64,000 nucleotides of DNA from contig CBFIIO010000008.1 in the NCBI GenBank assembly GCA_965662465.1, forward strand, positions 30,088 through 94,087, read 5' to 3'. Of this stretch, positions 1 to 64,000 are shown one piece after another. Positions within the stretch are counted from its first letter, which is position 1; each line of letters begins with the position of its first letter. The position numbers were made by a program, and so were the translations under genes. The DNA comes from Planctomycetota bacterium (GTDB lineage: Bacteria; Planctomycetota; UBA1135; UBA2386). The notes under the pieces were generated by a model that made no database searches, had not been told where the DNA came from, and worked only from the letters and a program-made list of their open reading frames with translations.

Positions 1-2
1 CC

Positions 3-656
3 CAACTTGGCTATGACTCAATCGACCTCTTAACCGAGCGGGAGTTGGTTCGGTTTGAGGTACGCAACCTGTGGCAAAAGATGGCTACAACGAAAGGTGG
101 CCAACAGCCTCGTGACGTAGTGTCGCTAGATTTCGCACAAGACCTTCTCCCGAACAGCTCTCGCGACAATGACGGCGAAGAACTCGGCCTGTTCTATTAC
201 GACCTGCTGTTTCGTCCTAATTTGAAGTGGTTGCCGTTCGAAAACTTTGCGTTCGCGCTCTATGGCGACGTTGATTGGAAGCGCGGAATGCAAACTCTGG
301 ACACTGAGTTGCAGTTTGGACAAGTTATCGGCGTCGATTGGACCGTTGAATACCGTGAAGACTTGACTGCTAACGGCGCGGTAGCCATCGGTGGTCGCAG
401 CAAAATATTCGACCGGTGGGACCTCTATGGTTCGGCACAACGCGACCTCGAACGCAGTGAGTGGTTGGCCTATGTGTTCGGCATTCGCCGTAATGACCAC
501 GACTGGTCAATAGCCTTGCAGGCGGCTTACAACCCGTTTGTCAACGAGACGACGTTTCGCATCGACTTCCAGCCCAGCTTTGGCAACCGTAAGACCACTA
601 CACGCGACCGATTTGGCGGCAACGACGTCCGCAATCGATACGCGTTCGACTACTAA
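3..656 (+). CDS. C-terminal part of an outer-membrane beta-barrel protein (possibly LptD/OstA_C-like); 5' end lies outside the window
   Basis: The frame of the listed 45..656 ORF is open back to nt 3 with no upstream stop. It shows an alternating beta-strand pattern and ends ..RYAFDY with a terminal aromatic residue, followed by TAA at 654-656. Confidence 0.45.
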   Translation, partial: QLGYDSIDLLTERELVRFEVRNLWQKMATTKGGQQPRDVVSLDFAQDLLPNSSRDNDGEELGLFYYDLLFRPNLKWLPFENFAFALYGDVDWKRGMQTLDTELQFGQVIGVDWTVEYREDLTANGAVAIGGRSKIFDRWDLYGSAQRDLERSEWLAYVFGIRRNDHDWSIALQAAYNPFVNETTFRIDFQPSFGNRKTTTRDRFGGNDVRNRYAFDY

Positions 657-729
657 GCAACACAGTGCGACCAGCCATAGTCACACTGCGAGAGTTGGCC
701 GCATAACAAGATGCGACGAAGCAAACTGC

Positions 730-1773
730 TTAGAAAGACCAACCGACAGACAAGATAACTCGTTGGTCGGCGCGCTTGGCACCAGGTGCGGGCGTATTGT
801 CGTAATCGAGCACGTGCGTCAGGTTCGCTACCATGCTTTTGGTTAGTGAAGTCTGAATCTCAGTCGTTACTTGGCAGTAGATGTCAGCCTTATCTTCGAG
901 CGATGGGAAGGCCTCAGCGCGATGAACAAACTTAGTGACGTCGCTAAGCGGTGCCTCATAGCGATAGGCCGCCCTAGCCGCGATGTAACTAACGGAACTA
1001 GGTTCCGGCGCAACAAACACGCGATAGCTTTCATCGAGATAAGACAAGCCAACTTCGAACATGAATAGCTGACTTCCATCATCGATCAGGGTGTAACCAA
1101 CACCGGCACCGGCGGTGAAGCGCAGATCAAGATTAGCGATTGTGTCACCAAGAACGCGGGTAGTTACGAGCGCATACGAACTTTCAGATAGGTAGTAGTC
1201 ATACTTCAGACCACCACCAACTCGCCGGGCATTCGTGACATAGCCACTGCTCGATGAAACAGGTGAAGCGCGGTCTTTATTTTGCGCATAAGTCCACGAC
1301 CCATCGACCGAAATACGATCTGACTTACGACGCAACGAAGCGTCGAACGACAAACCAGCAGATCGCGTATCCGTATTGCCGCTCGTTGAGACACCAGAGA
1401 AATTCAACGAGCCAGTCCATGACGGATCAACCTCTTCAGGAGGATTGATCATCCCTAGGTTCGCTAGTGCCAACGACGACGTTGCCCCACCCTCCAAACG
1501 CAAGTTGCCACCTTCGATGCCAACGATACGTCGCTGCCATAAATCACCACTCTTTGTCTTAAGGGTCACGGATTCATTTGTGACAATGTCGCTAACACTG
1601 CCAATCGGAACCACGACGTCGGCTAGCAACGGGGACTTGATGGTTACCTTGCCATCGGCCATGGAAGTGATTTTTCCAGTCAACACGTCACCGTTAGATA
1701 ACGTGACTTTGTCTTGGGCGGACGCCACAAGGGTGAGAACTGCAAATGCAGCTACGAAGAAAAGGTTTCTCAT
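730..1773 (-). CDS. DUF481/YdiY-like outer-membrane beta-barrel protein
   Basis: Signal peptide MRNLFFVAAFAVLTLVASAQ. N-terminal repeats read DxVxGKI..DGKVTIKS. Then a Ser/Thr/Gly-rich barrel ending ..SVGWSF with a C-terminal Phe. Confidence 0.6.
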   Translation of the reverse strand: MRNLFFVAAFAVLTLVASAQDKVTLSNGDVLTGKITSMADGKVTIKSPLLADVVVPIGSVSDIVTNESVTLKTKSGDLWQRRIVGIEGGNLRLEGGATSSLALANLGMINPPEEVDPSWTGSLNFSGVSTSGNTDTRSAGLSFDASLRRKSDRISVDGSWTYAQNKDRASPVSSSSGYVTNARRVGGGLKYDYYLSESSYALVTTRVLGDTIANLDLRFTAGAGVGYTLIDDGSQLFMFEVGLSYLDESYRVFVAPEPSSVSYIAARAAYRYEAPLSDVTKFVHRAEAFPSLEDKADIYCQVTTEIQTSLTKSMVANLTHVLDYDNTPAPGAKRADQRVILSVGWSF

Positions 1774-1899
1774 TGTTGGTTAAGTTATTCGCGTATCTTG
1801 TTCCAAGTCAGAGACACGGCAAACAGAAAACTCTCTGTGCAATTTCTGTAGCTTCCCAAGAAATCCGGCGAAGCCTTTGATCAGTGGAATCACTAAGTA

Positions 1900-2493
1900 A
1901 TGACTACGAACAATGGCGAAACAACGGAGTTGGCGACTGCAAATGCAGTCGCAACCGTGACCACAAACACGCGTCGTAGTTTTGCTGTATGGCTGGGCGA
2001 AATGCCTAAGTGGAAGAAAGCTGCAGTCGGCTTAGCGCTTGCTACAGTTGCCGCCGGTGGGGTGATGACATTGCTTAACGGCGACCCAGCTCCAGCAATT
2101 GGTTCTCCGGGCGACATGTCTGGCCTACGCGCAAGCTTGATCGAAGGCCCCCCTCAAAGCGGTGACTCGACAGGGGGAGCGCAGTCCGAACCGGCATCGA
2201 AAGGCTTATTCCGTATTGGCTTCAGCTTCCTCGCGGGTTTCAGCATCGGCACATTCCTGCGGGCAGTGCTAAAGCTCGCAATGATCGTGTTCGGCTTCTG
2301 GCTGTTGACGACGTTCTTGCTCGCCTATGCCGGCCTAATGACGGTTGAGTGGGATCAGATCGATGCTCTATGGAACCAGTTCAACGATAGCATCCAAGGT
2401 GAGTGGGGCAGCTTCCAATCCTTCATGCTTGGCAGCTTGCCAGCGGCCGGACTTGCAGCGACCGGTCTAGTAATTGGCCTCAAACGGCACTAG
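1900..2493 (+). CDS. FUN14-like small integral membrane protein
   Basis: C-terminal half GLFRIGFSFLAGFSIGTFLRAVLKLAMIVFGFWLL...LPAAGLAATGLVIGLK has three predicted TM helices with Gly-rich spacing like the FUN14 family. Confidence 0.4.
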   Translation: MTTNNGETTELATANAVATVTTNTRRSFAVWLGEMPKWKKAAVGLALATVAAGGVMTLLNGDPAPAIGSPGDMSGLRASLIEGPPQSGDSTGGAQSEPASKGLFRIGFSFLAGFSIGTFLRAVLKLAMIVFGFWLLTTFLLAYAGLMTVEWDQIDALWNQFNDSIQGEWGSFQSFMLGSLPAAGLAATGLVIGLKRH

Positions 2494-2526
2494 ACGCAGC
2501 GAAAGCTGCGCGCACGGTCCGGCCAA

Positions 2527-4119
2527 CTACAAACTGTCGAGGAACTTGCCTGGCTCGTAGTTACCAAGGTCAAGGATCTTGGTGCAAACGCGGTCAAGGA
2601 AGTAGCGGTCGTGGGAAACGATCACCATGCAGCCCGGGAAGTTGTTGATGCCTTCCTCAAGCACGCGCAGCGTGTCCAAATCCAAGTCGTTAGTTGGTTC
2701 GTCAAGTAGGATGACATTGCCGCCCCGACGAAGCATTTTTGCAAGCTGCACACGGTTTCGTTGACCGCCTGACAGAGATCCAACCTTCTGTTGCTGGTCT
2801 GGCCCAGTAAAGTTGAACTTCGCGACATAGCTGCGACTGTTCATCTCCTGTTTGCCAAGCCTGATGATGTCTTGGCTATCGGCAATCTCTTCCCAAACTG
2901 TGCGGTTAGGATCGAGCGTTTCGCGCTCCTGATCTACGTGACAAAGTTCGACGGTCTTACCAACTGTCACCTTGCCCTGCTGCGGCTCTAACTTGCCGGT
3001 GATGAGTTTCAGGCAAGTAGTCTTACCGGTACCGTTTGGACCGACAATTCCTAGGATGTCGCCAGGCTGCATGTCAAATGACATGTTCTCGAGCACATTC
3101 CGCTCACCATTGTATGAGAAGAAAACCTTCTCAAATCGAATGATCGTGTCTCCTAGCCGCTTACCCGCCGGAATAGCTAACTCGACGCTATCTTCCGACT
3201 GTTGAACCTCGGTAGAGATCATCTTGTCGTAGTTCTTTAGGCGAGACTTGTTCTTGGTAGCACGCGCCTTTGGGTTCATGCGAATCCACTCGAGTTCACG
3301 CTCAAGGAACTTCGCGCGTTTCTGTTGCGCTTGCTCTTGCGATGCCATGCGCTTGCTACGCTGAATCAGGTATTCAGAGTAGTTACCTTGGTAAGGGATT
3401 GCGCGACTGTTCCAGATCTCCAGCATCCAGCCAACGACGTTGTCTAGGAAGAAGCGGTCGTGGGTGATGACAACGACGGTTCCCTTGTAGGCAGCGAGTG
3501 TTTCCTCTAGCCAGCTAACTGTTTCGACATCCAAGTGGTTGGTAGGTTCGTCGAGCAGCAGCAAATCAGGTTGCTCCAGAAGGGTGCGACACAGAGCGAC
3601 ACGACGTCGCTCACCACCACTACATGCCTTGACCATTTTGTCGCCCGCGGGCAAGCAAAGCTTGGTCATTGCCGTCTCAACATGTCGATCAAGCTCCCAG
3701 GCGTCCTTGGTTTCGATTTCGGCCTGCAGCCGCTCGAAGTCTGCCATGACCTTGTCCATCTCAGCTTCGTTGAGATCTTCGCCAAGCTTCATGCTTACGT
3801 CTTCGTGTGCCTTAAGCAGGTTACGAATCGGCTCGACAGCCTTCTCGACATTCTCACGAACCGTTAGATCTTCGAGCAGTGCGGGCTCTTGGGGCACGTA
3901 GCCGACGGTCATGCCATCAGCTAGACGCGCAACCCCCTCAAACTCCGTGTCCTGGCCCGACATGATGCGCATCAATGTCGACTTGCCAGCACCGTTCTGG
4001 CCAATGACGCCAATTTTGGCACCGTAGTTAAAGACCAAGCTGACGTCGTTTAGGACGGGCTTCTTGTTCTGGTAGCTCTTAGTGAGTCTTTCGACGGCAA
4101 AGATGGGCTTATCGCTCAT
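2527..4119 (-). CDS. ettA: ABC-F ATPase EttA (energy-dependent translational throttle)
   Basis: Two ABC cassettes (GQNGAGKSTL / LSGGERRRVAL / LLLDEPTNHLD and GPNGTGKTT / LSGGQRNRVQL / ILLDEPTNDLD). About 530 aa and collinear with E. coli EttA as I recall it (..VGYVPQEP.., ..YQGNYSEYL.., ..VSHDRYFLDR..). Start moved to ATG 4119 (MSDKPIF), inside the listed 2527..4191 ORF. Confidence 0.9.
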   Translation of the reverse strand: MSDKPIFAVERLTKSYQNKKPVLNDVSLVFNYGAKIGVIGQNGAGKSTLMRIMSGQDTEFEGVARLADGMTVGYVPQEPALLEDLTVRENVEKAVEPIRNLLKAHEDVSMKLGEDLNEAEMDKVMADFERLQAEIETKDAWELDRHVETAMTKLCLPAGDKMVKACSGGERRRVALCRTLLEQPDLLLLDEPTNHLDVETVSWLEETLAAYKGTVVVITHDRFFLDNVVGWMLEIWNSRAIPYQGNYSEYLIQRSKRMASQEQAQQKRAKFLERELEWIRMNPKARATKNKSRLKNYDKMISTEVQQSEDSVELAIPAGKRLGDTIIRFEKVFFSYNGERNVLENMSFDMQPGDILGIVGPNGTGKTTCLKLITGKLEPQQGKVTVGKTVELCHVDQERETLDPNRTVWEEIADSQDIIRLGKQEMNSRSYVAKFNFTGPDQQQKVGSLSGGQRNRVQLAKMLRRGGNVILLDEPTNDLDLDTLRVLEEGINNFPGCMVIVSHDRYFLDRVCTKILDLGNYEPGKFLDSL

Positions 4120-4212
4120 GGGGGCAAACAGCTTAGCGATGCATAAAACGGTTTCTAGGAGCGACAGGCCCAATGCGAAAGACAACTGCAATCTAACGGG
4201 TCTGTCTCGCCT

Positions 4213-5094
4213 CTACTTAGGGAGAGTCGCGGCCGTAGGATTTCTCACGGCTGCTGGAAGACGGTGAATCATCAGCGCAACAGCCGGTTTCTTGGTCTCA
4301 AATACTGATGTAACCGCCCCCACGATCCGCGTTTGCTCAGTTGTGACTGTTTCTGTCAGGACGTAACCACGAAAGATCCCAACGATCTCAGGTCGCTGGG
4401 TCTCGTAGTTCCAGATCATCGCAGCCCCTCCAGACATACCATTGAGTTCGAATGCTTCGCCGATCGCATACCAAGCGGGTTGTTTGTCGCTTGTTGCCCG
4501 GATTCTCACACGAACACACGGGGTCGGCGCCTTGACGTCAATTTTCATGTCGGGGAAAAATCCTGCGGCGTAACCAACCAAAAGCACTTCGGTGGCGATT
4601 TCAGGAACCCAACGATGATCACGTGTCGCTGGGTAGACGCTGACGACACGAACCCAGTTTGGCTTCTCAAACGCCAAAATCGCCCAATCGCCGTGTGGTA
4701 ATTCCGGGTCTCCCGCAGACTCGACGACGGCTGTAGTCGTCTCACCATCAATTCTGATAGACAACCTACCCCGTTCGTCTCGTGTCAATCCCGCTACAAC
4801 ATGAGCGGCCGTTAAGACTCTGTCAGGCGCAATCACGGTACCGCTACCAATGGTGCGGGTTTAGTCATCATGAATCAGCACCACCGAATCGAGCGATCCA
4901 GGTGCTACAAATGATGGAGTCTGATCTTCGAAGTGCTTCTCTAGATAGGTGAGATCTGATTTATTGGTCGACCTGGAGGCTGATTTAGTCTTCGCGCATC
5001 CAGCGCTAAAAGCAAACCCAACCAAACTTAGGCTGATTGCCAAAAGCCTAGACGAAAGACGAATCATGTTCTGAGTGTTGTAGCTACAGGCCAT
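4213..5094 (-). pseudogene. Lipoprotein trypsin-like (chymotrypsin-fold) serine protease interrupted by one in-frame TAA (4861-4863)
   Basis: ORFs 4861..5094 and 4213..4836 share one frame. My hand translation reads ..GSLDSVVLIHDD-TAA-TRTIGSGTVIAPDRVLTAAHVV... The upstream piece carries the signal peptide and lipobox (LVGFAFSAGC). The downstream piece carries the His box, the Asp (GDWAILAF) and the Ser (NGMSGGA). Confidence 0.75.
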
Positions 5095-5125
5095 CTGAAT
5101 CGATTCTCGTTATGCTCTACAACTC

Positions 5126-5554
5126 GTGATTGCGATCTTCCCATCCTTAGGCTGGCAGGAGATGTTCCTGATGCTGGTCATCGGACTCTTGCTGTATGGC
5201 CGAAATCTGCCCGACGCCGGCCGAAGTCTTGGTCGTGTCATCGCGCAGCTAAAGCGCAGCTTCCACGACTTCAAGAACCAACTCGATCGCGATGGCGAAC
5301 TTGGAGATGTTAAGCAGGCGCTGAAAGACACAGCTCGAGAAATGAAGAGCATCACCAAGGTGCCTCGCGCCATGAGCAACCCCAGCGATGCTTTGCGTGA
5401 TCTAACCAATGAAGCGATGTCATCATCTGTTGATGATGATGATGATGGTGAATTGGACGATGTCAAAGCGCCGACGCAGCCCCAAAACAGTGCTGACACA
5501 AAAACGGACAAGGACGAATCATCAACTCCATCTGCTGGCAATACTGGCAACTAA
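5126..5554 (+). CDS. Twin-arginine translocase subunit, TatA/TatB family
   Basis: N-terminus ..LGWQEMFLMLVIGLLLYGRNLPDAGRSLGRVIAQLKRSF is a TM helix followed by a hinge and amphipathic helix (FG/YG..LP..GR.LG). It has a long acidic tail and a GTG start. Confidence 0.75.
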   Translation: MIAIFPSLGWQEMFLMLVIGLLLYGRNLPDAGRSLGRVIAQLKRSFHDFKNQLDRDGELGDVKQALKDTAREMKSITKVPRAMSNPSDALRDLTNEAMSSSVDDDDDGELDDVKAPTQPQNSADTKTDKDESSTPSAGNTGN

Positions 5555-5570
5555 CGAATCAACATAGACC

Positions 5571-5870
5571 ATGAGAAATCCAATTAGTGTTGTTGCCAAA
5601 GTCGCTGCCAACCCAGAGCAAGCAAAGCTGTTTGTATCGATGCTCGCCGCAGAGGGAATTCCAGCAACGACGGACAGCACACCACCGGATGAGTTTGCAA
5701 TGAGTCAGCGCCTAATGAACCTAGCTGGATGCAAGGTGATGGTGCCAACAGAAGCGTTAGAGCGTGCCCAGGAGATCTTAAAACCAGCAGAGGTTGACCT
5801 CGACGAACTGACTCGCCAAGCAATGTCTGCAGAAAACCCAGACGGCCCGCCAATCGGCAAGGGCAACTAA
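5571..5870 (+). CDS. DUF2007-like small putative signal-transducing protein
   Basis: 99 aa; ..EQAKLFVSMLAAEGIPATTD...CKVMVPTEALERAQEIL matches the DUF2007 beta-alpha-beta layout as I remember it. Confidence 0.4.
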   Translation: MRNPISVVAKVAANPEQAKLFVSMLAAEGIPATTDSTPPDEFAMSQRLMNLAGCKVMVPTEALERAQEILKPAEVDLDELTRQAMSAENPDGPPIGKGN

Positions 5871-5874
5871 GCCG

Positions 5875-6462
5875 CTATAGCCTCTTCGACTGCTGGATAG
5901 CTTCGTCTCCAGCATCGAAAATGCTCATCCAATCGTCTGCGTTATTTTTGGGTGCAGCCTTACGACGCAGACTCTCTGCTTCGCGGCGAGCCAGGTCATG
6001 TTTGACCCATGCCCCGTAATCCTTGTAGAGGTCTCCAAGCACTTTCTTGTTCTCGGAGATTAGTCCTACATACGGAAACAAATCGCAGCTGTGCTCCTTT
6101 TGAATCTTTGAGATGTCCTCAAAGGAGAGCATGACAGGCATCGCCACCGTCACGATGTCGCCAAACGTATCGAGAGGCACCATCGTGTATTTGAACAGCG
6201 TCTCCTTTGGGAAACGCGCCTTAGCCTCTTCACTGATGGAGTAGTTCCCAGCCATCAAGAAAGGCAGGTTGAATTTATCAGTGATGACTTTGGCAAGATC
6301 CCATTCTGTGATGTGACCGCCGTTCACCAGGATCTGCGCGAACGGTTCCCCGTTCTTGTCCTGCGAGTAGAGCGCATCCGTAATGATTTCGGACGACACG
6401 GCGCCACGGTCGGTCAGGATCTCTGCGAGCCTAACGGACGTGATCTTTTCGATACCCTTCAC
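5875..6462 (-). CDS. Stand-alone T2SSE_N / MshEN-domain protein (candidate c-di-GMP receptor)
   Basis: aa 11-34 RLAEILTDRGAVSSEIITDALYSQ and aa 40-63 PFAQILVNGGHITEWDLAKVITDK resemble the tandem 24-residue MshEN motif. After the GspE N-terminal-like region there is no ATPase domain. Confidence 0.6.
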   Translation of the reverse strand: MKGIEKITSVRLAEILTDRGAVSSEIITDALYSQDKNGEPFAQILVNGGHITEWDLAKVITDKFNLPFLMAGNYSISEEAKARFPKETLFKYTMVPLDTFGDIVTVAMPVMLSFEDISKIQKEHSCDLFPYVGLISENKKVLGDLYKDYGAWVKHDLARREAESLRRKAAPKNNADDWMSIFDAGDEAIQQSKRL

Positions 6463-6706
6463 AAACCCTCTATCGGCTAGTCGTGAAGCCTGCTTGAGAA
6501 CGACCTGATTCGACTTGGTAGCCGTAGCACCGATGATTGGATAGACAGTTGGTAAATATCACCTCAAATCGTCGCTGAAGACCTGTTTGGCCGACTAATT
6601 CTCGATTTTGATAAGCCCCAAATGGTGTCCAAAATCTACACACTTCGACCGCGCAAGGTTCCTTCAGGATCCCGATCAACCAAACAGACGAAGCGCATCA
6701 ACTGGC

Positions 6707-8203
6707 CTAAGCGTAGATCCAAAACGTCAAGCTAGCGTGAACCGCCAATACCAAAGCCATGCCAATGACGATGGCTGAGTTGACACTCTCGCCAACATCA
6801 GAACTGGAGCGTTTTGGGCCCGTGCCCAGGTGGTAGCAACAAAGTGCTACTAGATAGCCGGACAAAGTAGATTTGGCTAAAATGACCAGCACATCGTGAG
6901 CAGTGACGCTCATGAAGTAGGCACTTGCCCACCCAACCATACTGATGCCTGAAACGGATGCGGCGAGCGCAGCTGCGAGTGCGGCGGCAATCACACCACC
7001 CATAGTCACCAGTGGCGTAGCAATGACCATTGCCCATACCAAAGGTGTCAGAAGGTAGTCGGCAGGCTTCACGCCCATCATCCGCAATGCAGCAATCTGG
7101 TTGGTGCGCTTCATCGTACCAATCCTTGCAGACGCTCCAGCAGCGATTCGGGCAGTAAAGAAGAAGCCACTCAACATTGGCACCAACACTGCAGTCGAAA
7201 CCTTGCCAGTGCCGGTAAGCAATGCAGATTCGAACCCTCCATCGATCGGATTGTTACGGAGCGCAAAGAAGGTTGCTAGACCACCAATAACGGCAGCTGC
7301 GACCGCTACAAACAATGCGGGCTCAAGCGTGAATCGAATTGTCGTACGTATGGTCTGACCCAACTCAACCGGTGGCAATCGCCTAATCGACTCTAGCACG
7401 GTTTCGCCAATCGCAGCCAGTTGCAGGAGCGTCCGACGTATCCAGTGAACAGCTGCTGCCTCAACTTGATCTGATTCCACCACCGCTAGAGGCCTAGCAT
7501 GTCCAGACAATCGGAAGTCTCGTCCTTCTAAGCGCAGTGACCGAGCTTCTCGGTTGAGCACCAGTATGCCGTCAGTAATATCCTTAAACGCGTCAAGATC
7601 ATGTGTGATCACGATCGTTGTTCGGCCTTCATCCTGATCGTGTGCTTCACGTAATAACTTGGCGATAGTGCCAGCGGCCTCTGGGTCCAGTCCTGCAGTT
7701 GGCTCATCACAGAGCAAAAGCTGGGGAGCCGAAGCCAAGACCCGCGCAACCGCAACTCGCTTACGCATGCCGCCTGATAGCTGCGCGATTCGTTTGGGAG
7801 GATCGTTCAAGCCCGCTTGCGCCAACAAAGCTGGAGCCAGCTTGAGTGAACGACCAGCAGCTCGCAGCGCCATTTCGACGTTTTCAACAGGACTTAACTC
7901 ATCAAGCAGGCCCTCGTCCTGAAGGATGGCAGCAACTTCGCTACCACTTTGATCTGCTTGGTCACAGGTTAGTGACTTACCAAAAGCAATCAGTTCACCG
8001 GACATTCGTGGGGCTGGTTCCCGCGATTCAATCAGACCAGCGAGAATACGAAGCAGCGACGATTTGCCACCACCGCTTGTGCCAATGAACACAAAGAAGC
8101 CGTTGCGAGGCAACGTCAGGTTAACAGCATCTAGCAACACCTCTTCGCCACCTGCATGGCGATGAGCTAGCCCAAAGTTGCGGAATACCAGCGCGTCACT
8201 CAT
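6707..8203 (-). CDS. Fused ABC ATPase (MlaF-like) and MlaE-like permease
   Basis: N-terminal half: Walker A GTSGGGKSSL, signature LSGGMRKRVAVARVL, Walker B LLLCDEPTAGLD, H-loop ITHDL. C-terminal half: MlaE-type permease (..FFTARIAAGASARIGTMKRTNQIAALRMMGVKPADYLLTPLVWA..). Confidence 0.8.
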   Translation of the reverse strand: MSDALVFRNFGLAHRHAGGEEVLLDAVNLTLPRNGFFVFIGTSGGGKSSLLRILAGLIESREPAPRMSGELIAFGKSLTCDQADQSGSEVAAILQDEGLLDELSPVENVEMALRAAGRSLKLAPALLAQAGLNDPPKRIAQLSGGMRKRVAVARVLASAPQLLLCDEPTAGLDPEAAGTIAKLLREAHDQDEGRTTIVITHDLDAFKDITDGILVLNREARSLRLEGRDFRLSGHARPLAVVESDQVEAAAVHWIRRTLLQLAAIGETVLESIRRLPPVELGQTIRTTIRFTLEPALFVAVAAAVIGGLATFFALRNNPIDGGFESALLTGTGKVSTAVLVPMLSGFFFTARIAAGASARIGTMKRTNQIAALRMMGVKPADYLLTPLVWAMVIATPLVTMGGVIAAALAAALAASVSGISMVGWASAYFMSVTAHDVLVILAKSTLSGYLVALCCYHLGTGPKRSSSDVGESVNSAIVIGMALVLAVHASLTFWIYA

Positions 8204-8227
8204 AACGAGGGATTGCAGCTTGATGGG

Positions 8228-9697
8228 TTATTGGGGCCGAAGATCACTAGGCAAGCATTTGAGTCGAACGATTGCGGACTCGTCACCACCAGCCTTGCGT
8301 CCGAATACTCCAACAACTCTATCGCCGATAAAAACACCCCCACCTAGGTTGTCCTCACTGATCCTAAGGTCGGCAATCGATTGACTAGGCATCTCTGCAC
8401 CATCTGGTCCAGCAGTACGTAATACATGCTCAGCGGACACATCTGACTCGCTGTCAAACATCAAGCGATTGCTTGGAGTAACCAGTAAGTCCGGCTTCGC
8501 ATCCTCAAGTACTAGCACTGCAATATCAGAACCTGAAGGGTCTACCCAAACGCGACCAGCACGCATGACTGTGCCGTCACCTAGCTGCACTTTGATCTGC
8601 TCACCAGTGATCTCTAAATCACCCCAACCATCAGTCTCGGTAAACGATGCATCGATCAAAGATCGAGCAGTCGCGACGATGCTTCTGCCAACACGATCTC
8701 TAAACAACACACCTGAACCTGATCGCACGATGTGATCGTCAGCGCTGAATGTGTCCTTCTCGATTGCCGCATACGTAATTCGAACCAGGACGACATCGTC
8801 ACTAACAACTGTTTGCGCTTCGTTGTTTTCAGTTAGAGCTTTACTAGGAACTGGGGAAATTTCGAAGTCTGGCCGCTCCAGTTCAGCCGCCGCGCGATAC
8901 CCATCTTGAACCAATACACCTTCCCCTGGTGCACCGTAGTAACTGACATATGGCGACAACAAGGCACTGATGTCAGTAACAGAGAAGCCACTCAGTAAAG
9001 CTCCACTAACATTTGGACGACCAACCCAGAACTTACTCTTGTCAGTCACCGTCTGACGATGCTCACGCTTAATGCGCAACTTAACTTCTACATGCGTTCC
9101 AGAGGGTGCGAGTGAAACTGAGCGAACGTCTCCAGTCGAAACTCCGCGAAAGTTCACGGCACTGCCTGGTTTGAGTTCGTAATTCTCAGGAACAAGCAAT
9201 GTCATCAACAGATCGCCATGCTCAACATCATCAAGTGCCTCTGGCGCAAAGTTGGTCGGTGGCCATTCGCGCCCATGAACCAAACTGCCTGCTGACAAGA
9301 CAGAGTCACTGCCTGGCGGTGTGTAGAACGCGATATAGGGGTCACGAACTAAGGTATCGAGACCGGTTGCTTCACCCGTCAAGCCACCAAACCGCGGCGT
9401 GACAATCCAGAAACTCGAATTGACGTATGCGTGCGCAGCTCCAATTGGTTCCAGCAATAATTTTGCTACAGCCTTTTTGCCATCTCCTGAGACGGCCACA
9501 GATCTAACCGCACCAACAGTTACTCCACGGAACCGCACATCAGTGCCAGGCCGCAATCCACGCGCATCATGAAACTCAACGCTGACAGCCATTCCTGGGC
9601 GTTCGTCAAGACTACGCAGTAAACGCACAATCCAAACAGCAGCAACAATGGCGCTGACCAAGGTCAGCAAGCCGATGAGGTAGCGTAATCGATGCAT
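8228..9697 (-). CDS. PqiB/MlaD-like protein with two MCE domains and a C-terminal degenerate trypsin-fold domain
   Basis: N-terminal TM helix. MCE domains around aa 36-130 (VEFHDARGLRPGTDVRFRGVTVGAVRSV..SSFWIVTPRF) and aa 165-260 (ELKPGSAVNFRGVSTGDVRSV..SKFWVGRPNV). aa ~300-489 read GSGVLF..IVATARSL..SDIAVLVL..NLGGGVFIGDRVVGVFG. Confidence 0.8.
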   Translation of the reverse strand: MHRLRYLIGLLTLVSAIVAAVWIVRLLRSLDERPGMAVSVEFHDARGLRPGTDVRFRGVTVGAVRSVAVSGDGKKAVAKLLLEPIGAAHAYVNSSFWIVTPRFGGLTGEATGLDTLVRDPYIAFYTPPGSDSVLSAGSLVHGREWPPTNFAPEALDDVEHGDLLMTLLVPENYELKPGSAVNFRGVSTGDVRSVSLAPSGTHVEVKLRIKREHRQTVTDKSKFWVGRPNVSGALLSGFSVTDISALLSPYVSYYGAPGEGVLVQDGYRAAAELERPDFEISPVPSKALTENNEAQTVVSDDVVLVRITYAAIEKDTFSADDHIVRSGSGVLFRDRVGRSIVATARSLIDASFTETDGWGDLEITGEQIKVQLGDGTVMRAGRVWVDPSGSDIAVLVLEDAKPDLLVTPSNRLMFDSESDVSAEHVLRTAGPDGAEMPSQSIADLRISEDNLGGGVFIGDRVVGVFGRKAGGDESAIVRLKCLPSDLRPQ

Positions 9698-9783
9698 CGG
9701 TAGCTAAATGTAGCCAGAAGTCTCAGGATTCAGTCGGTATCGAAATATCGACTCTATCCTTTATGCATCTCTTACTTACGAAC

Positions 9784-9802
9784 GTCTGGTTTGTCGACCA
9801 GA

Positions 9803-9803
<1 letters not shown>
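9784..9803 (-). terminator. Hairpin overlapping the gyrB stop codon (possible terminator or attenuator)
   Basis: GTCTGGT-ttgtcg-ACCAGAC, a 7-bp stem immediately at or after the gyrB stop. No U-tract follows. Confidence 0.25.
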
Positions 9804-12286
<2,483 letters not shown>

Positions 12287-12385
12287 TTAATAAGCGTTGG
12301 TCAGTGTCATCACTGACCAATGTGCAACGCAGCCAATGTTAGCTGCTTTGCGTTGATTGACATTCTGTAAGAACTAACAACCAGG

Positions 12386-12685
12386 TCACATGCGTCCGGT
12401 GCCGCCGAGTCGAAATGACAATTGGGCAACAGGTGCGTCTGGGACAAGTTCGTTAATGCGAGTGCGGATCTCTTCGCTTCGAAAACCGGAGAGTTCTGCA
12501 AACAACGGCGCCGAGTTGAGTTCGACAACAAGTCGTCCTTTACGAAAGCCGAGAATTTGAAAGTGTGGGGCGAGTTCCGCACCGAGGATCTTTTCAAGAG
12601 CGTCGACGTAGACTCGTCGTGACTTACCACTGCCCGCAGATTTGAGGATCTCGCGTAGGAAGTCACTTGCCGGTCTAGGTTCCAC
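12386..12685 (-). CDS. dciA: DUF721 / DciA-like protein (putative replicative-helicase operator)
   Basis: 99 aa; ..FQILGFRKGRLVVELNSAPLFAELSGFRSEEIRTRINE.. is typical of DUF721. It sits between dnaN and gyrB, where recF/DUF721 usually occur. Confidence 0.65.
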   Translation of the reverse strand: MEPRPASDFLREILKSAGSGKSRRVYVDALEKILGAELAPHFQILGFRKGRLVVELNSAPLFAELSGFRSEEIRTRINELVPDAPVAQLSFRLGGTGRM

Positions 12686-12765
12686 TTTGAATTGGGTCCA
12701 CGAAATTGGATGAGATGACCAATAGATTGATGACTGTTGTGAGTCACTGATCTAAGCGCCATCAG

Positions 12766-13866
12766 TTACGCACCACTGATTGGCATGACCACGTAGGTAA
12801 ATGATTCACCCAAGGTAAATTTGGCTGGCATCGAGTCGTCGGACATATCCAACCGAACTTGATCTAAACCACATTGACGTAACGCCTCTAAAATGTAGTC
12901 AGGGTTGAAGTTGATGCTGCCACCCGAGCCTTTCACTACGGCATCGATAGAGACATCAGCTCGACCACGTGAGGAACTCTCAGCAGTCATTCGCAAACTG
13001 TTGTCACCAACTTCAAACTTCACCATCCGCATTTCTGCAGCACACAAGATGGCGGCCCGACGCAGTGCGCTCTCAAGCAATGACTTTTGAATATCTACGG
13101 TGGTATCAGCGGACTTAGGCATGACGCCCTCATAATCCGGGAACCTCGTATCAAGTAACTGGCTGACCAATTGAGTTTGACCAGTTGTAAAGACCACCTG
13201 CTTCTCTCCTACGTCGAGAACGATCTGGTCCTTATTGCCGTCTGAGAGGGCACGTGCGAGTGTGCTAAGGGCGCGCAAAGGCACAACAGCCTTGAACTGC
13301 ACATCCTCGTCAGACTCGATATTTTCATAGCTGATCGCTAGCCGGCGACCATCGGTAGCTACCAGTCGCACACAGCCGGCCCCAGAATCAACCAGGACGC
13401 CGTTAATCGCGTAGCGAGTCTCTTCCCTCGCTGCAGCAAACATCGTCTCCTGGATCATCCTGTGGAGCACACTGCTTGGCATCTCAAGGCGCTTGCCAGC
13501 ACCGACCACAGTCTCGGCAGGAAACTGTTCTGGATCTTCGCCGAGCAACACAAAGGAACCGCCACCACTTTCAATCCGACAGCGAAGATCGGAACTCTCA
13601 AGCGTCACCGTTGGATCACTCAGTTCACGCAGCAGCGCAACGGTTTCCTTGCCTGGCAAGAGCACGGTGCCTTCTTTTGAGACTTTGACAGAGTCGAGAC
13701 GAACCTTAGCGGCCATCTCCAGGTCTGTAGCGAAGAGCGATATGCCTTCACCGTCAGCTCGCAGCAACACGTTCTGCAGGATCGGCTTGGTAGTCTTGGA
13801 AGGGACTACCGAGGACACAACGCTGACCGCTTCAAGCAGCGCAACTCGATCACAGAGAATCTTCAT
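12766..13866 (-). CDS. dnaN: DNA polymerase III beta sliding clamp
   Basis: 366 aa; MKILCDRVALLEAV...KPILQNVLLRADGEGISLFATDLEMA.. Three-domain length and dnaA-adjacent position. Confidence 0.95.
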   Translation of the reverse strand: MKILCDRVALLEAVSVVSSVVPSKTTKPILQNVLLRADGEGISLFATDLEMAAKVRLDSVKVSKEGTVLLPGKETVALLRELSDPTVTLESSDLRCRIESGGGSFVLLGEDPEQFPAETVVGAGKRLEMPSSVLHRMIQETMFAAAREETRYAINGVLVDSGAGCVRLVATDGRRLAISYENIESDEDVQFKAVVPLRALSTLARALSDGNKDQIVLDVGEKQVVFTTGQTQLVSQLLDTRFPDYEGVMPKSADTTVDIQKSLLESALRRAAILCAAEMRMVKFEVGDNSLRMTAESSSRGRADVSIDAVVKGSGGSINFNPDYILEALRQCGLDQVRLDMSDDSMPAKFTLGESFTYVVMPISGA

Positions 13867-14600
13867 CGATTTAAGACCATGAACAGTTTGGTCGAAGGTA
13901 AGGCAGAACAGAAAACGCTGATGCGTTGGGTAACTCGATTCAAAAGAAGCACCTGTTCATGTTGGCTGATGCTGTTTGAGTCGGACCGGTTTTGTGCAGC
14001 CAATGGGTGAGTCTGTTATAGAGAGAAATTCTCTCTCTTCTGTCATCACCCGTGCTGTCACGAGTCTTAATAAGTTAGCCGTTAGACCCTTCTAGATCGA
14101 TGTAGAAACCGACCTTCCGTTCGTTTCCAGGATCTTGAAAACAGCTCAAGAGGAATACTTTTGTTCCCCCCAGGATTCCCCCAATCGGAGTGGATGATCG
14201 TTGCCCCCCTGATTCCGAGGAGAAGCATCCACGTTTGTCCGCTATTGCTCCAAACCGTGTCCCTAGGGTATTCACGGGTTTCGTGACGCTTAGGTTGCAA
14301 TAACTGCTACGTGCGGCTCTCAGCATCCTCAAGGCGTCAAGAGATTGGTTAGCTACGTGGCTCATTAGGGTGAGGCTGCCACGCGTCCGAGGACGGATTA
14401 ACGAGGGCAGATATGGTGGGCTACGGGCTTGTATCCACCCACCAAAATGGGCTGGGGATGGACGAAAGCCGCGTGATTTTGGCTTCGAATGGTGAAGCCG
14501 CCAATCTACTACAGAGTCGCCGCGAACAAAAGCTTGCCAGTGAGGCTAAACTACGCTTGTCAGCGACCCTAGGATCGGTCTTAGAAGGGAATTGGTGCCC
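13867..14600. promoter_or_regulatory. 734-bp dnaA-dnaN spacer; candidate oriC and dnaN promoter region
   Basis: No convincing ORF. Three DnaA-box-like elements contain ATCCAC: 14189-14197 (TCATCCACT on the minus strand), 14225-14233 (GCATCCACG) and 14431-14439 (GTATCCACC). There is a 17-bp palindrome AGAGAGAA-A-TTCTCTCT at 14020-14036 and several hairpins in 14410-14520. Confidence 0.35.
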
Positions 14601-16304
14601 TTAGGTGCGGAACGACCGCGTCATCAGGCGGCTACTCAGACCATCGAGTAGTTCCTTGAACATACGGTCCTTAGTGGATCGTTCGCGGACCTTGTTGACC
14701 GCGTAGATCACTGTCGTGTGGTCACGATTGCCAAAGATCTTACCGATATCCTCAAGGGAGCTTTCTGTGTGCTCACGCAGCAAGAACATAGCTATCTGGC
14801 GTGGCATGCTGACCGCTTGGGTGCGGCTTTTACCGATGAGTTCCCGTGCCATGATGGCGAACTCACCAGTGATCAACGCCATCACCTCTTCGGAAGTGAC
14901 CTGGGCCCGGCGCATCGGCATCCCGCGCAAGCAACGTTCTGCTAGCGCCAGCGTTATAGGTTGATCAGTAATCGCAGCAAAGCCGACGACCTTGATCACA
15001 GCGCCCTCGAGCTCCCGAATGTTGGATGTCACACGTTCGGCCAAGAACTGAGCGACTTCTTCAGGGAGATCGACCCCACGACCAGCAGCCTTGTTGCTGA
15101 CAATGGCCTTACGGGTGTCGATGCACGGAGTCTCTACCTCAGCGACCAACCCCCATTTGAAGCGCGAAACGAGCCGCTCTTCGATTGTAGGAATCTCGAC
15201 AGGAGGACGGTCTGATGACAGCACAATTTGACGCTGTCCATCAAAGAGTGCGTTGAACGTGTGGAAGAACTCATCCTGAGTCTTCTCCTTGTTGGCCAAG
15301 AACTGGATGTCATCAATGACAAGGACATCCGCTCCCCGGTGGTATTCGCGGAAGCTGTCGATTTGATGTGCTTGGATTGCCTGAATGTAGGAGTTCGTGA
15401 AGTTTTCGCAGCTCATGTAGAGCACGCGAGCATTTGGGTCACGACGCAAGACCGTATGGCAAATCGCCTGTAGCAAATGTGTCTTCCCAAGCCCGACATT
15501 CCCATGCACAAACAATGGGTTGTATGCGTGACCGGGGTTTTCACCGATAGCTAGCGCTGAGGCATGTGCCAAGCGGTTGCATGGTCCAACTACAAAGCGA
15601 TCAAACGTGTAGTTGGGGTTCAGTGGATGGCTGATGCGATTGCCCGGTCGTTGGCGGTATCCTTCTTGTGGATGCTGGGTTGGCTCAGCTGGGACAGTTG
15701 CTCCCAAGTCGGTCCTATTGGCTGCAGCACCATGAATTACGCCACTACTGGCAGGTTGGTTGGCTGACGTGCGGGTTACTGGTGGGGTTGGTGCCCCATC
15801 AATGCTTCGGATGCGAGCATCTGCAGTGTTGCGCATGACTCGTTCAATCTCATCTGCAGGTGAGGTTTGCACCATACGGAGACTGTCTTGACCATCTTCA
15901 GCACGATGGGTCAGGACAAGACGACGACGACCATTGGATGTTCCCAGTGAATCGACGGCTTCCTGCATCTCTCGCAGGTAGTTCTTCGCAAGCCAATCAC
16001 GCACAAACTGACTTGTTACCGACAACTCTATTTCGGCGTCGTCAGCGCGAACGATAAGTAGCGAGCGAAACCAAGTCTCCAACTGCTCCTTACGGACACG
16101 GACAACTAAGTGGTTGAGAAGCTTCTGCAGCAAATCGGAGTTGTCAGCGCCTGTGGCAGATTGTTGCGGTGCTGCGTTTTGTGACTCTATCGAGTTTGTG
16201 GCTGCGGAGTTTGTGACTGTCGAGTTTGTGACTGTCGCAGCTTGCGTTCCATCTAAAGGGTTTGTGGAGTTCAACGGATTATAGTTCGAGTCGTGGGCCG
16301 CCAT
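14601..16304 (-). CDS. dnaA: Chromosomal replication initiator DnaA with an extended low-complexity N-terminal region
   Basis: AAA+ core ..NPLFVHGNVGLGKTHLLQAI.., ..VLVIDDIQFL.., and C-terminal DNA-binding domain ..SRTQAVSMPRQIAMFLLRE..LEDIGKIFGNRDHTTVIYA... Confidence 0.95.
   Translation of the reverse strand: MAAHDSNYNPLNSTNPLDGTQAATVTNSTVTNSAATNSIESQNAAPQQSATGADNSDLLQKLLNHLVVRVRKEQLETWFRSLLIVRADDAEIELSVTSQFVRDWLAKNYLREMQEAVDSLGTSNGRRRLVLTHRAEDGQDSLRMVQTSPADEIERVMRNTADARIRSIDGAPTPPVTRTSANQPASSGVIHGAAANRTDLGATVPAEPTQHPQEGYRQRPGNRISHPLNPNYTFDRFVVGPCNRLAHASALAIGENPGHAYNPLFVHGNVGLGKTHLLQAICHTVLRRDPNARVLYMSCENFTNSYIQAIQAHQIDSFREYHRGADVLVIDDIQFLANKEKTQDEFFHTFNALFDGQRQIVLSSDRPPVEIPTIEERLVSRFKWGLVAEVETPCIDTRKAIVSNKAAGRGVDLPEEVAQFLAERVTSNIRELEGAVIKVVGFAAITDQPITLALAERCLRGMPMRRAQVTSEEVMALITGEFAIMARELIGKSRTQAVSMPRQIAMFLLREHTESSLEDIGKIFGNRDHTTVIYAVNKVRERSTKDRMFKELLDGLSSRLMTRSFRT
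16177..16236. repeat. About 4 copies of a 15-bp tandem repeat inside the dnaA 5' coding region
   Basis: gagtttgtgactgtc repeated at 16207-16221 and 16222-16236, with degenerate copies upstream. It encodes ..TVTNSTVTNSAATNS... Confidence 0.8.
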
Positions 16305-16764
16305 GTGGTGTTCCAGGGAGGGCTTTTTCGGTCGGGCATGGTGATTGGTCTGGGTTGTGCTCTTCAGGCAAAAGAGCTTCAGGAAACTAGGCGGTTTCCT
16401 GAGTACAGACCGGTATCGGGAGGAAGTCTTATGTCCTTAGCAGGCAGGTCGGTTGGGGCGGAGGCAGCTCCAACCGAGATGATGGTCCCCTTTGGTTATT
16501 AGGGTCTTTGGATGACGGAATTACCGCACCGGATGAGGGCACGGTTTGGAGTTGTTTCAACGGTTAGGCGACCGGTCAAACAACTCGCGACTGACCCATG
16601 CTTTTCTATCGAGGTCGCTACTTCTTTCAAGGCTGCTCCACCAACTTTGCCAACCGTACCTGCATCGTTGCCAACACAATCCTGACGAGTTCTGAACGTC
16701 ATACGTAGGACAAAACAACGACTTGTAGAAACCAACCAAGCCGCGATACAGGCTCACATGATAC

Positions 16765-17889
16765 TTACTTTTTTTTACTCAGCCGAAGCATCAAGTCACC
16801 CACAACACCGCCGACATGAGCACATTCAATTTCAGTCTGCTGAAATCCAAAGCTGAAGCGAACACATGCACGCGCGCGTGCATCATCAATGTCAATCGCC
16901 TTCAATATTTTTGGTGCCGTCATCGACCCCGATGAACAGGCTGAACCGTGTGACGCCTGCACCCCAGCGAGGTCTAAAGCAGGTAGTAAATTGCGCCCTT
17001 CAACGTCTTCAAAACACAACATGATGGTGTTTGGAGAGCTGTTTGCCAAAGGTGTCAGGACTCTGTATCTGCAGCAACGGGCCTCTAACCCCGCCAAGAA
17101 GGCTTTACGGTTGTTTGCCATCTTCTGCGCTCTCTCTGGTTGCTCTGCGATAGCAAGCTCTATCGCCAGCGCATTGGCGGCAGCGAGTGACGGGCTCTGA
17201 GTCCCTGGACGCAAACCAAACTCTTGACCCCCGCCAACCATGAGGGGTTGTAACTTGCTTTCAAGGCTACGACCGAGAAGTACACCGTGGCCACGTAGGC
17301 CACCTGCCTTATGCGGCGAGAGCGCGACGATGGCGCCGTCAGCGACAAGCTCGTTGATCCGTATACGGCCGAGAGATTGTGCCGCATCGACGACAAGGGA
17401 AACGTTGCAGGCGCGCGCCACCTCTAAAGCTGCTGGGATGTCCTGGAGAGTTCCTATCTCACTCTGCACATGAACCAAACACACAAGTCCGATGGGTTCT
17501 GTTGGTGGGCGGATGATGGCTGCACCATTTGCATCGATATCCCAACGACAGATGCCGCGTTGAAGCGCACTTTCATGCACAGCTGGGTGCTCCACATCAG
17601 CAACCAAAACAGGAAGCTTTGGGTCGCCTAAACCACGTACCGCCAAATTGGCAGATTCGGTGCCACCGCTTGTGAAAACAACATCCCCAGCTGGCAGTGC
17701 AAACAGGTTGGCAATGCGTTCCCGGGCGCGCTCAAGAACCCCGCGAGAACGTCGTCCGGCGCCATGGCTGCTGGCTGGATTAGCAGGACAGCGGTTTTCG
17801 ATGTCCACAAACTCAGCTAGGACCTCCGGAAGCACCGGCGCGCCCGCGTTAAAGTCACAAAACCAAGGACCTTCCAGAGTTTGGCTCAA
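16765..17889 (-). CDS. Class V aminotransferase / cysteine desulfurase (NifS/IscS-like)
   Basis: ..FTSGGTESANLAV.., PLP-lysine motif SPHKAGGLRGHGVLL, active-site loop SHGSACSSG. Likely start is TTG 17889, forming a TTGA overlap with the bshA stop. The listed ORF extends to 17949. Confidence 0.8.
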   Translation of the reverse strand: MSQTLEGPWFCDFNAGAPVLPEVLAEFVDIENRCPANPASSHGAGRRSRGVLERARERIANLFALPAGDVVFTSGGTESANLAVRGLGDPKLPVLVADVEHPAVHESALQRGICRWDIDANGAAIIRPPTEPIGLVCLVHVQSEIGTLQDIPAALEVARACNVSLVVDAAQSLGRIRINELVADGAIVALSPHKAGGLRGHGVLLGRSLESKLQPLMVGGGQEFGLRPGTQSPSLAAANALAIELAIAEQPERAQKMANNRKAFLAGLEARCCRYRVLTPLANSSPNTIMLCFEDVEGRNLLPALDLAGVQASHGSACSSGSMTAPKILKAIDIDDARARACVRFSFGFQQTEIECAHVGGVVGDLMLRLSKKK

Positions 17890-18992
17890 CCGATTACTCG
17901 TTCGTAGATGGATTCGTATTGCGAGACAATGCGGTCTGTTGAGAAACAATCGATGGCGCGCTTACGGGCTGCGATCGCCTGCTCTGCATACTGTTTTGGG
18001 TTGCTTAGTAATTTGACGGCAGTAGCAGCCATCATCTCCGGTTGAGCCAAAGGAACGAGTAGCCCCGTGTCGCCCACGACTTCGCCAACGCCGCCGACGG
18101 AGGTGCTGACGGTTGGAACACCACAACTCATTGCTTCAAGTATCGATAGGCCAAAGCTTTCGGTCTGTGATGCAGATAGAAACAGATCAGCTGTTGGAAG
18201 AACCTTCTCCAGGTTGTCATGCATGCCAAGGTGTTCAACGCGGTGTTGGCAGCCTAGGTCTGTGGCCACAGCCAAGGCGTGTTCGCGATCGGGCCCGTCG
18301 CCGACCAGAATCAATCTGGACGGAATCTGTTTTTGGATCGCTGCGAATGCGCGGACGATGTCGGCAACACGTTTCACTGGCCGAAAATTGGAAGCATGCA
18401 TGATGATCCGCTCTTCATTGTCACGCTCATACCACGGCTTGTGGCCAGTCGGTTGAAACCGTTCGGTGTCGACAAAGTTGTGCACGACATCAACTGGCTT
18501 CTTCACACCAAACATCAGATTCGTTTCATCCGCCAGGTAGCGGCTGACAGCGGTAACCGCATCCGACTGCTCGAGTGCAAATCGGGTAGGCCTCAAGTAG
18601 GCCCGGTCGCTACCAACCACCGTGATGTCAGTGCCATGCAGTGTCGTCACGAACTTTAAGTCACCGCTACTGCACATACTCCTTGCTAGGAAAGCACTTA
18701 CAGCATGTGGGATGGCATAGTGAACGTGAAACAAATCGATCTTTGCTTCCTCGTGAACCTCCAGCATGCGGGTCGACAATGCGAGATCGTAGGGTGGGTA
18801 TCGAAACAGCGGGTAGGCCGTCACAGCCACTTCATGGAACTGCAACCCGGTGACGTCGCCTCGTAAGCGGCCTGGTCGATCGTAGCTCAGCAGGTGAAGT
18901 TCGTGTCCACGAGCAGCAAGCGCCAAGGCCATCTCTGTTGCGATGACGCCACTTCCGCCAACCGTTGGATAACAGACAATTCCGATCCGCAT
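17886..18992 (-). CDS. bshA: GT4 glycosyltransferase, N-acetyl-alpha-D-glucosaminyl L-malate synthase BshA-like
   Basis: MRIGIVCYPTVGGSGVIATEMALALAARGHELHLLSY.. is the characteristic BshA N-terminus. The C-terminal E..ESFGLSILEAMSCGVPTV is a GT4 motif. bshB1 and bshC lie nearby. Confidence 0.75.
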   Translation of the reverse strand: MRIGIVCYPTVGGSGVIATEMALALAARGHELHLLSYDRPGRLRGDVTGLQFHEVAVTAYPLFRYPPYDLALSTRMLEVHEEAKIDLFHVHYAIPHAVSAFLARSMCSSGDLKFVTTLHGTDITVVGSDRAYLRPTRFALEQSDAVTAVSRYLADETNLMFGVKKPVDVVHNFVDTERFQPTGHKPWYERDNEERIIMHASNFRPVKRVADIVRAFAAIQKQIPSRLILVGDGPDREHALAVATDLGCQHRVEHLGMHDNLEKVLPTADLFLSASQTESFGLSILEAMSCGVPTVSTSVGGVGEVVGDTGLLVPLAQPEMMAATAVKLLSNPKQYAEQAIAARKRAIDCFSTDRIVSQYESIYERVIG

Positions 18993-19011
18993 GCTTCGGA
19001 TCTTACGCGAA

Positions 19012-19617
19012 TCAGAGCAATTCGGTTCGATCTGTCGCGATCACTTGTGGCAGTTCGATGACTAAGAAAAAGCAACTGCCTTCACAGCGCACCTGACTGC
19101 TACCGCCTAACTCCTCAACGAACTGACGAAGGGTCTGTGATCGCTCGTTGGCATTGCCTTCTTGATGGTTGCCAAAGCTCTCGATTTCCAAGAGCACCCG
19201 TCCATTTTCTACGCGTGTTGTCAGGCGCAATTCATCGCCTGGACTAAGTGGCGTTACTGCTAGCACCATGGCTCGCTGCACTACGACCGTAGTCAGGTTT
19301 GGGGGGGCTGCAACCAGGGCGCATTCCGGGGTCAATGTCTGCCGGAATACAATTGGGACCGCAATATCTTGTAGGCATGTGGCGGCAATTCGCGACACAA
19401 CCTGATTGAGGTCGGTTTGATCTGATTGCAGTTCGACAGCTAGCATCGAGTCCATCAACTCCTGCAGCGTGTTGGTTTCACCTTCAAGCCGATCACCGGT
19501 ATCAAAATCGACATCCTGACCGTTGTTGAGTACGGCGTAAGCTTCTTCGTCGATCCGTCCAAGGCACTGGCTCAGCAGCGTGGTTAGCTTGTCGATCTCT
19601 GGGTCACTGGATGCCAT
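19012..19617 (-). CDS. Hypothetical protein with a degenerate histidine-kinase-like ATPase (HATPase_c-like) C-terminal half
   Basis: ..GDELRLTTRVENGRVLLEIESFGN......LRQFVEELGGSSQVRCEGSCFFLVIELP follows the layout of an HK catalytic domain but lacks the N-box Asn and the G-box glycines. Immediately downstream of the ParA-like gene. Confidence 0.3.
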   Translation of the reverse strand: MASSDPEIDKLTTLLSQCLGRIDEEAYAVLNNGQDVDFDTGDRLEGETNTLQELMDSMLAVELQSDQTDLNQVVSRIAATCLQDIAVPIVFRQTLTPECALVAAPPNLTTVVVQRAMVLAVTPLSPGDELRLTTRVENGRVLLEIESFGNHQEGNANERSQTLRQFVEELGGSSQVRCEGSCFFLVIELPQVIATDRTELL

Positions 19618-19778
19618 AGCCCCGGTGTTATCGGCAAGCCATCATCCAGACATGAAGCTAACTCGGTGTGTGGCCCACCCACACTCATGCTGAACAGGGA
19701 ATATCTACCTGTCTAGATCAATAGGCGCCGCGAAAGGAGCAAGCTCCTAGTCGAGGTGTTCGTTGTTACGGCAAGCTC

Positions 19779-20912
19779 TTAGGCGTCGGCAGATGCTTCG
19801 GCTGCGGCCGGTGGCTCATCCGAGCGCTCGACTAGTTCTGGGTCATCCAGTGGTTCATTGTCAGCTTCATCTTCAGCCTCACCGTCAGCCTCGTCGGCAA
19901 CCTCGTCGGCAACCTCATCGGCAACCTCGTCGGCAATCTCATCGTTTTGGCCGGCGTCCGCGTCGCTGTTTGACTGCTCCAGCGGTTGCTCCGCTAGGGC
20001 TTTTTCAATCGCGGCTTCGTCGCTTACGTCTTCATGTAGCGCATCGCTCGAGACAATTTCGGCTGGTTCCTCTTCGCCTGATTCGGTGGGTAGCTCCTCT
20101 TCAGAATCTGTTTCTGACGATGAGTTTTCAGGCGATGAGTTACTAACCCCAACTCTCTCCATGAACTCTAGCGCGAACTCGGCGTAGTCCTTGGCGCCAT
20201 TACTATCTGGCGCGTGTTCAAAGATCGAGCGACCAAAGCTAGGTGCCTCCGCAAGCTTGACGTTGTTGCGGATGCGTGCCTTAGTCAGAAGGTTTCCGAA
20301 GTGCTCTTCGATTTCAGCCAGCACTTCGCTCGACAAGTTGGTGCGTGAATCGAGCATGCAGGGCAGCACGCATGCAATCTTTAGATCTGGATTGAGCTGG
20401 CTTTGCACCAAGTCGATCACCTCAAGCAATTTGGCCATTCCTTGGAGTGACAAATACTCTGCCTGCATGGGGATGACCACGTAGTCGGCAGCGACCAAGG
20501 CATTGGCACTCAGCACACCAAGTGATGGCGGACAATCAAACAGGATGAAGTCGTAACTGTCTGACGCGTTTGCCTTATCAAGTGCGCGGCGCAGAATCGT
20601 CTCGCGACCAATGCGGTTGGCCAAGACTTGCTCGACGCCGGCTAGCGATGTATCGCTGGGAACGACAGACAGGTTTGGTAGTCCCGTTGTTTGTACGAGC
20701 TCCGAAAGCGGGGTGTCGTCGATTAGCAGGTTGGTCAGAGTATGGCTTTCCATGTCTGGCCGCTTGTCAACGTGAACAGTCATGTTGGCCTGAGGGTCCA
20801 GGTCGAGCAGCAGTGCCCGTTGCCCATGGTGCGCTAGTGCTGCGCCAAGATTGACTGTGGTGGTCGTCTTGCCGACTCCACCTTTCTGGTTGATGACCGC
20901 GATGCGCTTCAT
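19779..20912 (-). CDS. Orphan ParA/Soj-family ATPase with a ~120-aa repetitive acidic C-terminal extension
   Basis: Deviant Walker A INQKGGVGKTTTTVNLGAAL, ..LLDLDPQAN.., ..ILFDCPPSLG... The tail is rich in D/E/S and includes ADEVADEVADEVADE. No parB is adjacent. Confidence 0.85.
   Translation of the reverse strand: MKRIAVINQKGGVGKTTTTVNLGAALAHHGQRALLLDLDPQANMTVHVDKRPDMESHTLTNLLIDDTPLSELVQTTGLPNLSVVPSDTSLAGVEQVLANRIGRETILRRALDKANASDSYDFILFDCPPSLGVLSANALVAADYVVIPMQAEYLSLQGMAKLLEVIDLVQSQLNPDLKIACVLPCMLDSRTNLSSEVLAEIEEHFGNLLTKARIRNNVKLAEAPSFGRSIFEHAPDSNGAKDYAEFALEFMERVGVSNSSPENSSSETDSEEELPTESGEEEPAEIVSSDALHEDVSDEAAIEKALAEQPLEQSNSDADAGQNDEIADEVADEVADEVADEADGEAEDEADNEPLDDPELVERSDEPPAAAEASADA
19888..19943. 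repeat. About 4.7 copies of a 12-bp tandem repeat (cctcgtcggcaa) in the ParA-like tail
   Basis: Direct reading of 19888-19943; encodes (ADEV)n on the minus strand. Confidence 0.85.
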
Positions 20913-21004
20913 ATGGTGCTCCCGCCAATCATATTCGCCCAGCGCAGCCAGCGGTGCGAGGCCAATTCTGGTAGGGATGCTATTTGCATGGCATTGTTAG
21001 CAAG

Positions 21005-21541
21005 ATGAAGGCGATGTTGATTCGAGACTTTCGCTCAACCGATCTCTAAGGAGTCGTTTCCTTGTTCACTGCGTCCGTCCACGGCATTGCGGATCGTGCC
21101 TATAACCTGGAACAGCTCCAGGCCTGGGCCCCACTCGCAGCAGATTTGGACCACTGGCGTCGCAAGCTCGCTAGCCAGAAGCTGTTGCTAGCGGAGCAAG
21201 AGGGAGAACTGTTGGCGATGATCGGATTCGAGGCCAATGGCCATATCGATGTGCTGTTCACCCATCCGAAGGATGTCCGCAAAGGGATCGCGCAGCATCT
21301 ACATTCGTATGTCGAGCGTTTGCTAACCGAACTGGGTGTATCCGAGCTGTTTTCCGAGGTTAGCGAAGTTGCCCGTCCATTCTTTCAGCGACAGGGATAC
21401 CAGGTGGAAACCCGTGAGGTTGTGGCCGTTCGCGGAGTTGACGTGCACCGTTACCGAATGCGCCTCAATAATATTGGCCGTCGGCATTCAGCTGACGGAT
21501 TTCACGGAGAGGGTCGCACCGCATCGACCGGGGTTAACTGA
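21005..21541 (+). pseudogene. YafP-like GNAT N-acetyltransferase interrupted by one in-frame TAA (21047-21049)
   Basis: ATG 21005 gives MKAMLIRDFRSTDL-TAA-GVVSLFTASVHGIADRAYNLEQLQAWAP.., in frame with the listed 21062..21541 ORF. The layout matches my recollection of E. coli YafP (..IRNYQPGDFQQLCAIF....YSPQQISAWA..), where the stop aligns with a Gln. Confidence 0.7.
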
Positions 21542-21547
21542 TAGAAA

Positions 21548-22276
21548 TCAGCTGAGTAGCCAGCCAAGCTCGCGTACTGCCAATGGCCCGTCGTGACAGA
21601 AACCTTCACCGGCGCGCGCGGCGATCATTGTGCCGGCCGCGTGTTCGCGAACAATTGTGCGTTCGAGCAAGTCTCGCCCCTGCACTAAGTGGTTTGTGTC
21701 AGTGGTGGTCAGCTGGGAGCTATAGCAGCAGACAACTTCGGCTTTGGCTTTGGTGACGCTGCTAATGTCGACCACAAGCGTTGGCTCGACCGCGCGGTTG
21801 CCCGGATACCTCAACAGTGTGTTGGCACGATGTGGTCCGCCCAGGCTGGGTTGGTAATTGCGCAACCCAGCTAAAAAATGCGCTCGGGTGATGAGTTCGG
21901 CGACTGCTGTGTGATCTGGGTGTACGTCTAGTTGGTGTGGTGCGAAGACCAACTTGGGTTTCACTGCGCGCATTGCGGCGACGACGCGGTTAGTGGCTTC
22001 GTCGCTGGTTCGAACTCCGGTGTCAGGCAAGCCAAGGTTGCAGCGTGCCGCCACACCGAGTTGGTTCGCGGCGGCGATTGCTTCGCGGTCACGATCTTGA
22101 ACTTGGCCGCGAGAACCCATCTCGCCGCGCGTGCAGTCTACAAGAGCGACAGTGAAGCCTTTCTCCTGCATGAGGAGCAATGTGCCGCCGCATGCGATTT
22201 CGATGTCATCCGGGTGTGGGCCAAATGCCAGCACATCACACTGTGGCAGGTCTGATGGCTCCACGACAACGATCAT
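21548..22276 (-). CDS. bshB: PIG-L/LmbE-family deacetylase, BshB1-like
   Basis: ..DVLAFGPHPDDIEIACGGTLLLMQEKGFTVALVDCTRGEMGSRG.. plus HPDH. It has a 4-nt overlap with bshC. Confidence 0.75.
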   Translation of the reverse strand: MIVVVEPSDLPQCDVLAFGPHPDDIEIACGGTLLLMQEKGFTVALVDCTRGEMGSRGQVQDRDREAIAAANQLGVAARCNLGLPDTGVRTSDEATNRVVAAMRAVKPKLVFAPHQLDVHPDHTAVAELITRAHFLAGLRNYQPSLGGPHRANTLLRYPGNRAVEPTLVVDISSVTKAKAEVVCCYSSQLTTTDTNHLVQGRDLLERTIVREHAAGTMIAARAGEGFCHDGPLAVRELGWLLS

Positions 22277-23829
22277 AGCTCTAGTACTCCGTGTTCCGTT
22301 GCAAAGGGATCTGCGGCATCGATAAGTTCATTGGCCAAACGCGGGCCATGAGAGTTTAGGTAACCAATCGAGCCAAACACTCGTTCTTGAACGCGACTTC
22401 TTGGTCGTAGCGAGTTGCACAGGCGACGTAGTTGCCTGATGCCAGTGCCCTCGCGATCTTGTCGGGCGTTGCGGACCTTGTTTTGGAGTCGTTCAAGCTC
22501 TTCGTTTGACTTGGTTCGGGCTCGATCAAGAGCGCTAACCATCGATGCATCGAGCGTCTTCAGAACCTTCTCAACGGCGCCAAGATCCGACTTTAGACGC
22601 ATCCTGATGCTGTCAATCTGGTCCTCAATATCACCTTCGCCGTTGTCGTTTTGCAGCAACGTTTCAGCCAGCTTTTCGGGAGTCTCATCGAGCTCCGTTA
22701 GATCGATGGAGAAGCGTGACATCAATCGCTGCATGGATGGCTCTACCAGCGTCAGTGATGACCGCGGCACAAACACTGGCTGCGGCACACCAAGCAATCG
22801 GTAAAGCGGTGCGACTGCCGCTAGGTAGCTGAACTCGCCTGGGCCTACCACGAATCCGATTGTTGGCAGGCATGCGTCTTGCCAGAGCGGGCGTAACAAT
22901 ACACCCGGTGACAGTTGGCGACGTTCACTGACGGTTTCTCCGTCGGCCAGCGGCTCGCGGCGGTCACCACTCATCGCGAACATCATGGTCGCGCTTGGGT
23001 CGAGTGTGATGTCAACGCCGAGGTCCGTTAGGTCATCGCAAGTCTGCTTAACCTTTTCGCGGATTTCGTCGGACCTAGTCCACCACTTCTCAAGCGGCTC
23101 AAACGCCGACGCAGGCAGATCTCGAGGTTCGATTACCAGCAAACCGTGCTTGCCGAATACCTCAAACATCAATCGCGCCTGCAGGTCACCCAATGTTTCG
23201 TCAGGGTGCTTTGGCGTGAGCACTCTCATTAAGTCATCGTGGAACTCTGACTCTGGCAATAGAGATCTAATCTCTTCCAGAAGGCGCTCTACGTCGCGGC
23301 CGACGTGGATCTTGCGCAGCGGCTCATTATGTCTCGTGATGTCGAGGCGGAACCGTTGCACATCCTGCCGCTGGTTGACCAAGAACGCTCGATTGCCCTC
23401 TTCCAAGTCATGGTCGTCGGAGTGATTCCAGAACAGTGGCACGCATCGCGGCCCCCCTTGTTCTTGGATGTCACGGCAAAGGCGTATCGCGGTTGCCGCC
23501 TTGTGCAGGCAAAACAGCGGGCCACCCAGCAGACCAGGCTGTTGACCTGTTATGACGATGTGGGTTTCTGGATCTAGGAGCGCCTCAGCATTCGCGAGGA
23601 CTTCGGGAGGTGCGTCGTGTCGATTGGCATATTCGCTTAACGCTTGGACCAACTGATCGCGTGGGATCATCCGGTTGGCGCCGGTCGGCGCACGCTTCAG
23701 CAAATCGTCGACTGTATGAGCACGCATGCCCAAGAACTCGCTTAGCTCGTGGTCATCTTCGAGGAACCGTTGGTGCACGTCGGACGTGCCAAGGCGGCGG
23801 AAGGAAATGTGGCGCAGGGTCGAGTTCAA
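22273..23829 (-). CDS. bshC: Bacillithiol biosynthesis cysteine-adding enzyme BshC
   Basis: ..HIVITGQQPGLLGGPLFCLHKAATAIRLC....VPLFWNHSDDHDLEEGN.. is the BshC signature region. About 520 aa with a coiled-coil C-terminus. Confidence 0.8.
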   Translation of the reverse strand: MNSTLRHISFRRLGTSDVHQRFLEDDHELSEFLGMRAHTVDDLLKRAPTGANRMIPRDQLVQALSEYANRHDAPPEVLANAEALLDPETHIVITGQQPGLLGGPLFCLHKAATAIRLCRDIQEQGGPRCVPLFWNHSDDHDLEEGNRAFLVNQRQDVQRFRLDITRHNEPLRKIHVGRDVERLLEEIRSLLPESEFHDDLMRVLTPKHPDETLGDLQARLMFEVFGKHGLLVIEPRDLPASAFEPLEKWWTRSDEIREKVKQTCDDLTDLGVDITLDPSATMMFAMSGDRREPLADGETVSERRQLSPGVLLRPLWQDACLPTIGFVVGPGEFSYLAAVAPLYRLLGVPQPVFVPRSSLTLVEPSMQRLMSRFSIDLTELDETPEKLAETLLQNDNGEGDIEDQIDSIRMRLKSDLGAVEKVLKTLDASMVSALDRARTKSNEELERLQNKVRNARQDREGTGIRQLRRLCNSLRPRSRVQERVFGSIGYLNSHGPRLANELIDAADPFATEHGVLEL

Positions 23830-23833
23830 TGAA

Positions 23834-24703
23834 TCAGCTCTTCTGAGGTATGGCCACTGCCCGGCATTCGGCGGCGAAGGTTGCGCAAGCTTGGTCGATA
23901 CAATCGAGCCAATCAGCTTGAGCCGGGGAAAAACACTGCATTACGCCGCGGCTCTGGTTAACCAGTGCGCCAAGGCCTTGTTCATCAAAGGCGGGGGCCA
24001 AGTCTTCTACTTTGCCTCCCTGGGCTCCAACGCCTGGCAATAACAGCCAGGAGTGTGGCATCAGTTTGCGCAGGCGGGCGAGCTCTTCGGGCCAAGTAGC
24101 ACCAACAACTGCCCCTACTGCATGGTAGCCATGCTCTTGCGGCAACTGAGCGCCCCAATTGTTTACGGCTTCGGCAACCACATCGCATAAGGGTTTGCTA
24201 CCGATTTGCAAATCTTGAAAGTCCTTGGCCCCGGGGTTGCTGGTGCGGACAAGAACGAAGACCCCACGGCCTCCTTGGGCCGGTTCGCACCACTCTAGGA
24301 ATGGCTGTATTGAGTCATTACCTAAGTATGGGTGTAGGGTTAGGGAATCAGCTATGCGGAAGTGTCCCTCGGCATACGCTTTGGCAGTGCTGCCGATGTC
24401 GCCACGCTTGATGTCCCCGACAATCAGCAGCCCATTTTGGCGGGCCATCCGGCAAACCTCTTCGTAGGCCCGATAGCCATCAGAGCCGTAACTCTCGAAG
24501 AAGGCGATGTTGGGTTTGACCGCTGGCGCATGCTTTGCGATCACGGGCAGAGCCTCGCCGTAAAAGGCTACAATTCGCGCTGCTGGTGACGCACCGGGCA
24601 TAAGCGTCTCAGGGAACGCCGATAATCGTGGGTCGAGGCCAATCACGATTGGTGACATGCCACCTAGAACACGCTCTGCAAGAAGTCCGACGAAGCTTTG
24701 CAC
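23834..24703 (-). CDS. pyrF: Orotidine-5'-phosphate decarboxylase, type 2
   Basis: ..PIVIGLDPR.., ..KPNIAFFE.., ..LIVGDIKRGDIGSTAKAYA.., ..DSLTLHPYLG... 289 aa. Confidence 0.85.
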   Translation of the reverse strand: MQSFVGLLAERVLGGMSPIVIGLDPRLSAFPETLMPGASPAARIVAFYGEALPVIAKHAPAVKPNIAFFESYGSDGYRAYEEVCRMARQNGLLIVGDIKRGDIGSTAKAYAEGHFRIADSLTLHPYLGNDSIQPFLEWCEPAQGGRGVFVLVRTSNPGAKDFQDLQIGSKPLCDVVAEAVNNWGAQLPQEHGYHAVGAVVGATWPEELARLRKLMPHSWLLLPGVGAQGGKVEDLAPAFDEQGLGALVNQSRGVMQCFSPAQADWLDCIDQACATFAAECRAVAIPQKS

Positions 24704-24927
24704 TGTGCTTCAGGTTAGCGGCGCAGTCATACCGGAACACGTGTGAGCCGGTCGTATTCCCATCATCAATGTGCGAACTGTGTGAATAGCCCGCCCAATT
24801 GGGCCGGATACCCGCCGCTAGCGCCGTATCTCGCAGACATCATTATGATTCTTCTCTGGGCTTTGCTCTCCAACTTTACTCACTTGTTGGAGCTGTGGTG
24901 TGACGAGATTATCTCAGACCCCTTTCC

Positions 24928-25533
24928 ATGCCTGAATCGAGACCCGGCCACACCCTGTTACCAAATGCTTTTGGTGCAGAATATCTGCTCGAACTGCAGC
25001 AGCAGATTCGTAGCTGCCGCTATTTCGCAGTTAACAATCTGAATCGAGACTTTGTCGGCACACGCGGCTTCTCAGTTGTGTTCCAGCGTTCGGCTATCGA
25101 TCGCGTCATCGCGCAGTTTCCTTGGAGTGAGCCTTACCTCAAGCTGTCGCTTAGAGATGACTGCAACGCATTCTATCTCAATCCGCTGCAACTGACTGTT
25201 GGGTCGCACGTTTCGCCGCATATCGATCGCAGTCTGCACGCCTATGTGGCAGATGTACTGCCCCCGTTGCTAGTCAGCGTCTTGTATGTCGATGTGCCAA
25301 AGAGTTTGAAGGGCGGTAGTTTGGTGCTGCGTCGCGGTAAGAAGTTCTTGGGTCGGATTACGCCAAAAGAAGGTCTCCTGGTGCAGTTTCATGGCGATCT
25401 GGAGCACTCTGTCGAAAAGGTCGATACACCAGGAACGCGGTTGAGCTTGGTCTGTGAGCAGTATCGACTCGATGAAGCAGAGTTGGCGGATATGCCCGCA
25501 TATACCGTCGAGTCGCGAGCGAGGACCGATTGA
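24928..25533 (+). CDS. Putative 2OG-Fe(II) oxygenase superfamily protein
   Basis: HxD...H facial-triad candidates (SPHIDRS and GDLEHSVEKV) with a beta-rich context. Assignment is tentative. Confidence 0.4.
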   Translation: MPESRPGHTLLPNAFGAEYLLELQQQIRSCRYFAVNNLNRDFVGTRGFSVVFQRSAIDRVIAQFPWSEPYLKLSLRDDCNAFYLNPLQLTVGSHVSPHIDRSLHAYVADVLPPLLVSVLYVDVPKSLKGGSLVLRRGKKFLGRITPKEGLLVQFHGDLEHSVEKVDTPGTRLSLVCEQYRLDEAELADMPAYTVESRARTD

Positions 25534-25616
25534 GGCGAGGCTAGCTGTCTTTGCTGTCGACAAGGATGCTTCCCAGAGCACTTGTTGGCTGCAGCGCCAA
25601 CTGCTTCATTTAAGGC

Positions 25617-26846
25617 ATGGTTCCTACGCTATGTCGTGCAGCTAGAGCTTTCACCTCAATGGGTCTCGTTTTCCTGGCAGGTTGCGGCGCCAGCGCCGAG
25701 ACGACGTCGGTAACAGCTGCAGAGGTAGGGCGTGAGGTTATTGCGAAACCAGCTCCGCTAGACACTGCAGCGCCGACCGCAACAGCGCCATCTGTCGCGA
25801 AATCGGCAGTCGTTGCGCCTGCCATACCGGGATTTGATGAGGCGCCTCACTTCTTTCTACAGGAGGATGGTGGCGTCATTGCCCGATGGATCACGGATGG
25901 GCGTGTGAAGCTGCGCACGTTCGCAGAGGGCGAGGCGATTGTCATGCCCGAGTTTGCTAGCTTGATTGGCGATAGCTTGCCAACGAATGTGGCAAAGACG
26001 CCTGCCTGCAAGTGGGATATGCCGGCGAGGCTGATTGCGCTAAGCGATGTGGAGGGTCAATACGACTCCTTGCTTACCTTCCTCAAGAACAATGGCGTCG
26101 TTGATGAGGATGGCCGCTGGGCATACGGCAAGGGTCACCTAGTTGGCGTAGGTGATATGGTGGATCGCGGCAGCCAAGTTACTGAAGTGCTGCTGCTATT
26201 CTACCGACTGTCGTTTGAGGCGAGTGCCGCTGGTGGTCATGTTCATTTCATCATTGGCAACCATGAAGCGATGATGATGGCTGGCGATATCCGCTACACA
26301 GCCCCGAAGTACAACCGAATCGCCGAGCTGCTAGGCGTGTCTTGCGAAGGCCTAATCGGTGCAGATACGCTGATTGGTCGTTGGCTACGCAGCTGTAATT
26401 GCATCGAGCGGATTGGTGGTTACCTCTTTGTCCACGCAGGTTTATCTCCACAAACGGTCCGGGAATCTCTCGATTACGAAGGCATCAATGATTCCGTGCG
26501 TTCCGTCCTGGGTGTGCCCCCAAACAAGCTGACGGATGCTGCAAAGATCGAGCTTTCCTGGGGTCGATATGGGCCTTTGTGGTACCGGGGTTACTTCCCT
26601 AAGCATCACCTGTCCTTCGGTCCTACGCCGACGGTCGATCAGTTTCAGGCGTTGCTAGTTAGGTGTCAGGCGAAACACATTGTCGTAGGCCATACCAAAG
26701 TTCCGAAGGTCGCGACGATGTATGCGGGAGGGCTGATTCCGATCGATATCCCGTGGACATCGCCTACGGAAGTGCGCGCCCTGGTCGTTCAGAAAGGAGA
26801 AGCTGGCCTGGCTGACATCCGTGGTGAGCGGAGTGTCTTGCAGTAG
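25617..26846 (+). CDS. Lipoprotein metallophosphoesterase (Ser/Thr phosphatase-like, Shelph-type)
   Basis: Lipobox LVFLAGC. Metallophosphatase motifs ALSDVEG, GDMVDRG and GNHE in the canonical order. Confidence 0.7.
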   Translation: MVPTLCRAARAFTSMGLVFLAGCGASAETTSVTAAEVGREVIAKPAPLDTAAPTATAPSVAKSAVVAPAIPGFDEAPHFFLQEDGGVIARWITDGRVKLRTFAEGEAIVMPEFASLIGDSLPTNVAKTPACKWDMPARLIALSDVEGQYDSLLTFLKNNGVVDEDGRWAYGKGHLVGVGDMVDRGSQVTEVLLLFYRLSFEASAAGGHVHFIIGNHEAMMMAGDIRYTAPKYNRIAELLGVSCEGLIGADTLIGRWLRSCNCIERIGGYLFVHAGLSPQTVRESLDYEGINDSVRSVLGVPPNKLTDAAKIELSWGRYGPLWYRGYFPKHHLSFGPTPTVDQFQALLVRCQAKHIVVGHTKVPKVATMYAGGLIPIDIPWTSPTEVRALVVQKGEAGLADIRGERSVLQ

Positions 26847-27112
26847 CACCATATTGCCGCTGGTTGGCTAACGGGTTTCTGGTGAGGCTGGGTTGGCAAG
26901 ATGCCCGGCAGCAGCCAGAAATCTTAGCGGGCACCCTTACTTTCGGTCGCTAGCTCCAACCGCAATTCGCGGTGGTGCTGAGAACATCCGTCGTTCTCGC
27001 TTTCCGATTCGCTGACAACGGTGATCTGTGGCTGATTGGCGGTGGCGCAAGCTGGGCGGTTCTGTTTCGCTTACGGCTCTATTTTTGCGACTGAATTAGG
27101 CAAGGCTCCCCC

Positions 27113-28243
27113 ATGGTTGTGATCTTTGTGCCGAAGGAATCGGCCGCCGGCGAAACACGTGTCGCTGCTGTTCCAGAAACCGTCAAGGGCATGCAAAAGC
27201 TCTCTGTGACGGTGCAGGTTGAGCGCGGTGCTGGCGTGGCTGCCGGCTTTATTGACTCAGAATATGAAGAGGCTGGTGCCTCCCTGGTCGATGGCAGCAG
27301 CCGCAAGGATGCAGACATCGTTCTTGGTGTTCAGATCCCGTCACCTGATCTGTGTTCGAACCAAAAATCTGGTTCGATGCTCATTTGCACGCTGACACCA
27401 GGCAATGCGCTCGACTCGATCAAAGCGCTTCGTGATGCCAAGGTTACTGCGGTCGGGTTGGAGTTCATGCCGCGTATCACGCGCGCACAGAAAATGGACA
27501 TCCTCAGCTCGCAAGCAACCTGTGGTGGTTACCGCGCCGTGTTGCTGTCAGCGACACATTTGCCGCAGATGTTCCCCTTGATGATGACCGCTGCTGGCAC
27601 GATCAAGCCAGCGCGCGTGCTGATTCTCGGTGCGGGGGTTGCTGGCTTGCAGGCGATTTCGACTGCACGCAAGCTCGGTGCCATTGTCGAAGCGAATGAC
27701 ATTCGACCGGCGGTGAAGGAGCAGGTCGAATCACTCGGTGGCAAGTTTGTCGACACCGGTTCGCCGCCTGACGCTGAGACCTCCGGCGGTTACGCGAAGG
27801 AGGCGGGCGAGGAGTTCCTCAAGAAGCAGCGCGAGATCCTGACCGCGCACATCACCAATGCAGACGTGTTGATTACGACCGCCTTGGTGCCGGGCAAGAA
27901 GGCACCAATGTTGGTCACTGCTGACATGCGCAAGGCGATGTCGCCAGGCTCAGTCATCGTCGACATGGCTGCTGGACAAGGTGGCAACGTCGAAGGCAGC
28001 AAGTCAGGTGAGACGGTTGTCGTCGACGGCGTCACCATCATCGGCGACAACAACCTTCCTGCAGGCGTCGCGGCGGATGCGTCGCGTATGTATTCACGCA
28101 ACACGTTGTCCTTCTTAGGCGAGTTCATCGACAAGGAAGGCACGGTCACAGTCGACATCGAAGGCGAGATCATGAGCGCGGTTGCAATCGTGCACGATGG
28201 TCTTGTGCGTCATGAACCCACGGCGAAGGCCGTAAAGGAATAG
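27113..28243 (+). CDS. pntA: NAD(P) transhydrogenase subunit alpha, part 1
   Basis: Alanine-dehydrogenase/PNT fold; ..RVAAVPETV.., Rossmann motif VLILGAGVAGLQAISTARKLGA. Confidence 0.9.
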   Translation: MVVIFVPKESAAGETRVAAVPETVKGMQKLSVTVQVERGAGVAAGFIDSEYEEAGASLVDGSSRKDADIVLGVQIPSPDLCSNQKSGSMLICTLTPGNALDSIKALRDAKVTAVGLEFMPRITRAQKMDILSSQATCGGYRAVLLSATHLPQMFPLMMTAAGTIKPARVLILGAGVAGLQAISTARKLGAIVEANDIRPAVKEQVESLGGKFVDTGSPPDAETSGGYAKEAGEEFLKKQREILTAHITNADVLITTALVPGKKAPMLVTADMRKAMSPGSVIVDMAAGQGGNVEGSKSGETVVVDGVTIIGDNNLPAGVAADASRMYSRNTLSFLGEFIDKEGTVTVDIEGEIMSAVAIVHDGLVRHEPTAKAVKE

Positions 28244-28255
28244 GGAGTACGAACG

Positions 28256-28540
28256 ATGGACATGTTTTTGATGATCTTCATCTTCGTGATCGCAGCCTTA
28301 CTCGGTTTCGAATTGATCACGAAGGTTCCCCCAACGTTGCATACCCCGTTGATGTCGGGTTCCAACGCGATTTCCGGCATCACGATTGTCGGCGCCATCA
28401 TGGCGTCTAAGTCAGGTCAAGACACCTTCGCGCAGATCATCGCGTTCCTCGCGGTGTCATTCGCGATGATCAATGTGATCGGCGGGTACATGGTTACCGA
28501 CCGAATGCTTGGTTCCTTCAAGAAGAAGGGGAAGAAGTAG
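28256..28540 (+). CDS. pntA: NAD(P) transhydrogenase subunit alpha, part 2 (membrane)
   Basis: 94 aa, three TM helices, ..PLMSGSNAISGITIVGA... Confidence 0.85.
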   Translation: MDMFLMIFIFVIAALLGFELITKVPPTLHTPLMSGSNAISGITIVGAIMASKSGQDTFAQIIAFLAVSFAMINVIGGYMVTDRMLGSFKKKGKK

Positions 28541-28541
28541 G

Positions 28542-29942
28542 ATGCAATACCTCTATCTGCTTGCGACCTTACTGTTCGTCTTTGGCATCAAGCGTCTGAC
28601 GACTGTGCGCACATGTGCACAAGGCAATCGCCTGTCCGAAATGGGCATGCTGGTTGCGATCATTGCGGCACTCTTGATCAGTGATTCGATCAATTGGACC
28701 GTGATCATTGCTGGCATGGTGTTTGGTGGTGGCGTGGGCTTGTTCCTGGCCAAGCGAACACAAACAACCAAGATGCCGGAGTTGGTTGCGGCACTCAATG
28801 GCTTTGGCGGGGTGGCTTCAGCACTGGTCGCGATCGGCAGTGTGCTCACCGAGTCTAAGTTGTCGGACCCTGAAGTGCCGATGTCGATCTATAGCACGGG
28901 TCTCGTCCCGGCTATTGCTACTCCGATTGCGATCTTGATCGGTATGGTCACGCTGACCGGTAGCTTCATCGCCTACGGCAAGCTGTCCGGCAAGAAGTTG
29001 TCGCACCCGTTTTCTGGCGGTCTCCGTCACGCCTTCCACGCGTTGCTAGTGCTCGGCGCCATTGCGATTGGCGTATGGATGGTCACGACGCAGAATCCTG
29101 AAGAACTGACCACGGCGATGATCGCGCTGTCGGTGTTGGCAGCTGTGCTCGGGGTATTCCTGGTCATGCCGATTGGTGGCGCCGACATGCCGGTCGTGGT
29201 GTCCTTGCTCAACAGCTACTCTGGTATGGCTGGGGCATTCGCTGGCTTTGTCATCGGGAGTCCATTGCTGATCGTTGTCGGCGCCATGGTTGGTGCTGCT
29301 GGTTTGATCCTGACGCAGATCATGTGCAAGGCGATGAACCGTTCGCTGACCAACGTGCTGCTTGGCGGCATGGGCGGCGATGACGCTGTTGCCGAAGATG
29401 CGCGGGATTACGCCTCGATCAAGCAAGCTGGCCCCGAAGAAGTGGCGATGGTGCTGGATGGCGCTTCGTCGGTGGTCTTCGTACCTGGCTACGGGCTTGC
29501 TGTGGCGCAAGCTCAACATGCCGTGCGCGAACTAGCCGACCTATTGATCAGTCGTGATGTTCAGGTTCGTTACGCAATCCATCCGGTCGCTGGGCGCATG
29601 CCCGGTCACATGAATGTTTTGCTCGCCGAGTCAGATGTTCCTTACGACCAACTTTGGGAAATGGAGCGCATCAACGGCGACTTCAAGAATACCGACGTGG
29701 TGATTGTGGTTGGTGCCAACGACGTTGTGAATCCGGCCGCGCGCGAGCCAAGCGGCCCGATTGCTGGGATGCCGATTCTTGACGTTGATCATGCCGCAAC
29801 TGTTGTCGTCATTAAGCGCTCGTTGTCACCTGGCTATGCCGGTATCAAGAATCCGCTGTTCGACAACGACAACACCTTGATGGTGTTCATGGATGCAAAG
29901 GAAGCGCTCGAAGGCATGGTCCGCGAAGTGAAGGATCTGTAG
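28542..29942 (+). CDS. pntB: NAD(P) transhydrogenase subunit beta
   Basis: Multi-TM N-terminus, ..PVVVSLLNSYSG.., C-terminal NADP(H) domain ..VPGYGLAVAQAQH..HPVAGRMPGHMNVLLAE..VIVVGANDVVNP... Start set at ATG 28542 (MQYLYL). Confidence 0.9.
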   Translation: MQYLYLLATLLFVFGIKRLTTVRTCAQGNRLSEMGMLVAIIAALLISDSINWTVIIAGMVFGGGVGLFLAKRTQTTKMPELVAALNGFGGVASALVAIGSVLTESKLSDPEVPMSIYSTGLVPAIATPIAILIGMVTLTGSFIAYGKLSGKKLSHPFSGGLRHAFHALLVLGAIAIGVWMVTTQNPEELTTAMIALSVLAAVLGVFLVMPIGGADMPVVVSLLNSYSGMAGAFAGFVIGSPLLIVVGAMVGAAGLILTQIMCKAMNRSLTNVLLGGMGGDDAVAEDARDYASIKQAGPEEVAMVLDGASSVVFVPGYGLAVAQAQHAVRELADLLISRDVQVRYAIHPVAGRMPGHMNVLLAESDVPYDQLWEMERINGDFKNTDVVIVVGANDVVNPAAREPSGPIAGMPILDVDHAATVVVIKRSLSPGYAGIKNPLFDNDNTLMVFMDAKEALEGMVREVKDL

Positions 29943-30122
29943 ATCCTTCCTTCAGCTCGTTTCTGAAGACCTGTCGTCCTCGACCGAACTTTAAGCTCAA
30001 ACGCTTCAGCGGTTCGAAATGCGCCGCAGTCGGGCACTTCGTTTCCGTGCGGCGGCTTGTTTCCAGTGGCTTCGTGTCGCGGTCTGCTTTGCCAGCCAGC
30101 AGCCATCTGAGGATGGCTCCTA

Positions 30123-31052
30123 CTAGCTATCCGATTCTTGTGTTGGCTTATCTGCTAGCGCCGCTGCGGTAGCGCTTTCGGCTGGAGGACTTGGCGGCGA
30201 AGCCTCTGACTTCTCTACCTTTGGTGCTGCTGCATCACTTGAGTCAGAAGCGGTCGCTGGTGGCTGCTGAATACTCTTTGTGTCCGGCTCTGAGTGGCCG
30301 AATCCGTCTTTAGCGGCAGTTGCCTTCGGTGCTTCGGGAGCTGGTGGTTCGGCAGACAGGGCCGCCAGTGCCGCGAACGTTGCTTCGGTCGCGCGGGATG
30401 AGACATCGCCGATTAGCCAGCGGTGAGCTTGCAGACCAAGGCTTTGGTCGAGGTCTGCATCTTCAGCGTCAGGGTAGAGCACTGGTTCTTCAGGAACACC
30501 GTATGCCAATGGCGGTAACTCCGCCTCGGAGACGCTTGCCTTGACCTGTGCGAGCGTGCTGTGAAGGTCGACCCCTCTCAGCATCAAAAGCTCCCACGGC
30601 TTCTCGTCGAGGCGGCGTGCAAACAACTCATGCAGAGCTAGCACGTGACGGCAGGGAGCTTCTGGAAGGTCACAGGAGCAACCGAAAGTGACGCTGCGTG
30701 CATCAGGAAATAGCGGTTGGCCAATTACCCGTGCGACCAAACGGTCGAATGAACGCGGTACTCGAGCTTGCTCCAATGCTTCGATGATCGACTTGCTGCG
30801 ACGAAGCACGCGGATCAGCTTGGGCCAATCCTTCATCGGCAGCGTGCGGATCTGCAAGCTGACCTCGTGGATTGAACCCATCGCACCTTCCATCTCGGCG
30901 CCGATGCTGCCAGGTCGGATGCGCACCATGGGCTTACGAATGCTTGGCAACGCTTCAAGAGCGGCGGCCAGACGTTGGTCGTCGATGTCGCGAGTTGCCT
31001 CACGACGCCAGCGGCCACCGAGCGAAATCGACTTGCGTTCGCCTGTGATCAC
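30123..31052 (-). CDS. SWIM zinc-finger protein with a Pro/Ala/Ser-rich tail
   Basis: CxC..CxH SWIM signature in ..VTFGCSCDLPEAPCRHVLALHE... The GTG start forms a GTGA overlap with the SNF2 stop. Confidence 0.7.
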   Translation of the reverse strand: MITGERKSISLGGRWRREATRDIDDQRLAAALEALPSIRKPMVRIRPGSIGAEMEGAMGSIHEVSLQIRTLPMKDWPKLIRVLRRSKSIIEALEQARVPRSFDRLVARVIGQPLFPDARSVTFGCSCDLPEAPCRHVLALHELFARRLDEKPWELLMLRGVDLHSTLAQVKASVSEAELPPLAYGVPEEPVLYPDAEDADLDQSLGLQAHRWLIGDVSSRATEATFAALAALSAEPPAPEAPKATAAKDGFGHSEPDTKSIQQPPATASDSSDAAAPKVEKSEASPPSPPAESATAAALADKPTQESDS

Positions 31053-33964
31053 GTCATTGCCTCCGTTCGGTCGAGTGTAAGCAAACGCTTCAAGTCGTCG
31101 TTGCTGAGTTCGGTGATCCAGTTTTCGCCGGCTGCTAGCAGGCCATCAGCGACCTCACGCTTGCGATCGAGCATCTGTTGGATGCGCTCTTCGAGTGTTC
31201 CACCACAGACAAACTTATGCACGAAGACGTTGCGTTGCTGGCCGATACGGAAGGCGCGGTCGGTTGCTTGGTCTTCAACTGCTGGGTTCCACCAACGGTC
31301 GTAATGGAATACTCGGTTGGCAGCGGTCAGGTTGAGGCCGGTGCCACCAGCCTTTAGTGACAAGACAAAGAGGCGCGGTCCGTCGACGCGGGACTCTTGG
31401 AAGTCGGTGACCATATTGTCGCGTTCCTTCTGCGGAATACCGCCATGAAGGAACAGCACAGGACGGCCGTGAATGTTTTCGAAGTGGGTCTTGAGCAGAG
31501 ATCCCATTTCCTTGAACTGCGTGAAGATTAGGCAGCGATCACCTTCTTCATCAGCCTCAGCAATCATATCGGTCAGGAAGTCCAGCTTGCCCGATCGGCT
31601 TGGCAAGACACTGCCGTCCATGAGGTAGTGCGCCGGGTGGTTGCAGACCTGCTTCAGGCGCAACAGCGTGGTGAGGATCGCACCTCGACGCTGGATACCT
31701 TCGCCAGCTTTTTCGACCTCTTGGAGACCCTTGCGAACGACTGATTCGTAGAGGATTGCCTGCTCTCGACTGAGTGTTGCGCTAACAATCTGCTCGGTCT
31801 TTTCAGGAAGGTCCGCAACGATTTCAGGGTCAGTCTTAAGACGACGTAATACGAACGGACGGACGAGACGTGCCAGAGCGGACATCGAACCTTGTCGTCG
31901 TTGCTTGACGATTGGGTGTTCGAGCGTCTGGGTAAACTGTTGGCGTGAGCCCAGCAGACCTTCATTGAGGAAGTCCATGATCGACCAGAGGTCGAGAGGC
32001 CGGTTCTCAAGTGGCGTGCCAGTGAGCGCTAATCGGAAGTGGCCCTTGAGGGTGCGGGCGACCTTGGACTGACGCGTTGTTGGATTCTTGATGTTCTGCG
32101 CTTCGTCGAGCAGGACGCCGTCGAACGTCACCTCCTGCATGATCTCTTCATCGCGCTGCAGCAGATTGTAGCTGGTCAGAACGACATCGTTGTTCTCGAT
32201 GACTTTAGTGAACTCGTCAGCCGTTGATGCACGTCCCTTGCCGTGGTGCATGTCGACGCGCAGCGTCGGCGCGAACTTCAATAGCTCACGACGCCAGTTG
32301 CCAAGAACAGAGACGGGGCAGACGATCAAGATGGCGTTCTTGCTGTTGCGCTGTTTGCGCCAGTCCAGCATGACCGTGATTGCTTGGATGGTCTTACCAA
32401 GACCCATGTCGTCAGCCAGGCACGCGCCAAACCCTTGGTCAACCAGGAAGTGAATCCATGCGTGACCTCTTGATTGGTATGGACGTAGTTCGCCGATGAA
32501 CTCTGGCGGGACGTCACGTGATTCGACTGCACGTACTCGCTCTAGGTTTTGCAGCAGATGCTCAAGTCGCGGGGTGCTAGCGATTGATTCCATCGCCAGT
32601 CCGTGCAGGTGCGATGCTCCACCAAGGCGCAGGCGTAGTGCTTCGAAGAAGCTGATACGCTCGCCACCGTCGGCCATCCGCTTCTTGAAGTCTTTTAGAG
32701 CCTCGCGGTCCTTCGGTGAAAGCAACACCGGTCGCTTGTCGATGAAAACAAGCGGCGTTTTTGCGTCGACCAGTTGCTCAAACTGACTTTGGGAGAGTTC
32801 TTGGTCGCCAAGCGCAAGGCTCCAGCGGAACTCGAACCAAGGTCTTGGATCGTTGTCTTGACCGCCACCTTCGACAATTGCGACGCGGGCAGATAGCCGC
32901 TCCATCGACTCCACGCCTGGTAGCGTGACTTCAAACCCTTCGTTCTCCAGAAGCGGTATGTGGTCGAGGGTTTGGTCTAATTCTTGACGTGTGAGGCTAG
33001 CTCGACCGTCGCTGAGGTTGCGCGCACGGCGCAGCGCAGGCAGTTTCTCAGCTACTCGATCAAGTGTGTCTTCAACACGGTGCACACTCTCTCCGGCAAT
33101 CTCGTTGCTGAATGGAGATGCTTGTAGTCGTTGGTGAAGGCTCTCAATCGTCTCCGTGTACGCGATGCCTGGTACCGGGCGCACTAGGATGGATAGTCCC
33201 CACGGGACACCTTCTTCTAGTGGCGTATCCGGCACGAGAATCTCGAGCACCGGGGTCATCGGAGTCTGCCAGAACTCACGTGGTAGGCGGTCCGCCGTTT
33301 CGTGGTGTGTTTCGGGGAGTGTTCCGGCTGCAGCGCGCTGCACGACCATCTGGTCGAGAGCATGACCGATATAGCTCACGATGAAGTTGCGTTGCGTGAC
33401 CGCATAAACTGGGTCATCAGGCACCGCGGTTCGTGCAGTGCACAGGCTACCTGGGACCATCTCAGCGAGTGCTGCGGCTAGCCATTGGGTCTCTTTGCAC
33501 CAGTAAGGAATGTGGTTGAGAACTCCTTGAGGTGCTGGCGCGAAGTCGCCGCGCGAAATCAGTTTGTCTACTAGCTGGCTTGCAGCTGCTAGCCAACGCA
33601 GTGACGGCGATTGTGACGCGGCGTCTAGCGACGCTAGCCATGGGACGGCCTGTTCGAGCGGAATTCCAAGTGCTGGAATCGTCCAAAGCCCAGGGGCGAT
33701 CCGACCACTGCCGCGGTCGTCATCACCCTTTGTTCCTGGCAGATCGATTAACGGCTGTAGCTCAGTTTCCTCTGTCGGTAGCAGTAGCTGTGCGTCGACA
33801 ATATTGGCGACTGCTGATAGCTCTGCAGGCAGCATTGCTTTGAGTGATTCGACGCCATCGTCGGACCACAGGGCAATGCATGCATCGGCAGGCTGGCGGG
33901 AGTGCAGATAGGCGGCGTGCAGCTTAGTGACTTCCGCCAAGAGTGGATGGATGGACCCACTCAC
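31049..33964 (-). CDS. SNF2-family helicase with a long N-terminal SNF2-associated region
   Basis: ..LRPYQSRGHAWIHFL...GACLADDMGLGKTIQAI.. (motif I), DEAQNIKN (motif II), ..LTGTPLENR.., and C-terminal helicase motifs ..LKAGGTGLNLTAANRVFHYDRWWNPAVEDQATDRAFRIGQ... Confidence 0.9.
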   Translation of the reverse strand: MSGSIHPLLAEVTKLHAAYLHSRQPADACIALWSDDGVESLKAMLPAELSAVANIVDAQLLLPTEETELQPLIDLPGTKGDDDRGSGRIAPGLWTIPALGIPLEQAVPWLASLDAASQSPSLRWLAAASQLVDKLISRGDFAPAPQGVLNHIPYWCKETQWLAAALAEMVPGSLCTARTAVPDDPVYAVTQRNFIVSYIGHALDQMVVQRAAAGTLPETHHETADRLPREFWQTPMTPVLEILVPDTPLEEGVPWGLSILVRPVPGIAYTETIESLHQRLQASPFSNEIAGESVHRVEDTLDRVAEKLPALRRARNLSDGRASLTRQELDQTLDHIPLLENEGFEVTLPGVESMERLSARVAIVEGGGQDNDPRPWFEFRWSLALGDQELSQSQFEQLVDAKTPLVFIDKRPVLLSPKDREALKDFKKRMADGGERISFFEALRLRLGGASHLHGLAMESIASTPRLEHLLQNLERVRAVESRDVPPEFIGELRPYQSRGHAWIHFLVDQGFGACLADDMGLGKTIQAITVMLDWRKQRNSKNAILIVCPVSVLGNWRRELLKFAPTLRVDMHHGKGRASTADEFTKVIENNDVVLTSYNLLQRDEEIMQEVTFDGVLLDEAQNIKNPTTRQSKVARTLKGHFRLALTGTPLENRPLDLWSIMDFLNEGLLGSRQQFTQTLEHPIVKQRRQGSMSALARLVRPFVLRRLKTDPEIVADLPEKTEQIVSATLSREQAILYESVVRKGLQEVEKAGEGIQRRGAILTTLLRLKQVCNHPAHYLMDGSVLPSRSGKLDFLTDMIAEADEEGDRCLIFTQFKEMGSLLKTHFENIHGRPVLFLHGGIPQKERDNMVTDFQESRVDGPRLFVLSLKAGGTGLNLTAANRVFHYDRWWNPAVEDQATDRAFRIGQQRNVFVHKFVCGGTLEERIQQMLDRKREVADGLLAAGENWITELSNDDLKRLLTLDRTEAMT

Positions 33965-34331
33965 GGCTTACAGGTGATTTGGTGATGTGCATCTCGTGAT
34001 CAAGTCGACGTGTGAATTGATCGCTAAGAGTGAAGATGAACAGCAGCGACAGGAATAGGAATGAACTGAGGAACACGATCTTATTGATCGCTGTGTCCCA
34101 TTTCAGGTGCATGAAGAACGCAATGACTAGCGAAGCCTTGAAGCTCGCAATCGCCATCGCGATCAGCATGTTGGCTGATCCAAAGTCGAACAGTGAAACG
34201 AAGACGGTAATGAACGTTAGGAACAACAGTGCTAACAGCACCGTCATGAACATCGCCGGACTCGAAACGTGGGTGTGGCCCATATCCAGTTCCCCTGGAG
34301 AATGGCCATCACTGTGGGTGTGATCTGACAT
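33924..34331 (-). CDS. ctaF: Cytochrome c oxidase subunit IV (prokaryotic caa3 type)
   Basis: ..LIAMAIASFKASLVIAFFMHLKWD.. motif, three TM helices, last gene of the oxidase block. Its 3' end overlaps the SNF2 ORF start by 41 nt. Confidence 0.75.
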   Translation of the reverse strand: MSDHTHSDGHSPGELDMGHTHVSSPAMFMTVLLALLFLTFITVFVSLFDFGSANMLIAMAIASFKASLVIAFFMHLKWDTAINKIVFLSSFLFLSLLFIFTLSDQFTRRLDHEMHITKSPVSREWVHPSTLGGSH

Positions 34332-34340
34332 CTGGGTTGC

Positions 34341-35081
34341 TTAGGGAACGAGGTAGAGCAAGGGGAAGAGGAAGATCCAGATCAAGTCGACCAAGTGCCA
34401 GTAAAGACCGACAAGGTCAACCGGCAGGTAGTAGCCAGCATGGTAGCGACCCTTCGCGGTGCCACGCATTACGTAGAGAATGGCGAGGGCACCAATGATC
34501 ACGTGCAGACCGTGAATCGCGGTCATCGTCAGGTAGATCCCGAAGAACATGTGCCCGTGCGGCACGTTCTTCATGACGCCGTCGTAGTCCTTAAACCACG
34601 ATACTTGACCATGGCCGTCTACGTCTGTGTAGCCACTGAACAGGTCGGAGAAGACAATGAGTCCGTGCTCATTCTTGGCCTTGTATTCAATGAACTTGAT
34701 GACCATAAACCCAAGGGCGCCTAGCACCGTCAGGGTCAGATACATCATCGTCTTAGACTTTTGACTCGTTTGTGCAGAACGCACGCCCATAGCCATGGTC
34801 CAAGAACTCAAGAGCAGCACCGAAGTGTTGAGCGCTCCAAGCTTCCAGTCGAGCTGCTGGCCACCCACTCGGAAGGTCTCAGGGTAGATCTCGTGGAAGT
34901 AGAAGTAGGCTGCAAACAGTCCGCCGAAGAGCAGGATTTCCGTAGCAAGAAACAGCCAGAAGCCGAGCTTGCCCGCCTGGAACTCTTGTACCGGTGAACT
35001 GAAGTGGTGCGCCACCTCGTGGGAAACGAACTCCGGCCCTGGGGCCGGGATCATTATCCCGTGGTGATCATCGTGACTCAT
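34341..35081 (-). CDS. ctaE: Cytochrome c oxidase subunit III
   Basis: ..GKLGFWLFLATEILLFGGLF.., ..HGLHVIIG.., ..YWHLVDLIWIFLFPLLYL... Confidence 0.9.
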   Translation of the reverse strand: MSHDDHHGIMIPAPGPEFVSHEVAHHFSSPVQEFQAGKLGFWLFLATEILLFGGLFAAYFYFHEIYPETFRVGGQQLDWKLGALNTSVLLLSSWTMAMGVRSAQTSQKSKTMMYLTLTVLGALGFMVIKFIEYKAKNEHGLIVFSDLFSGYTDVDGHGQVSWFKDYDGVMKNVPHGHMFFGIYLTMTAIHGLHVIIGALAILYVMRGTAKGRYHAGYYLPVDLVGLYWHLVDLIWIFLFPLLYLVP

Positions 35082-35135
35082 GAATAGGTCCTGTATCGAA
35101 TGTTGTTGGTGCGTAGCTCGTCGTGCGTGCGGCTA

Positions 35136-36791
35136 TTAATGCGCATCGCGACGCAACGACTCGTAGTCCAGCGTTGTGTAGTCGTAGACTTCGTGCACAA
35201 CCTTCGGATCTTCATCGAAGTTGAGGTGTGGCGGAGGGGTCGGGCAAATCCAATCGAGCGTGACACCACCCCACTGGTTCTCCTTGGCCTTCTTACGGAT
35301 GAACAAGGAAGCGAGTAGGTAATAAACCATTAGTGCCACACCGAGACCTAGGATCACCGCACCGATGGTGGATGCCTGGTGGAATGGTTGGTATTCGGGC
35401 ACGTAGGTGGCGTAGCGACGCGGCATACCGCGACTACCCATTACGAACTGCGGCAGGAAGGTTGCATTGAAACCAATGAAGATGAGCGCACAAGCGATCT
35501 TCGCCTGGAACTCATTATACATGATCCCGAACATCTTCGGCCACCAGTGGTGGAGTCCCGCGAAGAAGGCCAGCGCGATCGATCCCATCATCACGTAGTG
35601 GAAGTGGGCGACAACGAAGTAGGTGTCGTGTAGGTGCAGGTCGACGTTAAGCGCACCGAGGATCACACCGGTCAAACCACCGATCGCAAAGATGATCAAG
35701 AAGGCCAGCGTGTAGAGCATCGGTGAGTTGAGAGCGACAGAGCCCTTCCACACCGTTGCGACCCACGAGAACTCTTTGATTGCCGTTGGGATTGCCACGA
35801 AGAACGTCAGGAAGCTGAACGCGAACATCGCGTAGGTCGACTGACCAGACGTGAACATGTGGTGGCCCCACACGAGGAAGCTGATGATCGCAATCGCCAG
35901 GGACGAGAACGCGATCAGCTTGTAGCCGAAGAGCGGCTTGCGACTGTGAACACTCACCAGCTCACTGATGATGCCGAAGGCCGGCAGCACCATGATGTAG
36001 ACAGCTGGGTGCGAGTAGAACCAGAAGAAGTGCTCGAACAGCACCGGGTCGCCGCCAAGACGCGGATCAAAGATGCCGATGTTGTAGAGGCGCTCGAAAG
36101 CTACCAGTAGAACCGTGATGCCAAGCACTGGGGTCGCGAGGACCTGCAGGATCGACGTGGCGTAGATAGCCCACACAAACAGCGGCATACGGAACCACGT
36201 CATGCCGGGTGCACGCAGTTTGTGCACTGTGACGATGAAGTTCAGACCGGTGAAGATCGAGCTAAAGCCGAGGATGAAGATGGCCATGCCAATCGTCACC
36301 ACAGCTTTGTCAGTGTAGAGCGAGTAAGGAGCGTAGAAAGTCCAACCCGTGTCAAAGCCGCCCAACACGATGGCGAGCGCGGCCAAAATGGCACCGCTCA
36401 ACCAAAGGTAGAAGCTCAGCAGGTTGAGTCGCGGTAGCGCTACGTCCTTGGCGCCAACCATCAGCGGCATCACCATGTTCCCGAGGGAGCCAGGGATTGC
36501 TGGGATGACAAACAAGAACACCATGAAGGCGCCGTGCAGCGTGAAGATCTCGTTGTATTGAGAATTGCTGAACAGCATGCCTTCCGGCTGCCATAGGTGC
36601 AGGCGAACGAGCAGTGCGAAAACACCACCGCAGAGGAATGCTATGCTGACGCCGACGAGATACATGAGCCCGATACGCTTGTGATCAAGCGTTCCTGCCC
36701 AGGACATGAAGCCCTTGGAGCAGTTCAGGTAGTTCTCGCGTGGCGCGGTTTCGGTCGACTTAACGTCAACAGCCGGAGTATTGGTCGTCAT
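35136..36791 (-). CDS. ctaD: Cytochrome c oxidase subunit I
   Basis: ..[10 protein letters not shown].., ..[18 protein letters not shown].., ..GHHMFTSG.., ..[14 protein letters not shown]... Start set at ATG 36791 (MTTNTP), just after the subunit II stop. Confidence 0.95.
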
Positions 36792-36802
36792 TGGTGTTGC
36801 CT

Positions 36803-37858
36803 CTAGTTGTCGGCCAGCGACTTCATGTATGCGATTAGACACGCCATCCGGTCTTCGCTCAGGTTGTCGAACTTGGACATGGCGTTTTTATTGTAGGGCG
36901 ATTCGGCAACGATCTTCTTAGTCGGATTCTTCATCGACTCGATGATGTATGCGTCGTCGGTAGTGATGGTCTTCGTCTCGCCGTCTTCGATAACTTCTCG
37001 TTGTCGGCCGACGTATTCATCACCATCCTTGGTGAACATTCCGAGCCAGGGCGGGCCAATGTTGACGACGTCCGTGTCTCGCATTTTGTGGCAGCTTGCG
37101 CAAAGTTGTCGCGCGAGTTGCTCTCCATAGGCGATCCGCTCGAGTGGCTTTTCTGCCGGTGGAACTTGGTTCCATGGTTCTTTCTCCATGGTTTCCGCAT
37201 CCACTACGTGGACCTGTGCATACATCCGTGAGTGATCGTTGCCGCAGTATTCGGCGCAGAACAGGTGGTAGTCGCCAAGTTTAGTCGGCGTAAACCAGGT
37301 GCTCGCGAAGCGACCAGGCACAATGTCACGTTTGACTCGCATCGATGGGACGTAGAACGCGTGCAACACGTCGCTCGACTCCAAGATGAACTGCACGGGC
37401 TTGTCTACCTCGACGTAAACCTCGGCGATGCTCTGGGTCCCGTTCGGATAAGTGAACGTCCAGTTCCACTGCTTGGCAGATGCCTTGTAGGTATTGCGTT
37501 GCGCTTCGTGAGGCACGGTCAGCATGTCGAGCGAGCCCTTGAAGCCCCACGCAAACATGATCATGACGATGATCAGTGGCACGACGGTCCAAACAACTTC
37601 CAGCGGCGTGTTATGCGTAACGTTGGAAAGCGGTTTTTGGTCCCATGTCTTACGACGGTGAGCCACTACGGAGTAAAGCAGCACTCCCGTGATGATCACG
37701 AAGAAGAAGATGCAAACTGCGTATGTGAAGTAGAAGAGGTTGTCGACGTGTTCGAAAGTGCCTGCCTGGACAGGCAATTGGCCCCATGCGTCGATTTCGG
37801 GAGCGGGAGCCCGCTGCGGCCCTTCACTTTGAGGTTCTTGGATCAGGTAGTTGATCAC
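36803..37858 (-). CDS. ctaC: Cytochrome c oxidase subunit II with a fused C-terminal cytochrome c (caa3)
   Basis: CuA site [15 protein letters not shown] and [11 protein letters not shown]-terminal heme-c motif CASCHKM. Confidence 0.9.
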
Positions 37859-37882
37859 GGCTGCACTCTGTTCTGGCTTTGC

Positions 37883-38764
37883 TTAACCCACCTGGGAGGT
37901 GGCGGGCTCGGCTAGGCCGGTTGCTGAAGAAGAAGAAGAAGCTTCGGACTCTGCTTTGCGGCGTTCGCGGCGAAGCATGATCCAGATCATCGCGGCAAGC
38001 ACGACAACCGTTACGGCGCCGCCGATGCGCATCAGCGTCATCACGGCTAGGGAATAGGAGTTGGTTCGTGGGTCGAAGGTCAGGCAGTTGAGCTTGACCT
38101 TGTCCCAGAAGTCGCCAAGGGTTCCTTGGCTGGCTTCCACGAGGGCTAGGCGAACATCGTCAGGTTCGAAGTAGGAGTTGACGATGACGCGACTGACCTT
38201 GCCTTCCGGAGTCAGGAAGATCAGTGATGGTGGATGAGCGAACTGTTTGGTTGCTTCCGACCAGTAGTATTGGAAGCCAACTTGTTCAGCTAATGCTGAG
38301 GTGTTCTCTTCATCGCCGACCAGCACGCGCCATGAATCTTCGCCATTGGTCTTGAGCAGCTTCACTAGGAAGGCGGCTTTACGGTTGGCTGCGATTTCGG
38401 GCGTCTCGCTTGGATCGATTGAGACACTGAGGATTCGGTAGTCGGTGCCTGGCTGTAGATCCGTTCTACCGAGTGCATAAAACGCTGCTTCAAGCACTTG
38501 GCCGCACATCGCTGGGCAGCTGTAGTAGCCAAGCATCAGCACCACGGGTTGCTTACCTGGAAACAGCTGCTTCAGCGTGAATGGGTAGCCGCGTTCGTCG
38601 GTGAACTTGAGGTCTCGGTCGACCGAGACCCCAATCGTGTTGAGCTGCTGCGCACCCATGTCCGTCGTCTCTAGATCACGTGCTGGTGAGTGACCCGGCC
38701 CTTGAGCGACCGCAATGGGGCTCAGGAGCATGGTTGTCATCAGTATGGATAAGAGGCTTTTCAT
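37883..38764 (-). CDS. SCO1/SenC copper chaperone with a C-terminal membrane anchor
   Basis: Signal peptide, thioredoxin-fold CxxxC (YYSCPAMCGQ), a conserved His further on, a C-terminal TM helix and a Ser-rich tail. Confidence 0.8.
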   Translation of the reverse strand: MKSLLSILMTTMLLSPIAVAQGPGHSPARDLETTDMGAQQLNTIGVSVDRDLKFTDERGYPFTLKQLFPGKQPVVLMLGYYSCPAMCGQVLEAAFYALGRTDLQPGTDYRILSVSIDPSETPEIAANRKAAFLVKLLKTNGEDSWRVLVGDEENTSALAEQVGFQYYWSEATKQFAHPPSLIFLTPEGKVSRVIVNSYFEPDDVRLALVEASQGTLGDFWDKVKLNCLTFDPRTNSYSLAVMTLMRIGGAVTVVVLAAMIWIMLRRERRKAESEASSSSSATGLAEPATSQVG

Positions 38765-38812
38765 GACGGGCGTTTTGAAACAGTCAGTCGAGGGTATGGG
38801 TGGTTGCGGGTG

Positions 38813-39109
38813 CTATTGCTTGTTGATGCTTTCGACGACGTCGTCGATGTTCTTCTTGGTGGGGTTAGTACCGTGGAGGAACTGGTATTCGGCTTCCTTG
38901 ACCTCATTCAACTCGGTGGTGGGTGCTTGGTTGATCTTGCGATCCTTTTCGAAATCCTGCACCTGCACGAAGATCGGGACGAGGATCCAGAGACAGCCGA
39001 ACAGCACCACACTGCTGCCGACGAACCACCAAAATGCCTTGCCGGCATCAATGTCGTTCTCGGGATCGAGTGGTAACGCTTCGTGCGTTGCTCCTGGTTG
39101 GTGATCCAT
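38813..39109 (-). CDS. Small single-pass membrane protein between actF and SCO1 (possible ACIII or oxidase accessory subunit)
   Basis: 98 aa, one TM helix (FWWFVGSSVVLFGCLWILVPIFV), tightly packed within the operon. I recognise no motif. Confidence 0.4.
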   Translation of the reverse strand: MDHQPGATHEALPLDPENDIDAGKAFWWFVGSSVVLFGCLWILVPIFVQVQDFEKDRKINQAPTTELNEVKEAEYQFLHGTNPTKKNIDDVVESINKQ

Positions 39110-39112
39110 GGT

Positions 39113-40471
39113 TTAGAAGTTCTCGAAGTTGAGGGACTCGCTGAGGCGTGGGTCGCGCAGCGGGATGAGGTTGGAACGACGCACGTTGATCAGCGTTACG
39201 CCAGCCATGATCAGCAGAATGCCGATGTAGCAGCCGTAGTCGGCCCAACTGATAGTATGGAAGTATTCACTGATCTGGGCGCCGAACGAATCGCCAGCGT
39301 GTCCGTCAGCAACTGCTGCCAGCGAGCCACCGTCGCCACCTTCACCTTCGCCGTGGCCATGCATGCCGGACGGCAGGATCAAGAACTGCATGTCGATGCA
39401 GTGAACGAGCAGCATTGCTACAGCGCCAATCGGTAGACCAAGCTTGTGACGTTTGACGTTGCGTGAGAGCAGGAAGACAAACGGGAACAGGAAGTGGCCG
39501 ATGATTAAAACGGTGCCAATTGCACCCCAACCATGCACTGCACGGTGGGCGAACCACCCGGTTTCCTCTGGCAGGTTGGCATACCAAATCAGCATGTATT
39601 GACTGAAGTTCGTATATGTCCAGAAGATCATAAACGAGAACATCAGTTTGCCGAGGTCGTGGTAGTGCTCAGTGTTGATGGCTTCCTTGTAGTAGCCCCG
39701 TGAGTTCAGCCACTTGCTTAGCAGAATCGTGAATGCGAGGAACGACATCAAGCCGCCCGCGAAGTAGGTGATCCCGAAGATTGTTGAGAACCAGTGGGGG
39801 TCAATCGACATGATCCAGTCGAACGCCGCGAAGGTGATCGAGAGGGCGAATAGCAACAAACCAGGTGCTGCTACACGCGATAGTTTCATGCTGATTGCTG
39901 GGTCTCCCGTCTCATCTTGCTTGATCGAGTTACGACGGAAGAACGTTGCCAGACCAATCCAAATTGCAAAGTAGATGGCAACCCGAATGAAGAAGAACGT
40001 TGGGTTGAGGTAGCCTGATTTGCCAGCGATGATTGCATCGTAGCCAGGCGCCCCTTTCTCAAGGTTCCACTTCTCGGCCCAGTGACCGAAGATGCTGTGG
40101 TCGTGGCTGCTGAAGCTGATCGCGATTGGAATGAACAAAAGCAGCATGACCGGCAGCGTGCCGGCGATGTTCTCTGCGAGGCGTCGAACCGAGACACTCC
40201 AGCTAGCACGTGTGATGTGCTGGATCATCGTAAAGAAGAGGGCGCACAGGCAGATGCCAAGCACCCCCATGTAGCCGACTATGTACGAAAGTTGTCCGTG
40301 CCCGTGAGAATCGCTGATCCCAAGGAGGTAGCCAGCGAGTGTCAAAACGGCACCAACTCCGAGAAGGCCCATTTGGGCTTTCGCGAGGTCGCCGTCTTTG
40401 ACCGTCGACGTGATATGCGGCGCAATCTGTTGCAGGCTGCGTGCAGTCGTTGAAGTATCGGTTGCGGTCAT
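39113..40471 (-). CDS. actF: Alternative Complex III subunit ActF (NrfD/PsrC-like membrane subunit)
   Basis: Polytopic membrane protein following actE. Start is ATG 40471, forming a TAATG overlap with the actE stop. The listed ORF's upstream extension lies out of frame over actE. Confidence 0.75.
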   Translation of the reverse strand: MTATDTSTTARSLQQIAPHITSTVKDGDLAKAQMGLLGVGAVLTLAGYLLGISDSHGHGQLSYIVGYMGVLGICLCALFFTMIQHITRASWSVSVRRLAENIAGTLPVMLLLFIPIAISFSSHDHSIFGHWAEKWNLEKGAPGYDAIIAGKSGYLNPTFFFIRVAIYFAIWIGLATFFRRNSIKQDETGDPAISMKLSRVAAPGLLLFALSITFAAFDWIMSIDPHWFSTIFGITYFAGGLMSFLAFTILLSKWLNSRGYYKEAINTEHYHDLGKLMFSFMIFWTYTNFSQYMLIWYANLPEETGWFAHRAVHGWGAIGTVLIIGHFLFPFVFLLSRNVKRHKLGLPIGAVAMLLVHCIDMQFLILPSGMHGHGEGEGGDGGSLAAVADGHAGDSFGAQISEYFHTISWADYGCYIGILLIMAGVTLINVRRSNLIPLRDPRLSESLNFENF

Positions 40472-41133
40472 TACTTGCTCAGTGACTGGAGTGCGCGGAC
40501 ATAGTGAACGATGGCCCAGCGATCTTCGACGCTGATGCGGGCACCGTATCCGGGCATCGTGCCCTTGCCGATTGAGATGGTTTCGAAGTATTCGCCGTCG
40601 GGCATGTTGGGGACGCGGTTGTCGGCGCCATCCTTCGTGCTGAGGTGAAAGTTCGGAACAGCTACAGGCCAACGACGGCCGACTAAGCCGTGCCCTTGCT
40701 TGCCGTTGCCGCCAAGGCCAGACAAGCCATGACAAACTGAGCAGTAGATCTCATAGCGTTGTCGGCCACGATCAATCACAGACATCTCACGTCCACTGAC
40801 CATGAACTTGTGGTCGAGTGACAGTGGGTTCTTAGTGATGAACTGGCCTTGCGCGTCGCGGTTCACGAGCGCTGGATTCTTCAAACTGTCGCGTGCGACC
40901 ACGATCGTATTGCCGAACGAATCAGCTACCGGGCGACGAGCACCACGGTGGTCTACCCAGCCTTCAAAGTCGAGCTCGGATTGAGCCCGGACCTTAGGTT
41001 GGAAGTCCATGTCTAGCACGAGGTGGATCGGTGGCTTTTCCGACGGGAACCCGCGGAACTTGTCGCAGCTTTGCAGCGCGAGCAGGGTTAGTGCTGCGAT
41101 GCATAAGAGGATCTTGTTGGAGGTGGGTGCCAT
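40471..41133 (-). CDS. actE: Alternative Complex III subunit ActE (monoheme cytochrome c lipoprotein)
   Basis: Lipobox LLALQSC, single CSVCHGL heme motif, distal Met region ..GTMPGYG... Start is ATG 41133, one nt after the actD stop. Confidence 0.8.
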   Translation of the reverse strand: MAPTSNKILLCIAALTLLALQSCDKFRGFPSEKPPIHLVLDMDFQPKVRAQSELDFEGWVDHRGARRPVADSFGNTIVVARDSLKNPALVNRDAQGQFITKNPLSLDHKFMVSGREMSVIDRGRQRYEIYCSVCHGLSGLGGNGKQGHGLVGRRWPVAVPNFHLSTKDGADNRVPNMPDGEYFETISIGKGTMPGYGARISVEDRWAIVHYVRALQSLSK

Positions 41134-41134
41134 A

Positions 41135-41671
41135 TCAGTCCTCAATGACCTCGACGTTAGAGCCACCGATGCTTTGCAGGAACTGCAGCGTCTTCTGGCT
41201 ATCGAACTTAGGGTCGGTTGCTTCGATCGACAGGAAGAACCTGTCGTCGGTGACTCGATGAATCGAGCTGTGCGCGAAGATTGGGTGGTTAAGTCGCGGC
41301 AGACGGTTGAGACCGAACATGCCAAATACTGCGCCGAGTCCGGACAGCAGAATCATCAACTCGAACGTGATCGGGATGGTGGATGGCCACGCGTAAGGCT
41401 GCTTGCCAGAGACCCACATTGGGTAGTCAACGGCGTTCATCCAATACATCATGATCTGCGCCAGGCAGATGCCGGTTAGACCGCAGCAAACCACGATCCA
41501 GCCAAGGCCACTTTCGGGCTGCTTGAGAACCTTGTCGATGCCATGCACCGGGAATGGCGTGTGCGCGTCAGTGCGCGTGTAGCCTTCGGCGGTGGTCTTC
41601 TCACAGGCGTGGTAAATCGCTGATGCAGAGTCGAACTCTGCTACGACGCCCCACTTATTGTTGTTAGTCAT
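41135..41671 (-). CDS. actD: Alternative Complex III subunit ActD (DUF3341)
   Basis: 178 aa; N-terminal soluble region ..GVVAEFDSASAIYHACEK..GYTRTDAHTPFPVHG.. followed by two TM helices. Confidence 0.8.
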   Translation of the reverse strand: MTNNNKWGVVAEFDSASAIYHACEKTTAEGYTRTDAHTPFPVHGIDKVLKQPESGLGWIVVCCGLTGICLAQIMMYWMNAVDYPMWVSGKQPYAWPSTIPITFELMILLSGLGAVFGMFGLNRLPRLNHPIFAHSSIHRVTDDRFFLSIEATDPKFDSQKTLQFLQSIGGSNVEVIED

Positions 41672-41683
41672 CAGTGGATCCTC

Positions 41684-43147
41684 TTAGTGAGTCGCCGGCT
41701 TACCGGCTTCGTTGTGGCCATCGTCACTGCTGCCGTGGTCGTCGTGTCCGTAATGCGGGTTGGCTTGAGGCATGACCCCCTTTACCTCACTGATCGCGAG
41801 GATCGGAAGGAAGCGGCAGAACAACAGGAACATCGTAAAGAACAGGCCGAACGAACCGACGTAGGTCAGGATGTCGATCAGCGTTGGGCTGAAGTAGCCC
41901 CAACTCGAAGGCAGGAAGTCACGGTTGAGCGAGGTAACCGTGATCACGAATCGCTCGAACCACATGCCGATATTGACAAAGATCGAGATGATGAACAGCA
42001 CCGTCGGGTTACGTCGCAACTGGCGGAACCAGAAGAACTGCGGGCTGATCACATTGCACGACACCATGATCCAGTAGGCCCATGCGTATGGACCAAAGGC
42101 ACGGTTGATGAATGCGAAGGATTCATATTCGGCACCTGAATACCACGCGATGAAGAACTCCATTGCGTAGGCATAGCCAACCATCGTGCCCGTCAAGAGC
42201 AGGACCTTGGCGATGTTGTCTAGGTGGTTCAGGGTGATCATGCTATGCAACCCGAGCCACTTGCGCGCTGGGATCATTAGCGTCAACACCATGCCAAACC
42301 CGGAGAAGATAGCCCCGGCAACAAAGTACGGTGGGAAGATCGTTGTGTGCCAACCAGGCAGTAGCGAAACCGCAAAGTCGAAGGAAACGATCGAGTGCAC
42401 GGAAAGCACGAGTGGGGTGCTGATCCCTGCAAGGATCAGGTAAGCCTTCTCGTAGTGCAGCCAATGGCGATTGCTGCCATGCCACCCAAACGAGAAGACC
42501 CCGTAAGCACGCGCAGCAATCTTTCGCCCTTGTTGGGCAGCGCGATCGCGGAACGTGGCAAGGTCAGGGATCAGACCAATGAACCAGAACAGTGCCGAGA
42601 TCGTGAAGTAGGTCGATACAGCGAACACGTCCCACAGCAGTGGCGACTTGAAGTTCGGCCACATTGCCATCTGGTTCGGCAGCGGGAAGACCCAGTAGAT
42701 GACCCAGATCCGTCCGACGTGGATGGCCGGGAAGATACCGGCGGCCATGACGGCGAAGATGGTCATCGCTTCCGAGGCTCGGTTGATCGATGTGCGCCAC
42801 TTCTGCCTAAACAGGAAGAGCACAGCACTGATCAGGGTTCCGGCGTGGCCGATACCGATCCAGAAAACGAAGTTGACGATTGGCCAACCCCAGCCGACGG
42901 GGACGTTATTGCCCCATACGCCGATGCCGGTGAAGACCAGATAACCGATCATCGCGCCGAGGTTCGCTAGAAGTGCAATCGCGACTCCGAACATGAGGTA
43001 CCAACCACGCGGCGTCCGGCCTTCTGCCGGTGCTGCGATGATGTTGGTTACCGCGGAGAAGTCGTGACCGCCCTCAACGAGCGGAGCGCGGACGAGTGGA
43101 TTCTCCGGCTCGTCGACGATATTTGGATCGACAGGAATGGCTGTCAT
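41684..43147 (-). CDS. actC: Alternative Complex III subunit ActC (NrfD-like quinol-interacting membrane subunit)
   Basis: 487-aa polytopic protein; ..[23 protein letters not shown].., position after actB. Confidence 0.85.
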
Positions 43148-43152
43148 CTAAA

Positions 43153-46100
43153 TCAGGCCTTGGAGAGTTCGGGGTTCGGGTTGCGCACACGGCCTAGGTA
43201 GGTCGTGCGTGGCTTCGTATTGAGTTCGGAAAGCAGCCCATAGTTAAGGTCGCTGCCACGTAGTTTCGCGACCTTACTGTCGGTCTCGATGATGTTGCCG
43301 AAGGTGATCGCTTCGGTTGGACAAGCTTGCGCACAGGCGGTTGTGACTCGAATCTGGTTCGGGCCATCACCAACCTTGGTGGCGGACAACTTCGCTTCGA
43401 TGCGGCCACCGTTGATGCGTTGCACGCAGTAAGTGCACTTTTCCATCACGCCGCGGCTACGAACGGTGACGTCCGGGTTGAACGCCATTTGCTTCGTGTC
43501 TGGAACGTGACCTATGTAGTCGAGGTAGTTGTAACGACGCACCTTGTAGGGGCAGTTGTTACTGCAGTAGCGAGTGCCAATGCAGCGGTTGTAGACCATG
43601 TCGTTCAGTCCTTCCGGACTGTGCGTGGTCGCCGCTACAGGGCAAACTGATTCGCACGGTGCGTTCTCACATTGCATGCAAGGCACCGGCATACTGGACA
43701 CCTCGGGATCTTCTATCATCTCGAGGTTGTTGGACGACTTCGAGCTGAAGTAACGGTCACAACGGATCCAGAACATCTCGCGGTTGCGTGACACCTGGAT
43801 CTTACCCACCATTGGGATGTTGTTCTCTGCGACACAAGCAGCGACGCACGAACTACAGCCGGTGCAAGCGTTGAGGTCGAAGACCATGCCCCACTGGTAG
43901 GGAGTGCGACGAACTCGCTCGTCTTGACTCTCCTTACCCTTGTCGTAGCCACGCTCTTGCCAAAGCGACTTGTTGAGATCCTTCTCGGTCTTGTTTTGAA
44001 GGCGAGCCGTCATGTCGAGTGGTGACATTTTTGGCGCCCACTGCGGATCCTTTTTGTTGGTTTCCGCATCGGCTTCGCGAACCAAAGCACGTCCAGCCAT
44101 TGTGCCGTGCTCTTGGGTGCAGACGAGCGCGTAGCTGCCCGAACCACGGCCGACCTTAGCGCCCGACAGGATCCATTGGTCGGCGCTTGTGCGCAGCGGA
44201 TAGGCGTCAAAGCCTGAGCCGTGAGCAACCTTGTAGCCGGCATCAGCTTGGTCTTTCCAGCGGCCCCAGCCGAGGAAGATCGAGATGCTGTCGTCGGCAT
44301 GCCCAGGAAGGATCCAAGCCGGGATTTGAATCTCGCCACCGCCGCTCGTTGCGATGGAGAGCATGTCGCCATTCTCAACCTTGAGCTCCCTGGCGCTAGC
44401 CATGCTCAACATCGCGGCGTTATCCCAACTGAGCTTGGTCAGTGGGTCAGGCAACTCTGCCATCCACGAGTTGTTGGCGTAGCGACCATCGCCCATCTTC
44501 GGGCAACCGCGCACGACAACCTCCATTCCAACAGGCTGCTTGTAGGCGGAAACCGCGCTGGCGATCCCCCCAGCATTGACCGTGGTGGTTTCCACTGCCA
44601 GTGCGGTGCCCTCGACGATGCCGTCATGAAGAGCTTTAGGCCACCAAGTCGCCTCGAAGTCCGAAGCACCGATCTTTTGCTGCCAGTGTTCCTTCACCAA
44701 CTCGTAGCCAAAGACCGTGTCACGTGCGAAGGAAAGGTCTTCCCAGCTTGAGCCCGTAGTGGTGTCTTGGTTGAGGAAGGCCAGGAACTCGAGTGAAGAA
44801 ACACCGCTGTGCAGCGGCGCAATCAACGGTTGCTGGAGCGAAACGGTGCCGTTGTAGCTAAGCGCGTCTCCCCATGCTTCGAGGTCGTGCGCCATCGGCA
44901 GGTGCCAATCACACAGGGTGCCTGTCTCGTCGTCGTAGAGACCGACGTGCATTGTGGTGGCTGGCTTGTTGTCTTTCAGCAGCTGGCCGAACTTGAGGTC
45001 GGCTGGTGCGTCTAGGACTGGGTTGGTGCCGAGGAAAACGAGCGTCTCGCAGGTGCCAGCTTGGATCGCTGACGCGAGCTCTTGCAGCTGTTCTGTGCAG
45101 TTGCTCGGGATGCCGGTGGGCACTGCAGTGTGGTTGATCGTCTTGCCGTGATTGCCCAACTTCGCGTTGATGGCGTGGACGATCGCGTGCACTGCCGGTG
45201 ACTGGGTCGGCCCCGCAATGACGATGCTCTTGCCGGCTGCTGACTGCAGGTCCTTAGCAAGAATCTGCAACCACTTCTTGCCGTTCTTCTCGAACGCTGC
45301 TGGATCGTGTGATGCGAGCGCGCCCTCAAGGTCACTGCCACCACCAACACCGAGTGCTTTAGCGAGCGCGAATGCTACCGCCGGGATATCACCACTCTTG
45401 GTGCGGAAGCGGTGATCGGCTGCTGTGCCCGTTGAAGAGAAGATGGACTCTACAGAGTAGAGACGGTTGAGGTTCTTGGCTTCGCGGCGACGTGATGCCC
45501 AAGCGCGCGAGTGCGGCAGACTGTTGCCGTCGCTACCGAGGAAATCACTGTCGAGCGACAACACGACGTCCGCTTTGGCGAAGTCGTAGTTTGTGGAAAC
45601 GGCTTTGCCAAAGGCCATCTGAGCACCTTGCAGCTCGTTGTCACGATGCAGGGCTGTCCAGGAGTGGAACTTAGCTTTCGGGAAACTGCCGTCCTTGATG
45701 CGAGCGATGGTCGCGAGCATTGCCGGCGATGTGCTCGGCGGCATGCAGATGTGCAAGCCAGCGCCTTGCTTGGCGACGAGTTCCGATGCAGCGTCTTCAA
45801 TCCAAACGCCTAGGTCGGCCCAAACGTCGACTTCCTCAACTTCATCAGCCCCGTGATGACCGTGCCCGCCGTGGTCTTCTTCTGCGTGGGCAACTTCATG
45901 GCCATGACGCGGTTGGCGACTGCGGTTGGGATCGTAGAGCTGCAGCAACTCAGCTTGAAGTTGCAAGTCGGAGCCACCGAGGCTGCTCGGGTGAAGCGGG
46001 TTTCCATCGATCTTGGTCGGACGGCCGTCGTTGCTCTTTACAAGAACACCAATGCCGCAACCATTTCGGTTGATGGTCGTAGCGTAATGCTGCGCAATGC

Positions 46101-46422
46101 CTGGCTTGAAACCTTCCGGCCGCTTGGTGAACGGCAAGATCTTGGTCTCTGGCTTGCGGCAGCTGGTCATGCCAGCGAGTGCAACTGAAGCTGCAATAGC
46201 GCCGAGGAAACCACGACGTGAGACGTCGTCAGGAGCCTCGGTGATGCCTTCAGGGAACTCACGAGCAAGCACCTCTTGGAACTCTGCGGAGTTCTCGAGT
46301 TGCCCGACGCTGCGCCAATAAACAGGCTCTCCAGGGGGTGTCTGGTTCATCGTTGTTTGAGGACCGTTGGCAGGCTTGGAAGCCTTGTTTTGGGCCGAAG
46401 CCCCATCTTGAATACCTGTCAT
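43153..46422 (-). CDS. actB: Alternative Complex III subunit ActB (fused molybdopterin-oxidoreductase-like B1 and 4-cluster ferredoxin B2)
   Basis: Tat signal SRRGFLGAIAASVALAG. Cys clusters CTGCSSCVAACVAENN, CMQCENAPCESVCPV, CIGTRYCSNNCPYKVR and CTYCVQR. Start is ATG 46422, forming an ATGA overlap with the actA stop. Confidence 0.9.
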   Translation of the reverse strand: MTGIQDGASAQNKASKPANGPQTTMNQTPPGEPVYWRSVGQLENSAEFQEVLAREFPEGITEAPDDVSRRGFLGAIAASVALAGMTSCRKPETKILPFTKRPEGFKPGIAQHYATTINRNGCGIGVLVKSNDGRPTKIDGNPLHPSSLGGSDLQLQAELLQLYDPNRSRQPRHGHEVAHAEEDHGGHGHHGADEVEEVDVWADLGVWIEDAASELVAKQGAGLHICMPPSTSPAMLATIARIKDGSFPKAKFHSWTALHRDNELQGAQMAFGKAVSTNYDFAKADVVLSLDSDFLGSDGNSLPHSRAWASRRREAKNLNRLYSVESIFSSTGTAADHRFRTKSGDIPAVAFALAKALGVGGGSDLEGALASHDPAAFEKNGKKWLQILAKDLQSAAGKSIVIAGPTQSPAVHAIVHAINAKLGNHGKTINHTAVPTGIPSNCTEQLQELASAIQAGTCETLVFLGTNPVLDAPADLKFGQLLKDNKPATTMHVGLYDDETGTLCDWHLPMAHDLEAWGDALSYNGTVSLQQPLIAPLHSGVSSLEFLAFLNQDTTTGSSWEDLSFARDTVFGYELVKEHWQQKIGASDFEATWWPKALHDGIVEGTALAVETTTVNAGGIASAVSAYKQPVGMEVVVRGCPKMGDGRYANNSWMAELPDPLTKLSWDNAAMLSMASARELKVENGDMLSIATSGGGEIQIPAWILPGHADDSISIFLGWGRWKDQADAGYKVAHGSGFDAYPLRTSADQWILSGAKVGRGSGSYALVCTQEHGTMAGRALVREADAETNKKDPQWAPKMSPLDMTARLQNKTEKDLNKSLWQERGYDKGKESQDERVRRTPYQWGMVFDLNACTGCSSCVAACVAENNIPMVGKIQVSRNREMFWIRCDRYFSSKSSNNLEMIEDPEVSSMPVPCMQCENAPCESVCPVAATTHSPEGLNDMVYNRCIGTRYCSNNCPYKVRRYNYLDYIGHVPDTKQMAFNPDVTVRSRGVMEKCTYCVQRINGGRIEAKLSATKVGDGPNQIRVTTACAQACPTEAITFGNIIETDSKVAKLRGSDLNYGLLSELNTKPRTTYLGRVRNPNPELSKA

Positions 46423-47087
46423 CGGTGGCACGCTGAGCAGTGAACTGGCGGGTTGAGGGCGGGGTCGTCACCGATGAGCAGGTTCTTTGCTGCTGCGATC
46501 GATTCTTCCGTTGGCTCCCAGTCCATTTTGGTAACGGCGACATCCAGCGGGCGGATGTGTTCGCTTGGATTGCGGTGACATTCGAGGCACCAGCCCATGC
46601 TTAGCGGTTCGACCTGACGGACGATCTCCATCTGGTCGACACGGCCGTGACAACTCGCACAACCGACATTAGCCCGCACGTGAACTGCGTGGTTGAAGTA
46701 GGCGAATTGCGGCAGCAAGTGGACCTTGACCCACTCGATAGGCACATTGCCATCACTGCCCTCCGCAAAAGCGTCGCGCAGCGGTTGCAGGCTGATGCTG
46801 TCAGTCTTGACGTTTTTATGGCAGCCGTAGCAGGTGTCCGCATCGGGAATCGATGCGGTCGCGCCTTCTTCGACATTGCGATGACAATACCGACAGTCCA
46901 TACCCAGCGAACCGGCATGCAGCTTGTGGCTGTAAGCGATTGGTTGGTAAGGCTGATAGCCTACGTCCGTGTTTCTCGGTGAGAACCAGAACGAAACTAC
47001 GATGACTACAAACAAGCCAGCAGACCCCGCACCAAGTGCGAGGAAGGCAGGGACTTTGTTAGTCCACTTAGGGAACAATACGGTCAA
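46419..47087 (-). CDS. actA: Alternative Complex III subunit ActA (pentaheme cytochrome c)
   Basis: Five CxxCH motifs (CRYCH, CYGCH, CASCH, CLECH, CSACH) after an N-terminal TM anchor. Probable TTG start at 47087, preceded by GGAGGGG. The listed ORF extends to 47195. Confidence 0.85.
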   Translation of the reverse strand: MTVLFPKWTNKVPAFLALGAGSAGLFVVIVVSFWFSPRNTDVGYQPYQPIAYSHKLHAGSLGMDCRYCHRNVEEGATASIPDADTCYGCHKNVKTDSISLQPLRDAFAEGSDGNVPIEWVKVHLLPQFAYFNHAVHVRANVGCASCHGRVDQMEIVRQVEPLSMGWCLECHRNPSEHIRPLDVAVTKMDWEPTEESIAAAKNLLIGDDPALNPPVHCSACHR

Positions 47088-47381
47088 GGTGTAATCCCCT
47101 CCGCGGTGGGGACAGTATGGCGGTCTTAGGAAACTCGACGCTGATACGCCGAAATAGACTGCGCGTGTTGGGCCAGCCTTGGTCGATTTCCACACAACCT
47201 GAAAAACCGGTTAGTTGTGTAGAAGCCGCCGAGGAGACACGTGCAGTCAGCCCAGAAGGGCAACTCCTTTAAAAGATCCCACGTAACGGGTCAATTTCAG
47301 ACTTTGGAGATTCCCTCTTGATCTGGGCTAACTTGAACAAAATCAGGCGCGTACGCACGATCTAGTGGTTGTCATCGCCCC

Positions 47382-48536
47382 CTAGCGGTTGATGTGGGAT
47401 CTAACAAACTTCGTAATTGCTGAGAGAGTAAGGGTCTGAGCCAAAGGATTTGGGTGAGGATCGGCTGGCGTGACCCATAAGTCTTCAGAATTGGTGTCTC
47501 GCAGCATTGGCAAGACGTCCAAAAGGGGAATATTTGCCTGCTCGAGATCTTCCGCAACCAGATCGTGGAGCCGTTGGAACGGATAGTGGCGGTCTTTCCC
47601 CAGTCCCTGCAAAAACGGCCAAATCACGACCAGAAACGGGATCTCTCGCTGGTCGCACCAGGCTTTGGCTGCTCGCATGCTCGCCTGTGGAACTCCCTGC
47701 GACCACATGGCTTCGAAAGGCTTGTCATGATTATAGAGTCCGGCGGCAGTGCCTTCCTCTTGGCTCATATCTAGCAGCATCTGCACCCAGTCCACCTCGG
47801 GGTCCAGGTGGATTGGGCTAGAACCCATCGCGGCCTTTGCCATATCGACAAGACGGCTGCCAGAACTCTCGACAGGCACGATCAGGCTGAGGCCGTGGCT
47901 TGCCACTAAGTCATTAAGACACAGAGTCATAACGACTGCGTCCGGCTGAAACTTGGCAAACCGAGATTGTAAGCCAGCGACATACTCGTCAACGCAAACC
48001 GTGCCAGCTGCACCGCAGTTCACGGTGCGCACGTTGCCTTGGTCTTTGCGAAGTTCTATCTCCAGTAGCCGAACCCAGCCTTGTTCCGCGGGTATGCCCC
48101 AACCAAAGGTAAAGGAGTCTCCGATGCATACGATGCGTCGCTCACCCGCTGGCTTGTCAGGTCGGATGTCTGGCCGCTCCCTAAGCCCATACTCATTGAT
48201 GCTGTTGAGAACGCGTCCTTTCGAATCGAGCCAGTTGCGATTCAGGACATCGTTATCGGCATAGGTAATGTAGAACGACTCGGCTGGCTTGAACATCGTC
48301 CGGGGGCGCGGCTTTTCGCCTGGTACCGCAACTATAAGCCCCTTTGCAATGGCTTCTTTAGCTCCGCTGATTGGGTTGCCGTTGGTATCGGCGAAGCCAA
48401 TGGCGCCCAGCACTTGCGGCGGTCCCACGAAGAGGCGGAGCGTGATCTCGGCTAATCCTAAAGCCACTGCCGTGGCGATACAGACTGCAAGCAGCAGCAT
48501 CGGTATGGGCGGACGCCTGCGGGTGGGCTTCGTCAT
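47382..48536 (-). CDS. SGNH/GDSL-family hydrolase with an N-terminal membrane anchor
   Basis: Block I ..RIVCIGDSFTFGWG... A C-terminal ..DPHPN.. resembles the DxxH block V. Confidence 0.65.
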   Translation of the reverse strand: MTKPTRRRPPIPMLLLAVCIATAVALGLAEITLRLFVGPPQVLGAIGFADTNGNPISGAKEAIAKGLIVAVPGEKPRPRTMFKPAESFYITYADNDVLNRNWLDSKGRVLNSINEYGLRERPDIRPDKPAGERRIVCIGDSFTFGWGIPAEQGWVRLLEIELRKDQGNVRTVNCGAAGTVCVDEYVAGLQSRFAKFQPDAVVMTLCLNDLVASHGLSLIVPVESSGSRLVDMAKAAMGSSPIHLDPEVDWVQMLLDMSQEEGTAAGLYNHDKPFEAMWSQGVPQASMRAAKAWCDQREIPFLVVIWPFLQGLGKDRHYPFQRLHDLVAEDLEQANIPLLDVLPMLRDTNSEDLWVTPADPHPNPLAQTLTLSAITKFVRSHINR

Positions 48537-48643
48537 GTCTTCCTACAGTAGCCCAGGGACCGATCTTAGGTCAGTTTGCATTTTAATGTGGTTCCATCAT
48601 CAGGATTAGGCAGCATCAGCTGTTCGGACACCTGTTTCACCTT

Positions 48644-50476
48644 ATGCCGACATACATTCTAGGCATTTCCGCCTTCTATCACGACTCCGCAGCAGTTTTG
48701 CTCTGCGATGGCGAGATCGTTGGGGCGGCCCAAGAAGAGCGATTTACGCGCAAGAAGCACGATCCAGCCTTCCCCAAGAAGGCTGTTGAGTTCTGCCTGG
48801 GAGAGGCTGGCATTCGGGCGGAAGACATCGACTTTGTTGCCTTTTATGACAAGCCGATCCTGAAGTTCCATCGATTGCTCGAGACCTACATCGCATTTGC
48901 GCCGGTAGGTCTGCAGTCATTCCGAAAGGCTATTCCTACTTGGCTTGGCGAGAAGCTGCATATGCGGCGGATGCTCACCAAGGAACTCGGATGCAAACCG
49001 AAGAATCGCTACATCTTCCCTGAGCATCACGAGAGCCATGCCGCATCGGCGTTCTTTCCGTCACCTTTTGAAGACGCCGCCATCATTACCATGGACGGTG
49101 TTGGTGAGTGGGCGACGACATCCATTGGAGTCGGGGAAGGCAACCATGTGAAGTTGATCCGCGAGATCCGCTTTCCGCATTCTCTCGGCCTTCTCTATTC
49201 GGCGTTTACCTACTACTGCGGTTTCAAGGTCAACTCTGGCGAATACAAATTGATGGGTTTGGCGCCATATGGCGTGCCCCGGTTTGCGGACTTGATTCGC
49301 AAGCATTTGATCGACCTGCGAGAAGACGGCAGCTATCGATTGGACCTGAGCTACTTCAATTACTGCCAGGGTCTGACGATGACGAACGCGAAGTTTGATG
49401 CACTGTTTGGTGCACCTCCTCGTGCCGGCGAGACAGACCTCGGCCAACGTCACATGGACCTTGCTGCGTCGATCCAAGAAGTGACCGAGGAAGTTATGCT
49501 GAAGACTGCGCGCTACGCGCAGGAAGTCACTGGCAAGAAGAACCTCTGCCTTGCTGGCGGTGTTGCACTGAACTGCGTTGGCAACGGCAAGATTCTGCGC
49601 GAAGGACCGTTTGAAAAGATTTGGATCCAACCGGCTGCTGGCGATGCTGGCGGAGCGTTGGGTGCTGCACAGATGGTTTGGCATAACCTGCTCAACAAGC
49701 CGCGCACCGTGCACCCCGCTGATTCACAGCGTGGCAGTTTGCTAGGTCCAAGTTATGAATCGGCGGAGATCAAGTCGTTCCTAGATTCGGAGAACGTCGT
49801 ATATGAAGAATGCGACAGTGAAGAGAAGCTCTCTGATCGAGTGGCCGAACTAATCAGCGAAGAAAACGTGATTGGCTGGTTCCAAGGTCCGATGGAGTTT
49901 GGTCCTAGAGCACTTGGTTCACGCAGCATCATTGGTGATGCACGTTCGCCGAAGATGCAGAGCGTGATGAACTTGAAGATCAAGTTCCGCGAGTCGTTTC
50001 GTCCGTTTGCTCCGATCGTTCTGCGCGAGCACGCATCGGAGTACTTCGACATCGATCCACAGCACGATAGCCCTTACATGTTGATCGTCGCGCCAGTGCG
50101 TGACGACAAGCGTTTAGAAGTCGAACCTGGTCTGGAAGGCTTAGATAAGCTCAAGCAGTTGCGCTCCGTCATTCCTGCCGTAACGCACGTTGACAACTCG
50201 GCGCGGTTACAAACTGTCGATGGAGAGCACAACCCGCGTCTAGCTGGGATGATGAGGAGCTTCTACAAGCGAACTGGCAGCCCAGTCTTGATCAATACGA
50301 GTTTCAATGTGCGTGGCGAGCCGATCGTCTGCACACCAAATGACGCATTACGATGCTTCATGGGCACAGATATGGATGTTCTTGTGCTTGAGAATTTTGT
50401 CATTCGGCGTGTTGCACAAAAGAACATGCCCGAGGTCGACCGCGAGCAATACCTTGCCGCCTTCGCTCTGGATTAA
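48644..50476 (+). CDS. Carbamoyltransferase (NodU/CmcH family)
   Basis: MPTYILGISAFYHDSAAVLL.DGEIVGAAQEERFTRKKHD.. N-terminal ASKHA-like domain. C-terminal ..FRPFAPIVL..., ..PAVTHVDNSARLQTV.., ..INTSFNVRGEPIV... Confidence 0.9.
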   Translation: MPTYILGISAFYHDSAAVLLCDGEIVGAAQEERFTRKKHDPAFPKKAVEFCLGEAGIRAEDIDFVAFYDKPILKFHRLLETYIAFAPVGLQSFRKAIPTWLGEKLHMRRMLTKELGCKPKNRYIFPEHHESHAASAFFPSPFEDAAIITMDGVGEWATTSIGVGEGNHVKLIREIRFPHSLGLLYSAFTYYCGFKVNSGEYKLMGLAPYGVPRFADLIRKHLIDLREDGSYRLDLSYFNYCQGLTMTNAKFDALFGAPPRAGETDLGQRHMDLAASIQEVTEEVMLKTARYAQEVTGKKNLCLAGGVALNCVGNGKILREGPFEKIWIQPAAGDAGGALGAAQMVWHNLLNKPRTVHPADSQRGSLLGPSYESAEIKSFLDSENVVYEECDSEEKLSDRVAELISEENVIGWFQGPMEFGPRALGSRSIIGDARSPKMQSVMNLKIKFRESFRPFAPIVLREHASEYFDIDPQHDSPYMLIVAPVRDDKRLEVEPGLEGLDKLKQLRSVIPAVTHVDNSARLQTVDGEHNPRLAGMMRSFYKRTGSPVLINTSFNVRGEPIVCTPNDALRCFMGTDMDVLVLENFVIRRVAQKNMPEVDREQYLAAFALD

Positions 50477-50481
50477 TCGCC

Positions 50482-50907
50482 ATGATCAAGCTCGACCTCA
50501 ATCCGCCGCCACACATCATCAAGCAATTTGCTTGGTTTGCCGTCATCGGCATGGGGCTGCTGGCTTTCGCAGCACTAAAGCTATCCGTCGGTTTCGTTTG
50601 GGACCATCCGGCTTTTCTCGCATGCATCGGCCTCGGCGTGCTGCAGCTACTGCTGTTCCAAATTGGCGTAACTGGTGTTTCACGCGCCTTGTTTACTGTC
50701 CTGTCCGTAGCGTTTGTCCCAATTGGATTCGTGCTGTCGCACATTCTTTTGGCTGGCGTCTACTACTTGGTCCTAACGCCCATTGCGCTGGTGTTTCGGC
50801 TAGTTGGGCGTGATGTAATCGGGAAGAAACTAGACCCGAATGCGACGAGCTATTGGCATGAGCGAAGTGGCCTGCGGAAGCCTGCTAGCTACTTCAAGCT
50901 ATACTGA
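50482..50907 (+). CDS. SxtJ-like membrane protein
   Basis: 141 aa, about 3-4 TM helices, 5 nt after the carbamoyltransferase stop. This position and size match what I recall as SxtJ family membrane protein. Confidence 0.5.
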   Translation: MIKLDLNPPPHIIKQFAWFAVIGMGLLAFAALKLSVGFVWDHPAFLACIGLGVLQLLLFQIGVTGVSRALFTVLSVAFVPIGFVLSHILLAGVYYLVLTPIALVFRLVGRDVIGKKLDPNATSYWHERSGLRKPASYFKLY

Positions 50908-50929
50908 TCTGACTCCTTCTTGAGGTAAC

Positions 50930-51148
50930 ATGACCGAACAATCTTCCGACGATCAGAATGAGGCTAACGACGAGTTCCTCAACGCAGCTCAGGACTCAGA
51001 GCGTGGTTTAGTCTCCGAGTTCATCATGTTCATGGCGGAGAATAAGATGTGGTGGTTGACGCCAATCTTGGTGGTCTTCGGCTTACTTGGTGTGCTTTTG
51101 GTGCTTGGCGCAACCGGTGTTGCTCCGTTTATCTACACGCTCTTCTAA
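50930..51148 (+). CDS. DUF5989-like small membrane protein
   Basis: 72 aa ending ..NKMWWLTPILVVFGLLGVLLVLGATGVAPFIYTLF. That is the characteristic C-terminal motif of DUF5989 as I recall it. Confidence 0.55.
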   Translation: MTEQSSDDQNEANDEFLNAAQDSERGLVSEFIMFMAENKMWWLTPILVVFGLLGVLLVLGATGVAPFIYTLF

Positions 51149-51157
51149 CTGTCGCGC

Positions 51158-51176
51158 CTAGCTTCGTAAGCTAGGG
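51158..51176 (+). terminator. Hairpin downstream of the DUF5989 gene (possible terminator)
   Basis: CCTAGCTT-cgt-AAGCTAGG, 10 nt after the stop. The downstream sequence is only weakly T-rich. Confidence 0.3.
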
Positions 51177-51487
51177 ATGCGTTTGTAAGAATCGAGCTCT
51201 CTGCAGACGCCCATCTGCAAGCTGTCTGTAGGCGTTGGTAGGCACGAAGCCGTCGTATCGATGGCGCTGGGTCATTCACGATAGACCAGGCCATTGCTTA
51301 TGGTCAATCGGTCGTCGGGGTTGGGTTTGACCCTGGATGTTATCCACGCTGCGCAACTTCTCTGGCTGTCGGCGCGCGGGCAGTGAGACGCTTGCGGTCT
51401 CGAATTGCGACGACGTGTTTGCCATCGGTACGGATTGTCTGAAATCACGCCGATATTAAGCGCAACACACAACGAGGAGAAACCACC

Positions 51488-52342
51488 ATGCGAGATCAAG
51501 GTCTCGATACCTACTTAGCAACCATCAACGAAGTTGCGTTGTTGACGCCAGAGCAGGAAATCGAATTGTCGCAGCGCGTTCAGCGCGGCGATCTAGAAGC
51601 ACGAGAACACATGATCAGGGCGAACTTGCGTCTGGTCGTGTCTATTGCCAAGAACTACGTCAACCGTGGCCTAGCGTTCATGGACCTCATTGAGGAGGGC
51701 AACATTGGACTGATGAAGGCGGTTGAGAAGTTCGATCACAATGCAGGTTGTCGATTCTCAACGTATGCAACTTGGTGGATTAAGCAGGGCATTAGGCGTT
51801 CGCTCGTCAATACGGTCAAGACAGTCCGAGTGCCGTCGTACATGTCAGAAATTGTCTCGCGCTGGAAGGCAACTGCGATGGAGTTGACGTATCGATTAGG
51901 TCGACAGGCAACGACTGGTGAGATTGCAGAAGAGCTTGATCTACCAGAAAACAACTGGGATGTGGTGCGCGATACTGTGCACTCAAACTCACAACCGGTG
52001 CACTCGATGAACGAGGATGGTGTGGCTGGCTATGCGGATGTTATCGAGGACACGCGGTCACGCTCGCCAGAGGATCAGATCCTTGAGGCCATTGAAATTG
52101 GGCGCATGCATGAGCTGATCGACAAGCTTGACACGCGCGAAGCCCGTATTTTGCGGCTTCGGTTTGGATTGGGTAATGGCGATCCTATGACGCTGAAAGC
52201 TATTGGTAAGCGGTATGGCTTGACCCGAGAACGGGTCCGTCAGATGGAGCAAAAAGCGATTGGCAAGCTCGGTGATGTCATGTCACGCGAGTTTGGCGAA
52301 GAGCGTCAAGTGCCAGCTGAGAAGCGCAAGTCCGTAAGTTAG
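51488..52342 (+). CDS. Sigma-70 family RNA polymerase sigma factor (RpoD/RpoS-like, regions 1.2-4)
   Basis: ..MIRANLRLVVSIAKNY.., ..DLIEEGNIGLMKAVEKFD.., ..STYATWWIKQGIRR.., and region 4 ..TLKAIGKRYGLTRERVRQMEQKAIGKL... Confidence 0.85.
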   Translation: MRDQGLDTYLATINEVALLTPEQEIELSQRVQRGDLEAREHMIRANLRLVVSIAKNYVNRGLAFMDLIEEGNIGLMKAVEKFDHNAGCRFSTYATWWIKQGIRRSLVNTVKTVRVPSYMSEIVSRWKATAMELTYRLGRQATTGEIAEELDLPENNWDVVRDTVHSNSQPVHSMNEDGVAGYADVIEDTRSRSPEDQILEAIEIGRMHELIDKLDTREARILRLRFGLGNGDPMTLKAIGKRYGLTRERVRQMEQKAIGKLGDVMSREFGEERQVPAEKRKSVS

Positions 52343-52444
52343 GCGAGCTGCAAACGTGACTCTGGTGTCGCAACCATCAACTCGGCATTAAGTGGGTGGT
52401 GGTTTGCGTCGGGTACCAGAGGCAACTCACGGTAGCGTAATGCC

Positions 52445-53617
52445 GTGGTCAATGACGAGCAGCTGGCAGATGGTTCTGGGACGTCACTCTATGTTCACGT
52501 GCCCTTCTGCGTCGTGAAGTGCGGCTATTGCGACTTCAACTCCTACGTAGTCGAAGATACTGCTGCTCATGATCGTTTTCTGGATGCGTTAGAAGCAGAG
52601 TTGCACAGGCGCTGGCACGGTCAAAAACCTGTGTCGGTGTTTTTTGGCGGCGGGACTCCCAGTCTATTGTCACCCCAGCGTCTTGAGCGATTGTTCTCTA
52701 TTGTCGCTGCGAGCGTCGACCTGGCGGGCTGCGCGGAGGTTTCGATGGAAGCCAATCCCGAGAGCTTCACTATTGAGAAAGCGCAGATCGCACGCGCCGG
52801 GGGCGTAAATCGCATCAGTATCGGTACGCAGACATTCCACGCGCACCACCTGCGGTTCCTTGATCGCGCTCATGATGCCGAAGGGGCAGAGGCAGCGTTC
52901 GCTGCAGCTCGTGCGGCAGGGTTTGACAATATCAGTATTGATCTGATGTTTGGAATCCCTGGCGAAACGCTTGAGGAGTGGCAGAGCGACTTGGCGCGTG
53001 CGCTGCAACTCGGAACGGATCATCTGTCCTGTTACAATCTGACATTCGAACCAGGGACTCGATTGCAGCGTGATCGTCAGCAGGGCAAGACTGGGCCTAA
53101 TGACCAAGAGCTTGATCGCGCCATGTTCGAGTGGACACGGTCGCGGTTGTCGGATGCGAGTTTTGATGCCTATGAAGTCAGCAACTTCGCGGGCTCGGGT
53201 GGGCCATGTCGACACAACGACCACTACTGGTTGCAGGGTGACTATGTTGGCGTTGGCCCTGGTGCCTGTAGCCATCATAGTGGTGTTCGCGTCACCAACA
53301 TTAAACCGCTTGACCAGTGGGTAGACGCGGCTTTAGCGGGGCTGCCAGCAACGGCGTCGGCAGAGACATTGCGGCCATTGCAGCGCGCTGCCGAGGCTTT
53401 GTGGCTTGGGATTCGGCGGACCAACGGGGTCGACGTCGATGCGATCGAGAGGCGCTTGCAGCTCGATGTCCGTGCAGCGTTTGGACCGTTGTTCGAGCGC
53501 CAGCAGCGTGACCAGATGGTCGCTTACGATGGCTCGTCGCTGCGTTTAGTCGGCGAGGGTTTGCTGCTCGCCGACCAGGTCGGAGGCGACTATCTTTCCG
53601 TCGCCATCAACGATTAG
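52445..53617 (+). CDS. hemW: Radical-SAM heme chaperone HemW (HemN-like, oxygen-independent coproporphyrinogen oxidase family)
   Basis: ..SLYVHVPFCVVKCGYCDFNS.. (CxxxCxxC), ..FFGGGTPS.., ..NRISIGTQTF... 390 aa. Confidence 0.85.
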   Translation: MVNDEQLADGSGTSLYVHVPFCVVKCGYCDFNSYVVEDTAAHDRFLDALEAELHRRWHGQKPVSVFFGGGTPSLLSPQRLERLFSIVAASVDLAGCAEVSMEANPESFTIEKAQIARAGGVNRISIGTQTFHAHHLRFLDRAHDAEGAEAAFAAARAAGFDNISIDLMFGIPGETLEEWQSDLARALQLGTDHLSCYNLTFEPGTRLQRDRQQGKTGPNDQELDRAMFEWTRSRLSDASFDAYEVSNFAGSGGPCRHNDHYWLQGDYVGVGPGACSHHSGVRVTNIKPLDQWVDAALAGLPATASAETLRPLQRAAEALWLGIRRTNGVDVDAIERRLQLDVRAAFGPLFERQQRDQMVAYDGSSLRLVGEGLLLADQVGGDYLSVAIND

Positions 53618-53643
53618 CCCCAACAGAAGTTGAGGCTTGGGAC

Positions 53644-55515
53644 TTAGAAGTCGCCACCGTTCATGATCATGAAGGCGGCGCCTCCCATGGCTCCCAGCGC
53701 GACTGCGATCATGACTGCTTCTGGACCAAACGGGCTAATGGCTACGGTTTCCGTGCCGGCGGCGTCGGTCTTCGTGTAACTGATCGAGCCGAAAAGGTGA
53801 TCCGTCAACGTCTCCGAATCGGGCAGCAAAGACATATCAATTGGCACATCTTCCGGCATCGGAACGAAAGCAAGCACGCCGGTCAGCAGCTGGTAATAGC
53901 TTTCGAAGTTGGCCTTCCAGTCGGTGAACGACAAGCTGGATACTCCCGAAGGAATCATATCGGCAACAGCAGCAAACTCCTTGTTGCCACGGATATCACC
54001 CTTAGGGATGTCTTCGCGATCCATGCGCTTGAAGACGCGCTTGACGTCGCCAGTGGAGAAGCCCATGACCATGTAGCCGTTCTTGAACGCGAACGTTGGC
54101 TGGATCATCTCAAAGATGTTGATGCCCATGTCCTGGCTCATGTCCATGTTGACATTGATTTGGTAGGACTTCACACCCCGTCGCGTGCCTTCCTCGATGT
54201 CGATGGCGCCTTGGGACATTGCGGCCATGTTCTTCATTGCCGAAACGATCTTTTCTTCGCTGTTGACCTTCACAAGCAGCACCATCTCTGGCGCAGCCGA
54301 GATCGTTCCTACTGGCATCGACCAGGTGATGTAGTGGTCACCAAACGAGCCAAAAAGATCCTTCCGTAGCGAGAAGCCGATCTCCTCCTCCATCATCGCC
54401 AACTGGCTTAGTGCTTGCTCAGCGAGTTGTGGGTTGTAGGCCTGCATGCCCTTGACGACCATGTCGTAGAGGCCGGCGATGTCCCAGGTGCTGGCACTGA
54501 AAGACACAGCGTCCTTGGGAACCCACCTAAGAAAGGATGTGTCAATCGTCGCAGGAGCCGCTGCGGTGCCTGTCGATGCAGCGTAGTTGGTTTGGAAGCT
54601 CTTGGTGATGCTCTTGCCGTCTACGTAGCTTGATGCGGATGCCATCGTGCCCAAGCTGCTCATGCCCATTGCTTGCATGGCGCGCTGTAAGCCATCGACG
54701 TCGACCATCTCCATGCCCATGCCCTGATCTGCCATCATGCGCATGGTGGACATTCCAAAGTCCATGATTGGATCTGGTGACATGTAGAACTGAACTTCTG
54801 AGCCCTCTGTGCTAATGCGCTTGGTGGCCTTTTCGAAGCCCGGGGCTGTGGCTAGCACCGGGGTCTTGGCGTTCATGTTGGTAACGATGCTTTTGATGTC
54901 ATCGGTCTGCGTCGCGATCAGGATGCCATTTGGCACCATGGCCAAATTGATGCTCATTCCCAGACCGAGTTCTTCTGGAGGAGCAAGTGTGATCACTTGG
55001 ACTTCGCCGATCTTATAATCGGTGCGGACAACCTCGTCCGCCGCTTCCATTTCAATAATGCCGAGACCCATTTGCATCAGCATGTTCCACGTTGGAGCGG
55101 ATGTTCCAAAGTCCATGTGAGCCACTAGGTTGGCATTTGGAGAGGGGCCGAAGGGCCCTTCGGTCATGCTCATGCCAGTGATTGCGAAGGTGGCCCCGTG
55201 AATGCGGAGCTTCATCAGATCATCAGGACTTACTGGTAGTTGGCCCGCTTCATGCAGATCGCGACCAACGTCCATTTGATCGTCCATCTGCTCCTCGACC
55301 ATTTCCATGATGTCCGCGAAGAAGGTCTGGACCTCTTCTTCGGCCCACATCTTGGCCATCGGCATTTGCTGGAATTCAGCTAGCGACACGGTGATGTCGG
55401 GTGCCGACATTGCCATGATCGTGTCCTTCGGCAGGTATGGAAGGATGCCTTGGGCTGCGACTGGCGCAGACAGCACAGCGATGGCTGTCAGAGAATAGAT
55501 GGAACTCAGCTTCAT
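53644..55515 (-). CDS. Exported methionine-rich protein of unknown function with a C-terminal hydrophobic segment
   Basis: Signal peptide ..AVLSAPVAAQG. By my hand count about 57 Met in 623 aa (~9%), in clusters such as FGMSTMRMMADQGMGMEMVD and RAMQAMGMSSLGTM. The C-terminus is ..AVMIAVALGAMGGAAFMIMNGGDF. Confidence 0.6.
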   Translation of the reverse strand: MKLSSIYSLTAIAVLSAPVAAQGILPYLPKDTIMAMSAPDITVSLAEFQQMPMAKMWAEEEVQTFFADIMEMVEEQMDDQMDVGRDLHEAGQLPVSPDDLMKLRIHGATFAITGMSMTEGPFGPSPNANLVAHMDFGTSAPTWNMLMQMGLGIIEMEAADEVVRTDYKIGEVQVITLAPPEELGLGMSINLAMVPNGILIATQTDDIKSIVTNMNAKTPVLATAPGFEKATKRISTEGSEVQFYMSPDPIMDFGMSTMRMMADQGMGMEMVDVDGLQRAMQAMGMSSLGTMASASSYVDGKSITKSFQTNYAASTGTAAAPATIDTSFLRWVPKDAVSFSASTWDIAGLYDMVVKGMQAYNPQLAEQALSQLAMMEEEIGFSLRKDLFGSFGDHYITWSMPVGTISAAPEMVLLVKVNSEEKIVSAMKNMAAMSQGAIDIEEGTRRGVKSYQINVNMDMSQDMGINIFEMIQPTFAFKNGYMVMGFSTGDVKRVFKRMDREDIPKGDIRGNKEFAAVADMIPSGVSSLSFTDWKANFESYYQLLTGVLAFVPMPEDVPIDMSLLPDSETLTDHLFGSISYTKTDAAGTETVAISPFGPEAVMIAVALGAMGGAAFMIMNGGDF

Positions 55516-55647
55516 GGGATTTGGTCTTATTTAAGAATGCGGTCAGTCTTGGCAGCCGAGGCTGCTGAATATCAGTTGGAAAGTGGACGAGTCGACACGA
55601 TTCCTGTCGCAGGAGTGTCGTGCCTGTTATTCCTCAGGCAAGTCTCC

Positions 55648-57009
55648 CTATGGACCTTTGGCGGCCAGTTTCTTTAAGTGCTCTGTGATGCCGTCCTTAT
55701 TGTCGGCTAAGAGCTTTTCTAGCTTGATGATGGCCTTGCCGGCGCTGCCCTTTGCTTTGCCTGACAAAGTGTCGGTCAGGGCAACCATTGCATCCGTAAC
55801 TTCCTGATTGCCGCCACGTGTGGCGTACGACAAGAAGAGGCCTGCTTGGAAGATGTTGAAGGCAATCTGGCTGGATGTCATGTCGCCGTTCAGTGCGAAG
55901 CCACTCATGAAGGACTTCGGGCTGGTCACGCCACCCCGTGCGATATGTGCCTTACTGAAGTGGCCGGCGTCGTAGTCGTTCTCGAAGCGTGAGGTGTAGC
56001 TGCCCACGCTATGGACGAACCAAAGTGGCAGATCGGCGCCAGCTTCTTCGGCGATGGCGTTGATATACGCGATTGCGGCAGCATGGCGAATGTAGCGCAC
56101 GCCCCAGTCTTTGTGGTTCTCGCAGATTGCCGGGCGAATGATGCCCTGGCCCGGAACGTTGAACTCTGCTTCCTCGGAGATAAGGAAGGCCCCAGCAACG
56201 TCGGTGCCGTCGCCAAGGTTGTTGCCGAGGTTGGTGTATTCAGATTGGGTCTTGGCAATGATGATCAGAGGGCGCTTGTCAGGTGTTATGTCGCGGCTAC
56301 CAAATAACGGCGAGACCTTTTCGATCCCCTGCTCAACGTGCATCTTGAGATCCTCGATCTTCTCGATCGGCAGAGTGCTCATGATCTGTGCTGAATCTGT
56401 GCGGATGATCCATGGGCGACCCAGTTCACTGTGGTACTGGTTGGCATCCTTTTGATCACCCCACTTGTCGTTAGCGAGCGGGAAGTAGCCGTTCTGTGCC
56501 TTCTCTAGATCAGCAGCGGCAATCAATTGGCCCGTGACAGGGTGGCGAACTTTGCCTTCTTGTAGCGAAATTTTTTCATTGCGGCTGACCAGCTCCCCCT
56601 CGTGTTTGAAGATACCTTTGCGTGCATCTTTGACTTCGTCGGCAGGCACCCAGACGTCGTCAATCTTCTTGTAGCCCTTGGCGGAATACTCGGTGTCGCG
56701 AGCTTTATCGCGCAGCGCCTTGGCTTTCTTCGCAGGCCACCATTTGCCTGCTACTTCTTCATTGCCGAGTGCTTTGTTGGCGCCCGCGTGATTTTTGTCG
56801 AGTTTGAGGACCTTTTGAAAGACGCGCTTTGCGTCCTTCTTCAGGTTCTTTTCGTTGGCCCATTTTCCGGCCGCAAATAATGCCTCGGGGTCTTTCTTTG
56901 CGGCCGACTCCATCTTCTTCAGCTCTTTCTTGAGCGCAGCAGCACTCTGCGCCGCGATGGGGGTTGCTAGTAGAGCGAGAATTAGTGGGACACTGTTAGA
57001 CAGTTTCAT
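55648..57009 (-). CDS. Exported protein of unknown function
   Basis: Start set at ATG 57009 (MKLSNSVPLILALLATPIAAQS signal peptide). Lys-rich helical N-terminal region, then a globular region. I recognise no motif. Confidence 0.55.
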   Translation of the reverse strand: MKLSNSVPLILALLATPIAAQSAAALKKELKKMESAAKKDPEALFAAGKWANEKNLKKDAKRVFQKVLKLDKNHAGANKALGNEEVAGKWWPAKKAKALRDKARDTEYSAKGYKKIDDVWVPADEVKDARKGIFKHEGELVSRNEKISLQEGKVRHPVTGQLIAAADLEKAQNGYFPLANDKWGDQKDANQYHSELGRPWIIRTDSAQIMSTLPIEKIEDLKMHVEQGIEKVSPLFGSRDITPDKRPLIIIAKTQSEYTNLGNNLGDGTDVAGAFLISEEAEFNVPGQGIIRPAICENHKDWGVRYIRHAAAIAYINAIAEEAGADLPLWFVHSVGSYTSRFENDYDAGHFSKAHIARGGVTSPKSFMSGFALNGDMTSSQIAFNIFQAGLFLSYATRGGNQEVTDAMVALTDTLSGKAKGSAGKAIIKLEKLLADNKDGITEHLKKLAAKGP

Positions 57010-57604
57010 GGTGTTGTCTCGGTAGTGATTGGCGCAAGTTCTAGGTGGCTCGATGTTGCCATCAGCTCGTGGCTTCGTATTCAGGGCGAAGTCAGAGCAG
57101 GAATCCAGGCATGAGTGACGCTGCGCCGATCGGATGACCTTTCTTTCTACAATACTGATAAGGGCAGTCGCGTTGCAGGAATAGATTGGTTCGCATTTGC
57201 GGAACAAGCTGCAAACTGCGCCAGGCACCCAGCGGCTAAGCTCTTTTTGCCGCAATTGATCCAGCAGTCAGGGCTTGTTCACCATTCTCGCTCGATTTGA
57301 TTGGCTGTCTCCCCGGCATTGAGGGCCTTTCGTCAAGTCAACCGGATGGTGGACCAACCAATCGAGGGCTGAGTGGCGCGGGTGGTTCGTGAAACCCTCG
57401 ATGATAGGGGTATGGTGTGAGAATGGTGGAATCCTGGTGAGTCATGCGCTCGTCGTCGTTGCCAGTTCCGTAGCCCGCCGATACACTTTTTTGCCCTCGA
57501 AACGACGATAATTAATCGACACGCTCTCATTAACGAGACTTTGACCAGCGCCTTACATTGCGGTGCTACGTTTTAGTTTTGCTTTACTCCTGAGGGGATC
57601 CCGA

Positions 57605-58024
57605 ATGACCACGAAGACGATCCTGACCGCTGTTCTGCTGACCTATTGCTTGGTAGCCACATCTTGCCAGATAGGCTCTGGGAGCCCTTCAGCGGTAGAT
57701 TCACGCCAATTTAAGGACGTAGTTGTTCCTGCGGGATTCCAACTCCGTGACCGTGAGCACGAGAGTTTTTCCCGAGAGGAGGCGACCTGGCGACACGGTC
57801 GTTTCATCTATTCAGGGCGTGATCAAGTGGAAGCGGCTTCGGCATATGTGCAGCGTCGCATGCCTCAGCACAGCTGGAAGCTGGTGAGCCAAGAGGCCGT
57901 AGATGAGAACGGAGTTCGACTTCGATTCGAGCGAGGCATCTACTCTGCCGATTACATGATTAGTAAACGGGAAGGTTTGACCCAGATGGTGGTCGACTAC
58001 TCAACAGATTATTCCCGTCTCTGA
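57605..58024 (+). CDS. Small lipoprotein of unknown function
   Basis: MTTKTILTAVLLTYCLVATSC lipobox. ATG 57605 is preceded by GAGGGGA. Confidence 0.55.
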   Translation: MTTKTILTAVLLTYCLVATSCQIGSGSPSAVDSRQFKDVVVPAGFQLRDREHESFSREEATWRHGRFIYSGRDQVEAASAYVQRRMPQHSWKLVSQEAVDENGVRLRFERGIYSADYMISKREGLTQMVVDYSTDYSRL

Positions 58025-58083
58025 TACCCAACCCTTCGCGACCGATACTGCGACTTTTAGAACTGAGCCGGTAGAACCGAACA

Positions 58084-59229
58084 ATGTCCGCCACACCTCC
58101 TCCAACCATCGAAGGGACTGAAGCCCCAAACCCATTCGAGGTTCTTTGGGATCGTTACAAGTCCCTCATCGTGACGATTATCACCGCGATCTTGCTCGCC
58201 CTGATCGGAAATACGGTCTGGACATACATGGAGCAGGATGCGCTTAGTGAAAAGTGGTCCGGTTTCAATGTAAACATAGGTCTTGAAAGCTTTTACATCG
58301 ATAGCGCTAACGCTAGCAACGCGATGTCTGAGTCTCTTGAGGGCATTGAGGTCGCGGATCTCGAAGCTGCCCTTGCAGCGGCAGACGAAGTCCAAAAGCC
58401 TTACTTCCATTTAGCGCTCGCTCGCAAGGCTATCCTGATGAGCGATTGGGATCGGGCTGAGTCCGCACTTGCCGCGATCGAAACAGGCTATCCTAAGCAT
58501 GATCTCGTTGCCGTTGTCGCTCAAGCGGTGCAGGCGCGCGATCCCAAGAAGCCGCCTGAGGACGGCGAGGAGAAGCCGGATGAGCCTGTTTGGGTAGATG
58601 CAGTTGATGGCAGTGTGATCGCTTTGATGCGCAAGCAGATTGAGGCAGCTAAGGCATTTGAGATGCCCGCTTCTTTCGCGAAACCAGAGATTCCTGCAGA
58701 CGCGAAGAAGGTTAAGTTCACCTTTGAAGACATGGGCAGCTTTACGGTTGCTCTCATGCCAGGTGCTCCTCTTCATACGCAGGGCTTGATTGATCTTGTC
58801 ACCAAGGACGATGGGGCTTGGTGGAAGGGCATTGCAGTCGACGAGGTCATTCGTTCGACGGATGCCATTGACCAGGGCCACTCGCTGCACTTTGGCTTCG
58901 AATCCTCAAAAGAGGATGTGCGCTCCAAGTGGACCACAACCGAGCCCAGCACCAACTTGGTTGAGTTTGAGGACACTGGCCTGAGCCACTTTGCTGGAGC
59001 CTTGTCGGCGCGTCCTGAGGCTGACGGCAAGTCATGCTTTGATCGCCTTTGGATCTCGGTCACGGACGAGTCCAATCAAGATGGTATGCGCGTAGTCTTT
59101 GGTTATGTGACGGAAGGCCTGGATGTGCTTGAGAACATCTGCCAATCCAATCTTGACCTGCAGGACGAAGACCGTGGTCAGGGGCGACCGACTGAGAACA
59201 TCCGTATCTCTGCGGTTGAGGTCCTATAA
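58084..59229 (+). CDS. Membrane-anchored protein with a divergent cyclophilin-type PPIase-like C-terminal domain
   Basis: TM helix YKSLIVTIITAILLALIGNTVW and a helical linker. Then ..FTVALMPGAPLHTQGLIDLV..WKGIAVDEVIRS..GLSHFAGALSA....RVVFGYVTEGLDVLENI...RPTENIRISAVEV, collinear with the cyclophilin fold. Confidence 0.55.
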   Translation: MSATPPPTIEGTEAPNPFEVLWDRYKSLIVTIITAILLALIGNTVWTYMEQDALSEKWSGFNVNIGLESFYIDSANASNAMSESLEGIEVADLEAALAAADEVQKPYFHLALARKAILMSDWDRAESALAAIETGYPKHDLVAVVAQAVQARDPKKPPEDGEEKPDEPVWVDAVDGSVIALMRKQIEAAKAFEMPASFAKPEIPADAKKVKFTFEDMGSFTVALMPGAPLHTQGLIDLVTKDDGAWWKGIAVDEVIRSTDAIDQGHSLHFGFESSKEDVRSKWTTTEPSTNLVEFEDTGLSHFAGALSARPEADGKSCFDRLWISVTDESNQDGMRVVFGYVTEGLDVLENICQSNLDLQDEDRGQGRPTENIRISAVEVL

Positions 59230-59237
59230 GCGACTGA

Positions 59238-59266
59238 GCCGCCTCGCCCTGGGCCGCCTCGCCCTG
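59238..59266. repeat. Two tandem copies of gccgcctcgccctg (15-bp period) in a convergent intergenic region
   Basis: Direct reading: 59238-59251 and 59253-59266. Confidence 0.8.
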
Positions 59267-59283
59267 AGGGCTTGCTAGGCGGC
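59253..59283 (+). terminator. Hairpin after the cyclophilin-like gene (possible terminator)
   Basis: GCCGCCT...AGGCGGC outer stem with an inner CCCT-g-AGGG, followed by TTTG. It lies between convergent genes. Confidence 0.35.
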
Positions 59284-59452
59284 TTTGCAACCGGGCGACG
59301 CGCAACGCGCGTCATGCCTCAGCGCTCCTCCCTGCTAGGAATCGCTTTCGAGGGGAGCGCCCGCGGATCATCCGGAAGCTGTGCGGCTGCCACAATAGTC
59401 GGCCGACTCTGGGTTGCCACAGCGCCTGCGTCCGCGCTGATGAGTCGCCTGC

Positions 59453-60394
59453 CTACGCGTTCTTCAAGCGATTGAAGATGCGGTCTAGCTCGGCTTGGTT
59501 GCCGCACTCGATTACGATCTGGCTGCGCTTGCGGCCGTATTTGATGGCAATCGGTGTACTCAGAGTTTCGACGAGGGTCTCCTCCAGTTCATTGAGCCAA
59601 ACCGGTCGGCCGGCTTTGGTCTTCTGATTTGGCTTTGGTTTGTCGGTCGAAGCGCCTGTGGTGGCGGCCAGAAGCTCCTTTACCTGGGCTTCTAGAGCTC
59701 GAACCGATAGGCCGTTCTTTATCGCCGACTCTGCAGCTTGGTTCATGACCTCATGATCAGGCAACGCCAATAGCGATCGGGCGTGTCCCATGGACAGTGT
59801 TCCACGTGAAACATGCGCCTGAATCTCCTCTGGCAGTTCAAGCAATCGCAGGAAGTTCGCGACAGTCGACCTTTCAAATCCTACCTGCTTGGCGACTTGC
59901 TCCTGGGTTCCCTTCGTTTGGTCTAGGAGCAGCTTGATGCCCTGGGCCTTCTCTATTGCGTTTAGATCTTCGCGCTGCAGGTTCTCTACCAGCGCGAACA
60001 CAGCGGAGTCACCATCAGACATCGTGCGGCAAAGCACTGGAACTTCGTCCAGTTCCGCCAGCTGCGCTGCCCGCCAGCGACGTTCGCCAGCAACGATCTG
60101 CAAACTGTCTCCCACTTGACGAGCGAGGATTGGCTGCAGGATGCCGCTTTCGCGGATGGAGTCCGACAAGCTCTTCAGCTCGGCTGCCGCCATGGTCTTG
60201 CGCGGCTGGTAGGGGTTCGGCTCGAGCGCCTTGACCGGCACCATGCGAACCAGGTCCCCCTCTTCGGTTTCGAGTGCTGGCCCAGTATCTGGCGCGATTT
60301 TATCACGAAGTGGGGTGGCTGCAGGGGCATCTGTGGGCTTGCGCCCCCCAGATAAGAAGAAGTCAAGACCTCTACCTAGACGACGATCAACCAT
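59453..60394 (-). CDS. parB: Chromosome partitioning protein ParB (Spo0J)
   Basis: Start ATG 60394 gives MVDRRLGRGLDFFLSG... Also ..PNPYQPRK.., ..GILQPILAR....IVAGERRWRAA.., and an HTH region. The 8-nt overlap with the parA 3' end depends on this start choice. Confidence 0.9.
   Translation of the reverse strand: MVDRRLGRGLDFFLSGGRKPTDAPAATPLRDKIAPDTGPALETEEGDLVRMVPVKALEPNPYQPRKTMAAAELKSLSDSIRESGILQPILARQVGDSLQIVAGERRWRAAQLAELDEVPVLCRTMSDGDSAVFALVENLQREDLNAIEKAQGIKLLLDQTKGTQEQVAKQVGFERSTVANFLRLLELPEEIQAHVSRGTLSMGHARSLLALPDHEVMNQAAESAIKNGLSVRALEAQVKELLAATTGASTDKPKPNQKTKAGRPVWLNELEETLVETLSTPIAIKYGRKRSQIVIECGNQAELDRIFNRLKNA
59798..59813. promoter_or_regulatory. parS centromere site inside the parB coding sequence
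   Basis: TGTTCCACGTGAAACA is a perfect match to the canonical parS consensus TGTTNCACGTGAAACA. Confidence 0.85.
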
Positions 60395-61121
60395 TGGCTT
60401 GCTCTTCGGGGTGCATGATCTCTTGGACCAGCTCGGTGTAACACAAGGCTCCCTTTGACCAGGGGCTGTGAACGAAAACGGATTGTCCGTGGCTCGCCGC
60501 TTCAACGAGGCTGGAGTCACGGAAGATGACAGATTGAAGGAGCATGCCGTCTAAGTTGCGGCGAAGGTCCTCGAGAATCTCGTTGGCGATCAACTCATTG
60601 GAATCGACCATGGTAGGAAGCACACCACGTAGCCTGCCTTTGCCTGGGTAGCGTCTAGCGGCTTCCTCCAGGGACTTCATCATCTGCGAAAGCCCGTGCA
60701 TGGAGAAAAACTCAGCCTGCACAGGGACGATGACTTCCTCGCAGAGCTGAACTCCTGCCCAGCCCCATTCATCCATACGGGGAGGGCAATCGACGATCAG
60801 CACATCGATTTCCTCTTCGAGCTCTGCTACCACTGCTTGCAGGCGATCCGTATCGATCGTCGCCTGGCCAGACTGCACAGCTTCGCTGCCAGCTGATGGA
60901 AGCAGCCACAGCCGATCAGCAACTGGCACCATCCACTCGTGGGGTCCCGGTGGTGCATCTGCGTTAAGCATGCCTTGCACGGCAACCGTGGCATTGCCCT
61001 GCGGATCTAGATCCATCAAAAGCACACGCTTGCCAGCGAGTGCAAACCCGTGAGCAATATGGATTGCAGTCGTCGTCTTACCGACGCCGCCCTTCTGGTT
61101 AGCCAACACGATGGATCGCAC
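60387..61121 (-). CDS. parA: Chromosome partitioning ATPase ParA (Soj)
   Basis: ..IVLANQKGGVGKTTTAIHIA.., ..LLMDLDPQGN.., ..VLIVDCPP... Probable GTG start at 61121, preceded by CAGGAA. The listed TTG ORF extends to 61229. Confidence 0.85.
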   Translation of the reverse strand: MRSIVLANQKGGVGKTTTAIHIAHGFALAGKRVLLMDLDPQGNATVAVQGMLNADAPPGPHEWMVPVADRLWLLPSAGSEAVQSGQATIDTDRLQAVVAELEEEIDVLIVDCPPRMDEWGWAGVQLCEEVIVPVQAEFFSMHGLSQMMKSLEEAARRYPGKGRLRGVLPTMVDSNELIANEILEDLRRNLDGMLLQSVIFRDSSLVEAASHGQSVFVHSPWSKGALCYTELVQEIMHPEEQANG

Positions 61122-61256
61122 TAGGTTCCTGACCGGCACCGCGAAGACAATCCTCCGCGAGATGGAATTGTGCTGCTTGAGGGCGGGCAATTCCAGACTT
61201 GTCCTTTTCGTTCGGCCGGTAGATAACAAGAAACCTACAATCGTCGGCCCGATCCA

Positions 61257-61832
61257 ATGTCCTCCATTCTACGCCTGATCACGTTATTTGCGCTGGCCAG
61301 ATTACGGGCAGCAGGGTGGGCGCCATGGCTGCTTGTGGCAGGTTGGCTCGTGATTGCCTCGTATCAGGAACCCTTGATGTTTCGCCAATATGGCATCTAC
61401 CTGGTCGACGATGCTGCTTGGACAGGTGGTCTGGTTGTTCTGCTGGCTTTGCTGCTTGCGCAGCGACGTTTGCCGCGGCGGTGCGCAATCACCGCCAACC
61501 TGTCCATACTGTTGGCTCTGGCCGTCCTGCAGGGAATCGGTGGCTATTTGGCAGACCAAAGTCCATCGCTTTCTGGCCTCTATATCCGCATAGCAGGCGT
61601 TGCGAACTTTGTGGTAGCCTGGTCACCACTAGCTATTACGGTGTCGCGTAAAGAAGCTAGCGGGGCTCCGAAGGAATTGGTTCGCAATCTTATGGTTCTA
61701 GCGTCTGGAGTGATCGGAATGATGCTTTCAGTCGCATTACGTACGTCTCCGGATATGATCATCTACATAGCAAGTCTGATTGCAGTTTCTGGCGCCGCGT
61801 GCTGGGCATCTTTCCGTGGCAGGCAAGCATAA
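61257..61832 (+). CDS. Polytopic membrane protein of unknown function
   Basis: 191 aa, about 5-6 hydrophobic helices, no recognisable motif. Confidence 0.4.
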   Translation: MSSILRLITLFALARLRAAGWAPWLLVAGWLVIASYQEPLMFRQYGIYLVDDAAWTGGLVVLLALLLAQRRLPRRCAITANLSILLALAVLQGIGGYLADQSPSLSGLYIRIAGVANFVVAWSPLAITVSRKEASGAPKELVRNLMVLASGVIGMMLSVALRTSPDMIIYIASLIAVSGAACWASFRGRQA

Positions 61833-61845
61833 GTGGTTGACTGTT

Positions 61846-62586
61846 ATGAAGATAGGAATACTGGGTGATGTCCACGGTAACCTCGAGGCGTTGAACGCAG
61901 CCGTCGAAGCGCTCAAGTCAGAGGGCGTCGATGTCTGGGTTCAGGTCGGAGACATCGTTGGCTATGGTCCAGAGCCCTCTGAATGTATCGACGTCATTCG
62001 CGATCTCGGTTGCGTCACTTGTTTAGGCAACCACGACGCCGCTGTCCTCGGTCTCCTTGATACCTCCTACTTCAACAACTTTGCTCGAGCGGCAATCCAG
62101 TGGACTGCACCGAGGTTGAAGCCAAGTGACTATGAGTTTCTCAATGCGCTTGAGTTAGTCAGCAAGCGGCCTGAGTTTACGGTGGTGCACGGCACGCTTC
62201 ATATGCCTGAGCAGTTTGGCTATATCGTCGGTGCGGTTGATGCCCTTGAGTCGCTCAAGCATCAAGAGACGCGATTGTGCTTTGTCGGGCATTCGCATGT
62301 GCCTGCCATCTATATGCGCCGTGACGAGCACCCCAGCGACGTTCATGTGGTGCCACATGCCGAAGCTGAGACTTCTTACCGCGGCTTCGATCGTTTGTTG
62401 ATGAACGTTGGCAGCGTGGGCCAGCCGCGCGATGAGGATCCACGCGCAGCCTATGCTTTCGTTGATACCGACCTAGAGGTCGCGTCCATTCGGCGCGTCG
62501 AATACGACGTTGCCTCTGTGCAAGCAAAGATCCGCAAAGCTGGCTTGCCAGAAGTTTTGGCTAATCGCCTCTCACTTGGAGTCTGA
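61846..62586 (+). CDS. Metallophosphoesterase (YfcE/MJ0936-like)
   Basis: MKIGILGDVHGNLEAL.., ..VQVGDIVGYGP.., ..LGNHD.., ..VHGTL.., ..FVGHSH... Start set at ATG 61846. Confidence 0.8.
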   Translation: MKIGILGDVHGNLEALNAAVEALKSEGVDVWVQVGDIVGYGPEPSECIDVIRDLGCVTCLGNHDAAVLGLLDTSYFNNFARAAIQWTAPRLKPSDYEFLNALELVSKRPEFTVVHGTLHMPEQFGYIVGAVDALESLKHQETRLCFVGHSHVPAIYMRRDEHPSDVHVVPHAEAETSYRGFDRLLMNVGSVGQPRDEDPRAAYAFVDTDLEVASIRRVEYDVASVQAKIRKAGLPEVLANRLSLGV

Positions 62587-62595
62587 GTAATCTCT

Positions 62596-64000
62596 ATGCG
62601 CTGCTTAGCCGCGTTGCTTTGTCTGCTGTCAGCCGCCAACGCGCAGAAGTGGAGCGATACTTGCGGCAGGAGCCCGGCGGGTGTGCTAGCCCTCCGACAA
62701 GCAGCACGTGATTGTGCCGCAGATTCGCTGGTGTTGCTGGTCGCCTCTCATCCTGATGACCGATATCTGCTGCCGACGGTCTGGCTAAGGCTGGCCGCCG
62801 GATACCGTGTCGCGGTTCTGCTAGCTACACGGGGTGGCGGCGGTCAAAACAGTCTTGGTCCTGAAACCGGTGACTTGTTTGAGCGGGTTCGTACTCTCGA
62901 AACGGAGGCTGGCTGTGCCTTGGCCGGGGCCTCGGTCTGGTATCTGAATCGTGAAGATGCAGGCTACTGTCGCTCAGCGGAAGAGACCTATGCGGACTGG
63001 GGGCGCGACGGCAGTCTTTTGAATCTTGCTCGTTTGTTGCGAGAGATTCGCCCAGATGCCGTCATGACGACGCACCATGCTGAGGAAGGGCACGGCCACG
63101 ATCTTGCGATTGTTGATTTGCTTCCCGAAGCGATCCAGCTGGCTGCTGACCCCAATTGCAAAGCACCTGGTGCGCCGCACGAGACGCCGGTGTTTACGCT
63201 TGGTGGAGGTAGCACATTGACTGCCAATACAATCAAGATTGATGCCGACCAGTTAGACGAAGATCGTGGTGTCGCTCTACGCCGTACTGCCTACGACATT
63301 TTGCGGGGAACTCACGTTAGCCCTGGCTCACCTGCTCACATCGACGTGGTGTTCCCACCGGTCTTAGCATTCGAACCTCAAAAGCCTGCCCAGATAGATG
63401 TTGGGGGTTCAAGACCGCTTGGTTTGCCCTCGTTGTTGGACGGCGATCGTTGGCCGGGAGAGCCGGCGCGCGCGGTCAGCCTTGAGAAGTTCTTTCGAAC
63501 AGATCTACCGAGTTTGTTGACCGCGCCAGAGCCACCTATCGCGCAGGTGCTTGCTGTCTTGAGAGAGTTGCGCGCAATGCACAGTGAGATTGCTGCAGGT
63601 GCGATTTCAAATCCGGACGTGTCCGTGCGATTGAGCCGACGGATTGCCGCATTGGAACAGTTAGCGCTAGCGCTTGCTTTGGTGCAGATCGAAGTCGTGC
63701 CGCCTCCCGGTGCAATTGCGATTGCAGGGGAAGATCTGGCGTGCAAGGTGCGCGTGCTGACGGGACGTGACGAATCATTGCCAGTTCGTGCCGAAGGCCT
63801 CAACGGTGTCCGTGTCGTGCTCACGCCACTCGGCCACACAGAATTACCTGCGAGCAGTTTGCTTGCTGAAGCAACAATTCGTATTCCGCTCGCGGATCGC
63901 CCGAAGAAGGATCCAATGGCGGACTTGTTTAAGGCCGATCGCTTTGAGCCACCCGTGCGGATTCGATTTTGGGTGACCCTTCAAGGAGTCGATATTCCGG
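62596..64000 (+). CDS. Secreted PIG-L/LmbE-family deacetylase-domain protein; 3' end lies outside the window
   Basis: Not in the supplied ORF track because it has no stop. My hand translation from ATG 62596 is open to nt 64000. It gives signal peptide MRCLAALLCLLSAANA, ..LVLLVASHPDDRYL.., ..VLLATRGGGGQN.., ..HHAEEGHGHD... Confidence 0.7.
   Translation, partial: MRCLAALLCLLSAANAQKWSDTCGRSPAGVLALRQAARDCAADSLVLLVASHPDDRYLLPTVWLRLAAGYRVAVLLATRGGGGQNSLGPETGDLFERVRTLETEAGCALAGASVWYLNREDAGYCRSAEETYADWGRDGSLLNLARLLREIRPDAVMTTHHAEEGHGHDLAIVDLLPEAIQLAADPNCKAPGAPHETPVFTLGGGSTLTANTIKIDADQLDEDRGVALRRTAYDILRGTHVSPGSPAHIDVVFPPVLAFEPQKPAQIDVGGSRPLGLPSLLDGDRWPGEPARAVSLEKFFRTDLPSLLTAPEPPIAQVLAVLRELRAMHSEIAAGAISNPDVSVRLSRRIAALEQLALALALVQIEVVPPPGAIAIAGEDLACKVRVLTGRDESLPVRAEGLNGVRVVLTPLGHTELPASSLLAEATIRIPLADRPKKDPMADLFKADRFEPPVRIRFWVTLQGVDIP

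Follow-up and report, generated by a model that had tools for sequence, protein, structure and literature searches.

The window analyzed here is a 64,000-nucleotide stretch of contig CBFIIO010000008.1 from a Planctomycetota bacterium. At positions 8228..9697 of this window, on the minus strand, lies a gene for a protein of 489 residues (stop codon 8228-8230), whose architecture was derived from the list of open reading frames, two Pfam MlaD matches and AF2 modeling. The features of this protein given below are encoded on the same strand. An N-terminal transmembrane anchor helix (aa 2-30, 9608..9694) was assigned from the AF2 model by DSSP (pLDDT 91-96) and from the hydrophobic character of the segment, LIGLLTLVSAIVAAVWIV. 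It is followed by MCE domain 1 (aa 36-143, 9269..9592), which contains a Pfam MlaD stretch at residues 37-106 and aligns with MCE1 of LetB/YebT, and by MCE domain 2 (aa 163-272, 8882..9211), which is defined by a second Pfam MlaD stretch, the LetB alignment up to aa 240 and modeled strands spanning residues 163-272. A linker of low model confidence and fixed length (aa 273-302, 8792..8881) leads to a C-terminal domain of 187 residues (aa 303-489); the first-pass annotation had drawn this domain slightly longer, at 8231-8800 or aa 300-489. On the basis of the AF2 model and alignment with HtrA proteases, the domain starts with an N-terminal beta-barrel (aa 303-397, 8507..8791) and continues with a poorly conserved C-terminal beta-barrel (aa 398-475, 8273..8506) and a tail (aa 476-489, 8231..8272) in which column counts across the family reveal a near-invariant L-P-x-D-L-R-P motif. 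Given the modeled helix, the protein would probably have a single N-terminal anchor in the inner membrane, with the remainder in the periplasm.

The MCE portion of the protein was recognized clearly by Pfam, with two stretches and a score of 85.3 bits against PF02470 (cutoff 25.1). The best matches among solved structures were LetB (E 2.6e-30) and PqiB (E 1.2e-9), and these cover aa 14-240 only. The description of the protein as a "PqiB-like two-MCE" protein in the first-pass annotation holds for the number of MCE domains, but the likeness to PqiB does not extend beyond the level of the MCE superfamily, the score against the PqiB equivalog NF008070 (NCBIfam) being 89.7 bits against a cutoff of 525. 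The protein shares with PqiB and LetB (YebT) of Escherichia coli an N-terminal anchor followed by tandem MCE domains. However, PqiB and LetB have three and seven MCE domains, respectively, rather than two, and PqiB ends in a C-terminal alpha-helical needle, whereas the distal end here is a beta-rich trypsin fold without a needle. In the full-length AF2 model (pLDDT 79.4, pTM 0.54), all helices beyond the transmembrane anchor are short, at 4-7 residues. Low-pLDDT loops are found at aa 103-117 and 230-246, which we take to be where the pore-lining loops of the two MCE domains are expected (for 103-117, by comparison with known MCE structures). Confidence also falls in the linker, with pLDDT <50 at aa 282-284 and 289-297 of the full-length model and similarly low values for residues 1-15 of a separate model of aa 285-489. 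Given the low confidence of the linker and the full-length pTM of 0.54, the model does not fix the position of the pseudo-protease domain relative to the MCE rings.

The gene located 24 nucleotides downstream (6707..8203, minus strand) encodes a fusion of MlaF (ABC ATPase, aa 24-170) and MlaE (permease, aa 289-493), with Pfam E values of 1.4e-23 for ABC_tran and 6.9e-31 for MlaE. PqiB and LetB are instead partnered by PqiA and LetA, and no PqiA/PqiC-type operon partner was found at this locus. Wherever a related locus has sufficient flanking sequence, the MlaF-MlaE fusion immediately follows the MCE gene, and the two genes are co-inherited. Full-length homologues of the MCE protein form at least 230 clusters at 90% identity (481-514 aa), all with the same architecture; at 50% identity the family comprises 78 clusters, the full-length members of which again share this architecture. 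Architecture and locus together were observed in 47 species-level genomes, all of them metagenome-assembled genomes of Planctomycetota. In more than 40 loci, nothing besides the MCE gene and the MlaF-MlaE gene is present between gyrB and an MshEN-like gene. Comparison of related loci revealed no outer-membrane lipoprotein or other candidate partner in the operon, and there is no MlaC-like gene in the locus. The entire neighborhood, from dnaA to ABC-F, is syntenic in this Planctomycetota clade, so conserved adjacency outside the MCE/MlaFE pair carries little weight. The window contains neither another MCE gene nor another pseudo-protease gene. A 1038-residue match with eight apparent stretches, P0069, was rejected as unrelated, being a repeat protein that carries an Lcl_C domain.

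The first-pass annotation had proposed, from sequence motifs, that the C-terminal domain has a trypsin fold. An AF2 model of aa 285-489 was obtained with a pLDDT of 86.9 and a pTM of 0.84, and the same fold recurred in the full-length model with a pLDDT of about 90 for the domain. When the domain was searched with Foldseek, 184 PDB matches were returned at E<=0.001. Without exception, the top 50 were HtrA1, HtrA3, DegP, DegQ, DegS or V8/Esp proteases, all chymotrypsin-fold enzymes, with E values from 2e-6 to 2e-5, a probability of 1.00 and moderate TM scores of 0.44-0.59. Profile comparisons agreed with this result. Alignment of the family with E. coli DegS, DegP and DegQ by hhalign in local mode gave an E value of 3.9e-5 over 161 columns at a probability of 70% (global mode yielded an uninformative alignment of 20 columns), and HtrA proteases accounted for 31 of the 33 weak PDB sequence matches of the family profile. 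Pfam Trypsin_2 was detected in 13 of 25 C-terminal domains of the family (E<=1; best E 4.2e-6), just under threshold, and among the matches listed, full-length relatives scored at most 26.1 bits against the gathering threshold of 27.6 for this family (PF13365). The last 190 residues of the window protein itself produced no Pfam match even at E<=10 and no NCBIfam match, and a profile built from close relatives found nothing for the C-terminal domain among PDB sequences.

Beyond the fold, the domain shares with HtrA proteases (DegP, DegQ, DegS and HtrA1; MEROPS S1C) the sequence blocks GSGV, T-x-x-[H]-V-x-D, IKVQL-DG and SDIAxL, together with GG-x-h, hVGh and hP ahead of the C-terminal helix. 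The protein stops a few residues past the last strand, at the point where the C-terminal helix and PDZ domain of HtrA would start. The LP of the tail aligns with "AIP" of DegS, and no PDZ domain was matched anywhere in the 489 residues. These data confirm the C-terminal domain as a predicted chymotrypsin-type double beta-barrel of the HtrA type, fused at the membrane-distal end of the MCE protein. The domain is descended from an HtrA-type serine protease.

All of the motifs quoted in support of a dead protease were located in the protein: GSGVLF at aa 327-332, IVATARSL at 340-347, GSDIAVLVL at 389-397 and NLGGGVFIGDRVVGVFG at 450-466. Three of the blocks, GxG (327-329), T343-A-R345-S346 and D391-I-A, lie in the N-terminal barrel. 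Residue equivalences were assigned from profile alignments and the register of secondary structure. With Thr343 as anchor (TNxHV in HtrA and TARSL here), hhalign against DegS and the strand/helix boundary of the model place Ser346, preceded by Arg345, at the position of the catalytic His (codons 8660..8665). Thus, the absence of His claimed previously was borne out, but the residue at this site is Ser rather than the Arg that had been named, which lies one position before. Asp391 (codon 8525..8527) aligns with the catalytic Asp in "SDIALIQI" of DegP and "TDLAVLKI" of DegS, as had been proposed, and Asp occupies this column in 121 of 128 family sequences (95%). At the site of the catalytic Ser, HMMER alignment with DegP matches GNSGG to DNLGG and assigns Leu451 (codon 8345..8347), three residues ahead of the strand that starts at aa 454. 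Here too the loss of the catalytic residue was upheld, but its replacement is Leu and not Gly, the earlier register having been off by one to two residues. An ungapped hhalign register puts the Ser position one residue earlier, at Asn450, which is likewise not Ser.

This degeneration is a property of the family. The His-site column contains Ser in 104 of 121 sequences, Ala in 7, Thr in 5 and His in none, and the preceding column is Arg in 118 of 121. Ser346 is thus conserved at 86%, with Ala, Thr, Gly, Gln or Pro in the remaining 14% of members. His is absent from both of these alignment columns (99 and 100), no column anywhere in the domain reaches 40% His among about 137 family sequences, and the family alignment contains no conserved His or Lys in the domain. 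The six commonest residues of the Ser-site column, in 113 sequences, are Leu (41), Arg (40), Ala (5), Gly (5), His (4) and Val (3), and Ser is not among these. By position in the oxyanion loop, Gly452 is found in 100 of 115 sequences and Ala or Gly at 453 in 107 of 115. The best-conserved residues of the domain are those nearest the old catalytic center. Judged from these alignments, the triad is dead across the family, with His and Ser lost and with Asp391 and the oxyanion-loop Gly-Gly backbone kept.

An interrupted trypsin-like gene in the window (4213-4836) had been put forward as an active paralogous fold 4 kb away. This relationship was not sustained: the hhalign probability was 2-4%, compared with 70% for E. 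coli HtrA, and, of 47 related genomes, just 3 have such a gene at the locus. The sole block common to the two proteins is a generic "hVGh...LPxxhR" C terminus, which HtrA also has in the form of "AIP".

Conservation was compared across 43 orthologues. The mean identity of the N-terminal barrel was 62%, against 65-72% for the MCE domains, with dN of 0.19-0.30 and saturated synonymous sites in this comparison. The C-terminal barrel had a mean identity of 32% and dN of 0.34-0.64, again with dS saturated, and its length together with the tail varied from 84 to 113 residues. Throughout the parts of the protein, dN was well under the saturated dS. The linker was 30-32 residues long in all 43 orthologues, with R275/P276 and V283/P284 conserved. 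Within the tail, Pro was found at 483 in 114 of 114 sequences, Leu at 486 in 105 of 112, Arg at 487 in 108 of 112 and Pro at 488 in 107 of 107. Purifying selection acts on the N-terminal barrel and on the LPxDLRP tail as strongly as on the MCE domains. The pseudo-protease domain is strongly acidic, with a net charge of about -10.

The reading that we favor, to which we assign a probability of about 0.55, is that the protein serves as the periplasmic subunit of a Mla-type ABC lipid transporter, with a distal pseudo-protease domain that has a non-catalytic role in docking or capping. By analogy with MlaD, PqiB and LetB, six copies would assemble into a pair of stacked MCE rings around a central hydrophobic pore, on top of an (MlaF-MlaE)2 dimer. 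The six pseudo-protease domains would then make up the distal tip of the complex and work non-catalytically, either docking the tunnel exit to a cell-wall or outer-membrane partner, or capping or gating the tunnel. Contact could be made through the former peptide-binding cleft and conserved charged residues. The domains would in this way stand in for the helical needle of PqiB, for MlaC as a shuttle, or for the beta-barrel with which long MlaD proteins enter the outer membrane. A function as a peptide- or OMP-binding cap, as originally suggested, may reasonably be inferred. We propose only tentatively the more specific arrangement in which an HtrA-derived crown of six forms the outer end of a trans-envelope conduit, with the cleft gripping a cell-wall peptide or a segment of an outer-membrane protein. 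If this were true, it would represent a fourth, unrecognized MCE route to the outer membrane, in addition to shuttling by MlaC, the needle of PqiB and the barrel of MlaD, and would account for MlaEFD-only systems in a Planctomycetota clade without the barrel type.

Two published systems offer partial parallels. The Mpc system of Brucella abortus is a chimeric Mla-Pqi system proposed to bridge the two membranes, and it resembles the present locus in combining a MlaE/MlaF-type ABC transporter with MCE features of both Mla and Pqi (PMC12436622). By contrast, the mpcEFDA operon encodes E and F separately and includes mpcA as its fourth gene (PMC12436622), whereas the operon in the window has no fourth gene, joins E and F in a fusion and has a pseudo-protease at the end of its MCE protein. 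In MlaEFD-only systems, C-terminal extensions of MlaD are believed to span the envelope, and in the long MlaD of Veillonella parvula the extension is proposed to reach the outer membrane (PMC10665443). Like the locus in the window, such "minimal" Mla loci are without MlaA, MlaB and MlaC. The Veillonella-type extension consists of an alpha-helical region and an outer-membrane beta-barrel, a type of MlaD that is reported to be absent in PVC bacteria (PMC10665443). The extension in the window protein consists instead of a second MCE domain and a soluble double-barrel protease fold; it has no elongated helix, and its C-terminal domain matches soluble proteases.

Other roles for the degenerate domain were considered. 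It is possible, but rather unlikely, that the former active site is not a protein dock but a ligand pocket for an anionic head group (a phospholipid phosphate or carboxylate), so that the domain, replacing MlaC in tethered form, would pass on or take up lipid where the tunnel ends. Binding would involve Arg345, the backbone of Gly452-Gly/Ala453 and, in roughly one third of family members (40 of 113), a second Arg at 451. The concentration of conserved residues around the old catalytic center, including Arg345 and the oxyanion-loop columns, is in keeping with such a pocket, as is a locus without a MlaC-like gene. However, the acidic net charge is unfavorable for anionic lipids, the window's own subclade has Leu451 in place of the second Arg, and the C-terminal barrel, which would provide half of any cleft, is the 32% identity portion of the protein. 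We also know of no lipid-carrying cavity in a chymotrypsin fold. If the former active site retained chemistry of its own, for example with Ser346 and Asp391 at work on lipids or peptides, the domain would be an enzyme with a non-canonical center. Both residues are conserved (86 and 95%) and would lie near each other if the modeled fold is correct, but the position of Ser195 carries no nucleophile (Leu or Arg), the domain offers neither a conserved His nor a conserved Lys, and Ser346 is substituted in 14% of members. To our knowledge, no Ser/Asp-only catalytic mechanism exists for the chymotrypsin fold, and we regard this reading as very unlikely.

A bacterial precedent is MamO of magnetotactic bacteria, which has a trypsin/HtrA fold with a degenerate active site and a non-catalytic role; a di-histidine motif on its surface binds transition metals, and it promotes proteolysis by MamE (PMC4794232). 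The pseudo-protease domain resembles MamO in that a trypsin fold with a degenerate active site is kept under selection, but its family has no conserved His, and hence no di-histidine motif, and its fusion partner is different. As a comparable decoy, the domain would form hetero-oligomers with a genuine HtrA-type protease or activate it, and protein quality control in the envelope would thereby be tied to lipid transport. The nearest relatives in sequence and structure are indeed HtrA proteases, whose assembly is mediated by the protease domains. Such a role is nevertheless improbable, given that the locus has no linked HtrA gene, that a profile of three E. coli HtrA sequences had no match in the window, that a trypsin-like gene lies nearby in so few loci and is interrupted here, and that the PDZ domain is missing. 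The low identity and variable length of the C-terminal barrel could also be read as the decay of a once-active protease fusion with no present function. This appears the least credible of the explanations, since the N-terminal barrel and tail are conserved like the MCE domains, the full-length domain is kept in at least 230 clusters and dN is far below saturated dS in all parts.

MCE transporters are linked to the outer membrane in a different way in each system studied: one uses a shuttle protein that is soluble, others a needle of helices, a tube of seven rings or a barrel in the outer membrane. No such link is known for PVC bacteria (PMC10665443). On the docking or capping reading preferred here, the pseudo-protease MCE family would be a conserved, clade-wide alternative in which a catalysis-free protease fold is placed on the end of the tunnel, and the pseudo-protease domain would be a concrete candidate for the distal contact. 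The first-pass annotation knew of no description of this domain combination, and none of MCE/MlaD with a pseudoprotease, trypsin-like or protease-like domain was found in the searchable literature. Listed homologues are annotated as MlaD or MCE only (one as "Paraquat-inducible protein") or as hypothetical, and current domain databases miss the pseudo-protease domain. The family adds one more member to the bacterial pseudo-proteases, and differs from HtrA in having Ser346 for His and Leu451 for Ser, no PDZ domain and a fusion to MCE.

The gene at 8228-9697 (minus strand) encodes a 489-aa protein in which Pfam detects the MlaD/MCE family twice (score 85.3 bits, threshold 25.1) and no further family. 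Its last 190 aa matched no Pfam family with E values up to 10 allowed; the span flagged by the first-pass annotation, 8231-8800, corresponds to residues 300-489. Matches to solved structures were confined to residues 14-240 (LetB/YebT, 2.6e-30; PqiB, 1.2e-9). The label "PqiB-like" holds only at MCE-superfamily level: PqiB is the best NCBIfam model, but the score of 89.7 bits falls far below the equivalog cutoff of 525.

To assign the C-terminal region, structural and profile comparisons were performed. Residues 285-489, used as query, yielded 14 close relatives, and their alignment served as input for an AlphaFold2 domain model that was β-rich (mean pLDDT 86.9, pTM 0.84), with the initial 15 residues disordered. 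Foldseek comparison of this model with the PDB gave 184 matches at E ≤ 0.001, the best 50 of which were without exception HtrA- or V8-group proteases with the chymotrypsin fold (HtrA1, HtrA3, DegP, DegQ, DegS, Esp and V8; probability 1.00, E 2e-6 to 2e-5, TM 0.44-0.59). The same domain was obtained (residues 304-489, pLDDT ∼90) in a full-length model built on an alignment with 62 homologues, preceded by a helix (2-30), MCE domain 1 (∼36-143), MCE domain 2 (∼163-272) and a low-confidence linker. Low-confidence loops at 103-117 and 230-246 within the modelled MCE domains sit where pore-lining loops would be expected. When 1.84 billion representatives were searched with a profile, the 78 proteins recovered included no canonical protease. 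Pfam Trypsin_2 was touched by more distant family members: P0051 scored 26.1 bits, under the 27.6-bit cutoff, and the matches of P0056 and P0065 spanned the whole model. Of 25 C-terminal domains scanned in isolation, 13 matched Trypsin_2 (best E 4.2e-6). Matches of the family profile to PDB sequences were weak (E 0.04-1.3), with HtrA proteases in 31 of 33. Alignment of 51 family domains with the protease domains of Escherichia coli DegS, DegP and DegQ (from NC_000913.3) by hhalign gave E 3.9e-5 and 70% probability over 161 columns. The domain order and the trypsin fold proposed in the first-pass annotation are thereby established.

The alignments concur on the catalytic Asp: GSDIAVLVL pairs with RSDIALIQI and LTDLAVLKI, and Asp391 is therefore its equivalent. 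Arg had earlier been assigned to the His position. When anchored on the conserved Thr, T343-A-R345-S346-L pairs with T-N-K/N-H-V, a register with which the modelled strand (339-343) and helical turn (345-348) agree; Ser346 thus occupies the His position, and Arg345 lies one residue before it. In the HMMER alignment, the family R/L-G-A/G pairs with S(A)-G-G of DegP, so that DNLGG is the equivalent of GNSGG and Leu451 takes the place of the nucleophile, three residues ahead of a strand starting at 454. The ungapped hhalign register shifts the position one residue earlier, to Asn450; Ser is absent in both registers. Columns were counted across ∼137 family sequences, comprising 47 genome loci and database matches. 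The His site was Ser in 104, Ala in 7, Thr in 5 and His in none, and the position preceding it was Arg in 118/121; no column of the entire domain reached 40% His. The Ser site held Leu in 41 and Arg in 40, with Ser outside the six commonest residues, whereas the Asp site was Asp in 121/128. His and Ser have been lost while the Asp, as previously proposed, and the Gly-Gly loop are kept. On these sequence grounds the family as a whole, beyond this protein alone, lacks canonical catalytic machinery, in keeping with the original description of a catalytically dead domain.

P0051, P0056 and P0065 belong to a more divergent subfamily that comes closest to Trypsin_2 (up to 26.1 bits). They also carry Arg-Ser/Thr at the His site, and catalysis was therefore lost before the subfamilies split. 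In this subfamily the C-terminal LRP tail is missing, and an acidic one takes its place in P0056 and P0065.

Averaged over 43 full-length orthologues, identity to the protein was 65% for MCE1, 72% for MCE2, 50% for the linker, 62% for barrel 1 (303-397), 32% for barrel 2 (398-475) and 56% for the tail. With synonymous sites saturated, dN ranged over 0.10-0.29 in the MCE domains, 0.19-0.30 in barrel 1 and 0.34-0.64 in barrel 2. Linker (30-32 aa) and barrel 1 (95-96 aa) hardly vary in length across all orthologues, and barrel 2 plus tail measures between 84 and 113 aa. Strong constraint acts on barrel 1 and on the tail, and linker length is fixed. The C-terminal end, L-P-x-D-L-R-P, is nearly invariant in the family; its Pro pairs by hhalign with the HtrA "AIP" that precedes the HtrA C-terminal helix, so that the protein ends where that helix and the PDZ domain would follow. 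The pseudo-protease domain is acidic throughout the orthologues (net charge ∼-10). Strands one and two of barrel 1 are joined, at the HtrA LA-loop position, by an acidic hairpin under strong conservation, E313-x-D315-x-x-S318-x-D320-D321 (8735-8761); this loop may serve in cation binding or as an interface.

Full-length homologues fall into no fewer than 230 clusters at the 90% identity level; the matches listed, 120 in number, measure 481-514 aa, with 100% query coverage in nearly all, are usually named "MlaD/MCE family protein" or "hypothetical", and carry PF02470 as the sole noteworthy precomputed Pfam domain. A one-genome-per-species scan gave 47 loci; almost all carry a Planctomycetota MAG label, and no cultured strain is among them.

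Directly downstream of the MCE gene, by 24 bases, lies a single 498-aa MlaF-MlaE polypeptide (6707-8203, minus strand) with an ABC ATPase (residues 24-170, 1.4e-23) and an MlaE permease (289-493, 6.9e-31; Pfam). This ATPase-permease fusion is kept across the clade. In contrast to E. coli mlaFED, gene order is reversed, the MCE gene coming first. Upstream, gyrB, a DUF721-like ORF, dnaN and dnaA follow in a row (9803-16304). Cumulative GC skew turns at a minimum near 14 kb, which places the MCE locus in the replication-origin region; the chromosomal origin itself probably lies between dnaN and dnaA (13867-14600). By tblastn with the window proteins, the order dnaA-dnaN-DUF721-gyrB-MCE-MlaF-MlaE fusion-MshEN-like gene holds in essentially every related locus with enough flank, and the fusion always lies immediately downstream of the MCE gene. 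Because the entire neighbourhood is syntenic, only this tight pairing, which is obligate, is informative. Three further genes keep synteny with the locus in many genomes: those for an outer-membrane-type DUF481 protein (730-1773), a membrane protein of the FUN14 family (1900-2493) and an ABC-F ATPase (2527-4191). Nothing points to a functional tie between them and the MCE system.

MlaFEDB, PqiB and LetB are solved MCE systems, by analogy with which the protein would form a hexamer of two stacked rings seated on an (MlaF-MlaE)2 dimer. The six pseudo-protease domains would sit at the distal end and most likely serve, without catalysis, to dock or cap the assembly. As the leading alternative, Arg345 and the oxyanion-loop site would bind a lipid head group. 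Less probable are a cryptic enzyme, a vestige, and a protease regulator resembling MamO, a repurposed HtrA-like pseudoprotease (PMC4794232). Three C-terminal layouts of MlaD have been described (MCE only, helical extension and outer-membrane β-barrel), the last being absent in PVC bacteria (PMC10665443), and Brucella Mpc joins MlaEF with Pqi-like parts (PMC12436622). Neither these three papers nor full-text literature searches yielded a description of an MCE-pseudoprotease fusion, consistent with the earlier view that the combination is undescribed.

The gene following the MlaF-MlaE fusion in nearly all related loci encodes a 195-aa MshEN-domain protein (5875-6462, minus strand). Its residues 11-34 and 40-63, separated by a 5-residue spacer, follow the c-di-GMP-binding motif of tandem 24-residue halves (PMC5013675), with Ala in both halves where the motif has Gly3 and two further hydrophobic positions deviating (Thr at 7 in the first half, His at 11 in the second). 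The protein could be a c-di-GMP receptor; any tie to the transporter is conjectural.

An active paralogous fold had also been proposed nearby. The ORF at 4213-4836 (minus strand; Trypsin_2, 2.9e-5) has an intact triad (LTAAHV ... DWAIL ... GMSGG). Its hhalign probability against the pseudo-protease domain was 2-4%, indicating kinship no closer than the shared fold, and specific paralogy was rejected; of 47 related genomes, only 3 have the gene at the MCE locus. Here it is split (4213-5080, minus strand) by a single in-frame TAA at 4861-4863, upstream of which lies a lipoprotein-type signal. The orthologue at the related locus L003 has Gln at this position (IHDDQTRTIGSG), and the TAA either arose recently as a nonsense mutation or is an error of sequencing.
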